DNA from: an uncultured delta proteobacterium
GTDB lineage: Bacteria > Myxococcota > Myxococcia > Myxococcales > Anaeromyxobacteraceae
Direction of reading: 5' to 3'
Length of the DNA stretch: 64,000 bases
Assembly: GCA_963766715.1 (NCBI GenBank)
Contig: CAVYBH010000008.1
Span: 480,001-544,000 of the forward strand
A program made the position numbers and the translations under genes. Positions within the stretch are counted from its first letter, which is position 1, and every line of letters begins with the position of its first letter. Positions 1-64,000 of this stretch are shown piece after piece. Below the pieces are notes generated by a model. That model was not told the DNA's origin. It did no database searches and was given only the letters and a program-made list of their open reading frames with translations.

Positions 1-683
1 CGTCTCGGTGGACCTCATCTACGGCGGGCGCCGGGCCTCGGTCGGATCGGCGCGCGCCGACGCCGCGCGCCTCACGTCACTCCCGGTGACGCACGTGTCG
101 GCCTACGCGCTCACCCTCGACGCCGAGGTGCTGGCCGAGGACGTCCCCTTCTCCCGCCTGGCCCGGGAGGGAAAGCTCTCCTTCCCGGACGACGACGAGG
201 TGCTCGACGAGGGGCGCGCCATCGCGTCCGTTCTCGAGGCGGCCGGCCTGCGGCGCTACGAGATCTCCAACTTCGCGCGCCCCGGGTTCGAGTCGCGCCA
301 CAACCTCCTGTACTGGCGGTCGGAGGACTACCTGGGCGCAGGGGCCGGCGCCGTCGGATGCGCCCGCACCGAGGACGGCGCGGTGCGCTGGACCAACCAC
401 CGGGATCACGTCCCCTGGCTCGCCGCCGTGGAGGGCGGCGCGCTCCCCTCCGCCGAGGAGGAGGTGCTCGGGCCCGTCGCGCTCCGCAACGAGCGGGTGA
501 TGCTCGCCTTGCGCACCACCGAGGGGCTCGAGGCGTCGCTGGCTCTCCCCCGCGCAGCGGCGCGAGGCGGCGGCGCTCGTCGGCGCCGGGCTGGCGACGC
601 TCCGGGGCGGCCGGCTCGCGCTCACGCCGGAGGGCATGGAGCTTCACAGCGCGGTGGCGGAACGGCTCTTCGAGGACCGGTGA
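1..683 (+). CDS. hemW: Radical SAM heme chaperone HemW / HemN-like protein, C-terminal part (5' truncated by window, frameshift near 550)
   Basis: Motifs DLIYG, HVSAYALT, YEISNFARPGFESRHNLLYW, DYLGAGAGA. A shifted frame continues ...MELHSAVAERLFEDR to TGA at 681-683. Confidence 0.8.
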
Positions 684-774
684 AGGCCGGCGGGCCCCGA
701 CCCAAACGCGCCGGCGGATAAGGCGCGGACGGTCGATTCGAAATTCCTGCGCAGCCTCCGGTAAGGCGTCCCGA

Positions 775-3700
775 TCAGGGCGCGGCGCCCAGGTCCATGG
801 GCAGCCCCTGGGCCTCGTCCACCGCCGCGGCGAAGTGGGCGAAGTCGGGGTAGGCGTCCACCGGGATCCGGGCGCGCCGGAGCTCGAGCCGGTCCTCGCG
901 GACGAGGGTTCCGTCCTCGACGCGCTCCGTCCGGGTGAAGACACCCTGGGGCGCCGTCGCGCCGGTCGCCGGATTCGCGGCGGGGATCGCGCCGGGCGGC
1001 GGCGTCAGCTCGATGTGCAGGGTCGCGCTCTCGTCCGCCCCGAGGAGCAGCGGGCTCTCGCGCGCGGCCATGGGCGCGTAGCGGCTGGCGAGCCGCGCCG
1101 GGTACGGAATCGCGTCGACGGTGAGGCGCCCCCCCGAGGGACGGGCGAGGCCGGAGACCCGGGCGCGGTAGCGGATCACCAGGGGCTCTCCCACCTTGCG
1201 CTCCCCGTCGATCCGGACGTCCTCGACCACCAGCGAGCGGAAGCTGCGGGAGAGCGCCTGCTCCAGCGCCCGGCGGCGCCCGGTCTCGTCGAGCTGCTCG
1301 AGCGCGACCTTCGCGCCTGCCCCGTCGAAGCCGGCGTAGGTCTCGGTGCCCTCGACGGTGGCGTCCCCGCTGGCGTCGACCTGGATGCGAAGCCGCACGT
1401 CGTTCTGGTCGGCGCCCGGGACCGCCGGCGTCCGCTCCCGGCGAAGCGCCTCGCCGGGGCGCGGCAGGACCAGCGCCTCCGAGTCCCGGGCCCCGGGAGG
1501 AAGGGCTCCGAAGGGCGCCCAGCGAACCGACGGCTCGAGCCAGAGGACCTTCCCGTCCGCTTCCGCGCGGATGGCGGCGACGGGGTAGAGCTCGAGGCGC
1601 GGGAAGCGCCAGGGCTGGGGGTCGACGTAGAAGGGGCGGATGAGGGCCACGCGCGCCGGCACGCCCAGGGCGTCGAGCAAGGCGAGCAGCACGAGCGTCC
1701 GGTTGCCGCGCCCCCGGGAGAGGACGTGGCTCGCCTGGTCGGTGAACGGCCCGGTGCCTTCCACCCGATCCATCACGGCCTGGTAGGCGGCGCGGACGAG
1801 CGCCTCGCCGCGCCGCTGTGGCTCGCCCGGCGGGTAGCGCAGCGTGCGGGCCATGGCCTCGATCTCGGCGCTGGGCCGGATGCGCTCCACGAACGCGTCG
1901 GCCGCGGCGAGCGCGACGGCGTCCGTCCCCTCCCCCGACCCGGCCTGGATCATCGGGACGTACTCGGAGATGCCCGGGGCGCCGGGCTCGGCCACGAGGG
2001 CGGCGACCTGGCGCGCCTCGGCCCGCATGACGTCGCGGTCCCCCCGTCGCTCCACCGGCGGAGGCGGCATGTGCCGCACGTCGAGCTCGAGCGCGCCCGC
2101 CGGCGCGGCCACCGCGTAGGTCGACCGGAAGAAGGGCAGCTGCTCGCCCTGGAAGAAGAACGGGTCCGAGCCCCAGCCCGGCACCGCCGGGCCGCGAGCC
2201 GGGTTGGCGCGCAGCCATTCGACCTCGAGGTAGTCGCCGGGCTCGAGCCCGGCCGCCGAGAGCGTCCGCTTGTCGCCGCCGTGCTCCTCCGGCTCGAGGA
2301 CCCTCCCGTCCCGCTTGCGGGTCTTCAGCTGGAGCAGGGCCGCGCCGCCCGGCACCTCGACCTCGCCCCATTTCTCCACGCCGCGCGCGTCGTGGACGTG
2401 GATGACCTGGTGGGTGCGCTCGAGGGTGGAGCCGTCGGCGAGGGCCTCGACGGCGGCCGCGTCGAGGACCAGCGAGGCCGAGGTCGTGACCGGCACCGCC
2501 GCCGCCTCGTAGGCCCGGATGGTGGCCGGGCCGTCGTCGGCGAGGTCCTCGAGGAGCTCGTGGCCGTCCTCGAGGGCGAGCGCGCGCCGGAGCTGGAGGT
2601 CAGACCCGTCGAGGGCGATGGCCCGCTCCCTCGCCGCCCGGGCCGCGCTCCGCTGCCCGGCCAGCTCGAGCAGGTCTCCCAGCCTCCGCTGGAGGCGGGC
2701 GTCGTTCGGCCAGATCCGGGAGATCTCCTCGACCTCGGCGGCGGCGCCGGCCGGGTTGCCCTGGCGCGACGAGGATCCTCGCCAGGGACAGGCGCGCGTC
2801 GATGCGCGTCGGCGCGGACCGGACGACGTCCTTCCAGATCGCCGCGGCGCCCGCGAGATCGCCGCGGGACCGCCGGTGCTCGGCGAGCCGCTCCATTCCC
2901 CCGGGACAGGGGCGCAGCGCCAGGGCGGCCTCGTCCTCGAGGGCCACCGCGTCGCGCCGGCTCGCCATCTCGGAGAGGACCGTCGAGGCGGAGCAGTCCC
3001 CGGCCCGCGAGACCTCGAGCACGATGCTCTCGGCGGCCTCGGGGAAGCTCCGCGCGGCGAGCAGCCGCGCCCGCGCCAGCCGCGCGCGAGGCTGCGCGGC
3101 CGGACGATCGGGAAGGGTCGACAGGAGCACCTCCGCGTCGTCGAGCCGCCCCGCGCCCAGGGCCACCTCGGCCAGCAGCAGCCGGGTCGCGGCGTCGCCC
3201 GGGTCCATCCGGGCGGCCTCCTTCCAGTCGGCCTCCGCACGCGCCCGCGCGGTCCGCTCGGCCTGGGTGGCGTCGCCGGCCACCGCGTCGCCGCGCGCGG
3301 CGCGGACCACGGCCGCCTTCGGGGCGAGCGCCACCGCCTCGTCGAGGAGGACCATGGCGGCTTGCCGGTCGTTGTCGATGCGGTCGCGCGCGGCGACGAG
3401 CCGGGCCAGGGCCGCGCCGCCCGCCGGCTCGAGCGCCTCGGCGAGCGAGCGCGCGGAGAGGATCGGGGCGCTCGGCCGTCCGTCGACCACGGCCGGCCCG
3501 GGCCCCGCCGCCGGCGTCCAGGTCGCCTCGGTCGGGGCGCCGTCGTCGCGCGCGAGCGCGACCGCCAGGGTGGGTCGTGCGGTGCCGCGCGTGAGCTTGA
3601 CGAGGACGCGGTGGGCGCCCGCCGTGAGGTCGAGGGGCACGACCTGGACCGCCGACGGCCACCCCGACCAGGCGAGCCGCTCCGCCCGGGGCACGCCGTC

Positions 3701-4472
3701 GACGAAGAGCCGCGCCGAGGCGGTGGTGCCGAGCGCCAGGAGGAAGCGCCCACCCCGCGCCAGCTCGAGGTCGGCGGCCAGGTACCAGACGTCTCCCGGG
3801 ATCGCCTCGCCGTCGAGGGCCACGGCCCCCTCCGGGATCCGGAGCGGGCGGGACACGAGCGGCGCCGCGCCCGGGCGCTCCCAGCGCGGAAGCCAGGGGC
3901 CTTCCTCCGGCGCGAACCGGCGGCTCATGTCGAGCGCGTGGAGCGCGCCGAAGGGGCCGGCGATGGACCAGGCGGTGACCGCGCCGTTCTGCCCGCGCAG
4001 GCGGATGGCCTCGGCGAAGTCGCCTCGCGTCTCGGCGGCGCCGGCGCGGGCGGCGCGGGCCCGGTAGGCGTGCAGCCCCGTGAACCGGCCGGCGGCGAGC
4101 GCGTCCCGGAGCGCGGCGTCCACGCGCTCGGCGAGCGCCGGCGACGGGCCGCTCGCCTCGCTGAGCCTCCGCATCGCGACGAGCGCGAGCGGGTGGCGGG
4201 GGGCGGCCGCGACCAGGGCGAGCCAGGCGTCCACCTCGTCCTCGGCGTCGAGCGCGCGCTCGGCCAGCATGGCCCGGCCGAGCAGCGGCCACGGGTCGGC
4301 CGGATCGCGGGCGGCGTCGGCGCGGAAGCGGGCCTCGGCGGCGACGGGGTCTCCGCGTCCGAGCCAGTCGTCGAACCCGGAGGGGCCGGCCGCGGGCGCG
4401 GCGAGGGCGGGCGCGGCGAGCCCGAGGAGCAGGGCCAGGAGCGGCCGGGCCAGGAGGCGGATCGGCGTTCAC
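775..4472 (-). CDS. Exported TPR-repeat protein with C-terminal DUF3857 / transglutaminase-like domains, probably catalytically inactive (frameshifts near 4460 and 2770)
   Basis: Joined from ORF 2600..4270 (WSIAGPF, TPR helices) and the 3' part of 775..3753 (LERTHQVIHV, LEPGDYLEVEW, LWLEPS). Signal-peptide-like LLALLLGLAAPALA follows GTG 4472. Confidence 0.7.
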
Positions 4473-7400
4473 GGCGTGCCTCCGTCCTCACGCCGGAGGC
4501 GGACGGGCCGCAGGCAGCGCCCGGTCGAGCCCGGAGAGGAACTCCCGGAAGGCCGGGTAGTCGGCCGCGGCGATGCGGCGCGCCGTGACCTGGAAGGAGC
4601 CCTCGGCGACGAGCACCCCGCCCTCCTCCTTCGTGGAGACCGTCCAGGCGCCGAAGGGACCCTCCCGCCGCTCCGGGGCCGGCAGCGACACCGGCTTCAT
4701 CCCGGGCGGGAGCCTGTAACGGAACGTGAACTGGTTGTCGAGGGGGTGCGCCAGCACGAGATCGTACCTGCGGGCGGCCAGCGGCGCGAACGACTCCATC
4801 CAGTTCTGCCCCAGGCCGAACGGGGAGAGCTGGAGGCCCCCGTTCTCCGGACGGGCCAGGCGCGGGACGGCGAGCCGGAAGGTGACGCTCACGTCGTCCT
4901 CGATCCGGGAGAGGTCGCTCGTCTCGACCTTCTCGGCCTTCAGCCCGGGGAAGGTGCGGGCGAAGCTCCGCTCCAGGGCGGCGGTGCGGCCGCTCTCCGA
5001 CTGGTAGCCGCGGCGGAACTCGGGCGCCTGCACGCCGGAGACCCGGGCCGTCCCGTCCACCACGGCCGATCCGTCGGCGGCGAGCGCCACCTGGAAGTCC
5101 GAGCGCATCCGGTCCTGCCCCGGCCCCGCCTCGGGCAGGGTCCGGAAGGTCGGCGGGGCGCCGGGGTTCACCACCAGCACCGTGGCTCCCCGGTCCTCGG
5201 CCGGGAGCTCGCGCGACCCGGAGCCCGTCGCGGTGCCGTCCAGCCAGAGGTCGAGCTCGGGCACGTAGAGGATGGCGTGGTTGAAGACCGCCAGCGAGGC
5301 GGGCGAGGCGGGGAGGTTCCCGAGCCGGCGCATGCGCAGCAGCACCAGGCGCGAGTCGATCCCCGCCGCCTCGAGCAGCGCGTGCATCAGGCTCGCCTTG
5401 TCCTTGCAGTCGCCGAAGCGGCGGGTCAGCACCTGCTCCACCTGGTACGGCTTGTAGCCGTGGATGCCGAACTCCAGCCCCACGTAGCGGGTGCTGGTCA
5501 CCACCTCGTCGTAGACGGCGCGCACGATCTCGGCGCGGAGCTCCTTCTCGGATCGCCCGGCGTTCTCCGGGCGCGCCCGCACCGCGGCCACGATCCGGGC
5601 CGACTCGGCGCGGACCCCGGGACCCGGGCGGAGCTGCTCGCGCACCAGCCCCTCGTAGAACCGGGCCACCTCGTCCCAGCTGCCGTACGTGGAGACGTGG
5701 ACGTAGGGGATCGACTCGGCCATGCCCGGCATGCCCGGCTCGGGCTGCAGGCGGGGCAGGTCGGTGGCGGTCCAGCGGTACTCCCGGACCCCGCCCGGCA
5801 GGTCATTCACGGAACGTGACAGATGGGGAACGGGGGGATCGCTCACGTGCATGGGCCGGGCCGCCGGCGCGAGCAGCACGTAGTCCATCCGGTCCTTGCG
5901 GACGGAGTCGGCGAAGGGGGTGACCTCGCCGAAGTAGTCGGAGAGCAGGTTCTCGCCGGCGACGTCGTCCACCCGCCAGGCCAGCTCCAGCACGTCGCCC
6001 GCGGCCAGCGCCGGCACGATCACCTGCCGGACCCGCGTGTCGTAGTAGAGCCGGTACCAGGGCTCGCTGGTGCTCCGGTCTCCCTCCTGGTGGGTCTCCA
6101 CCACCGTGCCGTCCGCCTTCCACACCCGGGCCCGCTCCACGCGGACGTCCTGCCGCCCGGGCACGTAGCCGATGGGGTGGGCGCGGAACCCGTCGGCGCC
6201 GCGCGCCGTGTGGGCCTTGGCCACGACCTGGTAGTAGGTCGAGGCGAGGCCGGACGGGTAGACCCGGGTGACCTTGGTCTCGGAGAGGATGGCGGCGTCC
6301 TCGTCCCCGCGGCGGGGCGGCGGGTTCCGGGCCAGCGCCGCGGCGTCCACCAGGTAGGGGGTCTCGAACCGCTCCTGCTTCGGCTCGAGCTGCCGGACCA
6401 GCTCCTTCAGCTGCGGGCTCTGCGGCTTCAGCTCGATGGCCTTCTGGAGCTCGACGAGCGCCTCCCCCCGGCGGCCCTCGCGCAAGAGCTGGCGCCCGAG
6501 CCGCTCGTGCACGTCCGGCTCGTCGGGGGAGAGGCGAAGCGCGGCCTGGAAGTCGGCGTCGGCCACGTCGGGGTGGCCGTTGGCGGCGAGCAGCTCGGCG
6601 CGCCGCAGGCGCAGGTACGGGTCGCCGGGCGAGAGCCGGATGGCGTCGCCCAGGAGGTCGAGGGCGCCGTCCAGGTCGCCTCGATCGAGGAGCAGCGTGG
6701 TGAGGGCCCCCCGGGCCTGGACGTCGTCGTGGCGCAGCGCGAGCACCTTCCGGTACCAGCCCATCGCTTCCTCGGTCCGGTCGAGGCGCCTCGCGGCCCG
6801 GGCCGCGCCCTCGGCCGCGCCGGGGAGCCCGGGCATCTCCTCGCCCAGCCGGAGCATCTCGAGCTGCGACCGGGACGGGTACCCGGAGAGCTCCCACGCC
6901 TGCGCGAGCATCCCGCGGACCGAGGCCCAGGCGGGCCAGTCGGCGGCGATCGGCGTCATCTGGCGCACCGCCTCCTGGGGACGCCCGTGGCGCATCTCCT
7001 CCTCGGCGAGCGCCAGGCGGGCCACCGGGCTCGACGGGTCGGCCCGCAGCGCCGCCTCGATCCGCTCCCGCCGGCGGTTCGGGTCCTGGTCCTCCAGGCG
7101 GGCCGCCAGGAGCTGCGCCTCGGCGTCCTTCGGCAGGAGGTCCGCGGCGCGGCGCGCCTCCCGGGCGGGCGCGTGCTCGCCTGCGTCCTCGGTGAGCTTC
7201 TCCCCCAGGGCCACCGCCAGGTCCATGCGGGCCCTTCCCTCGGCCTCCCCGCGCGCGGCGGCCGCCCTCCGCGCCAGCACCGTCACCACCGACTCGACGC
7301 GGGTGGGGCGCGGCGCAGGGCCGGCGGCGAGCGGCGGGGCAGGCGGCATCGGGGCCGGCCGGGTGGCGATGGGCTCGCCGGCCGGGTCGGTGAGGCGCAT

Positions 7401-8177
7401 GGCGAGCCCCATCTCTCCCTGATCCTGGGCGAGCTTGACGAGGATCCGGTTCGGACCCTTGCGCAGGGTGACGTCCACGGCCGCCTGGTCGAGCCGGGCG
7501 GGGTGGTAGGCGGTCTCGGTGAGCACCGGCGTCCCGTTCACCCAGAGTCGAAAGGCCCCGCTGGCCCCGATCCAGAGCCGGGCCCGGCGGGAGGTGGCCA
7601 CCTCCGGCACCGCCAGCGCGTAGACCACCACCTCGCGCTGCGGGCGCACGGCGGTGGAGAGGGCCACGATGCCGCGGAACTCGAGCTCGGGCGGCAGCGG
7701 CCGCCAGCCCACCTCGCGCGCCTTTCCGGGGAAGCGCGCCGACAGGTCGATGGCCCGCTCGGGCGGGAACTCCCGCTCCAGGCCGGCCCGTCCCTCGTTG
7801 TCGAAGGGCCCGGCGATCCACCAGCCGCGCACGAACCCGAGCCTCTCCCGCTCGGCCTCGGCGCGGTTCGGGTTGCCGCCCGTCTCCTCGACCGCGGCGA
7901 GGAACCAGCGCGCCAGCGCCCGGACCTCGGGGTGCGCCCTGGCGTCCTCGGCGATGGCCCGGTACGACGCCGCCGGCCGGGCCAGGTCGGAGAGCGACGG
8001 CTCCATCTCGCGGATCCGGACGAGCGGGGCGATGGCGCGGGGATCGGCGTGGCTCCGGCGCAGGTCCGCGGCGGCCGCCTCGTAGGCGGCGTCGGTCGGA
8101 TCCGCCTTCCCGGACGTGGCGGAGGACGGCCCGGCGGCGAGGAGCGCCAGGGGCAGGAGCAGGAGGGTGAGCGGCAC
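4469..8177 (-). CDS. Exported TPR + DUF3857 + transglutaminase-like protein (~1230 aa)
   Basis: ORF 4488..8177 has an N-terminal signal peptide, WWIAGPFDN, TPR repeats, RYVGLEFGIHGYKP, GDCKDKA, FNHAI and WLDGT. The true stop is probably TGA 4469-4471, overlapping the next GTG (terminal frameshift). Confidence 0.85.
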
Positions 8178-8227
8178 GCCCGGAGTCTACCGCCGGAATG
8201 GCCCGCGAATTCCGCCGATCGCCCGGT

Positions 8228-8854
8228 TCAGCCGGCGCAGGCCACCGCGACCACCGTCACGCCCCGGGCCCCCGCATCCAGGAGCGCCCGGGTGGCGGCC
8301 GCGGCGGTGGCCCCCGTGGTCACCACGTCGTCGAGGAGGACGAGATCGAGCCCGGCCACGGCCCCCGAGGCCACGAAGGCGCCCTCGACGTTGCGGGCCC
8401 GCGCGGCGCGATCGAGACCCACCTGCGGCGGGGTCTCCCGGACCCGCCGGATGGAGCCCCGGAGCAGGCGAAGCCCGGCCGCCCGGGCGAAGGCCCCGGC
8501 CAGCAGCATGGCCTGATCGTAGCCGCGGGCGGTGCGGCGCCCCCTGGCCAGGGGCACCCAGGCCACCCGGGCCCCCGGCGGGACGGCGACCCTGCCGGCC
8601 AGCCACCGCCCGAGGGGAGCCGCGGCCTCGGCGCGATCCCCGTACTTGAGGGCGTGGATGGCGTCGGCGATCGGGCCGCCGAAGAGCGCGCCGGCGCGGG
8701 CGCCCGCCGGGCCGGCCGGGGCGGGGTCGATGGCTCCGTCGCAGAGGGCGCAGAAGGGCGAGGGAGCCGCCGGGGCGTCTCCGCAGGCCGGGCAGCGCGG
8801 CGGGAAGGCGAGGTCGACGAGCGCGGCGCCGAAGGCCTGGAGCGCCCCCGCCAC
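8228..8854 (-). CDS. comF: ComF family protein (double zinc ribbon + phosphoribosyltransferase domain)
   Basis: FPPRCPAC...FCALC, IHALKY, RGYDQA, LLDDVVTTGAT. Confidence 0.85.
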   Translation of the reverse strand: MAGALQAFGAALVDLAFPPRCPACGDAPAAPSPFCALCDGAIDPAPAGPAGARAGALFGGPIADAIHALKYGDRAEAAAPLGRWLAGRVAVPPGARVAWVPLARGRRTARGYDQAMLLAGAFARAAGLRLLRGSIRRVRETPPQVGLDRAARARNVEGAFVASGAVAGLDLVLLDDVVTTGATAAAATRALLDAGARGVTVVAVACAG

Positions 8855-8855
8855 T

Positions 8856-10406
8856 CTACTTCACCAGGAGTCCGAGCCCCTTCATCTCCTTGGGCTGGGG
8901 GAGCCCGAGGACCTGGAGGGCGGTGGGGGCCACGTCGGCGAGCACCCCGTCCTTGCGGAGCTTCGCGCCGCGCAGGTCCGGATCGGCCAGGATGAAGGGC
9001 ACCGGCCCCAGGGTGTGCGCGGTGTGCGGCTCCCCCGTGATCGGGTCGACCATCATCTCGCAGTTGCCGTGGTCGGCCGTGACCATCATGGCCATGCCGG
9101 CCTCCCGGGCCGCCGCCCAGAGCCGTCCGATGCACTCGTCCACCACCTTCACGGCCTTCACCGCGGCGTCGAGCAGTCCGGTGTGCCCCACCATGTCCGG
9201 GTTGGCGTAGTTCACCAGGATGAAGCCGTAGCGCTTGGTCCGCACCGCCTCCACGACCTTTTCGGTGACCTCGCGGGCGCTCATCTCCGGCTTCTCGTCG
9301 TAGGTCTTCACCTCCCGCGGGCTGGGCACGAGGATCCGATCCTCCCCGGGGAAGACCGTCTCCCGCCCTCCGTTGAAGAAGAAGGTGACGTGGGCGTACT
9401 TCTCGGTCTCGGCGCAGCGAAGCTGCTTCAGGCCGGCCCGCGACACGATCTCCGGGAAGATCTCGGTGGGCTGCTCGGGCGGGAAGGCCGCGGGGAGCCC
9501 GAAGGTCTCGTCGTACTGGGCCATGCCGGCGAAGGCCGAGAGGCGCGGGCGCGAGGAGACGTCGAACTCCTTGAAGCCGGTCTGCATGAAGGCGCGGGTG
9601 ATCTCGCGCGCCCGGTCGGCGCGGAAGTTGAAGAACACGAGCGCGTCGCCGTCCTTCAGGCGCGTCACGGGCTCCCCGCCCCCGTTCACGACCACCGTCG
9701 GCTTCACGAACTCGTCGGTCTCGCCCCGGGCGTAGGCCTGCTCGACGGCGTTCACCCCGGAGGTGGCCTTCACCCCCTCGGCGCGGACCATGGCGTCGAA
9801 GGCCTCCTTCACCCGGTCCCACCGCTTGTCCCGGTCCATGGCCCAGAAGCGGCCCATGACCGTGGCCACCTTGCCGTAGCCCTTCTCCTTCATCCTCCGC
9901 TCGAGCGACCGCACGTAGCCGAGCCCGCTCTTCGGCGGCGTGTCGCGGCCGTCGAGGAAGGCGTGCACGTAGGCCTTGCCCACCCCCTCGCGCCGCGCCA
10001 GCTCGAGGAGCGCGTGCAGGTGCTCCTCGTGGCTGTGGACGCCGCCGTCCGAGACGAGCCCCATGAAGTGGACGGCGCCCCCCACCGCCTTGGCCTTGCG
10101 GACGGCCTCGAGCAGCTCCGGGATCTGGAAGAAGGAACCGTCCTCGATGGCCCGGTTCACGCGCACCAGGTCCTGGTAGACGATGCGGCCGGCGCCCAGG
10201 TTGGTGTGCCCGACCTCCGAGTTCCCCATCTGCCCGTCGGGCAGTCCGACGGCCAGACCCGAGGTCCGCAGCGCGGTCGACGGGTAGTCGCGCACCAGCG
10301 CGTCCATGTTGGGGGTGCCTGCGATGGCGATGGCGTTGGCTTCGCGCTCGACGCGGATGCCCCAGCCGTCGAGGACGACGAGCAGGACGGGCTTCACCTT
10401 GGGCAA
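8856..10406 (-). CDS. gpmI: 2,3-bisphosphoglycerate-independent phosphoglycerate mutase
   Basis: LDGWG, GQMGNSEVGH, AETEKYAHVTFFFNGG, NPDMVGHTG, TADHGN. Confidence 0.97.
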   Translation of the reverse strand: MPKVKPVLLVVLDGWGIRVEREANAIAIAGTPNMDALVRDYPSTALRTSGLAVGLPDGQMGNSEVGHTNLGAGRIVYQDLVRVNRAIEDGSFFQIPELLEAVRKAKAVGGAVHFMGLVSDGGVHSHEEHLHALLELARREGVGKAYVHAFLDGRDTPPKSGLGYVRSLERRMKEKGYGKVATVMGRFWAMDRDKRWDRVKEAFDAMVRAEGVKATSGVNAVEQAYARGETDEFVKPTVVVNGGGEPVTRLKDGDALVFFNFRADRAREITRAFMQTGFKEFDVSSRPRLSAFAGMAQYDETFGLPAAFPPEQPTEIFPEIVSRAGLKQLRCAETEKYAHVTFFFNGGRETVFPGEDRILVPSPREVKTYDEKPEMSAREVTEKVVEAVRTKRYGFILVNYANPDMVGHTGLLDAAVKAVKVVDECIGRLWAAAREAGMAMMVTADHGNCEMMVDPITGEPHTAHTLGPVPFILADPDLRGAKLRKDGVLADVAPTALQVLGLPQPKEMKGLGLLVK

Positions 10407-10537
10407 GTGGACCTCTCTCGGCGCGCCAGGCGCGCCCGGAATGGAGGGGGAAGCCTAGGCGACGCCCCTCCGGTTCTCAAGTGGAGCCTCCACGGATCGT
10501 GCCAGGGACGGGCCAGCCCGGGGCGGAGCGCCGCGAT

Positions 10538-10999
10538 TCACTTATGGTACGGCTCTCCACGGAGGATGGTGAAGGCGCGGTAGACCTGCTCGACGAGGAC
10601 GAGCCGGGCCAGGCGGTGGGCGAGGGTGAGCCGGGAGAGGCACAGCGACTCGGCGGCGCGGGCCCGGATGGCGTCCCCGTGCCCGTCGGAGCCGCCGACG
10701 ACCAGCGTGACGTCCTTCGCTCCCTCCACCCAGGCCGCGACGCGGCGGGCGAACTCGGGACTGGTGGTCTCCTTGCCCCGCTCGTCGAGGAGCACCACCC
10801 GCTCGCCGTCCTCGATCCGGTCGAGGAGCGACGCGGCCTCCTCGTCCTTCGCGCGGGGCGTCCCGGCCGCCTTGCGCGCCTCCGGGACCTCCTCCACCGC
10901 GAACTTCACGTAGCGGGCGATTCGCTTCGCGTACTCCTCCACCGCCGGGGCGTAGAGCCCGGACCGGTCACGGCCCACCGAGAGGAGTCGGATGCGCAC
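10538..10999 (-). CDS. rlmH: 23S rRNA (pseudouridine1915-N3)-methyltransferase
   Basis: LDERGK, VGGSDG, HRLARLVLVEQVYRAFTILRGEPYHK. Confidence 0.95.
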   Translation of the reverse strand: MRIRLLSVGRDRSGLYAPAVEEYAKRIARYVKFAVEEVPEARKAAGTPRAKDEEAASLLDRIEDGERVVLLDERGKETTSPEFARRVAAWVEGAKDVTLVVGGSDGHGDAIRARAAESLCLSRLTLAHRLARLVLVEQVYRAFTILRGEPYHK

Positions 11000-11158
11000 C
11001 GCCGGAGTCTACGCGCCCCCGGCGTGCCTCGATGGGGCGAACCCTCAGCGGGAAATCTGGGGGCCATCCGCCCGGAAACAGGTCCCGTCCCGCAAGGGCG
11101 CCTTTTCAGGGCGCTTCGGGGAGGAATCGAATCGGGAGAGCCACTCAGGGGGTGAACC

Positions 11159-12496
11159 ATGGATCGAGTCCTTCGCGTCCTGGCCGTCGTGTCCCTCGTC
11201 GTGTCCGCCTGCGGCCCGGAGGTCCCGTCGACCGGGGCCGGGGCCGCGGGTTCCCTGGCGCCGGAGGCCGCCGCAGCTGCGAGCGAGGCCCTGCGTCTCC
11301 CGTCCCACCACCCGAGGCTGGAGGTGATGACCCGCAACCTATACCTGGGTGCGGAGATCACCGCAATCGTCGGGGCGCAGGACCCCGTCGCCGTCGCCAC
11401 CCAGATCTGGGGCGACGTCCAGCGTACCGACTTCCCGGCCCGCGCCGAGGTCCTCGCCGACGAGATCTTCTGGGCCCGCCCGGACGTCCTCGGGCTCCAG
11501 GAGGTGACCCTCTACCGATCGGGTCCTCCCGACGTCTGCCAGGGGCTCGCGACGCCCTCGTCCCCCGTGGCCCGCCACGTCGAGCTCGACTTCCTCTCCA
11601 TCCTCCAGAAGGAGCTGCACCGGCGCGGCCTCCACTACGACGTCGCCGCCCAGGTGACCACCATGGACGTCGAGTTGTGCATCTTCGACCCGTCCAGGAA
11701 GGAGGGCGTGGGTGACCTCCGGTACACCGACCGCGACGTGCTGCTCGTCCGCAAGGACGTCCGCTGGCGCGACCCGCCGCCGGCGCAGCCGGTCCCGGGA
11801 TTCGTCCCCGCGCCGATCCCGCCGGGGCCGGGCGATCGGAACGGAGGGGTCTACGCGGTCGCGGTCGAGACCGGCGTTCTGGAGCCGCCTCGCGCGCCGG
11901 CCACCGCGTTCTTCCGCATCGAAGGGGTGGCGGACCCTGTCTTCAGCTGGCGCGGGTGGACGGCGGTGGAGGTCGAGCGCGACGGGCACTGGGTCCGCGT
12001 CTTCGAGACCCATGTGGAGGATCGGCTGGACCTCACGAAGGAGGGGCTGGACTCCTGGTACTTCCAGGCCCTCCAGGACACGCAACTCCTGGCCCTCGTC
12101 GACGGCGCAAACGGGGCCAAGGCGCTTCCCACCGTGGTCCTCGGCGACTTCAACGTCTACCGGCAGGAGTCTGAGCCGGTCCCGGCGACGTTCGCCCTGC
12201 TCACGAGCGGCGTCCTGCGGGATGCGTGGACGGCCCTTCGTCCTCCGAACGACTGGGGCCCGACCTGGGGCTTCGATCCGGATCTCCGGGGCGGCGAGCT
12301 CTTCACCACCCTCGACCTGGTGCTCGCCACCGACGACCTGGAGCCGCTATTCACCTACCGTGTCGGGGTCCACGATCGGACCCGCGGAGGGCTCCACCCG
12401 TCCGACCACGCCGGCCTCGTCACCGGCCTTCCAGATCCACTGACGGTGCGCGGGCGCCCTCCCTGCCGGACCACGGCCTCGGCCAGGACCGGATAG
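11159..12496 (+). CDS. Endonuclease/exonuclease/phosphatase (EEP) family lipoprotein
   Basis: Lipobox VSAC; motifs MTRNLYLG, LGLQEV, VLGDFN, PSDHAG. The 3' end is uncertain (possibly ~12443) because it overlaps the convergent gene. Confidence 0.8.
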   Translation: MDRVLRVLAVVSLVVSACGPEVPSTGAGAAGSLAPEAAAAASEALRLPSHHPRLEVMTRNLYLGAEITAIVGAQDPVAVATQIWGDVQRTDFPARAEVLADEIFWARPDVLGLQEVTLYRSGPPDVCQGLATPSSPVARHVELDFLSILQKELHRRGLHYDVAAQVTTMDVELCIFDPSRKEGVGDLRYTDRDVLLVRKDVRWRDPPPAQPVPGFVPAPIPPGPGDRNGGVYAVAVETGVLEPPRAPATAFFRIEGVADPVFSWRGWTAVEVERDGHWVRVFETHVEDRLDLTKEGLDSWYFQALQDTQLLALVDGANGAKALPTVVLGDFNVYRQESEPVPATFALLTSGVLRDAWTALRPPNDWGPTWGFDPDLRGGELFTTLDLVLATDDLEPLFTYRVGVHDRTRGGLHPSDHAGLVTGLPDPLTVRGRPPCRTTASARTG

Positions 12497-13056
12497 GGCT
12501 GGGCGCCCACCACGCGCTCCGCCCCGACGTCGAAGGTGGGAATGCCCGTCACCCCGGCGGCGGCCGCCTCGCGCCCCATGGCCGCCACGCGGGCCAGGAC
12601 GCCGGGGGTCCGGCTCTCCCGGATCGCCACGTCGCCGTCGAGCCCCGCCGCCTTCGCGACCCCGGCCAGGACCCCGTCGTCCTCGATGTCGAGGCCGTTC
12701 CGCCAGTAGGCGTCCATGAGGCCGGTGCGGACCTCGTGCAGCCGGCCCTGGTCGCGCGCCCATTCGGCGAGCGCCAGCGCCTTGCGGGTGTTGGGCTTGT
12801 GAGCCGGGACGACCATGCCCACGACCCCCTGCGCCTTCGCGAAGTCGAGGAGGTAGGGGCGCATCTTCCGCACCCGCTCCGCCCCGAACATCTCCTCGAG
12901 CGGCATGCCGCCCACCGGGATGTCCGGGTGCAGCTCGAACCCGCGCCAGTCGAGCGTCACGTCGAACTCGGCTTGCAGCCTGACCAGGCTGCTCTGCTCC
13001 GCGACGAAGCAGAAGGGTCAGACGAAGTCGGACCAGATGCGGATCGGGATGTCCAT
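12355..13056 (-). CDS. DsbA/FrnE-like thioredoxin-fold selenoprotein (U13-P-F-C16)
   Basis: ATG 13056 reads [23 protein letters not shown] in frame with ORF 12355..12960 ([18 protein letters not shown]). The TGA is at 13020-13018. The 3' end is uncertain. Confidence 0.88.
12975..12992 (-). promoter_or_regulatory. Putative bacterial SECIS hairpin
   Basis: GCAGCCT-GGTC-AGGCTGC forms a perfect 7-bp stem with a G-starting loop about 32 nt 3' of the in-frame UGA. Confidence 0.7.
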
Positions 13057-13124
13057 GGCGCCGTCACCTAATCCCGGACATGATCCGGCGCATGATCGCA
13101 CCGCCGAAGACCGCCGCACCCACC

Positions 13125-13570
13125 ATGGAGGCCCGCAAGCGCGTGGCCCTCGTGGCCCACGACAACCGGAAGGAAGACCTGCTCGACTGGGCCCGGTTCA
13201 ACCAGGGCACGCTCTCGCGCCACCAGCTCTTCGGGACGGGGACGACCGGCAGGCTCATCCACGACCGGCTGGGGCTCGAGGTCCACCGGCTGCTCTCCGG
13301 GCCGCTCGGCGGCGACCAGCAGCTCGGCGCCCTCATCGCCGAGGGCAAGCTCGACGTGCTCATCTTCTTCTGGGACCCGCTCGAGCCGCAGCCCCACGAC
13401 ACCGACGTGAAGGCGCTGCTCCGGATCGCGGTGCTCTACAACATCCCCACGGCCTGCAACCGGGCCACCGCCGACTTCATCGTGTCGTCGCACCTCATGG
13501 CCGAGACCTACGGAGGGCCGCTCACGGCGAAGCCGGTCGCACGCTCCCCGTGCCGACCGAGCCGGGCTGA
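13125..13570 (+). CDS. mgsA: Methylglyoxal synthase
   Basis: [54 protein letters not shown]. The end is uncertain (ORF track runs to 13661). Confidence 0.93.
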
Positions 13571-14206
13571 CGGAGCCGGTCCACCCAGGCCATCCAGAGG
13601 ACGAGCAGCCACATCGAGATGGTTCCCCAGGCCACCGCCTGCTCGCCCGGGGGGAGCGTGAACTGGTTCCCGATGGCCATGACGGCGAGGAAGGCGACGA
13701 GGCTCCACAAGCGCGACGCTTCCCGAGCGGCTCCGGGGCCGGGTGCCGGTGGCGTAGAGCCAGACGCCGCCGGCGAAGATGGCCCCTTCCACGAGCACCG
13801 TCGCCGCCACCGAGTTCCAGAGGCCGAGGCCGAAGCGCTCCGGCGCCCAGGGGACGAGCTGGAGGTCGGGCCGGTGGGTGGCCCAGTCGAGGAACCAGTG
13901 GCTCGCCACGAGCAGCCCCACCACGATCGCGCCGCGCCGCTCGCCGCCGGCGGCCCGGTACAGGAGGCCGAAGGCGATCGCCCAGGCGATCGACATGAGC
14001 AGGCTGTGCGTCCACGGATAGTGGACGAAGGCCAGCGGGGTGTAGGCGGTGTCGCCCGGCGCGATCCGCACCTGCTCGATCCCGGCCAGCACGAGCACGG
14101 GCCAGACCAGGTCGACCCATTGGCTGGCCGCTCCCAGGGCGCCCAGGCTCGTTCGCGGGGCGAGCCGCTTGGCCGCGAAGGCCAGTCCGAAGTGACCGAG
14201 GAACAT
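13522..14206 (-). CDS. Membrane-bound metal-dependent hydrolase-like protein (frameshift near 13710)
   Basis: [35 protein letters not shown] and several TM helices. The C-terminus continues in ORF 13522..14394. Confidence 0.75.
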
Positions 14207-14242
14207 GGCAGGCGTTTCCTAAGCTGGTAGGCTGCGCCGCGC

Positions 14243-15005
14243 TTGGCCGTCCCGCCCTCCACGCTCGCGCTCCTGGTCGTCGCCGCCTTCGTCGCCGGGA
14301 CGGTGGACGCCATCGGCGGCGGGGGAGGCCTGGTGACGCTTCCGGCCCTGCTCGCCGCGGGGCTCCCGCCCGCGCTCGCGCTCGGCACCAACAAGGGGCA
14401 GAGCCGTCTTCGGGTCGGGGGCCGCGCTCCTGCGCTACGCGCGGGCGGGCCTGGTGGACGGGCGGGTGGCCCGGGTCACCTTCCCGGCCGGCCTGGCGGG
14501 GTCGTTCGGCGGGGCGGCGCTGGTGCTGCTCGTCCCGCCGGCCGCGCTGCGCCCGGTGGTGCTGGGGCTCCTCGTGGTCGTGGCGGCCATCCTGGCGCTG
14601 CGTCCCGCCACGCCCGCCGCTCCCCGGCCCGGGGCGCACCGGTCGCTCGCGGTCGCCGCGGCCATCGCGCTCTGCATCGGCGCCTACGACGGGTTCTTCG
14701 GTCCCGGCACCGGGACCTTCCTCATCTTCGGCTTCGTCCTCTTCTTCGGGGCCGGCATGCGCGAGGCCTCGGCCGACGCCAAGGTGGTGAACTTCGCCTC
14801 CAACCTGGCGGCGGTGGCGCTCTTCTCGACCCGCGGCCTGGTCGCCTGGCCGGTGGCGCTGCCCATGGCGGCCGGGCAGTTCGCGGGGGGGCTGGCCGGG
14901 GCGCACCTGGCCGTCCGGGGCGGCGACCGGCTGGTCCGCTGGGTCGTCCTGGGGGTCGTCGTCGTACTGGTCGTGAAGCTCGGCACGGACCTCGTCCGCG
15001 GCTAG
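14243..15005 (+). CDS. TSUP (TauE/SafE) family transporter (frameshift near 14405)
   Basis: AGTVDAIGGGGGLVTLP, ALGTNK, then GAYDGFFGPGTGTFL and AKVVNFASN in ORF 14454..15005. Confidence 0.88.
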
Positions 15006-15014
15006 ACTCCGGGG

Positions 15015-15509
15015 ATGGCCCCGACCCCGAAGCAGCCCGCGCCCAAGGACCTCCTCGTCCGCGCCGGAGAGCGCGCCGCGCAGGAGGAGTCGTTCCGCCA
15101 CCCGCTCAACCCGGCCTCCGAGCTGCACGGGACCACGCTCTCCCGGCTCACCGGCCTCGCGAAGTGCGGGGTGAACTTCATCCGGGTCCCTCCCGGGAAG
15201 GAGTCGTTCGTCCACCACGTCCACCTCGTGGACGAGGAGTGGATGTACGTGCTCTCGGGCAGGGGGGAGCTGCGCATCGGCGACGAGCGCTTCGAGGTGG
15301 GGCCGGGCGACTTCGCCGGCTTCCCGCCGCGCACCCACGCCCACCACCTCCGGAACACCGGCTCGGAGGACCTCGTGTACCTCTCCGGCGGCGAGGCGAT
15401 CGACTTCGGCATCGCCGACTTCCCCGAGCTGGGGCTGCGGATGACGATCGCCGGGAAGGAGGCGAAGGTCTTCCCGCTCGAGGCGGGAAAGGATTTGTTC
15501 GGCGGCTGA
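15015..15509 (+). CDS. Cupin domain protein
   Basis: PPGKESFVHHVHLVDEEWMYVLSG, PGDFAGFP, AHHLRN. Confidence 0.88.
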   Translation: MAPTPKQPAPKDLLVRAGERAAQEESFRHPLNPASELHGTTLSRLTGLAKCGVNFIRVPPGKESFVHHVHLVDEEWMYVLSGRGELRIGDERFEVGPGDFAGFPPRTHAHHLRNTGSEDLVYLSGGEAIDFGIADFPELGLRMTIAGKEAKVFPLEAGKDLFGG

Positions 15510-15612
15510 CGGGCCGGGAGCGGCCGCTTACGGCCCGCCCGGGAGGTGCGTCGCCGGGCGGGACACGCCTAGCCAGGGGCCCACGGGCATCCGCCCGGCG
15601 AAGGAGACCCCC

Positions 15613-16116
15613 ATGGCCAAGACGCTCCCGATTCCCCCCGGCGCCCATGCGCTCACCCCCAACCTCTCGATCCACGGCGCCACCCAGGCGATCGAGTTCT
15701 ACAAGCGCGCGCTCGACGCCGCGGAGAAGGGGCGCTTCCCCTCCCCCGACGGCAAGGCCATCTGGCACGCCGAGCTGCGCGTCGGCGACTCCGCGGTCTT
15801 CCTCCACGACGAGATGCCGATGGGACCGCCGGCCCCCACCCGGGATCATCCCGCGCCGGTCGGCTTCTGGATCTGGGTGAAGGACGCCGACGCCGCCTTC
15901 CAGCGCGCGGTGGGCGCGGGCGCGTCGGCGCTCATGCCGCCCTCCGACCAGTTCTGGGGTGACCGGACCGCCACCATCGCCGATCCCTTCGGCTACGCCT
16001 GGACCTTCGCCACGCACGTGAAGGACATGACCGAGGAGGAGATGCGCCGGGCCGGGGAGGAGTTCGCCCGCAAGAGCGGGATGAGCGCGGCGGACGTGAA
16101 GTCCTCGCACGCCTAG
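15613..16116 (+). CDS. VOC family (PhnB/glyoxalase-like) protein
   Basis: AIEFYKRA, HAELRVGDS, DQFWGDR, DPFGYAW. SD AAGGAG upstream. Confidence 0.88.
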   Translation: MAKTLPIPPGAHALTPNLSIHGATQAIEFYKRALDAAEKGRFPSPDGKAIWHAELRVGDSAVFLHDEMPMGPPAPTRDHPAPVGFWIWVKDADAAFQRAVGAGASALMPPSDQFWGDRTATIADPFGYAWTFATHVKDMTEEEMRRAGEEFARKSGMSAADVKSSHA

Positions 16117-16709
16117 CACTTCTCGTACTTCCAGTTGCGCGCCTTGCCCTCGGCCATCCACGCGATGGCCTGGGCGAGCCGCCGCGCCCGGGTGTCCGAC
16201 CCCTTCGCCTCGACGATCCACTCGACGTACTCCCGCCGCTTCGACGGGCTGAAGCCCTCGAACGTCGCGGCGGCCTTCCGGCTCCCCTTCAGGGCCAGGG
16301 CGAGGTCCGGGGGCGCCTTGGCCTCCGGCTTGGGCTTCCTGGGAAGGCGCGGGGCCTTCACGCCCGCCTCGTTCCGCGCCGCGGCCGCCTTCAGGAGCTT
16401 CGCGAGCGCCGCCTTCGGCGGCAGGTCGGAGATCCGGGTGATGCGTCCGAACTGCCCCATGGCGTCGCCCTTCGCGGCGCCGCCCAGCAGCACGTCCCCG
16501 CTCCGGACGTGGAAGGCGCAGTGCGCCTGGAAGGCGGCGAAGCCGCAGAGGATCCCCTCGTGCATGAAGTGGGGCATCCCCCACTTGATCGTCTCCTCCA
16601 CGCCGGGCACGGCGGCGCGGACCACGTTTCGCAGGTGGGAGAGGACGGGGCGGGCGAACGGCGCGGCCCGCGCGATGTAGGCGTCGATCCGGGGGTCCTT
16701 CGTGGCCAT
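16113..16709 (-). CDS. YdeI/OmpD-associated family protein (DUF1801 N-terminus)
   Basis: MATKDPRIDAYI, EETIKWGMP, REYVEWIVEAK, GKARNWKY. Confidence 0.88.
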   Translation of the reverse strand: MATKDPRIDAYIARAAPFARPVLSHLRNVVRAAVPGVEETIKWGMPHFMHEGILCGFAAFQAHCAFHVRSGDVLLGGAAKGDAMGQFGRITRISDLPPKAALAKLLKAAAARNEAGVKAPRLPRKPKPEAKAPPDLALALKGSRKAAATFEGFSPSKRREYVEWIVEAKGSDTRARRLAQAIAWMAEGKARNWKYEKC

Positions 16710-16782
16710 CGTGCGGATGTAGCCGGGCGCGCGGGCGACGGCCACCTTGCCGCCCGCCCCGCCGCGTCGTAGGACCGGACCC

Positions 16783-17561
16783 ATGTCCGCGACCGTCGCC
16801 CTGCTGCTCCTCGCCCTCGCCGCCCCGCCCGACACCCTCGCGCCGCCCCGGTCCGCCGTGCGCTCCGCCCGACCCGCTGGCGCAGCTGGTGGGCGCGCTC
16901 GCTCGCCTCCCCGCCACGACGCAGGTCCGCGCGCGCGTCGAGCACCGGGTGACCTTCGCGCAGGGAGACGAGGAGCAGCCGCCCGTGCCTGGCACCGCGA
17001 CGGCGACGGCATCCTCGGGGCCGGACGGGCTGCGGATCACCTTCAGCCCGTCCTTGCTCGCCCGGGCCGAGGCCGAGGAGCGGGACCGGCTCCAGAACCC
17101 CGACGCCCCGACGCCCACCCGCGACGCCGTCGGCGACCTCCGGACGCTCGCGCTGGCCCGCTCGCTGGACGCGGTCCCGGAGATGCTGCGATCCCTTCAC
17201 GACGCCCGGGTGCTCGAGGACAAGGTGGAGCCGTTCGAGGGAGCGCCCACCCGGGTCCTGGTCCTCCAGGTGAAGCCGGCGATCGCCTCGCGAGACCGGA
17301 AGTACGTGAAGGACATCGAGGCGACGGCCCGGATCTGGCTGGGCCAGGACGGCGTGCCGATCGCGACGGACCGGCGCGTGCTCCTCAAGGGGCGCATCTT
17401 CCTCATCATCAGCTTCGAGATCGAGCAGAAGGAGCGCCTCCGCTTCGGCCGCAGCGGCGACCGGCTGGTCGTGCTGCGACAGGAGAGCGACTTCAGGTCG
17501 GTCGGGGGCCGGCGAGCGGCGGGACCGGCTGGCGGTCACGACCCTCAGCCTGCTCGAGTGA
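16783..17561 (+). CDS. Hypothetical exported protein (frameshifted)
   Basis: Signal peptide MSATVALLLLALAA, then GC3-biased ORF 16889 (LRITFSPSLL...WLGQDGVP). Confidence 0.55.
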
Positions 17562-17564
17562 CGC

Positions 17565-18318
17565 CTACCTCACCGCGAAGACCACCTCGACGCGCGCGCC
17601 GTACTCCAGCTCGCCCTCCGCCACCGGGGCGGGCGCGGCGTCGGCGGCCATGGAGCGGGCCATCATCGGACCGGCCATCGGGCGCGGCGATCCGCCGCCC
17701 TCCGACACGTGGAGGAGCTCGCCGAGCTCGACCGCGGCCGCGACCGCGATGGCCCGGGCCTTCTCCCGGGCGTTCGCGTAGGCCTGGGCGAGCGCCTCGA
17801 GCTGCTGGGGCTTCGGGTCGAGCCGCTCCATCCGCAGCGCGCTCACCTGGTTCGACCCCGCCGCGGTCACCGCGTCGAGGATGGGCCCGAGCCGGGAGAG
17901 CTCGCGCACCTTCACGTCGGCGGCGGTCGCGACCCGGTAGCCGGCGATGGGCTGCTGCTTGCCGTCCTTCCACGGGCGGTCGACGGTGACGTCGTAGCGC
18001 ACGGTGCGGACGTCCTTCGCCGCCACGCCCGCCCTGCGCCACCGCGTCGAGCACCGCCTTCATCTTGCCGTTCACCTCGGCGCTCGCGGCGGCCACCGTC
18101 TTCGCCGTGGCCTCGACACCCACGGTGAACGAGGCCGCGTCGGGCGCCACCGACACCCGGCCCTCCCCGGAGACCGAGACGGTCCGGGGCGGGCGGGGCG
18201 GCATGCCCGGGCCGGGCGGGGTGCCCGGCACCCGCAGGGCCGCGGCGTCCTGGGCGAGGGCGCTCCCCGCCAGCAGGAGGGAGCACAGCGCAGCGGCCAC
18301 GCCGGGCGCGGGGCGCAT
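17565..18318 (-). CDS. SIMPL (DUF541/YggE-like) domain periplasmic protein (frameshift near 18030)
   Basis: Signal peptide, RTVSVSGEGRVSVAPD, LDAVTAAGSN, AREKARAIA, ARVEVVF. Confidence 0.85.
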
Positions 18319-18323
18319 CGCGA

Positions 18324-21951
<3,628 letters not shown>

Positions 21952-22065
21952 GCGGCCTCCGGCGCTGGGCCCTGCGCGTGGGGTGGATCCTGAGGGGGAG
22001 GCATTCTACCCCGCCCGGGACGGAATGGACCCCCCGGATCGGCGCAAGATCCCGATCACCCGACG

Positions 22066-22079
22066 TTGACGAGAGTCAA
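22066..22079. promoter_or_regulatory. Putative FNR/CRP-family binding site upstream of nifJ
   Basis: Perfect inverted repeat TTGAC-gaga-GTCAA. A TAGAAT -10 box lies on the minus strand at 22003-22008. Confidence 0.5.
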
Positions 22080-22119
22080 GTCCCGGTGCGCGCGGCGCGG
22101 CCCTCGTTCGGCGGATGGC

Positions 22120-23331
22120 TCAGCGGTACCCGAGGGCGGCGAGGAAGCCCTTGATGACCACCGCGTTCGCGAGGTCGAGGAAGAACGCACCCACGAGCGG
22201 CACCACCACGAAGGCCACGCGGGAGGGGCCGAAGCGCCCGGTGACCGCCTGCATGTTGGCGATGGCGGTGGGCGTCCCTCCCAGCCCGAACCCGCACTGA
22301 CCCGCGCCCAGGACCACGGCGTCGTAGCTCCCTCCCATCGCGGGGAAGGTGACCTTCACGACCCAGACCGCCATGAGCGCGGTCTGCGCCGCCAGGAGGA
22401 GGAGCACCGGGAGGGCGAGGTCGGCGAGCTCCCAGAGCCGGAGCGTCATGAGGGCCATGGCGAGGAAGAGGGCCAGGCTGACGTTCCCGACCACCGAGAC
22501 GGCCCGGTCGAAGGGCTCGTAGCCGGCGACCCAGGAGAGCGTGTTGCGCAGGACCACGCCCACGAAGAGCACCGGGACGAAGACCGGCAGCTCGAGGGCC
22601 GAGCCGGCGAGCGCCCCGGCCACGACCTGCCCGAGCCAGAGGCAGACCGCGATGAGGGCGAGCGTCTCGACCAGCGCCGGCGCGGTGATGAGCCGGACCG
22701 ACGCCGGCTGCTCGAAGCCGACGGGGGCGGCCTCCGGGACCGCCGCGACCGCGGGCGGGTGCTTGCGCTTCATGAGCCAGCCCGCCACCGGCCCGCCGGT
22801 CACCCCGCCCAGCACGAGCCCGAAGGTGGCGCTGGCGACGCCGATCTCGGTGGCCGAGGGGAGCCCGCCCGCGCCCCCGAAGACCGCGCCCCAGGCGGCC
22901 GCCGTGCCGTGGCCGCCGGAGAGGGCGATGCTCCCGGCGAGCAGCCCCACCCGGGGATCGAGCCCGAGCAGGAACGCCAGGGCGACGCCGAGCAGGTTCT
23001 GGACGAGCAGGAACGCCAGCACCACGCCCAGGAAGCGGACCAGCGTCCGCCCTCCCGCGCGCAGGCTCTTCAGATCCGCCCCGAGCCCGATGGTGGCGAA
23101 GAAGGCCAGCATGAAGGGCGTCTGCAGCGTGGTGTCGAAGCGGAGGTGGAGGCCGGCGCCGGAGTGGGCGGCGAGCAGCAGGAGCGCGGCGGCCACCCCG
23201 CCGGCGACGGGCTCGGGGATGCTGAAGGTCCGGAGCGGCGCGATCCGCGCCACCATCGTCCGGCCGGCGAGCAGGACGAGCGACGCCGCGACGAAGGTCT
23301 GGTAGCCGTCGAGCCGGATGGCGGACGCCAT
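22120..23331 (-). CDS. gltS: Sodium/glutamate symporter
   Basis: IPEPVAGG, GSIALSGGHGT, ATFGLVLGG, GTPTAIANM, PLVGAFFLDLAN. Confidence 0.93.
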   Translation of the reverse strand: MASAIRLDGYQTFVAASLVLLAGRTMVARIAPLRTFSIPEPVAGGVAAALLLLAAHSGAGLHLRFDTTLQTPFMLAFFATIGLGADLKSLRAGGRTLVRFLGVVLAFLLVQNLLGVALAFLLGLDPRVGLLAGSIALSGGHGTAAAWGAVFGGAGGLPSATEIGVASATFGLVLGGVTGGPVAGWLMKRKHPPAVAAVPEAAPVGFEQPASVRLITAPALVETLALIAVCLWLGQVVAGALAGSALELPVFVPVLFVGVVLRNTLSWVAGYEPFDRAVSVVGNVSLALFLAMALMTLRLWELADLALPVLLLLAAQTALMAVWVVKVTFPAMGGSYDAVVLGAGQCGFGLGGTPTAIANMQAVTGRFGPSRVAFVVVPLVGAFFLDLANAVVIKGFLAALGYR

Positions 23332-23362
23332 TCGCGGTCAGTGAAACCGGATCCGGCGGCCC

Positions 23363-24013
23363 TCAGGGGGCGACGGGCACCCGCGGCGCGTCGGCCCAGA
23401 GCCCCTCGAGATCGTAGAAGCCGCGCGCGTCGGGCGACATGACGTGGATCACCACGTCGCCGAAGTCGAGGAGCACCCAGCCGCCGCCGCTCTTGCCCTC
23501 CGCCCCGAGCCGCTGGGCGCCCAGGCCGGTGAGCCGGTCGTCGATGAAGTCGGCCACGGCCGCCGCCTGGCGGTCGCTGTCGGCGGAGAGGATGACGAAG
23601 TAGTCGGCGACGCCGGAGAGCCCCCGCACGTCGAGGATCACCGGGTTCTCCGCCTTCTTGTCGAGCGCGGCGTCGACCGCCGCGAGCGCGCGGACCTGCC
23701 CGTCGTCGGGCGGAAGGCGGGCGGGGGCGACGGGGGCCGACACCGGCGCGGCGGCGGGCGCCGCCTTGCGCGGCGCGAGCTTCGCCTTGGGCCGCAGCGT
23801 GGCCCGCTTCAGCCCGGGGCGGGCCGCCGGGGCCGCCGGCTGTCCCTTGCGCCCCTCGGCGGGTCGCGGCGCCTTGCCGACGAAGAAGCGCTTCGCGGGA
23901 CCCTTGCCCTTCGCGCCCGGCCGGGCCTTCGCCCCGGCACGCTTCGCGGGGCCCGACCTCGCGCCTCCGCCCTTCGCCTTCGCCGGCTTCCTCGCCTTCG
24001 TGACCTTCGCCAT
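23363..24013 (-). CDS. rsfS: Ribosome silencing factor with Lys/Ala/Pro-rich N-terminal extension
   Basis: DKKAENPVILDV, WVLLDFGDVVIHVM, RGFYDLEGLW. Confidence 0.92.
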   Translation of the reverse strand: MAKVTKARKPAKAKGGGARSGPAKRAGAKARPGAKGKGPAKRFFVGKAPRPAEGRKGQPAAPAARPGLKRATLRPKAKLAPRKAAPAAAPVSAPVAPARLPPDDGQVRALAAVDAALDKKAENPVILDVRGLSGVADYFVILSADSDRQAAAVADFIDDRLTGLGAQRLGAEGKSGGGWVLLDFGDVVIHVMSPDARGFYDLEGLWADAPRVPVAP

Positions 24014-24028
24014 GCTTTCGTTTCCTCT

Positions 24029-25312
24029 CTAGCTTCGGACGTGCCCGCGCCCCTCGACCACGTACTTCTGCGTGGTGAGCTCCTCGAGCCCCATGGGGCC
24101 GAACGCGTGCAGCTTGGTGGTGCTGATGCCGATCTCGGCGCCGAGCCCCAGCTCGCCGCCGTCGTTGAACCGGGTGGAGGCGTTCACCATCACCGCGCTC
24201 GCCTCCACCTCCCGCTCGAAGCGGCGCGCCGCCGCCAGGTCGTTGGTGAGGATGGCCTCGGTGTGGAGGGAGCCGTAGCGCGCGATGTGCGCCAGCGCGC
24301 CGTCGAGGTCCCCGACCACCCGCACGGCCAGGATCCGGTCGAGGAACTCCTTGCCGAAGTCCTCCTCGCAGGCGGCGATGGCGGGCACGCCGGCCCGGCC
24401 CAGGATGGCGAGCGCGGTGGGGTCGCAGCGCAGCTCGACGCCCCGGTCGGCGAGCGCGCGCCCCACGGCCGGCAGGAGCCGGTCGGCGGCGGCGCGGTGC
24501 ACGAGGAGGCACTCGGTGGCGTTGCAGACCCCGGGGCGCTGGACCTTGCCGTTCACGGCGAGCGCGACGGCGTCGTCGACCCGTGCGCTCTCGTCGAGGA
24601 AGAGGTGGCAGACCCCCTGGTAGTGCTTCACCACGGGTACGCGGGAGCGCTCGGCCACGGCGCGGATGAGCCCCGTCCCCCCGCGCGGGATGGCCAGGTC
24701 GATGAGGTCGTCGAGGGCCAGCAGCTCGAAGGTGGCCTCGCGGTCGGCCACCGGGACCACCTGGGCGGCGGCTCCGGGCAGGCCTGCCTCCTCGAGCCCC
24801 TCGGCGAAGGCCTCGCCCAGCGCCAGCGAGGAGGCCAGCGCGTCCGACCCGGGGCGCAGGATGCAGGCGTTCCCGCTCTTCACGCAGAGCGCGGCCGCCT
24901 CGGCGGTCACGTTGGGGCGGGCCTCGTACACCATGAGCACCACGCCCAGCGGGATGCGCACCTTCTTGATGGAGAGGCCGTTCGGGCGGGACCAGCTCCG
25001 GGTCACCTCGCCCACCGGGTCGGGCAGGTCCGCCACCTCGAGGAGCGCGGCGGCGATCCCGTCGAGCCGCTCGTCGTCGAGGGTGAGCCGGTCGAGGAAG
25101 GCGTCGGTGGCGCCAGCCGCCCGGGCGGCGTCGAGGTCGGCGCGGTTGGCCTCCAGGATGGCGGCGCGGCGCGCCCGGATGGCGGCCGCGGCGGCGCGGA
25201 GCGCGCGGTCCTTCTGCTCGGTGGAGGCGCGGGCCAGCACGCGGGCGGCGCGCTTCGCCTCGGCGGCCAGGGAACGCATGCGAAGCGCCAGGCCGGGCGC
25301 GGTCGCGGTCAT
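24029..25312 (-). CDS. proA: Glutamate-5-semialdehyde dehydrogenase
   Basis: [47 protein letters not shown]. Confidence 0.96.
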
Positions 25313-26457
25313 CTCGTCGCCTCCCGACCCGCGTCGGTGAGGACCATGTCGTTCCGGTGGACCACCTCGTCCAGGTACTTATAGCCCAGCGTCCGCTCGA
25401 TCTCGCTCGACTTGAGGCCGGCGATCCGGCGCACCTCGTCGGCCCCGTAGCCGGCCAGCCCCCGGGCGAAGGGGGCCTCCCCTTCCACGGCGATGTCGAC
25501 GGGGTCCCCGATGCCGAAGCTGCCCTCCACCCCCCGGACCCCGGACGGGAGCAGGCTCCTGCCCTGGCCCGCGAGCGCCTTCCGGGCCCCGGCGTCGACC
25601 AGGATGGTCCCCTTGCCCCGGGCGGCCAGCATGAGCCACTCCCGCCGGCCGGCCCGCCGCTCGGCCGCGGGGGCGAAGTAGGTTCCCACCGGGTCGCCGG
25701 CGAGCAGCGCGGCGAGGGCGCCGGGTCGCCGGCCGGAGAGGAGCGCCGTGCCCACGCCCTGGGCGGCCAGCCGCTTGGCGGCCGCGATCTTGGTGGCCAT
25801 CCCCCCCACGCTCCGCTCGCTGCCGGCGCCGCCGGCCATCCGCTCCACCTCGGCGGTGACGCGGGGGACGTCGGAGAGGAGGCGGGCGCCCGGCGAGCGG
25901 GGATCGCGGTCGTAGAGCCCCTCGACGTCGGTGAGCATGACCACCAGGTCCGCGCCGACGCAGGTGGCGACCAGCGCCGCCAGGCTGTCGTTGTCGCCGA
26001 CCTTGATCTCCTCGATGGCCACCGTGTCGTTCTCGTTCACGACCGGAACGACCCCGTGCTCGAGCAGCTTCTCGAAGGTGTGCCGCGCGTTCAGGAACCG
26101 CTTGCGGCTGGCCAGGTCCTCGGCGGTGAGGAGCACCTGGGCCACCTGCCGCCGGTGGGCGCCGAGCGCGCGCCCCCACTCGGCCATCAGGTCGGGCTGC
26201 CCGACCGCCGCGGCGGCCTGCTTGGTGGCGATGTCCCAGGACTTGCGCGGGGAGCGCACCAGCCCGAGCCGCTCCGCCCCGAGCGCGATGGCGCCGGAGG
26301 AGACGACCACCAGGCCGTGGCGTCCGGCCAGGTCGGCCAGCTCCTGCGACAGCCGCTCGCAGTTCTGGCGATTGAAGCGTGCCGCCGCGTCGGTCAGGGT
26401 TCCGGTGCCCACCTTGACGACGAGGCGGCGCGTCTTTCCCAGGGATTGGCGGGGCAC
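25309..26457 (-). CDS. proB: Glutamate 5-kinase
   Basis: [39 protein letters not shown] domain ending HRNDM. Confidence 0.96.
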
Positions 26458-26612
26458 GGCGCCATCTTACGCGAGGGCGGGGGCCGGGGCACAGGGCGGC
26501 CCACGCCCCCCGGCATGCCCCTGGCGCGCCCCCTGGGCGAGCGGGTGGCCCCATCCGAGGTGGTTGCCTTCCTCCCGCGGCGGCATAGACGCAAGGGGAG
26601 GAGGAAGACCCC

Positions 26613-27112
26613 ATGATTGACCATTTGACCCTCAAGGTGAGCGACTACGCGCGGAGCAAGCCCTTCTACGCCGCCGCGCTGAAGCCGCTCGGCTACGTCG
26701 TGGCCATGGAGTACGGCGGTGGATGCGGGCTGGGGGTCCCGGGGAAGCCCGACCTCTGGCTGTTCCAGGACCTCCAGAACACGCGCCCCACGCACGTCGC
26801 CTTCCGCGCCGAGAGTCGCGACGCGGTGGACGCGTTCCACGAGGCCGCCATGGGCGCCGGCGCGCGAGACAACGGCCGCCCGGGGATCCGGAAGGACTAC
26901 CACCCGAGCTACTACGCCGCGTTCGTCCTCGATCCGGACGGCCACAACGTGGAGGCGGTGTGCCACGCGCCTCCCCCGCCGAAGGCGAAGCGCGCGACGA
27001 AGCTGCGACGAAGGGCGCGAAGGCAGGGGCCAAGGCGAAGGGAGCGACGCCGCGCGCGGGGACGCGAGCCAGGCCCGCGGCCCGGAAGGGCGCCCGGCGG
27101 CCGCGCGGGTGA
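26613..27112 (+). CDS. VOC family protein with Lys/Ala-rich C-terminal tail (frameshift near 26990-27010)
   Basis: MIDHLTLKV, HVAFRA, YYAAFVLDPDGHNVEAVCH. Strong SD GGAGG. The tail ATKGAKAGAKAKG is in a shifted frame. Confidence 0.85.
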
Positions 27113-27125
27113 TCCGGCTCGAGCT

Positions 27126-28970
27126 TCACGTTCCGTCAGCGGGCAGGTTCAGCTTCCGGAGCAGCGCCCCGTATCGGGGGTCGCCCCGGATCGATGCGAG
27201 CAGCGGGTCGACCTTGATCCAGCCGAGCCCGGTGTCCGCCTGGACGCGCGCCCGCTCGAGCCACTCGAAGGCCTTGTCCTTCTCGCCGCGCCAGGCGTGG
27301 ACCTCGGCGATCTGGTAGGCCGAGTCTCCGGCATGGGCGGCGACGAGGGCGTCGAGCGCGGCCTGCGACTCTCGCGGGTGGCCGAGGGCGTGCTGGGCCA
27401 TCGCCACGCCCGGCAGGCGGATCCAGGCCATCTGCGAGCGCTCGGCCTCGGTGAGCGCCAGCTCGGCGCGTCCGGTGACGATCAGGTCCGCGTAGAGGTA
27501 ATAGCGGGCCTCGTCGAGTTGCGGCGCGATCTCCAGCGCCTTCGCCAGGCTCGCCCGCCCGCGCTCGTGCTCTCCTGAGGAGGTCTGGACCTGGCCCAGG
27601 GTGGTCCAGGCCTGTGCGGAGAGGGGGTCGAGCTCGACGGCCCTGGACAGCTCGGCGGCCGCATCCGGCAGGTTGCCCATCGTCATGAGCATCTGCCCGT
27701 TCACCCAGGCCACGGAGGCGTCGCCCGGCCCGAGCCGTCGTGCCCTCTCGAGGTCGGCACGCGCACCGGCCCAGTCGAGGAGGAAGCCGCGCCGGATCCT
27801 GGCCCGTGCGACGTAGCCGTCGGACAGGTCCGGGCCGAGCGAGATGGCGCGCTCAGCGGCCTCCAGAGCCCGCCGGCGTCGGGCGGGGTCGTTCGGCCCG
27901 TCGACCGCGAACCCCTCGATCCAGCGGAGCGTGTTGGCGATGCCCGCCCAGGCCTGCGCGTAGCTCGGATCGAGCGCGGTGGCCTTCTCGAACTCGGACA
28001 GGGCCCGCACGGCCTTGGCCCCGTCCCCCGTCCGGACCAGGTCGCGCCCGAGCAGGTAGTGGTCATAGGCCTCCCGGACTGGCGTCGCGCCCCGGGAGGG
28101 CCCCCCTTGCCCGGGGAGGAGCTTCACCTTGAGTGCGTCAACGACGGCGTGGGCGATCTCGTCCTGGACCGCGAACACGTCGGAGAGGTCGCGGTCGAAC
28201 GTCTTCGACCAGAGGTGGAACCCGTCCGCGGTCTTGACGAGCTGGGCCGTGATGCGAACCCGGGTGCCCGCCTTGCGGACGCTCCCCTCCAGCACGGTCG
28301 CCACCCCGAGCTTCTGGCCGATGGCGCGAAGGTCGTCGGCCCTCCCCTTGAAGGAGAAGGACGACGTCCTCCCGGACACGCGCAGCCCGTCCATCTGGGC
28401 CAGCGCATTGAGCACCTCCTCGGCGATGCCGTCCGAGAAGTACTCCTGGTCCTTCCCTGGGCTCATGTCCACGAAGGGGAGCACTGCGATCGACGGGGGC
28501 GTCGCCTGGGGACCGTCGACCCGACGAAGCGCGAACGCCGCCAGTCCCGCGCCCAGGAGGATGCTCGCCACGACCAGCCCACCCAGGGCGAGGCGGCGGC
28601 GCGACGCCGGGACGGATCCGCCTGCGGGAGGGGGAGTCACCGTGATCCCGCCTGCGCGGAGGTCGAAGACCCACGCCAGGACGCTCGTGATCGGGAAGCC
28701 GGCGGCGAGCGCCCAGATGACGGCGCGCAGGGTCCAGTCGGGCAGGTCGAGCCCGTGCATCATCGGCTCGACGACCTGGAGCACGGCGAAGGCGAAGACG
28801 CCCCAGCCGAGGAGCGCGCGGAAGATCCTGCGGCGCCTCAGCTCGGCGACCAGCGCCGCGATCCCCTGCGGCCGGGAATCCTTCCCGTCGGGCGGGCACG
28901 ACGCCGGTGAATCGCTGCGGTCGGGCCCTCCCTGCTCCCCCACGGTGCACCCCCGAAGAGCAGCGAGCAT
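27126..28970 (-). CDS. Membrane protein with TolB-like (adenylate-cyclase-associated) domain and TPR repeats
   Basis: ELRRRRIFR plus TM helices, SIAVLPFVDMS, EYFSDGIAEE, VLEGSVRKAG, RITAQL, TPRs, LRKLNL. Start uncertain. Confidence 0.85.
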   Translation of the reverse strand: MLAALRGCTVGEQGGPDRSDSPASCPPDGKDSRPQGIAALVAELRRRRIFRALLGWGVFAFAVLQVVEPMMHGLDLPDWTLRAVIWALAAGFPITSVLAWVFDLRAGGITVTPPPAGGSVPASRRRLALGGLVVASILLGAGLAAFALRRVDGPQATPPSIAVLPFVDMSPGKDQEYFSDGIAEEVLNALAQMDGLRVSGRTSSFSFKGRADDLRAIGQKLGVATVLEGSVRKAGTRVRITAQLVKTADGFHLWSKTFDRDLSDVFAVQDEIAHAVVDALKVKLLPGQGGPSRGATPVREAYDHYLLGRDLVRTGDGAKAVRALSEFEKATALDPSYAQAWAGIANTLRWIEGFAVDGPNDPARRRRALEAAERAISLGPDLSDGYVARARIRRGFLLDWAGARADLERARRLGPGDASVAWVNGQMLMTMGNLPDAAAELSRAVELDPLSAQAWTTLGQVQTSSGEHERGRASLAKALEIAPQLDEARYYLYADLIVTGRAELALTEAERSQMAWIRLPGVAMAQHALGHPRESQAALDALVAAHAGDSAYQIAEVHAWRGEKDKAFEWLERARVQADTGLGWIKVDPLLASIRGDPRYGALLRKLNLPADGT

Positions 28971-29034
28971 AACAGGGCGACGACCCGTTTCACGGGACGG
29001 CCCTGGCCGATTCCGGGTTAAGCCTCCCCCCAGG

Positions 29035-30307
29035 ATGCCCAGGACCGACCTCTCCCTCGCCGAGGCCCGGCGGATCGCGCTCGCCGCCCAGGGCTTCGGC
29101 CGTCCGCGTCCTTCCCGGGCGGTCCGCGCGGCCGATCTCCTCGCCACGGTGCGGCGGCTCGGCCTGCTCCAGATCGACTACGTGACCGTGGTGGTCCCGG
29201 CGCAGTACCAGGTGCTCTTCGCGCGCCACGGCCCGTTCGACCGGTCGCTCCTCGACTCCCTCCTCCGCCGCGTCGACCTCGTCGAGCAGTGGGCCCACGA
29301 GGCCTCGATCGTGCCGGTGGAGGCCTGGCCGCTGCTCGCCCACCGGCGGGAGACGCACCGGCCGCGCCCCTGGGGGTTCCAGGAGCGGCTCGACGCGATG
29401 CCCGAATACGTGGCGCAGGTCCTGTCCGAGATCCGGGAGCGCGGCGCGCTCGCCGCCGACGACCTCCACGACCCGGCCGGCCACCCGGCCCGGCTCGAGC
29501 ACTCCTGGTTCGGGAGCGTGCGCCGGGCCACGCTGGAGGCGCTCTTCGGGCGCGGGGTGCTCGCGGTGGCGGAGCGGCGCCCCGACTTCGCCCGCCTCTA
29601 CGACCTGGCCGAGCGGGTCGTGCCGCCCTCGCACCTCGGGCGCGCCATCGATCGCCAGGCCGCCGAGCGTCAGCTCCTCGCCACCGCGGCCCGGGCCCAC
29701 GGCGTGGCCACCGCCGGCGACCTCGCGGACTACTGGCGCATGCCGGTGCGGGACGCCCGGCCGCGCATCGCCGAGCTGGCCGAGGCACGGCGAGCTCGTC
29801 CCTGCCCGCGTGGAGGGCTGGCGGGAGCCGGCCTGGGTTCACCGGGAGGCGAAGGCGCCGGCCCGGATCGACGGCGCGGCGCTCCTCTCGCCCTTCGACC
29901 CGCTCGTCTGGACCCGGCGGCGGACCGCGCGCCTCTTCGGCTTCGAGTACCGGCTCGAGATCTTCGTGCCGGAGGCCAAGCGGCAGTTCGGCGCCTACGT
30001 GCTGCCGATCCTGCTCGGCGATCGGCTGGTGGGGCGGCTCGACCTCAAGGCCGATCGGGCCCGCGACCGGCTGCTCGTGAAGGGCGCCCACGTCGAGCCC
30101 GGCGAGGCGCCGGGGCCCGTGGCGGAGGCCGCCGGTGTCGAGCTCGAATCCCTGGCGTCGTGGCTCGGGCTGGGCTCCGTCGCGGTGACGCGGCGCGGAT
30201 CGCTCGCCCGGGCCCTCGCCGCCGCCGTCCGGGTGGCCTCCGGGGCGCGGCGTGGCTATGTTCGAGGCCAAACATGCAAGAAGTCCACGGCAACACGCTC
30301 GGCCTGA
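29035..30307 (+). CDS. YcaQ/AlkZ-like winged-helix (HTH_42) crosslink-repair DNA glycosylase family protein (frameshift near 29790)
   Basis: [29 protein letters not shown], then [34 protein letters not shown]. Confidence 0.85.
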
Positions 30308-32007
30308 AGCAGAGCCAGCTGCACGCGCTCCGTCGCACCTACCGCCGCCGGGTCGACGCCGGACAGGTGGTCTCGCCGGAGATGGCCCGGCACCTCACCG
30401 AGATCTCGCGCGAGACCAACCGGCAGGTGGGCGTCCTGCTCGACCGCAAGGGCGACGTCTTCGGGGTCATCGTCGGGGACGCCGGCAAGCTCACCCTGCC
30501 CGACGTGGGGCGCGCCCGGGCCGGCTCCCACCGCCTCCGCGGACTGCGGCTCGTGCACACGCACCTGCGCGGCGAGCCGCTCAGCCGCGACGACCACACC
30601 GACCTCGCGCTGCTCCGCCTCGACTCGGTCACCGCGCTCGAGGTGAAGGAGGACGGGCTCCCCGGGAAGGTCCACCTGGCCCACCTGCTGCCGGAGAACC
30701 CGCAGGGCGCGCTCTGGAAGGACGAGCTCGCCCCGTCGGTGCACGACCTCGACTACGACGCGGTCTCGGGGCCGCTGGCGCTCGAGGAGGAGTTCGCCCG
30801 CGCGTCCGCGCTGCGCCGCACCGGCGGCCGGGAGCGCGCCATCCTGGTCGGGGTGGGCGGCGGCAAGGGCCGGGGGCGCGCCGAGGCCGAGAGCTCGCTC
30901 GCCGAGCTCCGGGAGCTCGCCCGCACGGCGGGCGTGGAGGTCATCGACGCGTCGGTGCAGATGCGCCGCGATCCCGACCCTCGCACCCTCATCGGAAAGG
31001 GGAAGCTCGAGGACATCCTGCTCCGGTCGATGCAGCTCATGGCCGACGTGATCATCTTCGACGCCGACCTCTCCCCCTCGCAGGCCATCCACATCGCCGA
31101 CGCCACCGCCCTCAAGATCCTCGACCGGACCCAGCTCATCCTCGACATCTTCGCGCAGCGGGCCCAGTCGGCCGACGGCAAGCTGCAGGTGGAGCTGGCG
31201 CAGCTCGAGTACCTGTACCCGCGCCTCGTCGGGCGCGACGACTCGCTCTCGCGGCTGGCGGGCGGCATCGGCGGGCGCGGCCCCGGCGAGACCAAGCTCG
31301 AGATCGACCGCCGCCGGGTGCGCGACCGGATCACGCAGCTCAAGCGGCGCATCGACGCGCTCTCCACCGACCGCCAGGTCCGGCGCAAGCGGCGCAACGC
31401 CCGCGGCCTGCCGGTCATCTCCATCGTGGGCTACACCAACGCCGGCAAGTCCACGCTGCTCAACGCGCTCACCGAGTCGGAGGTGCTGGCCGAGGACAAG
31501 CTCTTCGCCACGCTCGACCCCACCAGCCGGCGGCTGCGCTTCCCGCGCGACCGCGAGGTGATCATCACCGACACGGTGGGCTTCATCCGCGACCTGCCCG
31601 AGGACCTGATCTCGGCCTTCCGCGCCACGCTCGAGGAGCTCGACGACGCCGACCTCCTGCTCCACGTCGCCGACGCGGCCGACCCGAACCTCGACGCCCA
31701 CGTGGCGGCGGTCGAGAAGATCCTGGGCGACCTCGGGCTCCTCGAGACCCCGCGCCTGCTGGTGCTCAACAAGGTGGACCGGCTGGCGCCCGGCGAGGGG
31801 GCGGCGATCGCCGCCGCGCGCGGGGGCGTCGCCATCTCGGCCTCGACCCGCGCCCGGCTCCCGGAGCTGCTCCACCGCTGCGACCAGGTGCTCTGGAAGG
31901 ACGGGCGCGCCACCCTCGCCGACGTGTCGCGCAGCGCCGCCGAGAGCCAGCCCGAGCCGCCGCGGATCCTGCCGTCGGCGCCGCCCCGGCTCCGGGAAGG
32001 GACGTAG
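30274..32007 (+). CDS. hflX: GTPase HflX (long form with N-terminal extension)
   Basis: [44 protein letters not shown]. Confidence 0.96.
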
Positions 32008-32063
32008 GTCCTGCACGGGGCGCCGCGTGGCGTCCCCGGGGCCCGCATCGTAGAGTGCCGCCG

Positions 32064-33065
32064 ATGCGCCGCCCGGTCCTCCTCGCCGCGACCCTGCTGC
32101 TCTCCGCCGCCTGCAGCCGCGGGGATGCCTCCCACGGCCAGGCCCCCGCGGCGCCGAAGGGGCCGGCCCCGTTCGACTGGGATCGCCCGGCCACCGCGCT
32201 GCGGATGACGCCCGACGACGCGGCCGCGCGCATCGGGTCGTTCGACTGGGCCGGCGACGTCTCCTGGTCGGTGGCCCGCGGCGACCGGAAGCTCGCCGCC
32301 TCGGAGCACCACGCCGTCCGGCAGCTGGCCTCCGGCGAGTTCGCCGCCGAGGGGACGGTGGACCCCGGGCGCGGACCGGGCTCGGAGAGCGGGAAGCGCG
32401 TGCTGTGGACGAAGGGGATGAGCTATGCCCGCTCCCTCTACCCGGCCGGCGGCGCCTGGCGCGAGCGCCCCGACGATCACGGGGTGGGCGCGCGGCGCTT
32501 CCGCGACGAGAGCTTCCTCCTCGCCGGGGAGGTCGCGCGGATGATCGGCCCGGGTCTCACGGCGTCGCCGGCGGGAACCGGCGCGGTGCTGGGCCGCCCG
32601 GCCCGGCGCTTCGCGCTCGCCCTCGATCGCGGACGGTTCGAGGCGGGCCCGTCGCGCCTCTCGGCCGAGCCGCCCCCGGGCGGCCCCGACCCCGACACGA
32701 AGCTCCGGCTCGCGCTGCTCGACGGGCGCGAGCCCATCGACGCCTCGGGCGAGATGCTCCTCGACGCGGCCACCGGCGCCCCGCTCTCGATCCGCCTCTT
32801 CGCGCTCTTCGGCGTGAAGGGGGATCCGGACGCCCGGGTGCGCGTGGAGGTGGAGGGGAAGGTCACCGCGCTGGGCGGCGAGGTGGCCGCCATCGAGCCC
32901 CCGGCCAAGCTGCTCCCCGACGAGCGCAGGCCGAAGGGCGTGGCGCGCGCGCTCGAGAAGGCCGGCCTCCGGAAGCGCAAGGGCGCCGGCGCGGAGACCC
33001 CGGAGCCGGAGGGCGAGCCGCCCGCCGAGCCGGAGGACGCGGGCGAGGCGGACGCCGAGGAGTAG
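32064..33065 (+). CDS. Hypothetical lipoprotein
   Basis: MRRPVLLAATLLLSAAC lipobox, GC3-biased frame, acidic C-terminus. Confidence 0.7.
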   Translation: MRRPVLLAATLLLSAACSRGDASHGQAPAAPKGPAPFDWDRPATALRMTPDDAAARIGSFDWAGDVSWSVARGDRKLAASEHHAVRQLASGEFAAEGTVDPGRGPGSESGKRVLWTKGMSYARSLYPAGGAWRERPDDHGVGARRFRDESFLLAGEVARMIGPGLTASPAGTGAVLGRPARRFALALDRGRFEAGPSRLSAEPPPGGPDPDTKLRLALLDGREPIDASGEMLLDAATGAPLSIRLFALFGVKGDPDARVRVEVEGKVTALGGEVAAIEPPAKLLPDERRPKGVARALEKAGLRKRKGAGAETPEPEGEPPAEPEDAGEADAEE

Positions 33066-33083
33066 GACGCCCCGGCGCCGGGT

Positions 33084-33527
33084 TCACCCTCGGTGCCGGC
33101 GCCACTCCACCATCAGGCAGCGGTCCTGCACCACCTGGATCCCGGCCCGGGCCAGCGCCTCGGCCGCGGCGTCGTTGCGGATGCCCAGCTGGAACCAGAC
33201 GGCCCGGGGCTTCTTCGCGATCAGGTCGGGCAGGTGTGCGGGGATGTCGGAGGGCTTCCGGAACACGTCGACGATGTCCACCGTCCCGGGGACATCCGCC
33301 ACCTTCCTGTACACCTTCCGTCCCAGGATCTCGGTCGCCTCCGGGTAGTAGACGGGGACCGGGATCACCTCGCCGCCGTGATCGGCCACGTACCTCGCCA
33401 CGTAGAACGCGGCCTGATCGGCCTGCGCCTCGGTCTTCACCCCGAGTACCGCCACCCGCCTCGCCTCGCGGAGCAGCCCGCCGATGGCGGCGTCGTCGGT
33501 CAGGAGGTTTTCCTTCCAGTCGGCCAT
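33084..33527 (-). CDS. CoA-binding protein (YccU-like)
   Basis: VAVLG, VDIVDVFR, VWFQLGI, VVQDRC. Confidence 0.9.
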   Translation of the reverse strand: MADWKENLLTDDAAIGGLLREARRVAVLGVKTEAQADQAAFYVARYVADHGGEVIPVPVYYPEATEILGRKVYRKVADVPGTVDIVDVFRKPSDIPAHLPDLIAKKPRAVWFQLGIRNDAAAEALARAGIQVVQDRCLMVEWRRHRG

Positions 33528-33624
33528 GTCGTCTCCTCTCGCTCCCTGGGAGCCTCTAGCGGGCCGGAGGGGGCGCCGCGCCCGAAAATTGGACAAGTGT
33601 CCGCAGCTATCTAGGATTTCAGTC

Positions 33625-33954
33625 ATGACGAAGAAGAAGACCGCCGAGTCCACCGTCACCGAGTCCTCCGCGCAGGCCGTGCTTCGCCGCCGCGGCGCGA
33701 CCGGGCTCGCCGCCGACGAGGAGAAGGTGCTGCGCATGCGGCTGGGCGCCTCGCTCCCCCGGAAGGGCGAGATCGAGTGGATGGGCAGCGCCGACGAGGA
33801 GCTGGCCATCGAGCTCCGCGCCATCGAGATCGAGACCTATCTGAAGCTGCGCGCCCACCAGACGCGCCGCGTCGTGGCCGTCGCGCCGCCGAGCACCTCG
33901 CGGACGAAGGACAAGATCGTCCGGGCGCTCCGCCGCAAGGGCCCGACCCGCTAG
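33625..33954 (+). CDS. Small hypothetical protein resembling sigma-70 region 4
   Basis: 109 aa with EEKVLRMRLG and RAIEIETYLKLR. Preceded by TTGGAC-17-TAGGAT. Confidence 0.7.
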   Translation: MTKKKTAESTVTESSAQAVLRRRGATGLAADEEKVLRMRLGASLPRKGEIEWMGSADEELAIELRAIEIETYLKLRAHQTRRVVAVAPPSTSRTKDKIVRALRRKGPTR

Positions 33955-35320
33955 CCCCCGCCCAGCCGGGCCACGAGCGCCTCCGCCGCGAACGCGAGCG
34001 GGGGCCTCTCCTTTTCGGGGCCCGGGCTCCCGGCCGCGAGCCGGCCGGCCAGCGCCTCCGCCGTGCGCGGGTTGCGCCAGTAGTCCTCGTCGAAGCGGTT
34101 CCGCAGGTCGGCCTGGATCTGCGCCGCCCAGGCCGCGCCGGCCAGCGCGGACCGGTGCCCCTCGAGGTCGGCGTCGCGGGCGGCGAGCCCGTCGGGCCAG
34201 GAGGCGAGCGCGGCGCGCGACATGGCCTCCCGGTGGGCCTCGCGCCAGGCGCGTCCGCTCGTCCCCCGCTCCACCTCGGCGGCCACCCGCAGCGCCGCGG
34301 CCCGGGCCCGGAGCTGGAAGAGGAGGCGCAGCGAGAGGCGCCGGATCACGTCCTTCCCGCCTCTTGCGATCGACACCGGCCGCCCGCTCCAGGAAGCGCG
34401 GCTCGAGGAGGAGGAGCGCGCCCAGCGCGCCGGCGGTGGCGGGGAGCGCGGGGTCGCGCGTCGACGGGCGCGAGGTGGCGGCGGCCGCGGCGCGCCCGGC
34501 GGCGGCGAGGAGGTCGAGCCAGTCGGCTGCGCCGCCCTGCCTCCGCAGCGAGAGCCGTCCCTCGAAGGCGTGCGCCCCGGGCCACTTCGCGGCGCGTGCA
34601 CCGCCGTCGAGCCGGCACGCGACGCACGTCGATCCCGAGCCCGTCGAACCCCTCCAGCACCACCTGCGAGAGCGGCGCGGGCCGGAACAGGCCGTCCAGG
34701 TCGCGGAAGGCGAGCAGGTGGAGGAGCCCGGTCCGGTCGAGGTCGCCCCGGGGCGGCAGCTCGACCCCGTCGCGCCGCGCCAGCCACTCGAGCACGTCCC
34801 GGTAGCCTCCCTCGGAGGCCGCGAGCACGTCGTCGGCCTCCACCACGTCGTCCCAGGGCGGGGTGAGCCCCAGCGAGGCGCGGACCCGGGCGCGCGCCTC
34901 GGCCGCCGCCTCCCGCGGCGCGGAGCAGGCGCCGGCCGCCTCGGCGATGGCGCGGCCCAGCGCGCGGCGGCGCTCCGGATCCCGCTCGTGGATCCCCGCC
35001 AGCTCCGCGTCGGCGAGGCCGATCGGGCCGTCCGGGCCGTTCCCGGTGGCCTCCGAGTCGGCGGCCCGCCAGGCCTCCTCGTCGGAGGCGGCCGCCCGCT
35101 CGGCGGCGAGCGAGGCGACCCGCGCGGCGAGCTCCTTCTGCCCGCCCTCCCGGAGCTCGACGACGGTCTCGCGGTGCGCGGCCGGTCCGTGGGCCTCGAA
35201 CACGGCGCAGAGCTCCGGGCGGCGGACCAGCCCGGCCACGTGCCGGTACCGCTCCTCGGAGAGCGCGCGGGAGAGGGCGTCCACGCCTTCCCTCACCTGC
35301 TCGAGCCGGTCGTCGTCCAT
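33951..35320 (-). CDS. Hypothetical protein, possibly M3-peptidase-like fold (multiple frameshifts)
   Basis: Coding-like N-terminus (ALSEERYRHVAGL) in ORF 34346..35332 and C-terminus RFDEDYWRNP in ORF 33951..34787. The family call is tentative. Confidence 0.5.
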
Positions 35321-35339
35321 GGACGCCATCATAGGCGGC

Positions 35340-35367
35340 TTGACACCCTCCGCTGCCCGATTACCTT
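35340..35367 (+). promoter_or_regulatory. Sigma-70-type promoter of the FmdB-rlu operon
   Basis: TTGACA (35340-35345), 16-nt spacer, TACCTT (35362-35367). Confidence 0.55.
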
Positions 35368-35376
35368 CCCGGCTCC

Positions 35377-35613
35377 ATGCCCATCTACGAGTACGACTGC
35401 CCGAAGTGCGGGCGCTTCGACACCCTCCAGAAGATGTCGGCGCCGCCGCTCCGCCGGCACGAGGCCTGCGGCTCGCCGGTGAAGAAGGTCATGAGCGCCG
35501 GGGCCTTCGCCCTGAAGGGCTCGGGCTTCCACGCCACCGACTACAAGAAGGCCCCCGCCTGCGCCGCCCCCAGGGGCGCGGGATGCGCGGGCTGCCCCTC
35601 GGCCGAGGCCTGA
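35377..35613 (+). CDS. FmdB family zinc-ribbon protein
   Basis: MPIYEYDCPKCG, FALKGSGFHATDY, CAGC tail. Confidence 0.9.
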   Translation: MPIYEYDCPKCGRFDTLQKMSAPPLRRHEACGSPVKKVMSAGAFALKGSGFHATDYKKAPACAAPRGAGCAGCPSAEA

Positions 35614-35629
35614 TGGCCCGGGCCGGGCG

Positions 35630-36532
35630 ATGAAGCGGCTCGCCCTCGCGGCCGGCCCCTCCGACGACGGCGAGCGGATCGACCGCTTCATCGCGGCGCG
35701 CGGCGGCATCTCCCGCGGGGAGGCCCGTCGCGCCCTCGAGCGCGGCGGCGTCTTCCTCGACGGGAAGCGCTGCAAGGTCTCCGGCCGCATCCTCCACGCC
35801 GGCCAGAAGGTCACGGTCAACCTGGAGGAGGCGGGCCGGGGCGCGGGCGCGGCCGCGCCCCTGGATCGCTCGCGCCTCCTCTTCGCCGACGAGCAGATCG
35901 CGGTCGTCGACAAGCCGGCCGGCATCCCGGCGCAGCCCACCCTGACCACCGACCGCGGCCACCTGCCGGAGCTGGTCTCGGCGCTGACCGGGTCGACGGT
36001 GATCCTCGTCCACCGGCTCGACCGGGAGACGAGCGGCGTCACCGTGCTCGCGCGCACCCCCGGCGCAGCCCGGACCCTCGCCGACGCCTTCCGCGACGGC
36101 TCCCCGGAGAAGACCTACCTGGCCCTCTGCGCCCGCGCGCCCGAGCCGCCGGAGGGGCGCGTCGACGCGCCGCTCGGCAAGGACCCGCGCCACCCGGGGC
36201 GCCGCGCGGTCCTGCCCGACGGGCAGGCCGCCGCCACCCGCTACCGGACGCTCGCGGTGGGTCCCGGGGGAGCGGCGCTCGTCCAGGCCTGGCCGGAGAC
36301 CGGCCGCACCCACCAGATCCGCGTCCACCTCGCCCACCTCGGGGCGCCGCTGCTCGGCGACGCCCGCTACGGCGGCCCGCGGATGGTGGGCGCCCTCGCC
36401 ATCCCGCGGGTGATGCTCCACGCCCTGCGGCTCGAGCTCGGCCACCCCGTCACCGGCGCCCGCATGGCCTTCGAGGCGCCCGTCCCGGACGACTTCGCCG
36501 CCGCGCGGGACGCCCTCGGCATCCCGGCCTGA
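35630..36532 (+). CDS. RluA-family pseudouridine synthase with S4 domain
   Basis: RIDRFIA, DKPAG, VHRLDRETSG, TGRTHQIRVH, LHALRL. Confidence 0.93.
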   Translation: MKRLALAAGPSDDGERIDRFIAARGGISRGEARRALERGGVFLDGKRCKVSGRILHAGQKVTVNLEEAGRGAGAAAPLDRSRLLFADEQIAVVDKPAGIPAQPTLTTDRGHLPELVSALTGSTVILVHRLDRETSGVTVLARTPGAARTLADAFRDGSPEKTYLALCARAPEPPEGRVDAPLGKDPRHPGRRAVLPDGQAAATRYRTLAVGPGGAALVQAWPETGRTHQIRVHLAHLGAPLLGDARYGGPRMVGALAIPRVMLHALRLELGHPVTGARMAFEAPVPDDFAAARDALGIPA

Positions 36533-36623
36533 GCGCCCTTCCGCCGGGTGGAATCCGGCCAGGAAACGTGCTTTCTTCCCGCCCCGTGGCCGGCCCCAGC
36601 CGGTCCGGGAGGATCCCCAGGCG

Positions 36624-38681
36624 ATGAACGACACGACATCCGGCGCCACCGGCTTCAAGCCCTACGTCCCCGCCGACAAGATCATCCCCGAGTTCACCGT
36701 CAAGGCGGTGGTCACCGGCGCGCTCTTCGGCATCCTCTTCGGCGCCTCCACCGTCTACCTGGCGCTCAAGGCCGGCCTGACCGTCTCGGCCTCGATCCCC
36801 ATCGCGGTCATCGCCATCTCGCTCGGCCGCAAGCTCCTCAAGACCACCATCCTCGAGAACAACATCATCCAGACCGCCGGCTCGGCGGGCGAGTCGATCG
36901 CCGCGGGCGTGGTCTTCACCCTGCCCGGCTTCCTCTTCCTCTCGGCCGGGGCGGACGGCACCTCGGTGGGCGCCGGCTACTTCAACTACCCCACCCTGTT
37001 CACCCTCTCGCTGGTGGGCGGCATCCTCGGCGTCCTCATGATGATCCCGCTGCGGCGCTCGCTCATCGTGAAGGAGCACGAGGAGCTGAAGTACCCGGAG
37101 GGCGCGGCCTGCGCGTCGGTGCTCATCGCCGGCGAGAAGGGCGGCGACTTCGCCAAGACCGCCTTCCAGGGCGTGGGCATCGCGGTGGCCTACGCCATCC
37201 TCCAGAAGGTGTTCCACCTCATCGCCGAGACCCCGGCCTGGGTCACCTCCCGCACCAACAAGTGGCTGCCCAACGCCACGGTGAACGGGGAGATCACGCC
37301 GGAGTACCTGGGCGTGGGCTACATCATCGGCCCCAAGATCGCCGGCGTGCTGGTGGCCGGCGGCGTGCTCGCCTGGCTCGGGCTCATCCCGCTCCTCGGC
37401 TTCCTGGTGCCGGGCGACATGGTCTACGCCCAGCTCGTGAAGCTCGGCAACAACCCGGCCGGCTTCGGCTGGGACCCCGCCACCCACACCTTCGCCAACA
37501 CCGCCAACGCCATCTACCGGGCCTACGTGCGCCAGATCGGCGCCGGCGCGGTGGCGGCCGGCGGCTTCATCACGCTCGGGAAGACCCTGCCCACCATCTA
37601 CACCTCGCTCCGCGACAGCATCCGGTCGCTCACCGGCGACAAGGGCGGGCCGGTCGCGATCCGCACCGAGCGCGACCTGTCCTTCGTCACGGTGATCGTG
37701 GGCAGCATCGGCCTCGTGGTGGTGCTGGTGGCGCTCCCCTTCGTCCCCGGGAACACCCTCCTCAACAAGATCCTGGTGGCCCTGCTGGTCATCGTCTTCG
37801 GCTTCATCTTCGTGACCGTGTCGTCGCGCATCGTCGGCCTCATCGGCTCCTCGTCGAACCCCATCTCCGGCATGACCATCGCCACGCTCATGGCCACCGC
37901 CATGGTCTTCGTGGGGATCGGCTGGACCGGCTCGGCCTACGAGCCCATGGCGCTCGTGGTGGGCGGCATGGTCTGCATCGCCGCCGCCAACGCCGGCGCC
38001 ACCTCCCAGGACCTCAAGACCGGCTACCTCATCGGCGCCACGCCGCGCGCGCAGCAGATCGCCCTCTTCGTCGGGGCCATCGCGTCGGCCGTCGTCATCG
38101 GCCTCACCGTGAAGGTGCTCGACACGCCCAGCGCCGACCAGCTCGCCAAGGGGATCACGCACGCCATCGGCACCGAGAAGTTCCCGGCCCCGCAGGGCAC
38201 GCTGATGGCGACCCTGATCAAGGGGCTGCTCTCGCTCAACCTGGACTGGGTCTACGTGCTGGTGGGCGTCTTCTTCTCCATCACCATGGAGCTGTGCGGC
38301 GTGAAGGCCCTCTCCTTCGCGGTCGGCCTCTACCTGCCCCTCTCCACCACGCTCCCCATCTTCGCCGGCGGCGTGGTGAAGGGGCTGTCCGACTGGGCCA
38401 CCAGCCGCAAGGGCGGCCAGGTCGAGGACTCCGAGCTCGGCGGCGGGTCCCTCATGGCGACGGGGCTCGTGGCCGGCGGCGCGCTCACCGGCGTGGTGGT
38501 GGCTTTGCTCCAGGTGAACGAGGGGGTGGAGAGCTTCCTGGCCACCCGGCTCAACCTGGAGCCGGCGCTCACCCGGGCGCTGGGCCACGGCGGATACGCG
38601 CTGCTCGGCGTCCTGGCCTTCGCGGCGCTGGGACTCATGCTCTTCCGCACGTCGATGAAATCGCAGGCGAAGGTCGACTGA
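36624..38681 (+). CDS. OPT family oligopeptide transporter
   Basis: YLALKAGLTVSASIP, ENNIIQT, YPEGAACA, SSNPISGMTI, QDLKTG, PAPQGTLM. Confidence 0.94.
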   Translation: MNDTTSGATGFKPYVPADKIIPEFTVKAVVTGALFGILFGASTVYLALKAGLTVSASIPIAVIAISLGRKLLKTTILENNIIQTAGSAGESIAAGVVFTLPGFLFLSAGADGTSVGAGYFNYPTLFTLSLVGGILGVLMMIPLRRSLIVKEHEELKYPEGAACASVLIAGEKGGDFAKTAFQGVGIAVAYAILQKVFHLIAETPAWVTSRTNKWLPNATVNGEITPEYLGVGYIIGPKIAGVLVAGGVLAWLGLIPLLGFLVPGDMVYAQLVKLGNNPAGFGWDPATHTFANTANAIYRAYVRQIGAGAVAAGGFITLGKTLPTIYTSLRDSIRSLTGDKGGPVAIRTERDLSFVTVIVGSIGLVVVLVALPFVPGNTLLNKILVALLVIVFGFIFVTVSSRIVGLIGSSSNPISGMTIATLMATAMVFVGIGWTGSAYEPMALVVGGMVCIAAANAGATSQDLKTGYLIGATPRAQQIALFVGAIASAVVIGLTVKVLDTPSADQLAKGITHAIGTEKFPAPQGTLMATLIKGLLSLNLDWVYVLVGVFFSITMELCGVKALSFAVGLYLPLSTTLPIFAGGVVKGLSDWATSRKGGQVEDSELGGGSLMATGLVAGGALTGVVVALLQVNEGVESFLATRLNLEPALTRALGHGGYALLGVLAFAALGLMLFRTSMKSQAKVD

Positions 38682-38753
38682 CCCGGGAGTCGGCCCTCCG
38701 GGGCCCGTCACATCCGGCCGGCAGGCGCCTCCTCCCTTGCAAGGGGGGACGGC

Positions 38754-38924
38754 ATGATCCCGGACGGCTCACGAATACGCTGGTCGCTGGATCGCGCGCT
38801 CCGCTCGCTGTGCCGGTGCGACGGGCTGAAGGATCTGGCCGTCGTGGCCGCGCTCCTCGTCATCACCGGCGCCTTCGCCGTCCGCGTCGCCGGGAGCGCC
38901 CGCGCGGTCAATTCCTTCTTGTGA
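38754..38924 (+). CDS. Small putative membrane protein (56 aa)
   Basis: AAGGGGG upstream. Translates as MIPDGSRIRWSLDRALRSLCRCDGLKDLAVVAALLVITGAFAVRVAGSARAVNSFL with one hydrophobic helix. Confidence 0.5.
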   Translation: MIPDGSRIRWSLDRALRSLCRCDGLKDLAVVAALLVITGAFAVRVAGSARAVNSFL

Positions 38925-39013
38925 CCCATGCGGGATCCGTCACGGTGAAATTCCTCGAGCCTCCATCCGTGAAGGAAGGGACCTGGCCCCGGAATCCCGG
39001 GAAGGAGAACGCC

Positions 39014-39142
39014 ATGAACGGCCAACGAGAAACCTCCCTTCACCTCCGTCCGCCGCGAGGCCACGCGCTCCGCGACGTCGCCCTCTTCGCCGGCCTCCTG
39101 GTCGTGATCGCCGCCTTCCTGGCGCACTCGGTCCGGTTCTGA
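39014..39142 (+). CDS. Small putative membrane protein (42 aa)
   Basis: SD AAGGAG. Translates as MNGQRETSLHLRPPRGHALRDVALFAGLLVVIAAFLAHSVRF with one TM helix. Confidence 0.6.
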   Translation: MNGQRETSLHLRPPRGHALRDVALFAGLLVVIAAFLAHSVRF

Positions 39143-39206
39143 CACCCGCCGCCCCGTGATGCAGGGCCCTGTGCGCGCGGCCCCGTTCGCCGTACCATCC
39201 GGTGGC

Positions 39207-42200
39207 GTGTCGCCCACCGAACGACCTCCTCCCCCGGAAGGTTCACCCGAGACGCATCCGCGCCCCGGGTCGATGTCGGCCCTCCTCGAGGAGCTGGCCG
39301 AGGCGCCGGAGGTGCGCCCCGGCTCGGGCATCGGGCCGGGCACGGTGATCGGCGGCCGGTTCGAGGTGCTCCGCGAGCTGGGCCGGGGCGGCTTCGGCGT
39401 GGTCTTCGAGGCGCGCGACCGGGAGCTCGGGCGGCTGGTCGCGGTCAAGGTGGTCCGCCCCCGCCGCGGCGTCGACCCGGCCATGCTGCGCGCCGAGGCG
39501 GAGGCGGCCGCGCAGCTCCATCATCCGAACATCGTCACCGTCCACGACCTGGGGAGCGCCAGCGGCGAGGGCTGGCTGGTGCTCGAGCTCCTCCGCGGCG
39601 AGACGCTCGAGGAGCGGCTGCGGAGAGGGCACGTTCCGCCCGCCGAGGCGCTCCGGGTCGCGACCGAGATCGCCCGCGGCCTCGCCCACGCCCACCACGC
39701 CGGCGTGGTGCACCGGGACCTCAAGCCGTCGAACGTCTTCGTCTGCGACGACGGCGCGGTGAAGATCCTCGACTTCGGGCTCTCCCGGGTCTTCGGCTCG
39801 GGCAGCGGGCCGGAGGGCGGGACCCCGGCCTACATGGCCCCGGAGCAGTGGCGGCGGGAGGTCGAGGACGAGCGCGCCGACGTCTTCGCGCTCGGCGTCA
39901 TGCTCCACGAGATGCTCGCGGGCCAGCGGCCCTTCGCGGTCGAGTCCGGGCGGAGCACCGCGCTCGACGACGGGCCGATCCCGGAGCTGCCGGCGCGCGC
40001 CGCCCCGAGGCAGGTGCGGTCGCTGGTCCGGCGCTCCCTGTCCCGCTCCCGCGAGGACCGCCCGAAGGACGGCGCCGCGGTGCTCGAGACGCTGCTCGAC
40101 CAGCGGACCGCGGCCGAGGCCGGGCGGAACCGCAGGAGGGTGGTCCTCGCCGGCGCGCTGGTGGGGCTCGTCGCGCTCGGCGCCCTCCTCGCCTGGCGCG
40201 CCCAGCACCCGCGGGACCTCGCGCCCGGGGAGCGGATCCCGGTGGCGGTGGCCGACTTCCAGAACGGAACCTCCGACCCCGAGCTGAACGGCCTGTCGGG
40301 GATGCTCACCACCTCCCTCGAGCAGTCGAAGCGGCTCACGGTGCTCACCCGCTCGCGGCTGGCCGACCTGATCCGGCAGACCGGCAAGGACGTCCCGGAG
40401 CGGATCGACGAGTCGCTGGCCCGGGAGGTGGGCAAGGCCGCGGGGGTGAAGGCCCTGCTCCTCGCCACGGTGCACCGCTTCGACGACCTCTACCTCATCG
40501 AGATGCGGGCGCTCGATCCGGCCACCAACGAGTACCTCTTCACCCTCAAGGCGGACGGGAAGGGGAAGGCCAGCATCCCGGGGATGATCGACCGGCTGTC
40601 GGCGCAGACCCGGGAGCGGCTGCGCGAGCGACCCGCCGATCTCGCCGCCGGCCGCGGCGTGGCGGACGTCACCACCGCCAACCTGGCGGCCTACGAGCAC
40701 TACTTCAAGGCCCGTCAGGCGATGGACCTCCAGCACCCCGACGCCGCCATCGTGGAGCTCGACGCCGCGCTGAAGCTCGACCCCAGGTTCGCGCTCGCGC
40801 AGTACCAGCGGGCCGTGGTCGACGCCTGGACGCCGCTCTGGACCAAGGCCAGCGGCACCGCGGACGAGGCGAGCCGGCGGACCATGCAGGAGCATCTCGC
40901 CAGCGCCTTGAAGCTCGCCGACCGCCTGCCGGAGAAGGAGCGGCTGGCGCTGCTCGGCTGGCAGGCCACGCTCGACCGGCGGACCGAGGACGCGCTGCGG
41001 CTGCGCGACCAGGCGGCGGAGGCGTACCCGCAGGACAAGGAGGCGGTCTTCTGGGCCGGCGACGTCCGCTTCCACGAGGGCAAGTTCGAGGAGTCGATCC
41101 CCTACTTCGAGCGGGCGCTGAAGCTCGACCCGAGGTACGTCCTGCCGCTCGATCACCTGGCGCGGGCGTACGAGTTCCTGGGGATGCCCGAGCAGCAGCT
41201 CGAGGCGTCGCGAAAGTGGATCGAGGCGTCCCAGGCCGCCGACGCCCACCGGAGCGCCGGCCGGGCGCTCCTCTCCTTCGACCGGCGGGAGGAGACGGAG
41301 CTGGCGTTCCGGCGCGCCTTCGAGATCGACGGAAGGCTGTGGCCCTCCCCCGCCGTCGGATACTGGCTGATGTACCAGGGGCGCCCCCACGACGCGGAGG
41401 CCCTGGCCCGCGCCGGGCTCAAGGCGATCGCCGCACGCCCCTCCCCGGTGCCCGACCCCCACGGCGAGCCGTACGCCGAGGAGGGTGTCGTACGTGCGGC
41501 TGCTCGTGAGCGCGCTCGGCGAGCAGGGGCGGCTGCGCGATGCGCAGGCGGTCGTCGACGGCCTCCTGGAGGCGGACGCGCCGGAGACCGACGTGGCCAA
41601 GGTCCGGTTCGGCTTCGCGACCGGTACGCGCTCTCTCGCGCAGGTCCAGCAGGCCGTGACGGACGCCGAACGGCTCGGGCTCCTCAAGAGCGCCAAGGCG
41701 CTCGTGAGCGCGGCGATCTCGCTGCTCGTGGTGGGCCAGCCGGCCGCCGCGGCCTCGCTCCTCGAGCGTGCACGGGCGGCTCCGGACTGGGCGGAGGTCG
41801 AGCCCTCCCAGCTGCAGCTGCAGGAGGCCCTCTCGGCCTGGCGCGCGGGGCGGCTCGACGAGGCGGAGGCCGGGCTCCGCGCCTTCGCGGAGGGCGCCGG
41901 GGTGAACCGCCAGTACACCGGCCAGAACGTCCTGGGAGAGTTCCTGATCGGCCGCGGGAAGGACGCCGAGGCCGTGGCGGCGCTCGAGAAGGCCCGCGGC
42001 ATGCGGTGGTCCGGGGCCGCCGAGGGGCGCCCCTGGTTCGACCCGAACGCGCTCTTCCTGCTCGCCGGGGCCTACGAGCGGCTCGGCGAAAAGCAGAAGG
42101 CCCGCGAACGGGTCGACGAGCTCCTCAAGCTCTGGCAGCGCGCCGACCCGGACCTGCCACGCCTCGCGGAGGCGCGGGCGATGAAGAAGCGGCTCGCCCC

Positions 42201-42228
42201 CCGGACCGCTCAGGCCACGCAGCGGTAG
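39207..42228 (+). CDS. Membrane Ser/Thr protein kinase with extracytoplasmic TolB-like and TPR regions (frameshift near 41485)
   Basis: LGRGGFGVV, VAVK, HRDLKPSN, DFG, GTPAYMAPE, a TM helix, VAVADF and TPRs. The C-terminus WQRADPDLP is in ORF 41485..42228. Confidence 0.92.
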
Positions 42229-43216
42229 TCGCGCGGCTCCTGGAAGCCCCGCCGGGACAGCTCGGCGCGGATGAGGTCGCGGGCGCCCGGAGCGCCGACG
42301 GCGACGAGCAGGGGGAGCCCTCGCGCCCGCTCCGCCTCCTCGAAGGAGTGGACCGGCGCCCCCTGGATGGCGCGTCCGATCTTCCTCGCGTCGACCTCCA
42401 GGAACAGCGACGACCGCGACCCCGTGCACGCGGAGCGCGCGGGCGAAGGCGCGCCCGGTCTCTCCGGCGCCCCAGATCGCCACCTCGCGCCGGTCGGAGA
42501 GCGGCCCGGCCGAGAGCCACGCGGCCTTGAGCGCCACGTGCCGGGAGATCCCGTAGCGAGGCGTCGGTGCGGGTGAGCCGCCCGGCCGACTCGCGCCAGT
42601 CGAGGAGCACCTCGGGGACGTTGCCGAGCCGGTGGCCCGCCGCGGCGAGGCGCAGCCACAGGTCGTAGTCCTCCGGGAAGTCGCCCTCGCGCCAGCCGCC
42701 CACCTCCTCCAGCGCGGTGCGCCGGATCGCTGCGGCCGGGTGGACGAGCGGCGCCTCGACGAGGAGGTCGCGCAGGACGAGGTCGGGCGTGACGAGTCCG
42801 TTCAGCCACGCGGCGTAGCGGGCCATCCCTCCCGCCACCTCGCCGCGCGGGAAGAGGCGCACCCGGGAGCCCACCGCGGCGAGCGCCGGGTCGGCGGCGA
42901 GGGCGGCGAGCTGGATCTCGATCCGGCGCGGGTGGGCCACGTCGTCGGCGTCCATGCGGACCACCACCTCGGCGTCGCAGCGGGAGAGCCCCCGCTGCAG
43001 CGCCCCGGCGATCCCCTCCCCGGGGCCGTGGACCACGACGACGCGCCGATCCCGCCGGGCGAGCCCCTCCAGGATCTCCAGGGTCCCGTCGCGGGAGCCG
43101 TCGTCCACCGCCACCAGCGAGAGGTCGCGACAGGTCTGCCGCAGGATGGAGACCGCGGCGGCGCGGACGGTGCGCGCCGAGTCGCGCGCGGGCAGCAGGA
43201 CGGCGGCGCGCGGCAA
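42210..43216 (-). CDS. Glycosyltransferase family 2 (frameshifts near 42550 and 42410)
   Basis: VLLPARD, VDDGSRDGT, RMDADD, HPAA, PEDYDLW, then IWGAG and VAVGAPGAR. Confidence 0.88.
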
Positions 43217-43224
43217 GACCGCGG

Positions 43225-43761
43225 CTATCCTTCGTAGTCGCCGCCGATGGGCGGCGGGGTCTCGTCGGCGGCCACGTCGTCCGGGCTCACCTCGACCGGG
43301 CCGGCGTCGGCGTCGTACTCGCCCAGCACCGGGTCGGCCGCCTGGGTGCAGAGCCAGACCGCGGCGTAGTAGTAGCCGGCCGGCCCCAGGCCCACGATCT
43401 GCCCTCGCGTGGCCGGGGCGATCAGGTCCTGGCGGCGCCATTCCTCGCGCGCGTGGACGTTCGAGATGTGGACCTCGATCACCGGGAAGGCGACCGACTT
43501 GAGGCAGTCGTGGAGGGCGTAGCTCGTGTGGGTGAAGGCGCCGGGGTTCACGATGAGACCGCGGGCGTCCTTGCGGTTCTCCTGGATGAAGTCGATGACG
43601 GCGCCCTCGTGGTTCGACTGGAAGGCCCGGACCTCGCGCCCGTAGGCGGCGCAGGCCTCGGTCACCATCCGCTCGACGTCGTGGAGCGTGGTCGACCCGT
43701 AGACGTCGGGCTCCCGCTCGCCGAGCAGGTTCAGGTTCGGTCCGTTCACGAGCAGGATCAT
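43225..43761 (-). CDS. aroQ: Type II 3-dehydroquinate dehydratase
   Basis: NGPNLNLLGEREPDVYG, QSNHEG, NPGAFTHTS, EVHISN. Confidence 0.95.
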   Translation of the reverse strand: MILLVNGPNLNLLGEREPDVYGSTTLHDVERMVTEACAAYGREVRAFQSNHEGAVIDFIQENRKDARGLIVNPGAFTHTSYALHDCLKSVAFPVIEVHISNVHAREEWRRQDLIAPATRGQIVGLGPAGYYYAAVWLCTQAADPVLGEYDADAGPVEVSPDDVAADETPPPIGGDYEG

Positions 43762-44834
43762 GCCGGTCTCCCGATCTCCCGTGCCGCCTCCCGGACGGCG
43801 GAGGGATCGGCGACGACGTCCCACTCTACCGCCCAGTCGCGATCGCGGCGAATCGGCAGCACCCAGAGCAGGCCGGCCGCCGAGCGCTTCTTGTCGTGGG
43901 CCATGAGCGCCACCGCCCGGCGCGCGGTGGCCGCGGGAACCGTGACGGGGAGCCCGGCACCGGCGATGGCCGCCTCCACCCGCTCGACCTCCTCGTCGCC
44001 GACGCGGCCGAGGCGCCGGGCCAGCCGGAAGGCGTAGGCCATCCCCACCGCCACCGCCTCCCCGTGCTTCCAGCGGCGGAACCCGCCGGCCGCCTCCACC
44101 CCGTGGCCGAAGGTGTGGCCGAGGTTGAGGAGCTTGCGCTCCCCGCGCTCCCGCGGATCGCGCTCCACCACCTCGAGCTTGACCCGCGCGCAGGCGGCGA
44201 GGAGCGGCTCGTCGACGCGGCCGGCCCGGGCCCGGGCCGCCATCCGCGGGAGGAGCTCCGGCCGCAGGAGCCCGTACTTGAGCACCTCCCCGAGGCCGCT
44301 CGCGAGCTCTCGCGGCGGAAGGGTGCGGAGCGAGGCCGGGTCGGAGAGCACCGCCACCGGCGGGTGGAAGGCGCCGACGGCGTTCTTGGCCATCGGCAGG
44401 TTCACCGCGGTCTTGCCCCCGAGCGCCGCGTCCACCATGGCGAGCACGGTGGTCGGGATCGCCAGCCAGTCCACGCCGCGCATGAAGACCGCGGCCAGGA
44501 AGCCGGCCGCGTCGGTCACCGCCCCGCCGCCCAGCGCCACCACCAGGCTTCGCCGGGTCAGGCCGGCGCGGAGCAGCGCCGAGGCCGCCCGCTCGAGGCC
44601 GGCCAGCGTCTTGCCGCGCTCGCCGTCGGGCAGCACCACGGTGGCGGCGACGGGCGCGACCCGGGCCAGCGCCGCGGCCATGCGCCTTCCGTGGGGGGTC
44701 GCGAGCACGCGGGCGCAGGTGACGAGCGCGACCCGGTCGTGCCCCGCCGCGAGCCCGGCAAGCCAGGGCGCGGCCGGGCCCACCACCACCGGGTAGGCGT
44801 GCCCCTGCTGCCTCGCCTCGAGCGTCGTGCTCAC
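43758..44834 (-). CDS. aroB: 3-dehydroquinate synthase
   Basis: GGGAVTDAAG, PTTVLAMVDAALGGKT, LNLGHTFGH, HGEAVA, DKK. Confidence 0.95.
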   Translation of the reverse strand: MSTTLEARQQGHAYPVVVGPAAPWLAGLAAGHDRVALVTCARVLATPHGRRMAAALARVAPVAATVVLPDGERGKTLAGLERAASALLRAGLTRRSLVVALGGGAVTDAAGFLAAVFMRGVDWLAIPTTVLAMVDAALGGKTAVNLPMAKNAVGAFHPPVAVLSDPASLRTLPPRELASGLGEVLKYGLLRPELLPRMAARARAGRVDEPLLAACARVKLEVVERDPRERGERKLLNLGHTFGHGVEAAGGFRRWKHGEAVAVGMAYAFRLARRLGRVGDEEVERVEAAIAGAGLPVTVPAATARRAVALMAHDKKRSAAGLLWVLPIRRDRDWAVEWDVVADPSAVREAAREIGRPA

Positions 44835-45336
44835 GCGGAACCCTCCCGGAGGAGCGCGGCGATGCGGCGGGCCACCGCGTCGGCCGAGAGGCCGTCGACG
44901 GGGACGGTGAGGTGGGCGCGCCGGTAGAGCGGGAGGCGCGACCCGGAGCAGCCGCTCCCACTGCGCGGCCAGCGGGCGTCCCTGCCCCTCGCCGAAGTCG
45001 CCTCGCCGCCGCCGCGGGCGACACGTCGAGGAAGATCACGCGCCCGACGCGGATCAGGTGCTCGGCGTTCCCCGGATCGCAGAAGGCGCCGCCGCCCAGC
45101 GCGACGACCACCGGCCCGGCGATCCCGCGGACCACCTCCCGCTCCAGCGCCCGGAAGGCCGGCTCGCCCCGCTCCTCGAAGAGGGCCGCCACCGTCCGCC
45201 CGGCCCGCCGCTCCACCTCGGCGTCGGTGTCCACCACGCGCCGCCCCAGCAGCCGCCCCAGCTCCCGGGCCACGGTCGACTTGCCCGAGCCCATCATCCC
45301 GGTGAGCGCGAGGGTCTCAGCGGATCCGAGCGGCAT
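44831..45336 (-). CDS. aroK: Shikimate kinase (frameshifts near 3' end)
   Basis: [31 protein letters not shown]. Confidence 0.9.
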
Positions 45337-46463
45337 AGGCCTCCACCGCCTTCTCGACGTCGACCACGGCGTCGCCCCCGAACTTCTCCAGGAAGACGGT
45401 GGCGAGCTCCCAGCAGACCACCGCCTCGCCGACCACCGACGCGGCCGGGAACCGCGCAGACGTCGCTGCGCTCGTAGCGGGCCTGGGCCGGCTCCCGGGT
45501 GTCGATGTCCACGGTCCCGAGCGGCGTGGTCATGGTGGGAATGGGCTTCATGAAGGCCCGCACGCAGAGGGGCTCGCCGTTCGTCATGCCTCCCTCGATG
45601 CCGCCGGCCCGGTTGGTCTGCCGGTGGAAGCCGCGGGCCGGCGAGTGGGAGATGGCGTCGTGGAAGCGGTCGCCGGGGAGGTCGACCCGCATGCCCTCCC
45701 CCAGCTCCACGGCCCGGATGGCGGGGATGGCGCAGAGCGCGCCGGCCAGCCGCCCGTCGAGGCGCCGGTCGGCGTGGGCGTAGGTCCCGAGGCCGGGCGG
45801 GAGCCCCTCGGCCCAGATCTCGAAGGCGCCGCCGATCGATCCGCCGCGCGCCCGCTCCCGGTCGACGATGGCGCGCCATTCGGCGGCCAGCGCCGGGTCG
45901 GCGGTGCGGACGTCGGAGGCCTCGATGGCGGCCCGCTCCGCGGCCGTCGGGGGAAGCTCCCCGCGAGCCGACCGCTCGCCGATGGCGGTCACCCGGGAGT
46001 GGACCTCGATCCCGAAGCGGCCGAGCAGCTGCCGGGCCAGCGCGCCGAGCGCCACGGTGGCCGCCGTGGAGCGGGCGCTCGCCCGCTCCAGCGCGTCGCG
46101 GGCGTCGTCGAAACCGTACTTGAGGAGGCCGGGGAGGTCGGCGTGGCCGGGCCGCGGGCGGGTGAAGCGCGGGCCGCCCCGCGCCGCAGGCGACATGAGG
46201 TCCTTCCAGTTCTCGTGGTCCTTGTTCCAGATGACGAGCGCGATGGGGGTGCCGAGCGTCGTCCCGCCCCGGATCCCGGAGAGGAACTGGGCGCGGTCGG
46301 TCTCGATCTGCATGCGCCCGCCGCGGCCGTAGCCCTTCTGGCGCCGGGCCAGCTCGGCGTCCACGCGGGCCAGGTCGAGCGCCAGCCCGGCGGGGAAGCC
46401 CTCGGCGATGGCCGTCAGCGCCGGGCCGTGGCTTTCACCCGCAGTGAGATAGCGAAGTCCCAT
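45317..46463 (-). CDS. aroC: Chorismate synthase (frameshift near 45450)
   Basis: [47 protein letters not shown]. Confidence 0.95.
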
Positions 46464-46468
46464 GCCCG

Positions 46469-47305
46469 TCACCTCCCGTGCCGCTCGATGGCCCTGGCCA
46501 TCACGTCCTCGGGAGCGGATCGCCCGAGCCAGATCCGGAAGGCGAGCGCGCCCTGGCGCACCAGCACCTGCTCGCCGGTCACCAGCCGGGCGCCGTTGCC
46601 CCGGGCGGCGCGGGCGAAGAAGGTGTCGCCGTAGACGAAGTCGAGGGCCACCTGGCCGGTGCGCCAGGCCAGCGCCGGCAGCTCGCCCTGGTGGTTCGAG
46701 AGCCCCACCGTCGTGGCGTTGACGATCACGTCCGCCTGGATGGCCTCGCGCGCCACCTGCTCCCACTCGACGGGACGCACGGTTCCCTCCGGGCACTCGA
46801 GCGCCCGGACCATGTCCCGGGCCAGCCCCTCGGCGACCTCCGGCCGGCGCGCCGCCAGCCGGACGTTCGCGCCCATGGCCACGAGCGCCCAGAGGACCGC
46901 CCGGGAGGCGCCGCCGGCGCCCAGGACCAGCGCACGGGAGCCGGGGCCGATCCCGGCGTCGGTGAGGAGCCCCCGCACGGCCGGGGCGTCGGTGTTGAAG
47001 CCCGCCCAGCCGTGGGCGTGGCGCGCCAGCACGTTCACCGCGCCGACCTGCGCGGCCACGTCGTCGAGGGCGGCGCAGAAGGGGACCACCGCCTCCTTGT
47101 GGGGCACGGTCACGTTCATCCCGCCGAAGCCGAGGGCGCGGGCCCCTCGCACCGCCGCCTCGAGCTCGTCGGGGGCCACCGGGAGCGCCACGAAGGCGCC
47201 GTCGAAGCCGATGGAGGCGAAGGCGGCGTTCTGCATGGCCGGCGAGAGGCTGTGATCGACCGGCGATCCGATGACGGCGAAGAGGGTGGTGCGCCCCGAG
47301 ATCAT
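46469..47305 (-). CDS. aroE: Shikimate dehydrogenase
   Basis: [35 protein letters not shown]. Confidence 0.94.
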
Positions 47306-48591
47306 GCGCCCTCCGAGAGGCGATCGAGGATGTGGAAGAAGCCGGGGAAGCTGGTGGCCACGCACTCGACGTCGTCGAGCTCCACCTCGTCGCCCCCGGT
47401 GAGCAGCTGGGCCACGGCCATGCTCATGGCCACCCGGTGGTCCATGCGGGTCCGGACCGGGACGCCCCGCAGCGGCGTCGGCCCCTCGATGGCGCACCCG
47501 TCCTCGAAGAGCTCGATGCGGGCGCCGGCGGCCGACAGGGTCTCGCCCATGGCCGCCAGCCGGTCGGACTCCTTCACCCGCAGCTCCCGGGCGTCGCGGA
47601 TCAGGGTTCGCCCGTGGGCCTGGGTCGCCATCACCATGATGACCGGGAGCTCGTCGATGAGCCGGGGGACGAGCGCCCCCTCGATGGTGGTGCTCCGGAG
47701 CGGTCCGCCCCGGACGGTCACGTCGGCGCGCGGCTCTCCGGCGCTCTCGTGCTCGCCGGCCACGATCACCTCGGCGCCCATGGCCCGCAGCACGTCGAGG
47801 AGGCCGGTGCGCGTGGGGTTCGTCCCCAGGCCGCGCGCCGTGACCTCGGAGCCGGGAAGGGCCGCCGCGCCGCACAGGAAGAAGGCCGCCGACGAGATGT
47901 CGCCCGGCACGTCGACCTCGCCGCCGTGCAGCCTCGACGGGCGGATGGAGACCCGCAGGCCGTCGACTCGGAGGTCGGCCCCCATGCGCCGGAGCATCCG
48001 CTCGGTGTGGTCGCGGGAGTGCGCAGGCTCCTCGACCACCGTCTCCCCCTCGGCGGAGAGGCCGGCGAGGAGGATGGCCGACTTCACCTGGGCGCTCGCC
48101 ACCGGGAGCACGTGGTGGAGGCCGCGGAGCGGGCCTCCCCGGATCACCAGCGGCGGCAACCGGTCGCCGTCGCGGGCCTGGAGCACGCCGCCCATCCGGC
48201 GCAGCGGATCGATCACCCGGCGCACCGGCCGGCGGCGCAGCGAGGCGTCGCCGGTCAGGACCGAGAGGCCGGGCACGCCGGCCAGCACGCCCGCCAGGAG
48301 CCGGAGGCTGGTGCCGGAGTTCCCGCAGTCGATGACGTCGTCCGGCTCGGCGAGGCGGGCCGGCGGCGTCACCACCACCTCGGCGCCCTCCTCGCGGACC
48401 CGGGCCCCGAGCCGCTCCACCGCCTTCCACGTGGAGTGGACGTCCTCGGCGCGCAGGAGGCCGCGCACGCGGGTCTCCCCCTCGGCCAGGGCGGCGAAGA
48501 GCAGCGACCGGTGCGAGACCGACTTGTCTCCGGGGACCTCGAAGGCCCCGCGCAGCGGGCCGCGGCGGCGGCAGGTGATGGGACCCTTCAA
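47302..48591 (-). CDS. aroA: 3-phosphoshikimate 1-carboxyvinyltransferase (EPSP synthase)
   Basis: [56 protein letters not shown] start inferred. Confidence 0.95.
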
Positions 48592-49439
48592 AAGAGCGTC
48601 TCCCGGGCCGCGCGGGCCTCCTCGAGGACCTGCCGGGCCGCGTCGGGCGACTCGGCGATGGCCGACAGGATGCGGGAGAGGTGGGAGGCGAGCCGCTGGG
48701 CCGCGTCCGGGACGTGGGCGTTGCGCCGCGCCACCTCCCCCTGGATGTCGAAGGCGAAGCCCGCCAGCCGGGTCATGTCGTTCATGCCCGGGCCGGCGAG
48801 CGCACGCGCGAGCGGTCCCGCCTCCCGGGCGGCCAGGGAGAGCGCGCTCGCCACCAGGTAGGGGAGGTGCGAGACGAGCGCCACCGCGGCGTCGTGCTCG
48901 GCCGCGGTGCAGCGGACCGTCCGCGCGCCCAGGGCCTCGTGCAGGGCGATCACGAGCGCCACGGCGCCGTCGGGCGCCCCGTCGGCGCACACCGCCACCG
49001 TGCCGCCCTTCCAGCGATCGGGCTTCGCTCCCTCGTAGCCGCCCCGCCCGCCGAACATGGGGTGCGCCCCCACGAACGGGACGCGCGGGTCGCCGTCCTG
49101 GCGCGCCACCTCGACCACCCGCTCCTTGGCGCCCCCCACGTCGGTGAGCACGGCGCCCGCCGCCATCCCGCGCGACACCGGCCCCACCAGCGCCTCGATG
49201 GCGGCCACCGGCGTGCAGAGCAGCACCAGATCCCGGTCGGCGAGCCAGGCGCCGGGGGCGGCGTGGATCTCGTCGACGACGCCGTCCGCCACCGCCCGGG
49301 CGCGGACGTCCTCCCGCGACTCGGCCGCCGCCAGGTGGATCGAGGGGTCGAGCGCGCGCAGCCCCCGGGCGAGCGACGCGCCCATGAGGCCGAGCCCGAC
49401 GATGCCCACCCGGCGGGGCAGCCTTCCGGCCTCGCTCAC
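48588..49439 (-). CDS. tyrA: Prephenate/arogenate dehydrogenase
   Basis: [41 protein letters not shown]. Confidence 0.9.
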
Positions 49440-49442
49440 GGC

Positions 49443-49826
49443 TCACTTCCCGCCGGGCTTCGGCGGCTCCTCGGGGTCGGCGAGGTCGGGGCGGAGCGCC
49501 CGGGCCCCGCGCAGGTAGACGTGGCGGACGGGCCGGTCGATGGACTCGACGTGGAGGAGGACCCGGATCACCCGCTGGAGGGAGCCCGGCACCGGGATCT
49601 CCTGGGAGCAGATCATCGGGACCATGTGCCAGCCGTTGCGGACCCGGGCGGTGCGGGCCGGGAAGTCGGCGTCGAGGTCGTGGGTCACCGTGAAGATGGC
49701 CCAGCCGATCTCCTCGGGGCGGATCCGGTTGCGGTCGACGAGCGCCTGGCAGAGCTCCGCCACGGCCTCTTCCATGGCCTCGACGGTGTTCGCCTCGATC
49801 TGGGTCGCGCCCCGGATGCCGCGCAT
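49443..49826 (-). CDS. aroH: AroH-type chorismate mutase
   Basis: [39 protein letters not shown]. Confidence 0.93.
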
Positions 49827-49838
49827 CGACCGGTGAGC

Positions 49839-51107
49839 TTACTTCCAGACGCGCCGGTCGTCGATCCGCTTCGCTCCCTGGGGGATGGTGTCGGCCGGGA
49901 CGGCCCGGACGTCGCCCTTCACCTTGATCTCGTCGCGCAGGGCGTCGGCGAGGCGCGTGGCGAGCGATCCGGAGGCGTCGGGCCCGGAGAGCTCGACCTG
50001 GTACTCCAGCCGGTCGAGGTGGCTCTCCCGGGTGACGACCGCCTGCCAGCGGACCACCTCGGGGAAGCGCTTCACCACGCCGTCGATCTGGCCGGCGCGG
50101 ATGAACATGCCCTTCACCTTCACCCCGTCCCCGATGCGCCCGAGCAGGCCGAGCAGCTTGGGGGTGGTCCGGCCGCAGGCGCAGCGCTCCTCGGGCCCGA
50201 GGGAGGAGAGGTCGCCGGTGCCGAACCGCAGCAGCGGGTAGGAGACGTCGAAGAGCGTCCCCACCACCTCGCCGGGCTGTCCCGGGCCGGCCGGCTGCCC
50301 GGTCTCGAGGTCGAGCACCTCCACGATGGCCTCGGGGTGGACGTGCCAGCCGCCCTTCTCCGGGCACTCGTAGGCGAGGCAGCCGAGGTCGGCGGTCCCG
50401 TACCCCTGCAGCACCCGAACCCCGAAGCCCTCCTGGATCTCCTGGCGCAGCGACTCGGGGAGCATCTCGGCGATGACGAAGGCCGACTCGAAGGAGAGCG
50501 GGGTCCCCTGCTCCCTCGCCTTCACGAGCAGCGCGTGCAGGAAGCTGGGCAGGCCGAGGTAGGCGGTGGCCTTCACGTGCGCCGCCACCCGGGCCTGCAG
50601 CTCGGTCTGGCCCACGCCGGCCGGGATGACCGCGCACCCCAGCGCCCGGGCGCCGGCGTCGAGCATGAAGCCGAGCGGGGTGAGGTGGTAGGAGGCCGAG
50701 TTGTGGGCCACGTCGCCGGCCCGGAAGCCGGCCGCGGCCAGCGCGTGGCGGAAGCGCCAGAAGTCCTCGTGCGCGCCCTGCGGGTCGTAGATGGGGCCGG
50801 GCGACATGAAGATGCGCGCCAGCTGCCCGGGGTCGACCGCGATGAGCCCGGCGAAGGGCGGCTCCTCGGCCTGGGCCGCCGGGAGCGAGTCCTTGCGGGT
50901 GACCGGGATGCGGACGAGGTCCTCCAGCCCGCGCATCGAGGTGGGGCCGAGCCCGGCGCCCTCCAGGGTGCGGCGCGCGCGAGGCGCGCGGGCGAAGGCG
51001 TGGGCCACGGTGCGCCGCAGGCGCTCTCCCTGGTGGACGCGCCGGACCTCCGGCGACTGGCACTCGACCGCCGGGTCGAGCACGCGGGACTGGCGAAGCG
51101 TCGGCAT
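49839..51107 (-). CDS. Phenylacetate-CoA ligase family protein (PaaK-like)
   Basis: [38 protein letters not shown]. Confidence 0.85.
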
Positions 51108-51142
51108 CCGTTTCCTCCCGCGCGGGAGACCCGCGTCGTGGA

Positions 51143-51938
51143 TCAGCTGAGCCAGCGCTTGCGGCGCTTGTAGAACTTGAGGTTCTTGTAGCTCTTCTTG
51201 CCGGCCTCGCCGCCGCCCCCGAGGTAGAACTCCTTCACGTCCTCGTTGGAGCGCAGCTTGTCCGGCTCGCCGTCGAGCACCACCCGGCCGTTCTCCATGA
51301 TGTAGCCGTAGTCGGCGATGGAGAGCGCCAGGTTGGCGTTCTGCTCGACCAGCAGGATGGTGGTCTTCCGCTCCTCGTTGATGCGCTTCACGATGCGGAA
51401 GATCTCGGCGACCAGCAGCGGGGCGAGCCCCAGCGACGGCTCGTCGAGCATCATGAGCTTGGGGCGGGCCATGAGCGCGCGGCTGATGGCCAGCATCTGC
51501 TGCTCCCCTCCGGAGAGGTAGCCGGCCAGCTTCTTCCGGCGCTCCCTCAGGCGGGGAAAGAACTCGTAGCAGGCCTCCTTGTCGGCCCGCAGCCCGGCCC
51601 GGTCGTTCCGGGTGTACCCGCCCATGTCGATGTTCTCCTCGACCGAGAGGTCCTCGAAGACGCGCCGGCCCTCCATGACCTGGAAGATGCCGCGCCGGAC
51701 CACCACCTCGGGCGGCAGCTCGTGCATGGGCTGCCCCTCGAAGAAGATGCCGCCGTCGGTGACCTCGCCCTCCTCGCTGCGGAGCAGCCCGGAGATGGCC
51801 TTCAGCGTGGTGCTCTTCCCGGCGCCGTTCGAGCCGAGGAGCGCGACGATCTGCCCCTCCGTGCACGGACAGCGAGAGCCCCTTCAGGACCAGGATCACG
51901 TCGTCGTAGATGACCTCGACGTTCTTCAGCTCGAGCAT
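51143..51938 (-). CDS. ABC transporter ATP-binding protein, LivF-like (frameshift near 51865)
   Basis: GSNGAGK Walker [22 protein letters not shown]-terminal YKRRKRWLS. Confidence 0.92.
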
Positions 51939-51962
51939 CCGCGGGCTCCGGGGGAGGAAGAC

Positions 51963-51992
51963 GGCGGGCGGGACCCGGGGGCCCCGCCCGCC
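51963..51992 (-). other. Intergenic GC-rich stem-loop after the substrate-binding protein gene
   Basis: Inverted repeat GGCGGGCGGG...CCCGCCCGCC without a clear U-tract. Confidence 0.45.
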
Positions 51993-52007
51993 TCGTTCAC
52001 GATGGGT

Positions 52008-53207
52008 CTACAGGCCGAACCACTGCGGCGTGCGCGGCATGATGTAGTCGCCGACCTTCACCAGCTTGCCGCCCTGGACCTGGTAGATGCTGGTGGTCAT
52101 GGTGGGGCGGTGGTCGGTGGGGGTGTAGGTCACCGACTGCGAGAGGCCGCCGGTCGAGAAGTCGGCCAGCGTCTCGACCGCCGCCTTCACGCCCGCGCCG
52201 GTCAGGTTCTTCGCGGCGTCGGCGCGCTTGAGCCCCTCGGTCCAGACCAGGCAGGTGGCCCAGCCGCGGACGTACATGGCGTCGTGCTTGTCGCCGGGGT
52301 GGTACTTCTGGTGCGCCGCCTCGAGCGTCTTCATGCCCGGCACCGGGGTGCCGAACGGGACGTGCGGCATGACGCCGGTGACGCCCTCGGCCAGCGGGCC
52401 GGCCACGGCCACCAGCGACTCGGAGAAGCCGTAGGGGTTCGAGCCGAACTTCACGGTCATGCCCAGCTTCTTCGCGTCGCGGAGCACGAGCGAGACGCCG
52501 GTCGTGGTGACGTTGATGTAGGCGTACTCCACCCCCTTCTGCTTCATGGTGAGCAGCTGGCTGGTGGCGTCCTGGAAGTTGGGGGGCAGCACGGCCTCGT
52601 CGACCACGTCGACGCCGATCTCCGCGCCGTACTTCTTGCCGGCGGCGATGGGGGCCTTGCCGTAGGCGTTGTCGCCGAACATGAAGCCGACCTTGGGCTT
52701 CCCCTTGCCTCCCGACTTCGCGTAGTCCTGCTTCACCCAGTCCATCCAGGAGCGCAGCTGGTCCGAGTAGGTGGGGGCCACGAAGAAGTTGTAGGGGAAC
52801 TTGGCCGGGTCGGAGAGCGGGGCGGCGAAGGATCCCGAGAAGTAGGGGATCTTGTCCTGGCCCACGAAGTCCTTCAGGGCCTCCGTGTCGCCGGTGCCCC
52901 AGCCCTGGATCATGACGACCTTGTCGTCGTTCACCAGCTTCTTGTAGAGGGCGCGGGCCTGGTCGATCTTGTAGGCGTAGTCGGCGCCGATGAGCTTGAT
53001 CTTCTTGCCGCCGATGCCGCCGGCGTCGTTGGTCACCGCCACGCAGTCCTGCACGCCCTGGGCGAAGGGCTTGCCGACGTCGGAGGTGACGCCGGTGAGG
53101 TCGAAGATGCCGCCGACCTTGATCTCCTGCTGGGCGAGGGCCCAGGACGGTGCGGCGGCCGCGAAGGCGGCGACGAGGATGGTTCCGAGGATCTTCCGTG
53201 GGGTCAT
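52008..53207 (-). CDS. ABC transporter substrate-binding protein (LivJ/K family)
   Basis: Signal peptide, DLTGVTSDVG, GWGTGDT, TYSDQ. Confidence 0.92.
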   Translation of the reverse strand: MTPRKILGTILVAAFAAAAPSWALAQQEIKVGGIFDLTGVTSDVGKPFAQGVQDCVAVTNDAGGIGGKKIKLIGADYAYKIDQARALYKKLVNDDKVVMIQGWGTGDTEALKDFVGQDKIPYFSGSFAAPLSDPAKFPYNFFVAPTYSDQLRSWMDWVKQDYAKSGGKGKPKVGFMFGDNAYGKAPIAAGKKYGAEIGVDVVDEAVLPPNFQDATSQLLTMKQKGVEYAYINVTTTGVSLVLRDAKKLGMTVKFGSNPYGFSESLVAVAGPLAEGVTGVMPHVPFGTPVPGMKTLEAAHQKYHPGDKHDAMYVRGWATCLVWTEGLKRADAAKNLTGAGVKAAVETLADFSTGGLSQSVTYTPTDHRPTMTTSIYQVQGGKLVKVGDYIMPRTPQWFGL

Positions 53208-53260
53208 GCGTTTCTCCTATTTCACTAACGGTCAACTGCGCGGGGCTGGCTGCCGTGCTT

Positions 53261-54304
53261 CTAGTAAGAGAACGGGTAGAGCTTCCAGTACGCCTTGATG
53301 TGGTTCCACCGGGCGGCCATGCCGTCCGGCTCGAAGATGAGGAAGAGGATCACCACCAGGCCGAAGACGCCGGACTTGAGCGGGGCCACCAGCTGCATGA
53401 GCGCGGGCCACTGGCTGGACATGGCGTCGGTGGCGAGCCGGAGCAGCTCGGGGAGGAGCGTGATGAAGATGGCGCCGAAGATCGAGCCCAGGATCGATCC
53501 CAGGCCGCCGATGATGACCATGCCCAGGTAGTCGATGGCCAGCGTGATGGGGAAGTTCTCCGGGCTGATGATGCGGGCCTGGTACGCGAGCAGCGAGCCG
53601 GCCACCCCGATGAGGAAGCTGGAGACCGCGAAGGCCAGCAGCTTGTAGCGGAAGACGTCGACCCCCATGACCTCGGCGGAGATGTCCTGGTCGCGGATGG
53701 CGACGAAGGCCTTGCCCACCTTGGTCCGGAAGAGGTTCTTCGTGAAGAAGAGCAGGCCGACCATGATCGGGAAGATGAGGTAGTAGATCTTCCGGTCGTC
53801 GGAGAGCTCCAGCCCGGCGAAGTGCGCGGCCGGGATGGAGATGCCGTTCACGCCGCCGGTCATCGAGTCCCAGTGGGTGACCGTGAACTCCACGATGTAG
53901 TGGGCCGCCAGCGTGGCCACGGCCAGGTAGAGCCCCTTCAGCCGGAGCGAGGGGATGCCGAAGACCAGGCCGACGAGCGCGGTGATCAGGCCGGAGAGCG
54001 GGATGACCACGACGAAGGGCAGCCCGGCCTTGCCGGCCAGCGCGGCGGTGGCGAAGCCGCCCACCGCCAGGAAGGCCGCCGTCCCCAGCGAGATGAGGCC
54101 GGTGTAGCCGGTGACCACGTTCAGGCCGGCCGCGCCGATGATGGCGATGAAGATGCGGTTGAGGACGTCCAGCCAGTAGGTGGTGGCGAACTGCGGCAGC
54201 ACGAGGAGGAAGACGAGCAGGCCGGTCAGCAGGACCCGCGGCAAGGGCGAGTCGAACAGCGACATGTCCTCGGCGTAACTCTGGCGGAAGTCCCCGCAGC
54301 GCAT
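53261..54304 (-). CDS. ABC transporter permease, LivM-like
   Basis: GYTGLISLG, LRLKGLYLAVATLA, IIGGLGS, FEPDG. Confidence 0.92.
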   Translation of the reverse strand: MRCGDFRQSYAEDMSLFDSPLPRVLLTGLLVFLLVLPQFATTYWLDVLNRIFIAIIGAAGLNVVTGYTGLISLGTAAFLAVGGFATAALAGKAGLPFVVVIPLSGLITALVGLVFGIPSLRLKGLYLAVATLAAHYIVEFTVTHWDSMTGGVNGISIPAAHFAGLELSDDRKIYYLIFPIMVGLLFFTKNLFRTKVGKAFVAIRDQDISAEVMGVDVFRYKLLAFAVSSFLIGVAGSLLAYQARIISPENFPITLAIDYLGMVIIGGLGSILGSIFGAIFITLLPELLRLATDAMSSQWPALMQLVAPLKSGVFGLVVILFLIFEPDGMAARWNHIKAYWKLYPFSY

Positions 54305-54316
54305 CCCGTCGCCTCC

Positions 54317-55204
54317 CTAGACCCGCTCGATCTTGATCTTGCCGAACAGGCCGTACGGCTTGATGGTGAGGATGAGCACCAGGACGATGAACGGCGCGAC
54401 CTCCTTGGCCCCGCCTCCCACGAGCGGGTCCAGGTAGCCGCCCGCCAGGTTCTCCAGGATGCCCATGATCGGCCCGCCCACGATGGCGCCGGCGATCGAG
54501 TCGAGGCCGCCCAGGATCACCACCGGGATGACCTTCAGCCCGAAGAAGGCCATGGCGCCGTCCAGGCCGCCGCGCACCCCGGCGAGCAGCACCCCGCCGA
54601 TGGCCGAGACCACCGCGGCGATCGACCAGGCCAGCGCGAAGATCCGCTTCACCGAGATGCCCATCGACAGGGAGACCTGCTGCGAGAAGGCGGTGGCCCG
54701 CATGGCCACCCCGGCCCGGGTGTACTTGAAGAAGAGCGTGAAGATGATGAGCAGGACGGCCACGCTGCCCAGGCTGAAGAGGTAGCCCTGCGAGACCGGG
54801 AGCGGGCCGATGTGCACCGGCTCGGCCGGGAAGATGTTGGGGAAGGGGCGGAGCTCGGTGCCCCAGATGCCCTGGACGATGGCCTTGAGGAGCGAGGAGA
54901 GGCCCAGCGTGACCATGATGAGCGAGATGACCGGCTCGCCGATCATGGGGCGCAGGATGAGCCGCTCGGTGAGGATGCCCAGCAGGGCCGAGAAGCCCAG
55001 CGTGAGGAGGAACGACCAGAAGAAGGGGATCTGGTACTGGACCGTGAGGGTGAGGCAGACGTAGGCGCCGAGCACCAGGAACTCGCCCTGGGCGAAGTTG
55101 AGCACGCTCGTGGACTTGTAGATGACCACGAAGCCCAGGCCGACGAGCGAGTAGATGCTCCCCACCACCACGCCGTTCAGCAGCAGCTGGAGGAAGAACT
55201 CCAT
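54317..55204 (-). CDS. ABC transporter permease, LivH-like
   Basis: NFAQGEF, MRATA, ILGGLDS, KPYGLFG. Confidence 0.92.
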   Translation of the reverse strand: MEFFLQLLLNGVVVGSIYSLVGLGFVVIYKSTSVLNFAQGEFLVLGAYVCLTLTVQYQIPFFWSFLLTLGFSALLGILTERLILRPMIGEPVISLIMVTLGLSSLLKAIVQGIWGTELRPFPNIFPAEPVHIGPLPVSQGYLFSLGSVAVLLIIFTLFFKYTRAGVAMRATAFSQQVSLSMGISVKRIFALAWSIAAVVSAIGGVLLAGVRGGLDGAMAFFGLKVIPVVILGGLDSIAGAIVGGPIMGILENLAGGYLDPLVGGGAKEVAPFIVLVLILTIKPYGLFGKIKIERV

Positions 55205-57159
55205 CAGGCCGCCTTTCCCGGGAAGGCGGTCAACCGCCGCACGATGAGGGTGGTCTGGATGCGGGCGGTCTTGCCGTCCTGGAACTTGATGGTGGTGTCG
55301 ATGTCGACCGCGGGCCGGTCGCCGTAGAGGGCGTCGATGACCACCGCGTAGCGCTCCTCGACGAAGCCGCGCCGGACCTTGCGGGTGCGGGTCAGCTCCT
55401 CGTCGTCGGCGTCGAGCTCCTTGTAGAGCAGCACGAACTTCTGGATGCGCGCCGCCGCCGGGAGCGTCTCGTTCACCTGGTCGACCTCCGTCTGCACGAG
55501 GTCGTAGACCTGGGCCTTGGCGGAGAGGTCGGTGTAGGTGGTGTAGGAGATCTTGTTCTTCTCGGCCCACTTCCCCACCACGCCCATGTCGATGTTGAGC
55601 ATGGCGGTGAGGTACGGCCGCCCCTTGCCCACCACCACCGCCTCCTTCACGAAGGGGGAGAACTTGAGCCGGTTCTCGATGAACTGGGGGGAGTACTGGG
55701 TGCCGTCGGCCAGCTGCATCACGTCCTTGATGCGGTCGATGACGACCAGGTGGCCGTCCTCGGCCAGGTACCCGGCGTCGCCGGAGAGCAGCCAGCCATC
55801 GGCCACGGCGGTCTTCGTGGCCTCCTCGTTCTTGTAGTAGCCGAGGAAGACGGCGTCGCTCGTGGAGAGGATCTCGCCGCGCTCGGAGATCTTCACCTGC
55901 GTGCCGGGGATGGGCACGCCCACGGTGTGGAACTGGATGTCGCCGTCCCGGTGGATGCAGGAGATGCCGCTGATCTCGGTCTGCCCGTAGATCTGCTTGA
56001 GCGGCACGTCCATGGCGTGGAAGAAGCGGAACACGTCCGGGCCCAGGGCGGCGCCGCCGGTGGAGGCGCTGCGCAGGTGGGTGAAGCCGAGCCGGTCCTT
56101 GAGCGCCCGGAAGAGGGCCCAGTGCCCCAGCTTGTGCAGGATCGCCAGGCCGACCGGGATGGGCTTCTTCTGGAAGCGGAGGTCGGCCACCTTGCGCCCC
56201 ACCGGCATCCAGCGCTCGTACATGAAGCGCTTGAACGGGGTGGTGTCCATGATCTTCACCTGCACGGTGGAGGTCAGGTTCTCCCAGATGCGGGGCGGGG
56301 CGAACATCACGTGGGGGCCGATCTCCCGGATGTTCTCCATCACCGTCTCGGGCTCCTCGGGGAAGTTCACCGTGAAGCCCACCGCCAGCGCGGTGGAGAG
56401 CGACATCATCTGCTCGCCGATCCAGGCCAGCGGGAGGAAGGAGACGAACTCGTCGGTGGGGCGCTTCTCGTCCACCTGGTTCAGCGAGAGCGCCATGGAG
56501 AGCAGGTTCCGGAAGGAGAGCATGGCTCCCTTGGGGAAGCCGGTCGTGCCCGAGGTGTAGCTGATGATGGCCACGTCGGAGACGGAGCCGCGGCGGACGT
56601 GCTCCTCCCAGGCGCCGGCCCGCTGCGCGAGCAGCTCGCGCCCCTTCTCCTCGACCTCCTCGAAGGAGAGGAGCGACGGGTGCTCGTACTTCCGGAGCCC
56701 GCGGGGGTCGGTGTAGATGACGTTGCGGACCTTGGGCAGCTTGTCGAGCATGTCGAGGATCTTGTCGACCTGCTCCTGGTCCTCGGCCACCACGAACGTG
56801 GCGTCGCAGTGGTCGATGACGAAGGCCACCTCGGTGAGGTTCGAGTCCTGGTAGAGCCCCACCGAGGCCCCGCCGGCCGCCTGCGCGGCGATCTCGCTCC
56901 AGACCCACTCCGGGCGGTTGTCGCCGATGATGGCGACCTTCTCGCCGGGCTGCATGCCCAGCGCCACGAGCCCCATGGAGAAGTCGCGGACGTGGTCGTG
57001 GTATTCACGCCAGGTGAACGGCTGCCAGATCCCGAACTCCTTCTCCCGCATGGCCACCTTGTCGGGGTGGATGGCGGCGTTGCGGACGAGGAGCTTGGGG
57101 AAGGTGTCGTTGCCCTGGAGCTGGTCGAGGATGTCGGGCACGCGGTCTCCGTCGGCCAT
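55204..57159 (-). CDS. Long-chain acyl-CoA synthetase (AMP-binding)
   Basis: YTSGTTGFPKG, YGQTE, GWLLSGDAG, IDRIKD, ELTRTRKVRR. Read in frame with the upstream ATPase in this sequence. Confidence 0.9.
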   Translation of the reverse strand: MADGDRVPDILDQLQGNDTFPKLLVRNAAIHPDKVAMREKEFGIWQPFTWREYHDHVRDFSMGLVALGMQPGEKVAIIGDNRPEWVWSEIAAQAAGGASVGLYQDSNLTEVAFVIDHCDATFVVAEDQEQVDKILDMLDKLPKVRNVIYTDPRGLRKYEHPSLLSFEEVEEKGRELLAQRAGAWEEHVRRGSVSDVAIISYTSGTTGFPKGAMLSFRNLLSMALSLNQVDEKRPTDEFVSFLPLAWIGEQMMSLSTALAVGFTVNFPEEPETVMENIREIGPHVMFAPPRIWENLTSTVQVKIMDTTPFKRFMYERWMPVGRKVADLRFQKKPIPVGLAILHKLGHWALFRALKDRLGFTHLRSASTGGAALGPDVFRFFHAMDVPLKQIYGQTEISGISCIHRDGDIQFHTVGVPIPGTQVKISERGEILSTSDAVFLGYYKNEEATKTAVADGWLLSGDAGYLAEDGHLVVIDRIKDVMQLADGTQYSPQFIENRLKFSPFVKEAVVVGKGRPYLTAMLNIDMGVVGKWAEKNKISYTTYTDLSAKAQVYDLVQTEVDQVNETLPAAARIQKFVLLYKELDADDEELTRTRKVRRGFVEERYAVVIDALYGDRPAVDIDTTIKFQDGKTARIQTTLIVRRLTAFPGKAA

Positions 57160-57924
57160 CAGTGGGCTCTGCCCGAGATACGCTTCCTGCACGGCCGGGT
57201 CGCCCTGGACTTCCTGGGGGGTCCCGTCGGCGATCTTCTCGCCGAAGGAGAGCACCGTGACCCGGTGCGAGACGTCCATCACCACGCCCATGTCGTGCTC
57301 GATCATGATCATGGTGGTGCCCCGGTCCTCGTTGATGTCGAGGATGAACCGGGCCATGTCCTCCTTCTCCTCGGCGTTCATCCCGGCCATGGGCTCGTCG
57401 AGGAGCAGCAGTCGCGGCTCGAGCGCCAGCGCCCGCGCCAGCTCGACCCGCTTCTGGAGGCCGTAGGCCAGCGTGCCCACGATCTTCTTGCGGATGTGCT
57501 GGATCTCGAGGAAGTCGATGATGTCCTCGACCACCTCGCGGTTGGCGATCTCCTCGGCCCGCGCCGGCCCGTAGTAGGCGCCCCCGGCCAGCACGCCCTC
57601 CTTCTGGTGGACGTGGCGCCCGATGAGCAGGTTGTCGAGGACCGTCATGCCCTTGAAGAGGGCGATGTTCTGGAAGGTCCGGGCGATCCCGAGCTTGGTC
57701 CGCGCGGCCGGCGAGAGCTTGGTGACGTCCGCCCCGTCGAACTGGATGTTGCCGCGCTGGGGGCGGTAGACGCCGGAGATGCAGTTGAGGAGGCTCGTCT
57801 TCCCGGCGCCGTTCGGGCCGATGACGGCGTGCAGCGCGCCGCGTCGGACCTCGAAGCTGACGTCGGAGAGGGCGGTCACGCCCCGGAAGTGGAGTATCAG
57901 GTTGTTCACCCGCAGGAGCGGCAT
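57160..57924 (-). CDS. ABC transporter ATP-binding protein, LivG-like
   Basis: GPNGAGKT, RTFQN, LAYGLQKRVE, LDEPMAG, IEHDM, AYLG. Confidence 0.92.
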
Positions 57925-58013
57925 CGGTCAACCTTGATCCCAGATGAAGGACCTCCGCTTCAAGCCGCACTGCGGCACGAACCGGACGGGCTGCCCCCTT
58001 GACAGGGCGGATG

Positions 58014-58358
58014 CTAGCCGGGTGGCCAGAACATCGGGCGGCCGCCCATGCAGTGCATGTGGACGTGGAAGACGAGCTGTCCGCCCTCCCGGTTCACGTT
58101 CACCACGCTGCGCCAGCCCGGCTCGGCGATGCCCCGCTCGGCGGCGATCCGGGCCGAGACGCGGGCCAGCTTGCCCACGATCGCGTCGTCCTCCGGGGTG
58201 AGGTCGTTGAGCGTGGGGATGTGGCGGCGCGGCACGACCAGCACGTGCACGGGGGCCTGGGGGTTGATGTCGTCGAAGGCCACCACGTCCTCGTCCTCGT
58301 AGACGAGCTTCGCGGGGATCTCCTTGCGGCCGATCTTGCAGAAGAGGCAGTCCGCCAC
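58014..58358 (-). CDS. Histidine triad (HIT/HinT) nucleotide-binding protein
   Basis: DCLFCKI, DINPQAPVH, HVHMH. Confidence 0.94.
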   Translation of the reverse strand: MADCLFCKIGRKEIPAKLVYEDEDVVAFDDINPQAPVHVLVVPRRHIPTLNDLTPEDDAIVGKLARVSARIAAERGIAEPGWRSVVNVNREGGQLVFHVHMHCMGGRPMFWPPG

Positions 58359-58419
58359 GCGTCACCTCGGTCATGGGCGGCGGCTGGCCGCCGGGTCGGA
58401 GGAGGATACCGCGGCCGGA

Positions 58420-58863
58420 TCAGGGCCGCGAGTCGAGGATCAAGGTGACCGGGCCGTCGTTCACCGACTCGACCTCCATGTGGGCCCGGAAGACCCCCTG
58501 CGCCACCGGGAGCCCGCGGGCGCGCAGCAGCGCGGCCACCGATTCGTAGAGGGCGTTCGCCTCCCCGGGAGGCGCCGCGCCCACGAAGCTGGGCCGGTTC
58601 CCCTTGCGGGCGTCGCCGAGGAGCGTGAACTGGGAGACGAGGAGGACGCCTCCCCCCGCGTCCTGGACCGACCGGTTCATCTTGCCCGCCTCGTCCTCGA
58701 AGATGCGGAGCTGGGCGAGCTTGTCGGCCGTCCACCGCGCGTCCGTCTCGGTGTCGCCCGCGGCCACGCCGAGCAGCACGAGGAGGCCGTGACCGATCTC
58801 CCCCACCACCTGCCGGTCGACCCGGACCGCCCCCCGCGCCACGCGCTGGACCACCGATCGCAT
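58420..58863 (-). CDS. dtd: D-aminoacyl-tRNA deacylase
   Basis: VVQRV, SQFTL, KGNRPSF, NDGPVT. Confidence 0.96.
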
Positions 58864-58948
58864 CCGCCTTTCATGCCACGGGCCGCCGCGCGGCGCACGC
58901 CAGCGCCCCGGTCGTGACAGCCCGCGGACCCCGTGCTAATGCCGGGCG

Positions 58949-59980
58949 GTGCTCCTCCTGCGCGACGTCCGAAGCTCCGACCTGCCCGCGCTGCGGGCGC
59001 TGGCGCGCGTGCTCAACTCGGTGAACCTCCCGGCCGACGATCGGGCGCTGGCGGGCATCATCCAGAGGTCGGTCCGCAGCTTCGCGGGGCGCGTCGAGGA
59101 TCCCCTGAGGCGCAGCTACGTGTTCGTGCTGGAGGACCCGGCTCGCGGCCGCGTGCTGGGGACCTCCATGATCATCGCCCAGCACGGGACGCGCGAGTCG
59201 CCCTGCACCTTCCTCGACGTCACCGAGCGGGAGAGCTACTCCTCCACGCTCGATCGCCACTTCCGTCACCAGGTGCTCTCCATCGGCTTCCACTTCGACG
59301 GCCCCACCGAGATCGGCGGCCTGGTGGTGGACCCGCGGGTGCGCGGGAGCGAGGCCGAGCCGGGCAAGCAGCTCTCCTTCGTCCGCTTCCTCTTCATGGC
59401 CGCCTTCCCGGACCGGTTCCGCGAGAAGGTGCTCGCCGAGCTGATGCCGCCGCTCGTGAAGGACGGCAAGAGCCTCTTCTGGGAGAGCTTCGGGCGGCGC
59501 TTCACCGGGCTCGGCTACCAGGAGGCCGACAAGCTCTCCCGGCGGGGCAAGGAGTTCATCCAGCAGCTCTTCCCGGGGGGCGAGTTCTACGCCACCCTGC
59601 TCCCGCCGCGGGTGCAGCGGGCGCTCGGCAAGGTGGGGCGGAGCACCGAGCCCGCCCGGCGCATGCTGTCGCGCCTCGGCTTCCGCTACGTGAACCGCAT
59701 CGACCCCTTCGACGGGGGGCCGCACTACGAGGCCAGGCTGTCGGACGTCACGCTGGTGCGGGACCACCGCGAGCTCGCGCTCCACGCGGAGCCGCTCGGG
59801 CCGTCGGCGCGCGATCCCGAGGTCCTGGCCGGCGTCCTTCGCGCCGCGGGGACGAACCGCTTCCGCGCCGTGCGGACGCGGGCCCGGGTCTCGGGCGGCG
59901 CGGTGCGGCTTCCCCCGGACGCCCGCCGGATGCTCGGTGTGAAGCCGGGCGAGCCGATCCACCTCGTCCCGTTCACCTGA
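58949..59980 (+). CDS. astA: Arginine N-succinyltransferase
   Basis: NLPADD, DGPTEIGGL, GKQLSFVRFLFM, LAEL, FWES, IDPFDGGP. Confidence 0.88.
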   Translation: MLLLRDVRSSDLPALRALARVLNSVNLPADDRALAGIIQRSVRSFAGRVEDPLRRSYVFVLEDPARGRVLGTSMIIAQHGTRESPCTFLDVTERESYSSTLDRHFRHQVLSIGFHFDGPTEIGGLVVDPRVRGSEAEPGKQLSFVRFLFMAAFPDRFREKVLAELMPPLVKDGKSLFWESFGRRFTGLGYQEADKLSRRGKEFIQQLFPGGEFYATLLPPRVQRALGKVGRSTEPARRMLSRLGFRYVNRIDPFDGGPHYEARLSDVTLVRDHRELALHAEPLGPSARDPEVLAGVLRAAGTNRFRAVRTRARVSGGAVRLPPDARRMLGVKPGEPIHLVPFT

Positions 59981-60050
59981 CCCTTCCGGGACGGGCGCGG
60001 ACTTCGTCCGGGCCGTATCGAGCGCAGCGTCTCCCTCCAGGAGGTCGCAC

Positions 60051-60545
60051 ATGCGTCTTGCCCGCTCGGCTCCGTTCCTCGCCGCCTTCGCCGTTGCCCT
60101 CTCCCTCCCGATCGCCGTCCACGCGCAGGGCGCGCCGACGCCGTACGGCGCTCCCGTCACCACCGAGACCGCGAAGAAGGCCGCGGCCGCAGCGCTCGCC
60201 GAGGGGCGCAAGAACGGCTGGTACGTCGGCGCCGCGGTCGTCGACACCGGCGGGGTGCTCGTCTACTTCGAGCGCATCGAGGGGACCCAGAACGGCAGCT
60301 CCGACGTGGCGATCGAGAAGGCGCGCACCGCGGCGGCCTTCCGGCGCCCGTCGAAGGCCTTCGAGGACGTGGTGGCGAGCGGCAAGACGAACTACCTCAA
60401 GCTGCCCGGAACGGTCCCGATCGAGGGCGGCATCCCCCTCGTGGTGGACGGGAAGGTCGTCGGGGCGATCGGCGTGAGCGGCGCGACCTCGGCCCAGGAC
60501 GGGATCTGCGCCCGGGCGGGTGCGGACGCGCTGGGCGCGAAGTAG
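60051..60545 (+). CDS. GlcG/HbpS family heme-binding protein, exported
   Basis: Signal peptide, AVVDTGG, AIEKARTA, GGIPL, GAIGVSG. Confidence 0.9.
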   Translation: MRLARSAPFLAAFAVALSLPIAVHAQGAPTPYGAPVTTETAKKAAAAALAEGRKNGWYVGAAVVDTGGVLVYFERIEGTQNGSSDVAIEKARTAAAFRRPSKAFEDVVASGKTNYLKLPGTVPIEGGIPLVVDGKVVGAIGVSGATSAQDGICARAGADALGAK

Positions 60546-60552
60546 CTCGAGG

Positions 60553-60975
60553 CTACCGGCGGGGACGTCGCGGCGCGGGCTTTGCCTTGGCCTTCGCCTT
60601 CGCCGGGACCTTGGTCTTGGTCTTGGCCTTCTTCGCGGCCTTCGCCTTCGCCGCCCGCAGCGCCGCCTCCAGCGCGAGGCGCCCCCAGGGCTCCATGTCC
60701 TCGGGCGACTCGTGGGCCTCGTCCGGGGGGCGGAAGTAGTTCGTCTCCATCGTCTTCCCTCCTCCGGAGTAGACCCAGCGGCGACACCCCGCGTCCTCGA
60801 ACGCGGCGCGGGTCTCCGGGTCCGTCTTGAGGAAGATCTCGTCGTCGTCGACGAGCCCGATCATGAGGTCGCCGCAGTAGATTCCGTGCCCTCCGAACAT
60901 GGCGCGGGCCCGCACCGGTCCGAGGGGCTCGAGCAGGTCGACGGCGAAGGCGACGAAGGCGGGGGACTCGGGCAC
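60553..60975 (-). CDS. TfoX/Sxy N-terminal domain protein with Lys/Ala-rich tail
   Basis: RAMFGGHGIY, FLKTD, NYFRPP, tail AKAKAAKKAKTKTK. Confidence 0.85.
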   Translation of the reverse strand: MPESPAFVAFAVDLLEPLGPVRARAMFGGHGIYCGDLMIGLVDDDEIFLKTDPETRAAFEDAGCRRWVYSGGGKTMETNYFRPPDEAHESPEDMEPWGRLALEAALRAAKAKAAKKAKTKTKVPAKAKAKAKPAPRRPRR

Positions 60976-61019
60976 GTGGCACCTCCTCGACGGGTCGTTT
61001 GCGGCTTATAACGAGGCCG

Positions 61020-62269
61020 GTGGTCGCCCGCCCCTCCCCCGACGTCGTGCTCCTCTTCACGACGCGCACCTTGCGCCTCTTCGCCTACGGCTTCCTCGCC
61101 GTGGTGCTCGTCCTCTACCTCTCCGAGGCCGGGCTCTCCGAGGGGCGCATCGGCCTCCTGCTCTCCCTGACGCTGCTCGGGGACACCGCGCTCTCCCTCT
61201 GGATCACCACCCACGCCGACCGGATCGGGCGGCGCAAGATGCTCCTCCTCGGTGCGGCGATGATGATCCTCGCCGGCGTGCTCTTCGCCGCCACCACGTC
61301 GTTCTGGGTCCTGCTCCTCGCCGCCACCATCGGGATCATCAGCCCGGCCGGCAACGAGGTGGGACCGTTCCTGGCCATCGAGCAGGCGGCCCTGGCCCAG
61401 GCCGTTCCCGGGGAGCGGCGGACGCAGGTGTTCTCCTGGTACGCGCTGGCCGGGTCGTTCGCCACCGCGCTCGGATCGCTCTGCGGCGGCCTCCTCTCCC
61501 AGGGACTGCAGGCGCGCGGGGCGACCGCGCTTGCGGCGAACCGCGTCGTGGTGCTGGGCTACGCCGTCCTGGGCGCGGCGCTGCTCCTCCTCTTCACCCG
61601 CCTCGGGCCGTCCGCCGAGGCCCCCGCCTCGGGGCGCGAGCAGCGGCGCCCCTCCTTCCTCACCCCGGGGCTCGGGCTCCACGGATCGCGAAAGGTGGTC
61701 TTCCGGCTCTCCTCGCTCTTCGCGCTCGACGCCTTCGCCGGCGGCTTCGTCGTCCAGAGCTTCGTCGCCTGGTGGTTCCACGCGCGGTTCGGGGCCGACG
61801 AGGCCACGCTGGGCGCCATCTTCTTCGGGGCGAACGTGCTGGCCGGCGTGTCGGCCCTCTCGGCGGGGTGGCTGGCGAAGCGGTTCGGCCTCGTGAACAC
61901 GATGGTCTTCACGCACCTGCCGTCGAACGTGCTGCTCTTCCTCGTCCCGCTCATGCCCACGCTGCCGCTCGCCATCGGCGTGCTGCTGGCGCGCTTCTCC
62001 ATCTCGCAGATGGACGTGCCCACCCGGCAGTCCTACACGATGGCGGTGGTGGCGCCGGACGAGCGGTCGGCGGCGGCCGGCGTCACCGGGATCGCCCGCA
62101 CCATCGGCTCGTCCGTGGCGCCGCTGGCGGCGGGACCGCTCTTCGCGGTGCCCGCGCTGGCGAGCCTGCCCTTCTTCATCGCCGGCGGGCTGAAGATCCT
62201 CTACGACCTCCTGCTCTGGCGCGACTTCCGCCGGGTGACGCCGGAGGAGGAGCGGCGGAAGCGGCGTAG
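61020..62269 (+). CDS. MFS transporter
   Basis: ADRIGRR, EVGPFLAIEQA, DAFAGGF, THLPSN, SQMDVPTRQSY, LKILYDLLL. The end is uncertain (ORF track runs to 62612 over argB). Confidence 0.9.
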
Positions 62270-62278
62270 GGCGAGCCC

Positions 62279-63097
62279 TTACGCCTCGACGAGCACCGTC
62301 CCGACGCTGCCGGGCTCCTCGACGGCCCGGCGGAGGTCGCCCGGGGCGAGCCTTCCCACGATGACCACCGAGCGGGCCCCGTCCTTCAGCACCTCGAACG
62401 ACTCCTCGAGCTTGGGGATCATGCCGCCGGAGATCGAGCCGTCGGCCACGCCCTTCTCGAAGTCGGCGTGGGTGATGCGGGGAACGCGGCTCCCGGGGTC
62501 CTTCACGTCGCGAAGCACGCCCGGGGCCGAGGTCACGAGCACGAGCGCGTCGGCCCGGAGCGCCCCGGCCAGCTGGCTCGCCACCGTGTCGCCGTTGATG
62601 TTGAGCAGTTGACCGTCGCCGTCGCAGCCCAGGCAGGCCACCACGGGCACGTAGCCCCGGGCCCACAGGTCGCCGAAGAGCGGGAGGTTGAAGCCCACCA
62701 CCTCGCCGACGAGCCCCAGGTCCACCGGATCGGGGCCGGCGCCGGCCATGACCCGGGGCGGCCGCCGGCGCGCCACCACGGCATGCCCGCTCGCGCCGTG
62801 GAGCCCGACCCCGAGCACGCCGTTCGCGAGCAGCCGGGCGCAGACGTCGACGTTCACCTTCCCCGCCACCGCGTACTTCATCACCTCGAGGGTCTCGGGG
62901 TCGGTGAAGCGGCGCCCGGCCACCATGCGGGTCTCGAGCCCGAGCGCCTTCTGCAGCCCGGTGGCCTGGGGACCTCCGCCGTGGACCAGGCTGACCCGGT
63001 GCCCGTCCTCGACGAGCGCCCGCACGTCGCGTGCGATGGCGTCCATCTCGGGGGTGCCGGCCACCTCGCCGCCGATCTTCACCACGATGGTCTTCAA
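62279..63097 (-). CDS. argB: Acetylglutamate kinase
   Basis: VVKIGG, VHGGGPQ, GRRFTD, NINGDTVA, GGMIPK. TTG start inferred. Confidence 0.92.
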   Translation of the reverse strand: MKTIVVKIGGEVAGTPEMDAIARDVRALVEDGHRVSLVHGGGPQATGLQKALGLETRMVAGRRFTDPETLEVMKYAVAGKVNVDVCARLLANGVLGVGLHGASGHAVVARRRPPRVMAGAGPDPVDLGLVGEVVGFNLPLFGDLWARGYVPVVACLGCDGDGQLLNINGDTVASQLAGALRADALVLVTSAPGVLRDVKDPGSRVPRITHADFEKGVADGSISGGMIPKLEESFEVLKDGARSVVIVGRLAPGDLRRAVEEPGSVGTVLVEA

Positions 63098-63105
63098 GGG
63101 ATCTC

Positions 63106-64000
63106 CTACCGGCGGGGAGCGGCCGGCGCGGGCGCGGAACGGGAGGACGGGGCGGGAGCCGGGGCGGAGCGCGGCGCCGGCGCCGAGTACCTGGGCGCGG
63201 CGCCCGACGGGGTCGAGTAGCGCGGCGCAGGTCCGGGAGGCCGCGGGCCGGGAGCCGTGCCGGGGCGAGGCGGAGGAGGCCGGTACCCCGGGTAGTAGGG
63301 CTGCGGCCCCGGGTAGTAGGGAGGGCGTCCGGGGTAGTAGGGAGGCGCGTAGGCCGGGCCCCAGTACGACGGGTAGCCCCACCAGGGCGCGCCACCCCAG
63401 CCCGGCGCGCCGACCCAGCCCGGGCCCCAGAACGGCCCCCAGGCGGGCGGCGCGATCCAGACGTTCACGTACGGTGCAGGGGAAGGAACCACCGTCACGA
63501 CGTCGGCGCCGAAGTCCCCGCCGGGCACGGCGACCGCGCCCTGCTGTCCGGCCTGCTGTCCGGCCGCGGCCTGGGCCGCCGCCTCGTCGGCCGACTTCTG
63601 CTCGGCCGCCCCGATCCCGAAGGGGTCGGCGTTCGGCGTGGGCGGGGGCGGTGGCGGAGAGGGCTGGCCCGCCGTGGAGCCCGCCGCCCCGGGCGCCTGG
63701 GCGATCTCGTCGGACGCCTGCTCGGGGCGCTGCTCCAGGATGAAGGTCGCGCCGCCGGGGTCGGCGACCACCGCGAACTGCGGCCCCTTCGCGCCCGGCG
63801 TGCGGAGCACGCGGCCGCCGAGCTCGGTGACCTTGGCGAGCGCGACCGGCAGGTCCTTCACCACCACGTAGGGCAGCCACTGGGCCGGGACCTTCTCGAA
63901 GGGCATCCGCGCCGCCCGCGCCCGGGGGCGGCCGCTCGACGCGTAGATCCAGGTGGCCGACGCCCCGCTGCCGACCTGCCAGGTGTCGTAGCCGACCACC
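63106..64000 (-). CDS. VOC/glyoxalase-like domain protein with long Pro/Gly/Tyr/Trp-rich C-terminal tail (5' truncated by window)
   Basis: WLPYVVVKD, LGGRVL, AVVADPGGATF, followed by a low-complexity tail. Confidence 0.7.
   Translation of the reverse strand, partial: VVGYDTWQVGSGASATWIYASSGRPRARAARMPFEKVPAQWLPYVVVKDLPVALAKVTELGGRVLRTPGAKGPQFAVVADPGGATFILEQRPEQASDEIAQAPGAAGSTAGQPSPPPPPPTPNADPFGIGAAEQKSADEAAAQAAAGQQAGQQGAVAVPGGDFGADVVTVVPSPAPYVNVWIAPPAWGPFWGPGWVGAPGWGGAPWWGYPSYWGPAYAPPYYPGRPPYYPGPQPYYPGYRPPPPRPGTAPGPRPPGPAPRYSTPSGAAPRYSAPAPRSAPAPAPSSRSAPAPAAPRR

Follow-up and report, generated by a model that had tools for sequence, protein, structure and literature searches.

We conclude with considerable confidence that positions 13056-12420 on the minus strand of the window (that is, the whole 64,000-nucleotide stretch analysed here, from the genome of an uncultured member of the Anaeromyxobacteraceae) encode a DsbA/FrnE-like thioredoxin-fold protein, in which the in-frame TGA of codon 13 is predicted to specify selenocysteine (Sec) by means of a hairpin at 12992-12975. 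The recoded selenoprotein proposed by an earlier, sequence-only reading of this DNA is thus supported by three lines of evidence: pairs of orthologues carrying either Sec or Cys at the same position, the conservation of the hairpin, and the Sec genes found in the genome. For the TGA itself, its presence in the source genome is based on the assembly and on conservation in relatives.

The gene starts with an ATG (13054-13056, minus strand), preceded at a distance of 7 nt by a Shine-Dalgarno-like AGGTGA (13064-13069, minus strand) read from the sequence, and a Met precedes the TGA by 12 in-frame codons in all 18 of the TGA-bearing loci compared. The TGA (13018-13020, minus strand) is directly followed by CCC TTC TGC and occupies the first position of a U-P-F-C redox motif within SDFV-U-PFC, the last of these codons (TGC at 13009-13011, minus strand) specifying Cys16, the putative resolving cysteine of the UxxC motif and the sole Cys of the protein. 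Direct reading of the sequence hence confirms both that an in-frame TGA falls on the first Cys of the motif downstream of an ATG at 13056, and that the list of ordinary open reading frames starts the gene only at 12960: the listed frame, 12355..12960, comprises 201 residues and begins with a GTG (12958-12960, minus strand), and the relative P0001 likewise begins at the equivalent Val. As assembled, the coding sequence (12355-13056, minus strand) reads on to 12355 and yields 233 residues, while the likely true coding sequence of this DsbA/FrnE-like selenoprotein (12420-13056, minus strand) would yield 211 residues once a surplus base at 12427, described below, is discounted.

The protein matches the Pfam family PF01323 (DSBA) with 110.3 bits (cut-off 25.6; E 1.3e-31), residues 5-195 being aligned with model positions 2-190/191, and since the match spans the model from position 2 onward, the N-terminal part dropped by gene callers belongs to the domain. 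Of the relatives with a solved structure, FrnE (5cnw, 5cp1) is the best match (E 8e-13; residues 3-211 on 12-235), and the first Cys of its CPWC aligns with position 13, so that the UxxC redox motif, U13-P-F-C16, is located at the CxxC site. If the TGA were instead a true stop, the real protein would start at GTG 12960 and represent a DSBA domain devoid of CxxC, which is the form that gene callers give both here and in relatives. We consider this very improbable: (i) the product would lose the first strand along with the entire active site (Pfam model position 2 to about 30), (ii) the 12 codons ahead of the TGA and the PFCF behind it are conserved in frame in 18 of 18 TGA-bearing loci, (iii) the Cys-form orthologues read through the site without interruption, and (iv) the downstream hairpin is maintained at synonymous sites. 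Translation of the TGA as Trp or Gly was also considered and rejected, because the codon aligns with Cys and because the gene and its relatives terminate in TGA.

Comparison with orthologues shows which residues the predicted Sec alternates with. The 20 best loci of a set of 41 related genomes, which comprises that of the window, were compared: codon 13 is TGA in 18 (the window's locus being one of them) and TGC in two; in a wider collection of genome contigs it is TGA in 55 of 80 loci and TGC or TGT in the other 25, the two sets sharing genomes and hence not being independent of each other. Homologues with either Cys or TGA at position 13 are precisely what had been predicted. The genus is represented by 13 further genomes, of which nine contain a strong orthologue (E < 1e-100), invariably with TGA, three exhibit only weak matches at the level of paralogues, and one, which is 70% complete, contains a fragment. 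Sec forms are found in Myxococcota (Anaeromyxobacter terrae, A. oryzisoli, Archangium and Hyalangium), Gemmatimonadota, Binatota, Chloroflexota and Eiseniibacteriota, and Cys forms in Polyangia, some metagenome-assembled genomes (MAGs) of Anaeromyxobacter, some Chloroflexota and loci of Promethearchaeota. A second conserved Cys of the family (VVGCQPY) is replaced by Ala in the window's genus. This distribution bears on the possibility that the TGA arose from TGC or TGT by an erroneous substitution during base calling or assembly. Errors do occur elsewhere in this assembly, but those seen are 1-nt insertions and not substitutions, and the TGA recurs in 17 of the 19 other best loci, and again in 55 of the 80 loci of the wider collection, whose assemblies are independent; we thus regard a substitution error as extremely improbable.

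The hairpin presumed to direct Sec insertion (12975-12992, minus strand) consists of a 7-bp stem, GCAGCCU/AGGCUGC, with arms at 12992-12986 and 12981-12975, and a GGUC loop (GGTC at 12985-12982 in the DNA). The stem begins 25 nt and the loop 32 nt past the TGA, and the 18-mer alone is predicted to fold with -11.1 kcal/mol. The sequence-only reading had pointed to this very element, GCAGCCT-GGTC-AGGCTGC about 32 nt downstream, as a SECIS-like hairpin, and both its location and its likeness to a SECIS element are borne out. The bacterial SECIS criteria quoted in a 2026 review (PMC13188914) are a loop of 3-9 nt, a stem of 4-16 bp, a spacing of 16-37 nt between the UGA and the loop, a G among the first two loop nucleotides, and a minimum free energy <= -7.5 kcal/mol; when compared with this bSECISearch consensus, the hairpin fits in all quoted respects (4 nt, 7 bp, 32 nt, GG and -11.1 kcal/mol, respectively). 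A search of positions 12850-13150 against Rfam with E up to 10 did not return any SECIS family, the sole match being a chance hit to a snoRNA (11.4 bits). A second, proximal hairpin of 9 bp with a UCG loop (12993-13013, minus strand) is predicted in the window sequence only, and we do not claim 13013-12993 as a functional element, the predicted pairing there differing among orthologues.

By itself, the hairpin does not stand out from chance in such G+C-rich DNA. Folding of 61 nt results in a z-score of only -1.49, with 18 of 200 shuffled sequences folding equally well, and perfect 7-bp hairpins having a G among the first two loop nucleotides occur 126 times in the window (57 on one strand and 69 on the other). 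The chance expectation is ∼0.02 hairpins in an admissible register per TGA, and there are 464 TGA trinucleotides on the minus strand. The case for a functional hairpin hence rests on the comparison of orthologues and not on the fold of a single sequence.

For this comparison, the window sequence and the 55 Sec forms were aligned (56 sequences; 7 pairs; 392 cells). Standard base pairs occupy 86.2% of the cells, versus 23.0-47.4% when the partners are slid by 1-3 columns. Changes on both sides are seen at four of the seven pairs, for example from G-C to A-U in loci L049 and L091, and nine sequences contain G-U pairs. None of 500 shuffles matches the observed pairing or covariation score, a figure that is inflated by the relatedness of the sequences. 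The clearest sign of selection acting on the RNA, as judged from these alignments, is the choice of codons: of the 47 Sec forms that have Arg at the relevant position of the 3' arm (8 of 55 have Leu), 43 encode it by AGG, while this codon accounts for just 3.9% of 1033 Arg codons in the remainder of these genes and is used by one of the 14 Cys forms with Arg at the site. Among the Sec forms of myxobacteria and Binatota, the 18-nt hairpin hardly varies, even at protein identities of 48-58%, and it is absent from most Cys forms. Sec forms of Gemmatimonadota exhibit a shorter form of 6 bp with a loop of 6 nt, and those of Chloroflexota and Eiseniibacteriota possess different hairpins, which are located nearer to the UGA and contain GG in the loop.

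The evolution of the gene was assessed with a quick tree (81 rows, with SH-aLRT support only, and including the frameshifted, long-branched row L093). In this tree, the window gene belongs to an all-Sec clade of 10 rows with a support of 100, and at least four changes between Sec and Cys are required, three of which are forced by well-supported branches. Copies belonging to Gemmatimonadota and Binatota branch from within the myxobacterial ones, and their 18-nt hairpin is either the same or differs by one step. It is tempting to speculate, albeit tentatively and with the odds rather against it, that the gene crosses phyla together with its SECIS element, that Sec reverted to Cys at least once in the Anaeromyxobacteraceae, and that the UxxC motif and the hairpin thus represent a horizontally portable cassette. 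As part of the same tentative picture, a loop-altered remnant of the stem would have been left in one case of reversion to Cys. According to a crude motif scan, the neighbours mgsA and rlmH each occur with the gene in 10 of 80 loci, all within the clade to which the window belongs, and we do not take this to indicate a functional link.

The 3' end of the gene as assembled requires a correction. As it stands, the gene overlaps a convergent gene on the plus strand by 142 nt, and position 12427 holds a surplus base, that is, a 1-nt insertion relative to the relatives, which puts the final codons of the gene, as well as those of the convergent gene, into a different frame. The sequence was compared over positions 12300-13200 with contigs from four other metagenome runs, which represent other samples (no run shared as much as half of the sampled words, the best share being 0.40; the shares in RNA runs, which were separate from these four, were just 0.04-0.15). 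The base is missing in the contigs of three of these four runs, with a 'left out 1' depth at 12427 of 3.14 of 3.14 (run X1), 9.54 of 11.5 (X2) and 7.47 of 7.47 (X5), the fourth run (X3) being without cover at this position. The contigs of the other runs also span the TGA of codon 13, and positions 13018-13020 are free of differences as far as the 40 listed ones show, with a further 124 beyond the listing, a comparison made at the level of contigs from other samples and not of reads. When the surplus base is left out, an in-frame TGA is encountered at 12420-12422 (minus strand), the protein tail then reading VSGSGSR, and the convergent gene would end with FQIH at 12443 rather than at 12496. Loci L045 and L046 terminate at the homologous TGA, the tail of P0001 (91% identical in the alignment) reads VSGPGSR, and the tails of the closest relatives are the same or similar. 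The gene end at 12355, as originally proposed, is thus probably wrong, given that the base at 12427 is absent from the contigs of other runs and that relatives stop earlier. Based on these contigs and on the ends of the closest relatives, the true stop is probably the TGA at 12422-12420, and the product would then comprise 211 residues.

Recoding of the UGA presupposes a Sec machinery, and the prediction that selA, selB, selC and selD would be found elsewhere in the genome holds in so far as all four are present, but selA and selB each carry a 1-nt frameshift as assembled. The tRNA-Sec is detected with 82.5 bits by RF01852 (G000:C12:514471-514565) and is classified as SeC with anticodon tca by ARAGORN. 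The selD gene (TIGR00476, 362.9 bits; cut-off 125) contains an in-frame TGA of its own in HGAG*ACK, and fdhA is of full length (1485.6 bits) with one in-frame TGA. The match to selA is distributed over two frames (278.4 and 188.6 bits) owing to one surplus base near G000:C15:350215. Likewise, selB matches TIGR00475 over positions 1-265 (275.3 bits), with a surplus base near C15:339000 past which the C-terminal wing domains are found in another frame. The selA and selB frameshifts are probably assembly errors, a reading that follows from the same kind of surplus base being present in the tail of the DsbA-like gene itself.

If these two frameshifts were genuine, the Sec pathway would truly be broken and the TGA would now act as a stop, leaving a freshly stranded gene that yields either a 12-residue peptide or a 201-residue product. 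One frameshift in each of selA and selB, next to rpoB and rpoC that are unbroken over about 8.1 kb, could be taken to favour such a loss. We nonetheless judge it improbable. Apart from their TGA codons, each of which is located at a known Sec position, selD, fdhA and the DsbA-like gene have remained open, and the SECIS element is intact. A like 1-nt surplus base in the tail of the DsbA-like gene is missing from the contigs of three other runs, selA is unbroken and in a single frame in all five relatives checked, and a genome that is 84.58% complete in 18 contigs would fit scattered indel errors. An intact pathway which serves the predicted Sec codon hence remains our preferred reading.

SelB carrying Sec-tRNA(Sec) would bind the hairpin, the GGUC loop of which lies 32 nt past the UGA, and Sec would be inserted while the ribosome holds the UGA in its A site. 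The product would be cytoplasmic, since its active site begins at residue 13 and is thus too close to the N-terminus to leave room for a signal peptide, and may act there, in the manner of FrnE, as a thiol-disulfide reductase or isomerase. In this reaction, Sec13 would be the nucleophile attacking substrate disulfides, and Cys16 would resolve it through a selenenylsulfide.

The value of the gene is mainly one of annotation. Among the matches listed, all 73 relatives with >= 73% identity comprise 142-186 residues and cover 59-79% of the query, and the five relatives that were aligned all begin after the TGA. The expectation that annotation pipelines would truncate the gene is hence well supported, and the short lengths of the listed relatives, together with the five aligned starts past the TGA, indicate that truncation is the rule. 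Inventories of redox proteins in Anaeromyxobacteraceae MAGs thus undercount a selenoenzyme, the gene being called as a fragment devoid of its active site. For the present genome, the protein adds one entry to a selenoproteome that also contains selD and fdhA.

The notion that the protein has been 'hidden' does not hold with respect to the literature, in which both the family and an orthologue from Anaeromyxobacter are already published as selenoproteins. Using Sargasso Sea data, Zhang, Fomenko and Gladyshev added a 'DsbA-like protein' (COG2761) to the known selenoprotein families in 2005, and Table 3 of their paper gives UxxC as its motif (PMC1088965). Zhang et al. 2006 (PMC1794560) then counted the DsbA-like family in four bacterial genomes, Anaeromyxobacter dehalogenans among them, and file 4 of their supplement prints the A. 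dehalogenans sequence with a U (FTDFVUPFCF). Over its first 50 residues, the printed sequence is identical, except for one mismatch, with locus L043 of our collection, which in turn shares 51% identity with the window protein. The gene is thus an ordinary orthologue of a published selenoprotein and not a new one, and it leaves what is known of Sec decoding, and of the DsbA-like selenoprotein family, unchanged.

The protein was also compared with known systems. The single NCBIfam match is to NF041057, the Rcas_1661 family of (seleno)lipoproteins, with which it shares a DsbA-related fold having Sec variants; the match is well below threshold (33.1 bits versus a cut-off of 190) and confined to residues 86-195, and given these scores and the lack of a lipoprotein signal, membership was rejected. 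FrnE of Deinococcus radiodurans (DR_0659), a member of the DsbA family, is described in PMC8945050 as a cytoplasmic disulfide reductase/isomerase in which a C-terminal CxxxxC motif aids regeneration of the active site. Like the window protein, it exhibits CP(W/F)C at the same place and a GxP motif of the cis-Pro type, and is devoid of a signal peptide. However, sequence identity is low, FrnE has Cys where Sec is predicted here, and the C-terminal CxxxxC proposed to regenerate its active site is absent from the window protein, in which no further Cys occurs past Cys16, whichever way the tail is read. CxxxxC is found in many, but not all, members of the FrnE subfamily (cd03024). The closest likeness is to the family entered as 'DsbA-like protein form 1, PF01323, UxxC' in Table 1 of the 2026 review (PMC13188914): the window gene shares with it the Pfam domain, a UxxC motif with Sec in first position and a predicted SECIS element directly downstream. 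There is no difference of kind between the two, and the window gene represents a further orthologue, found in an uncultured genus that belongs to the same bacterial family as Anaeromyxobacter.

At window position 12427, the assembly carries one surplus base that is absent from the relatives and from contigs of three further runs, and it touches two convergent reading frames, 11159-12496 (+) and that of the dsbA-like gene, 12355-13056 (-), making both longer; without it, the endonuclease/exonuclease/phosphatase-like (EEP) gene on the plus strand would end in ...GFQIH at 12443 instead of 12496. In the window and two relatives, the dsbA-like gene and rlmH are separated by an EEP-family gene, and the order divergent mgsA, dsbA-like gene, rlmH (window 10538-13661; ortholog loci L045-L055) is confined to the window's own clade.

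Within the encoded protein, the conserved VVGCQPY motif reads VVGAQPY in the window's genus, with Ala for Cys at residue 185 (window 12496-12504, -); more distant Sec and Cys forms alike retain this Cys. In the Cys-form ortholog of an Anaeromyxobacter sp. MAG (L060:1537-1599), the hairpin arms GCAGCC...GGCUGC are kept while the loop is altered to UGCGCC, and these arms are possibly a remnant of the SECIS left by a Sec-to-Cys change. The ortholog of another long-read-style MAG (L093:1537-1620) loses its frame soon past the hairpin, likely owing to another 1-nt indel.

Elsewhere in the window's own genome, selA (G000:C15:349417-350803) and selB (G000:C15:338055-340000) are each split into two frames by a single extra base, near 350215 and near 339000, respectively; selA is intact in all five of five relatives. 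The formate dehydrogenase alpha gene (G000:C17:59438-62476, +) is full-length with one in-frame TGA, and selD (G000:C9:55113-55955, -) likewise carries TGA in frame, in HGAG*ACK, which corresponds to the known Sec position.
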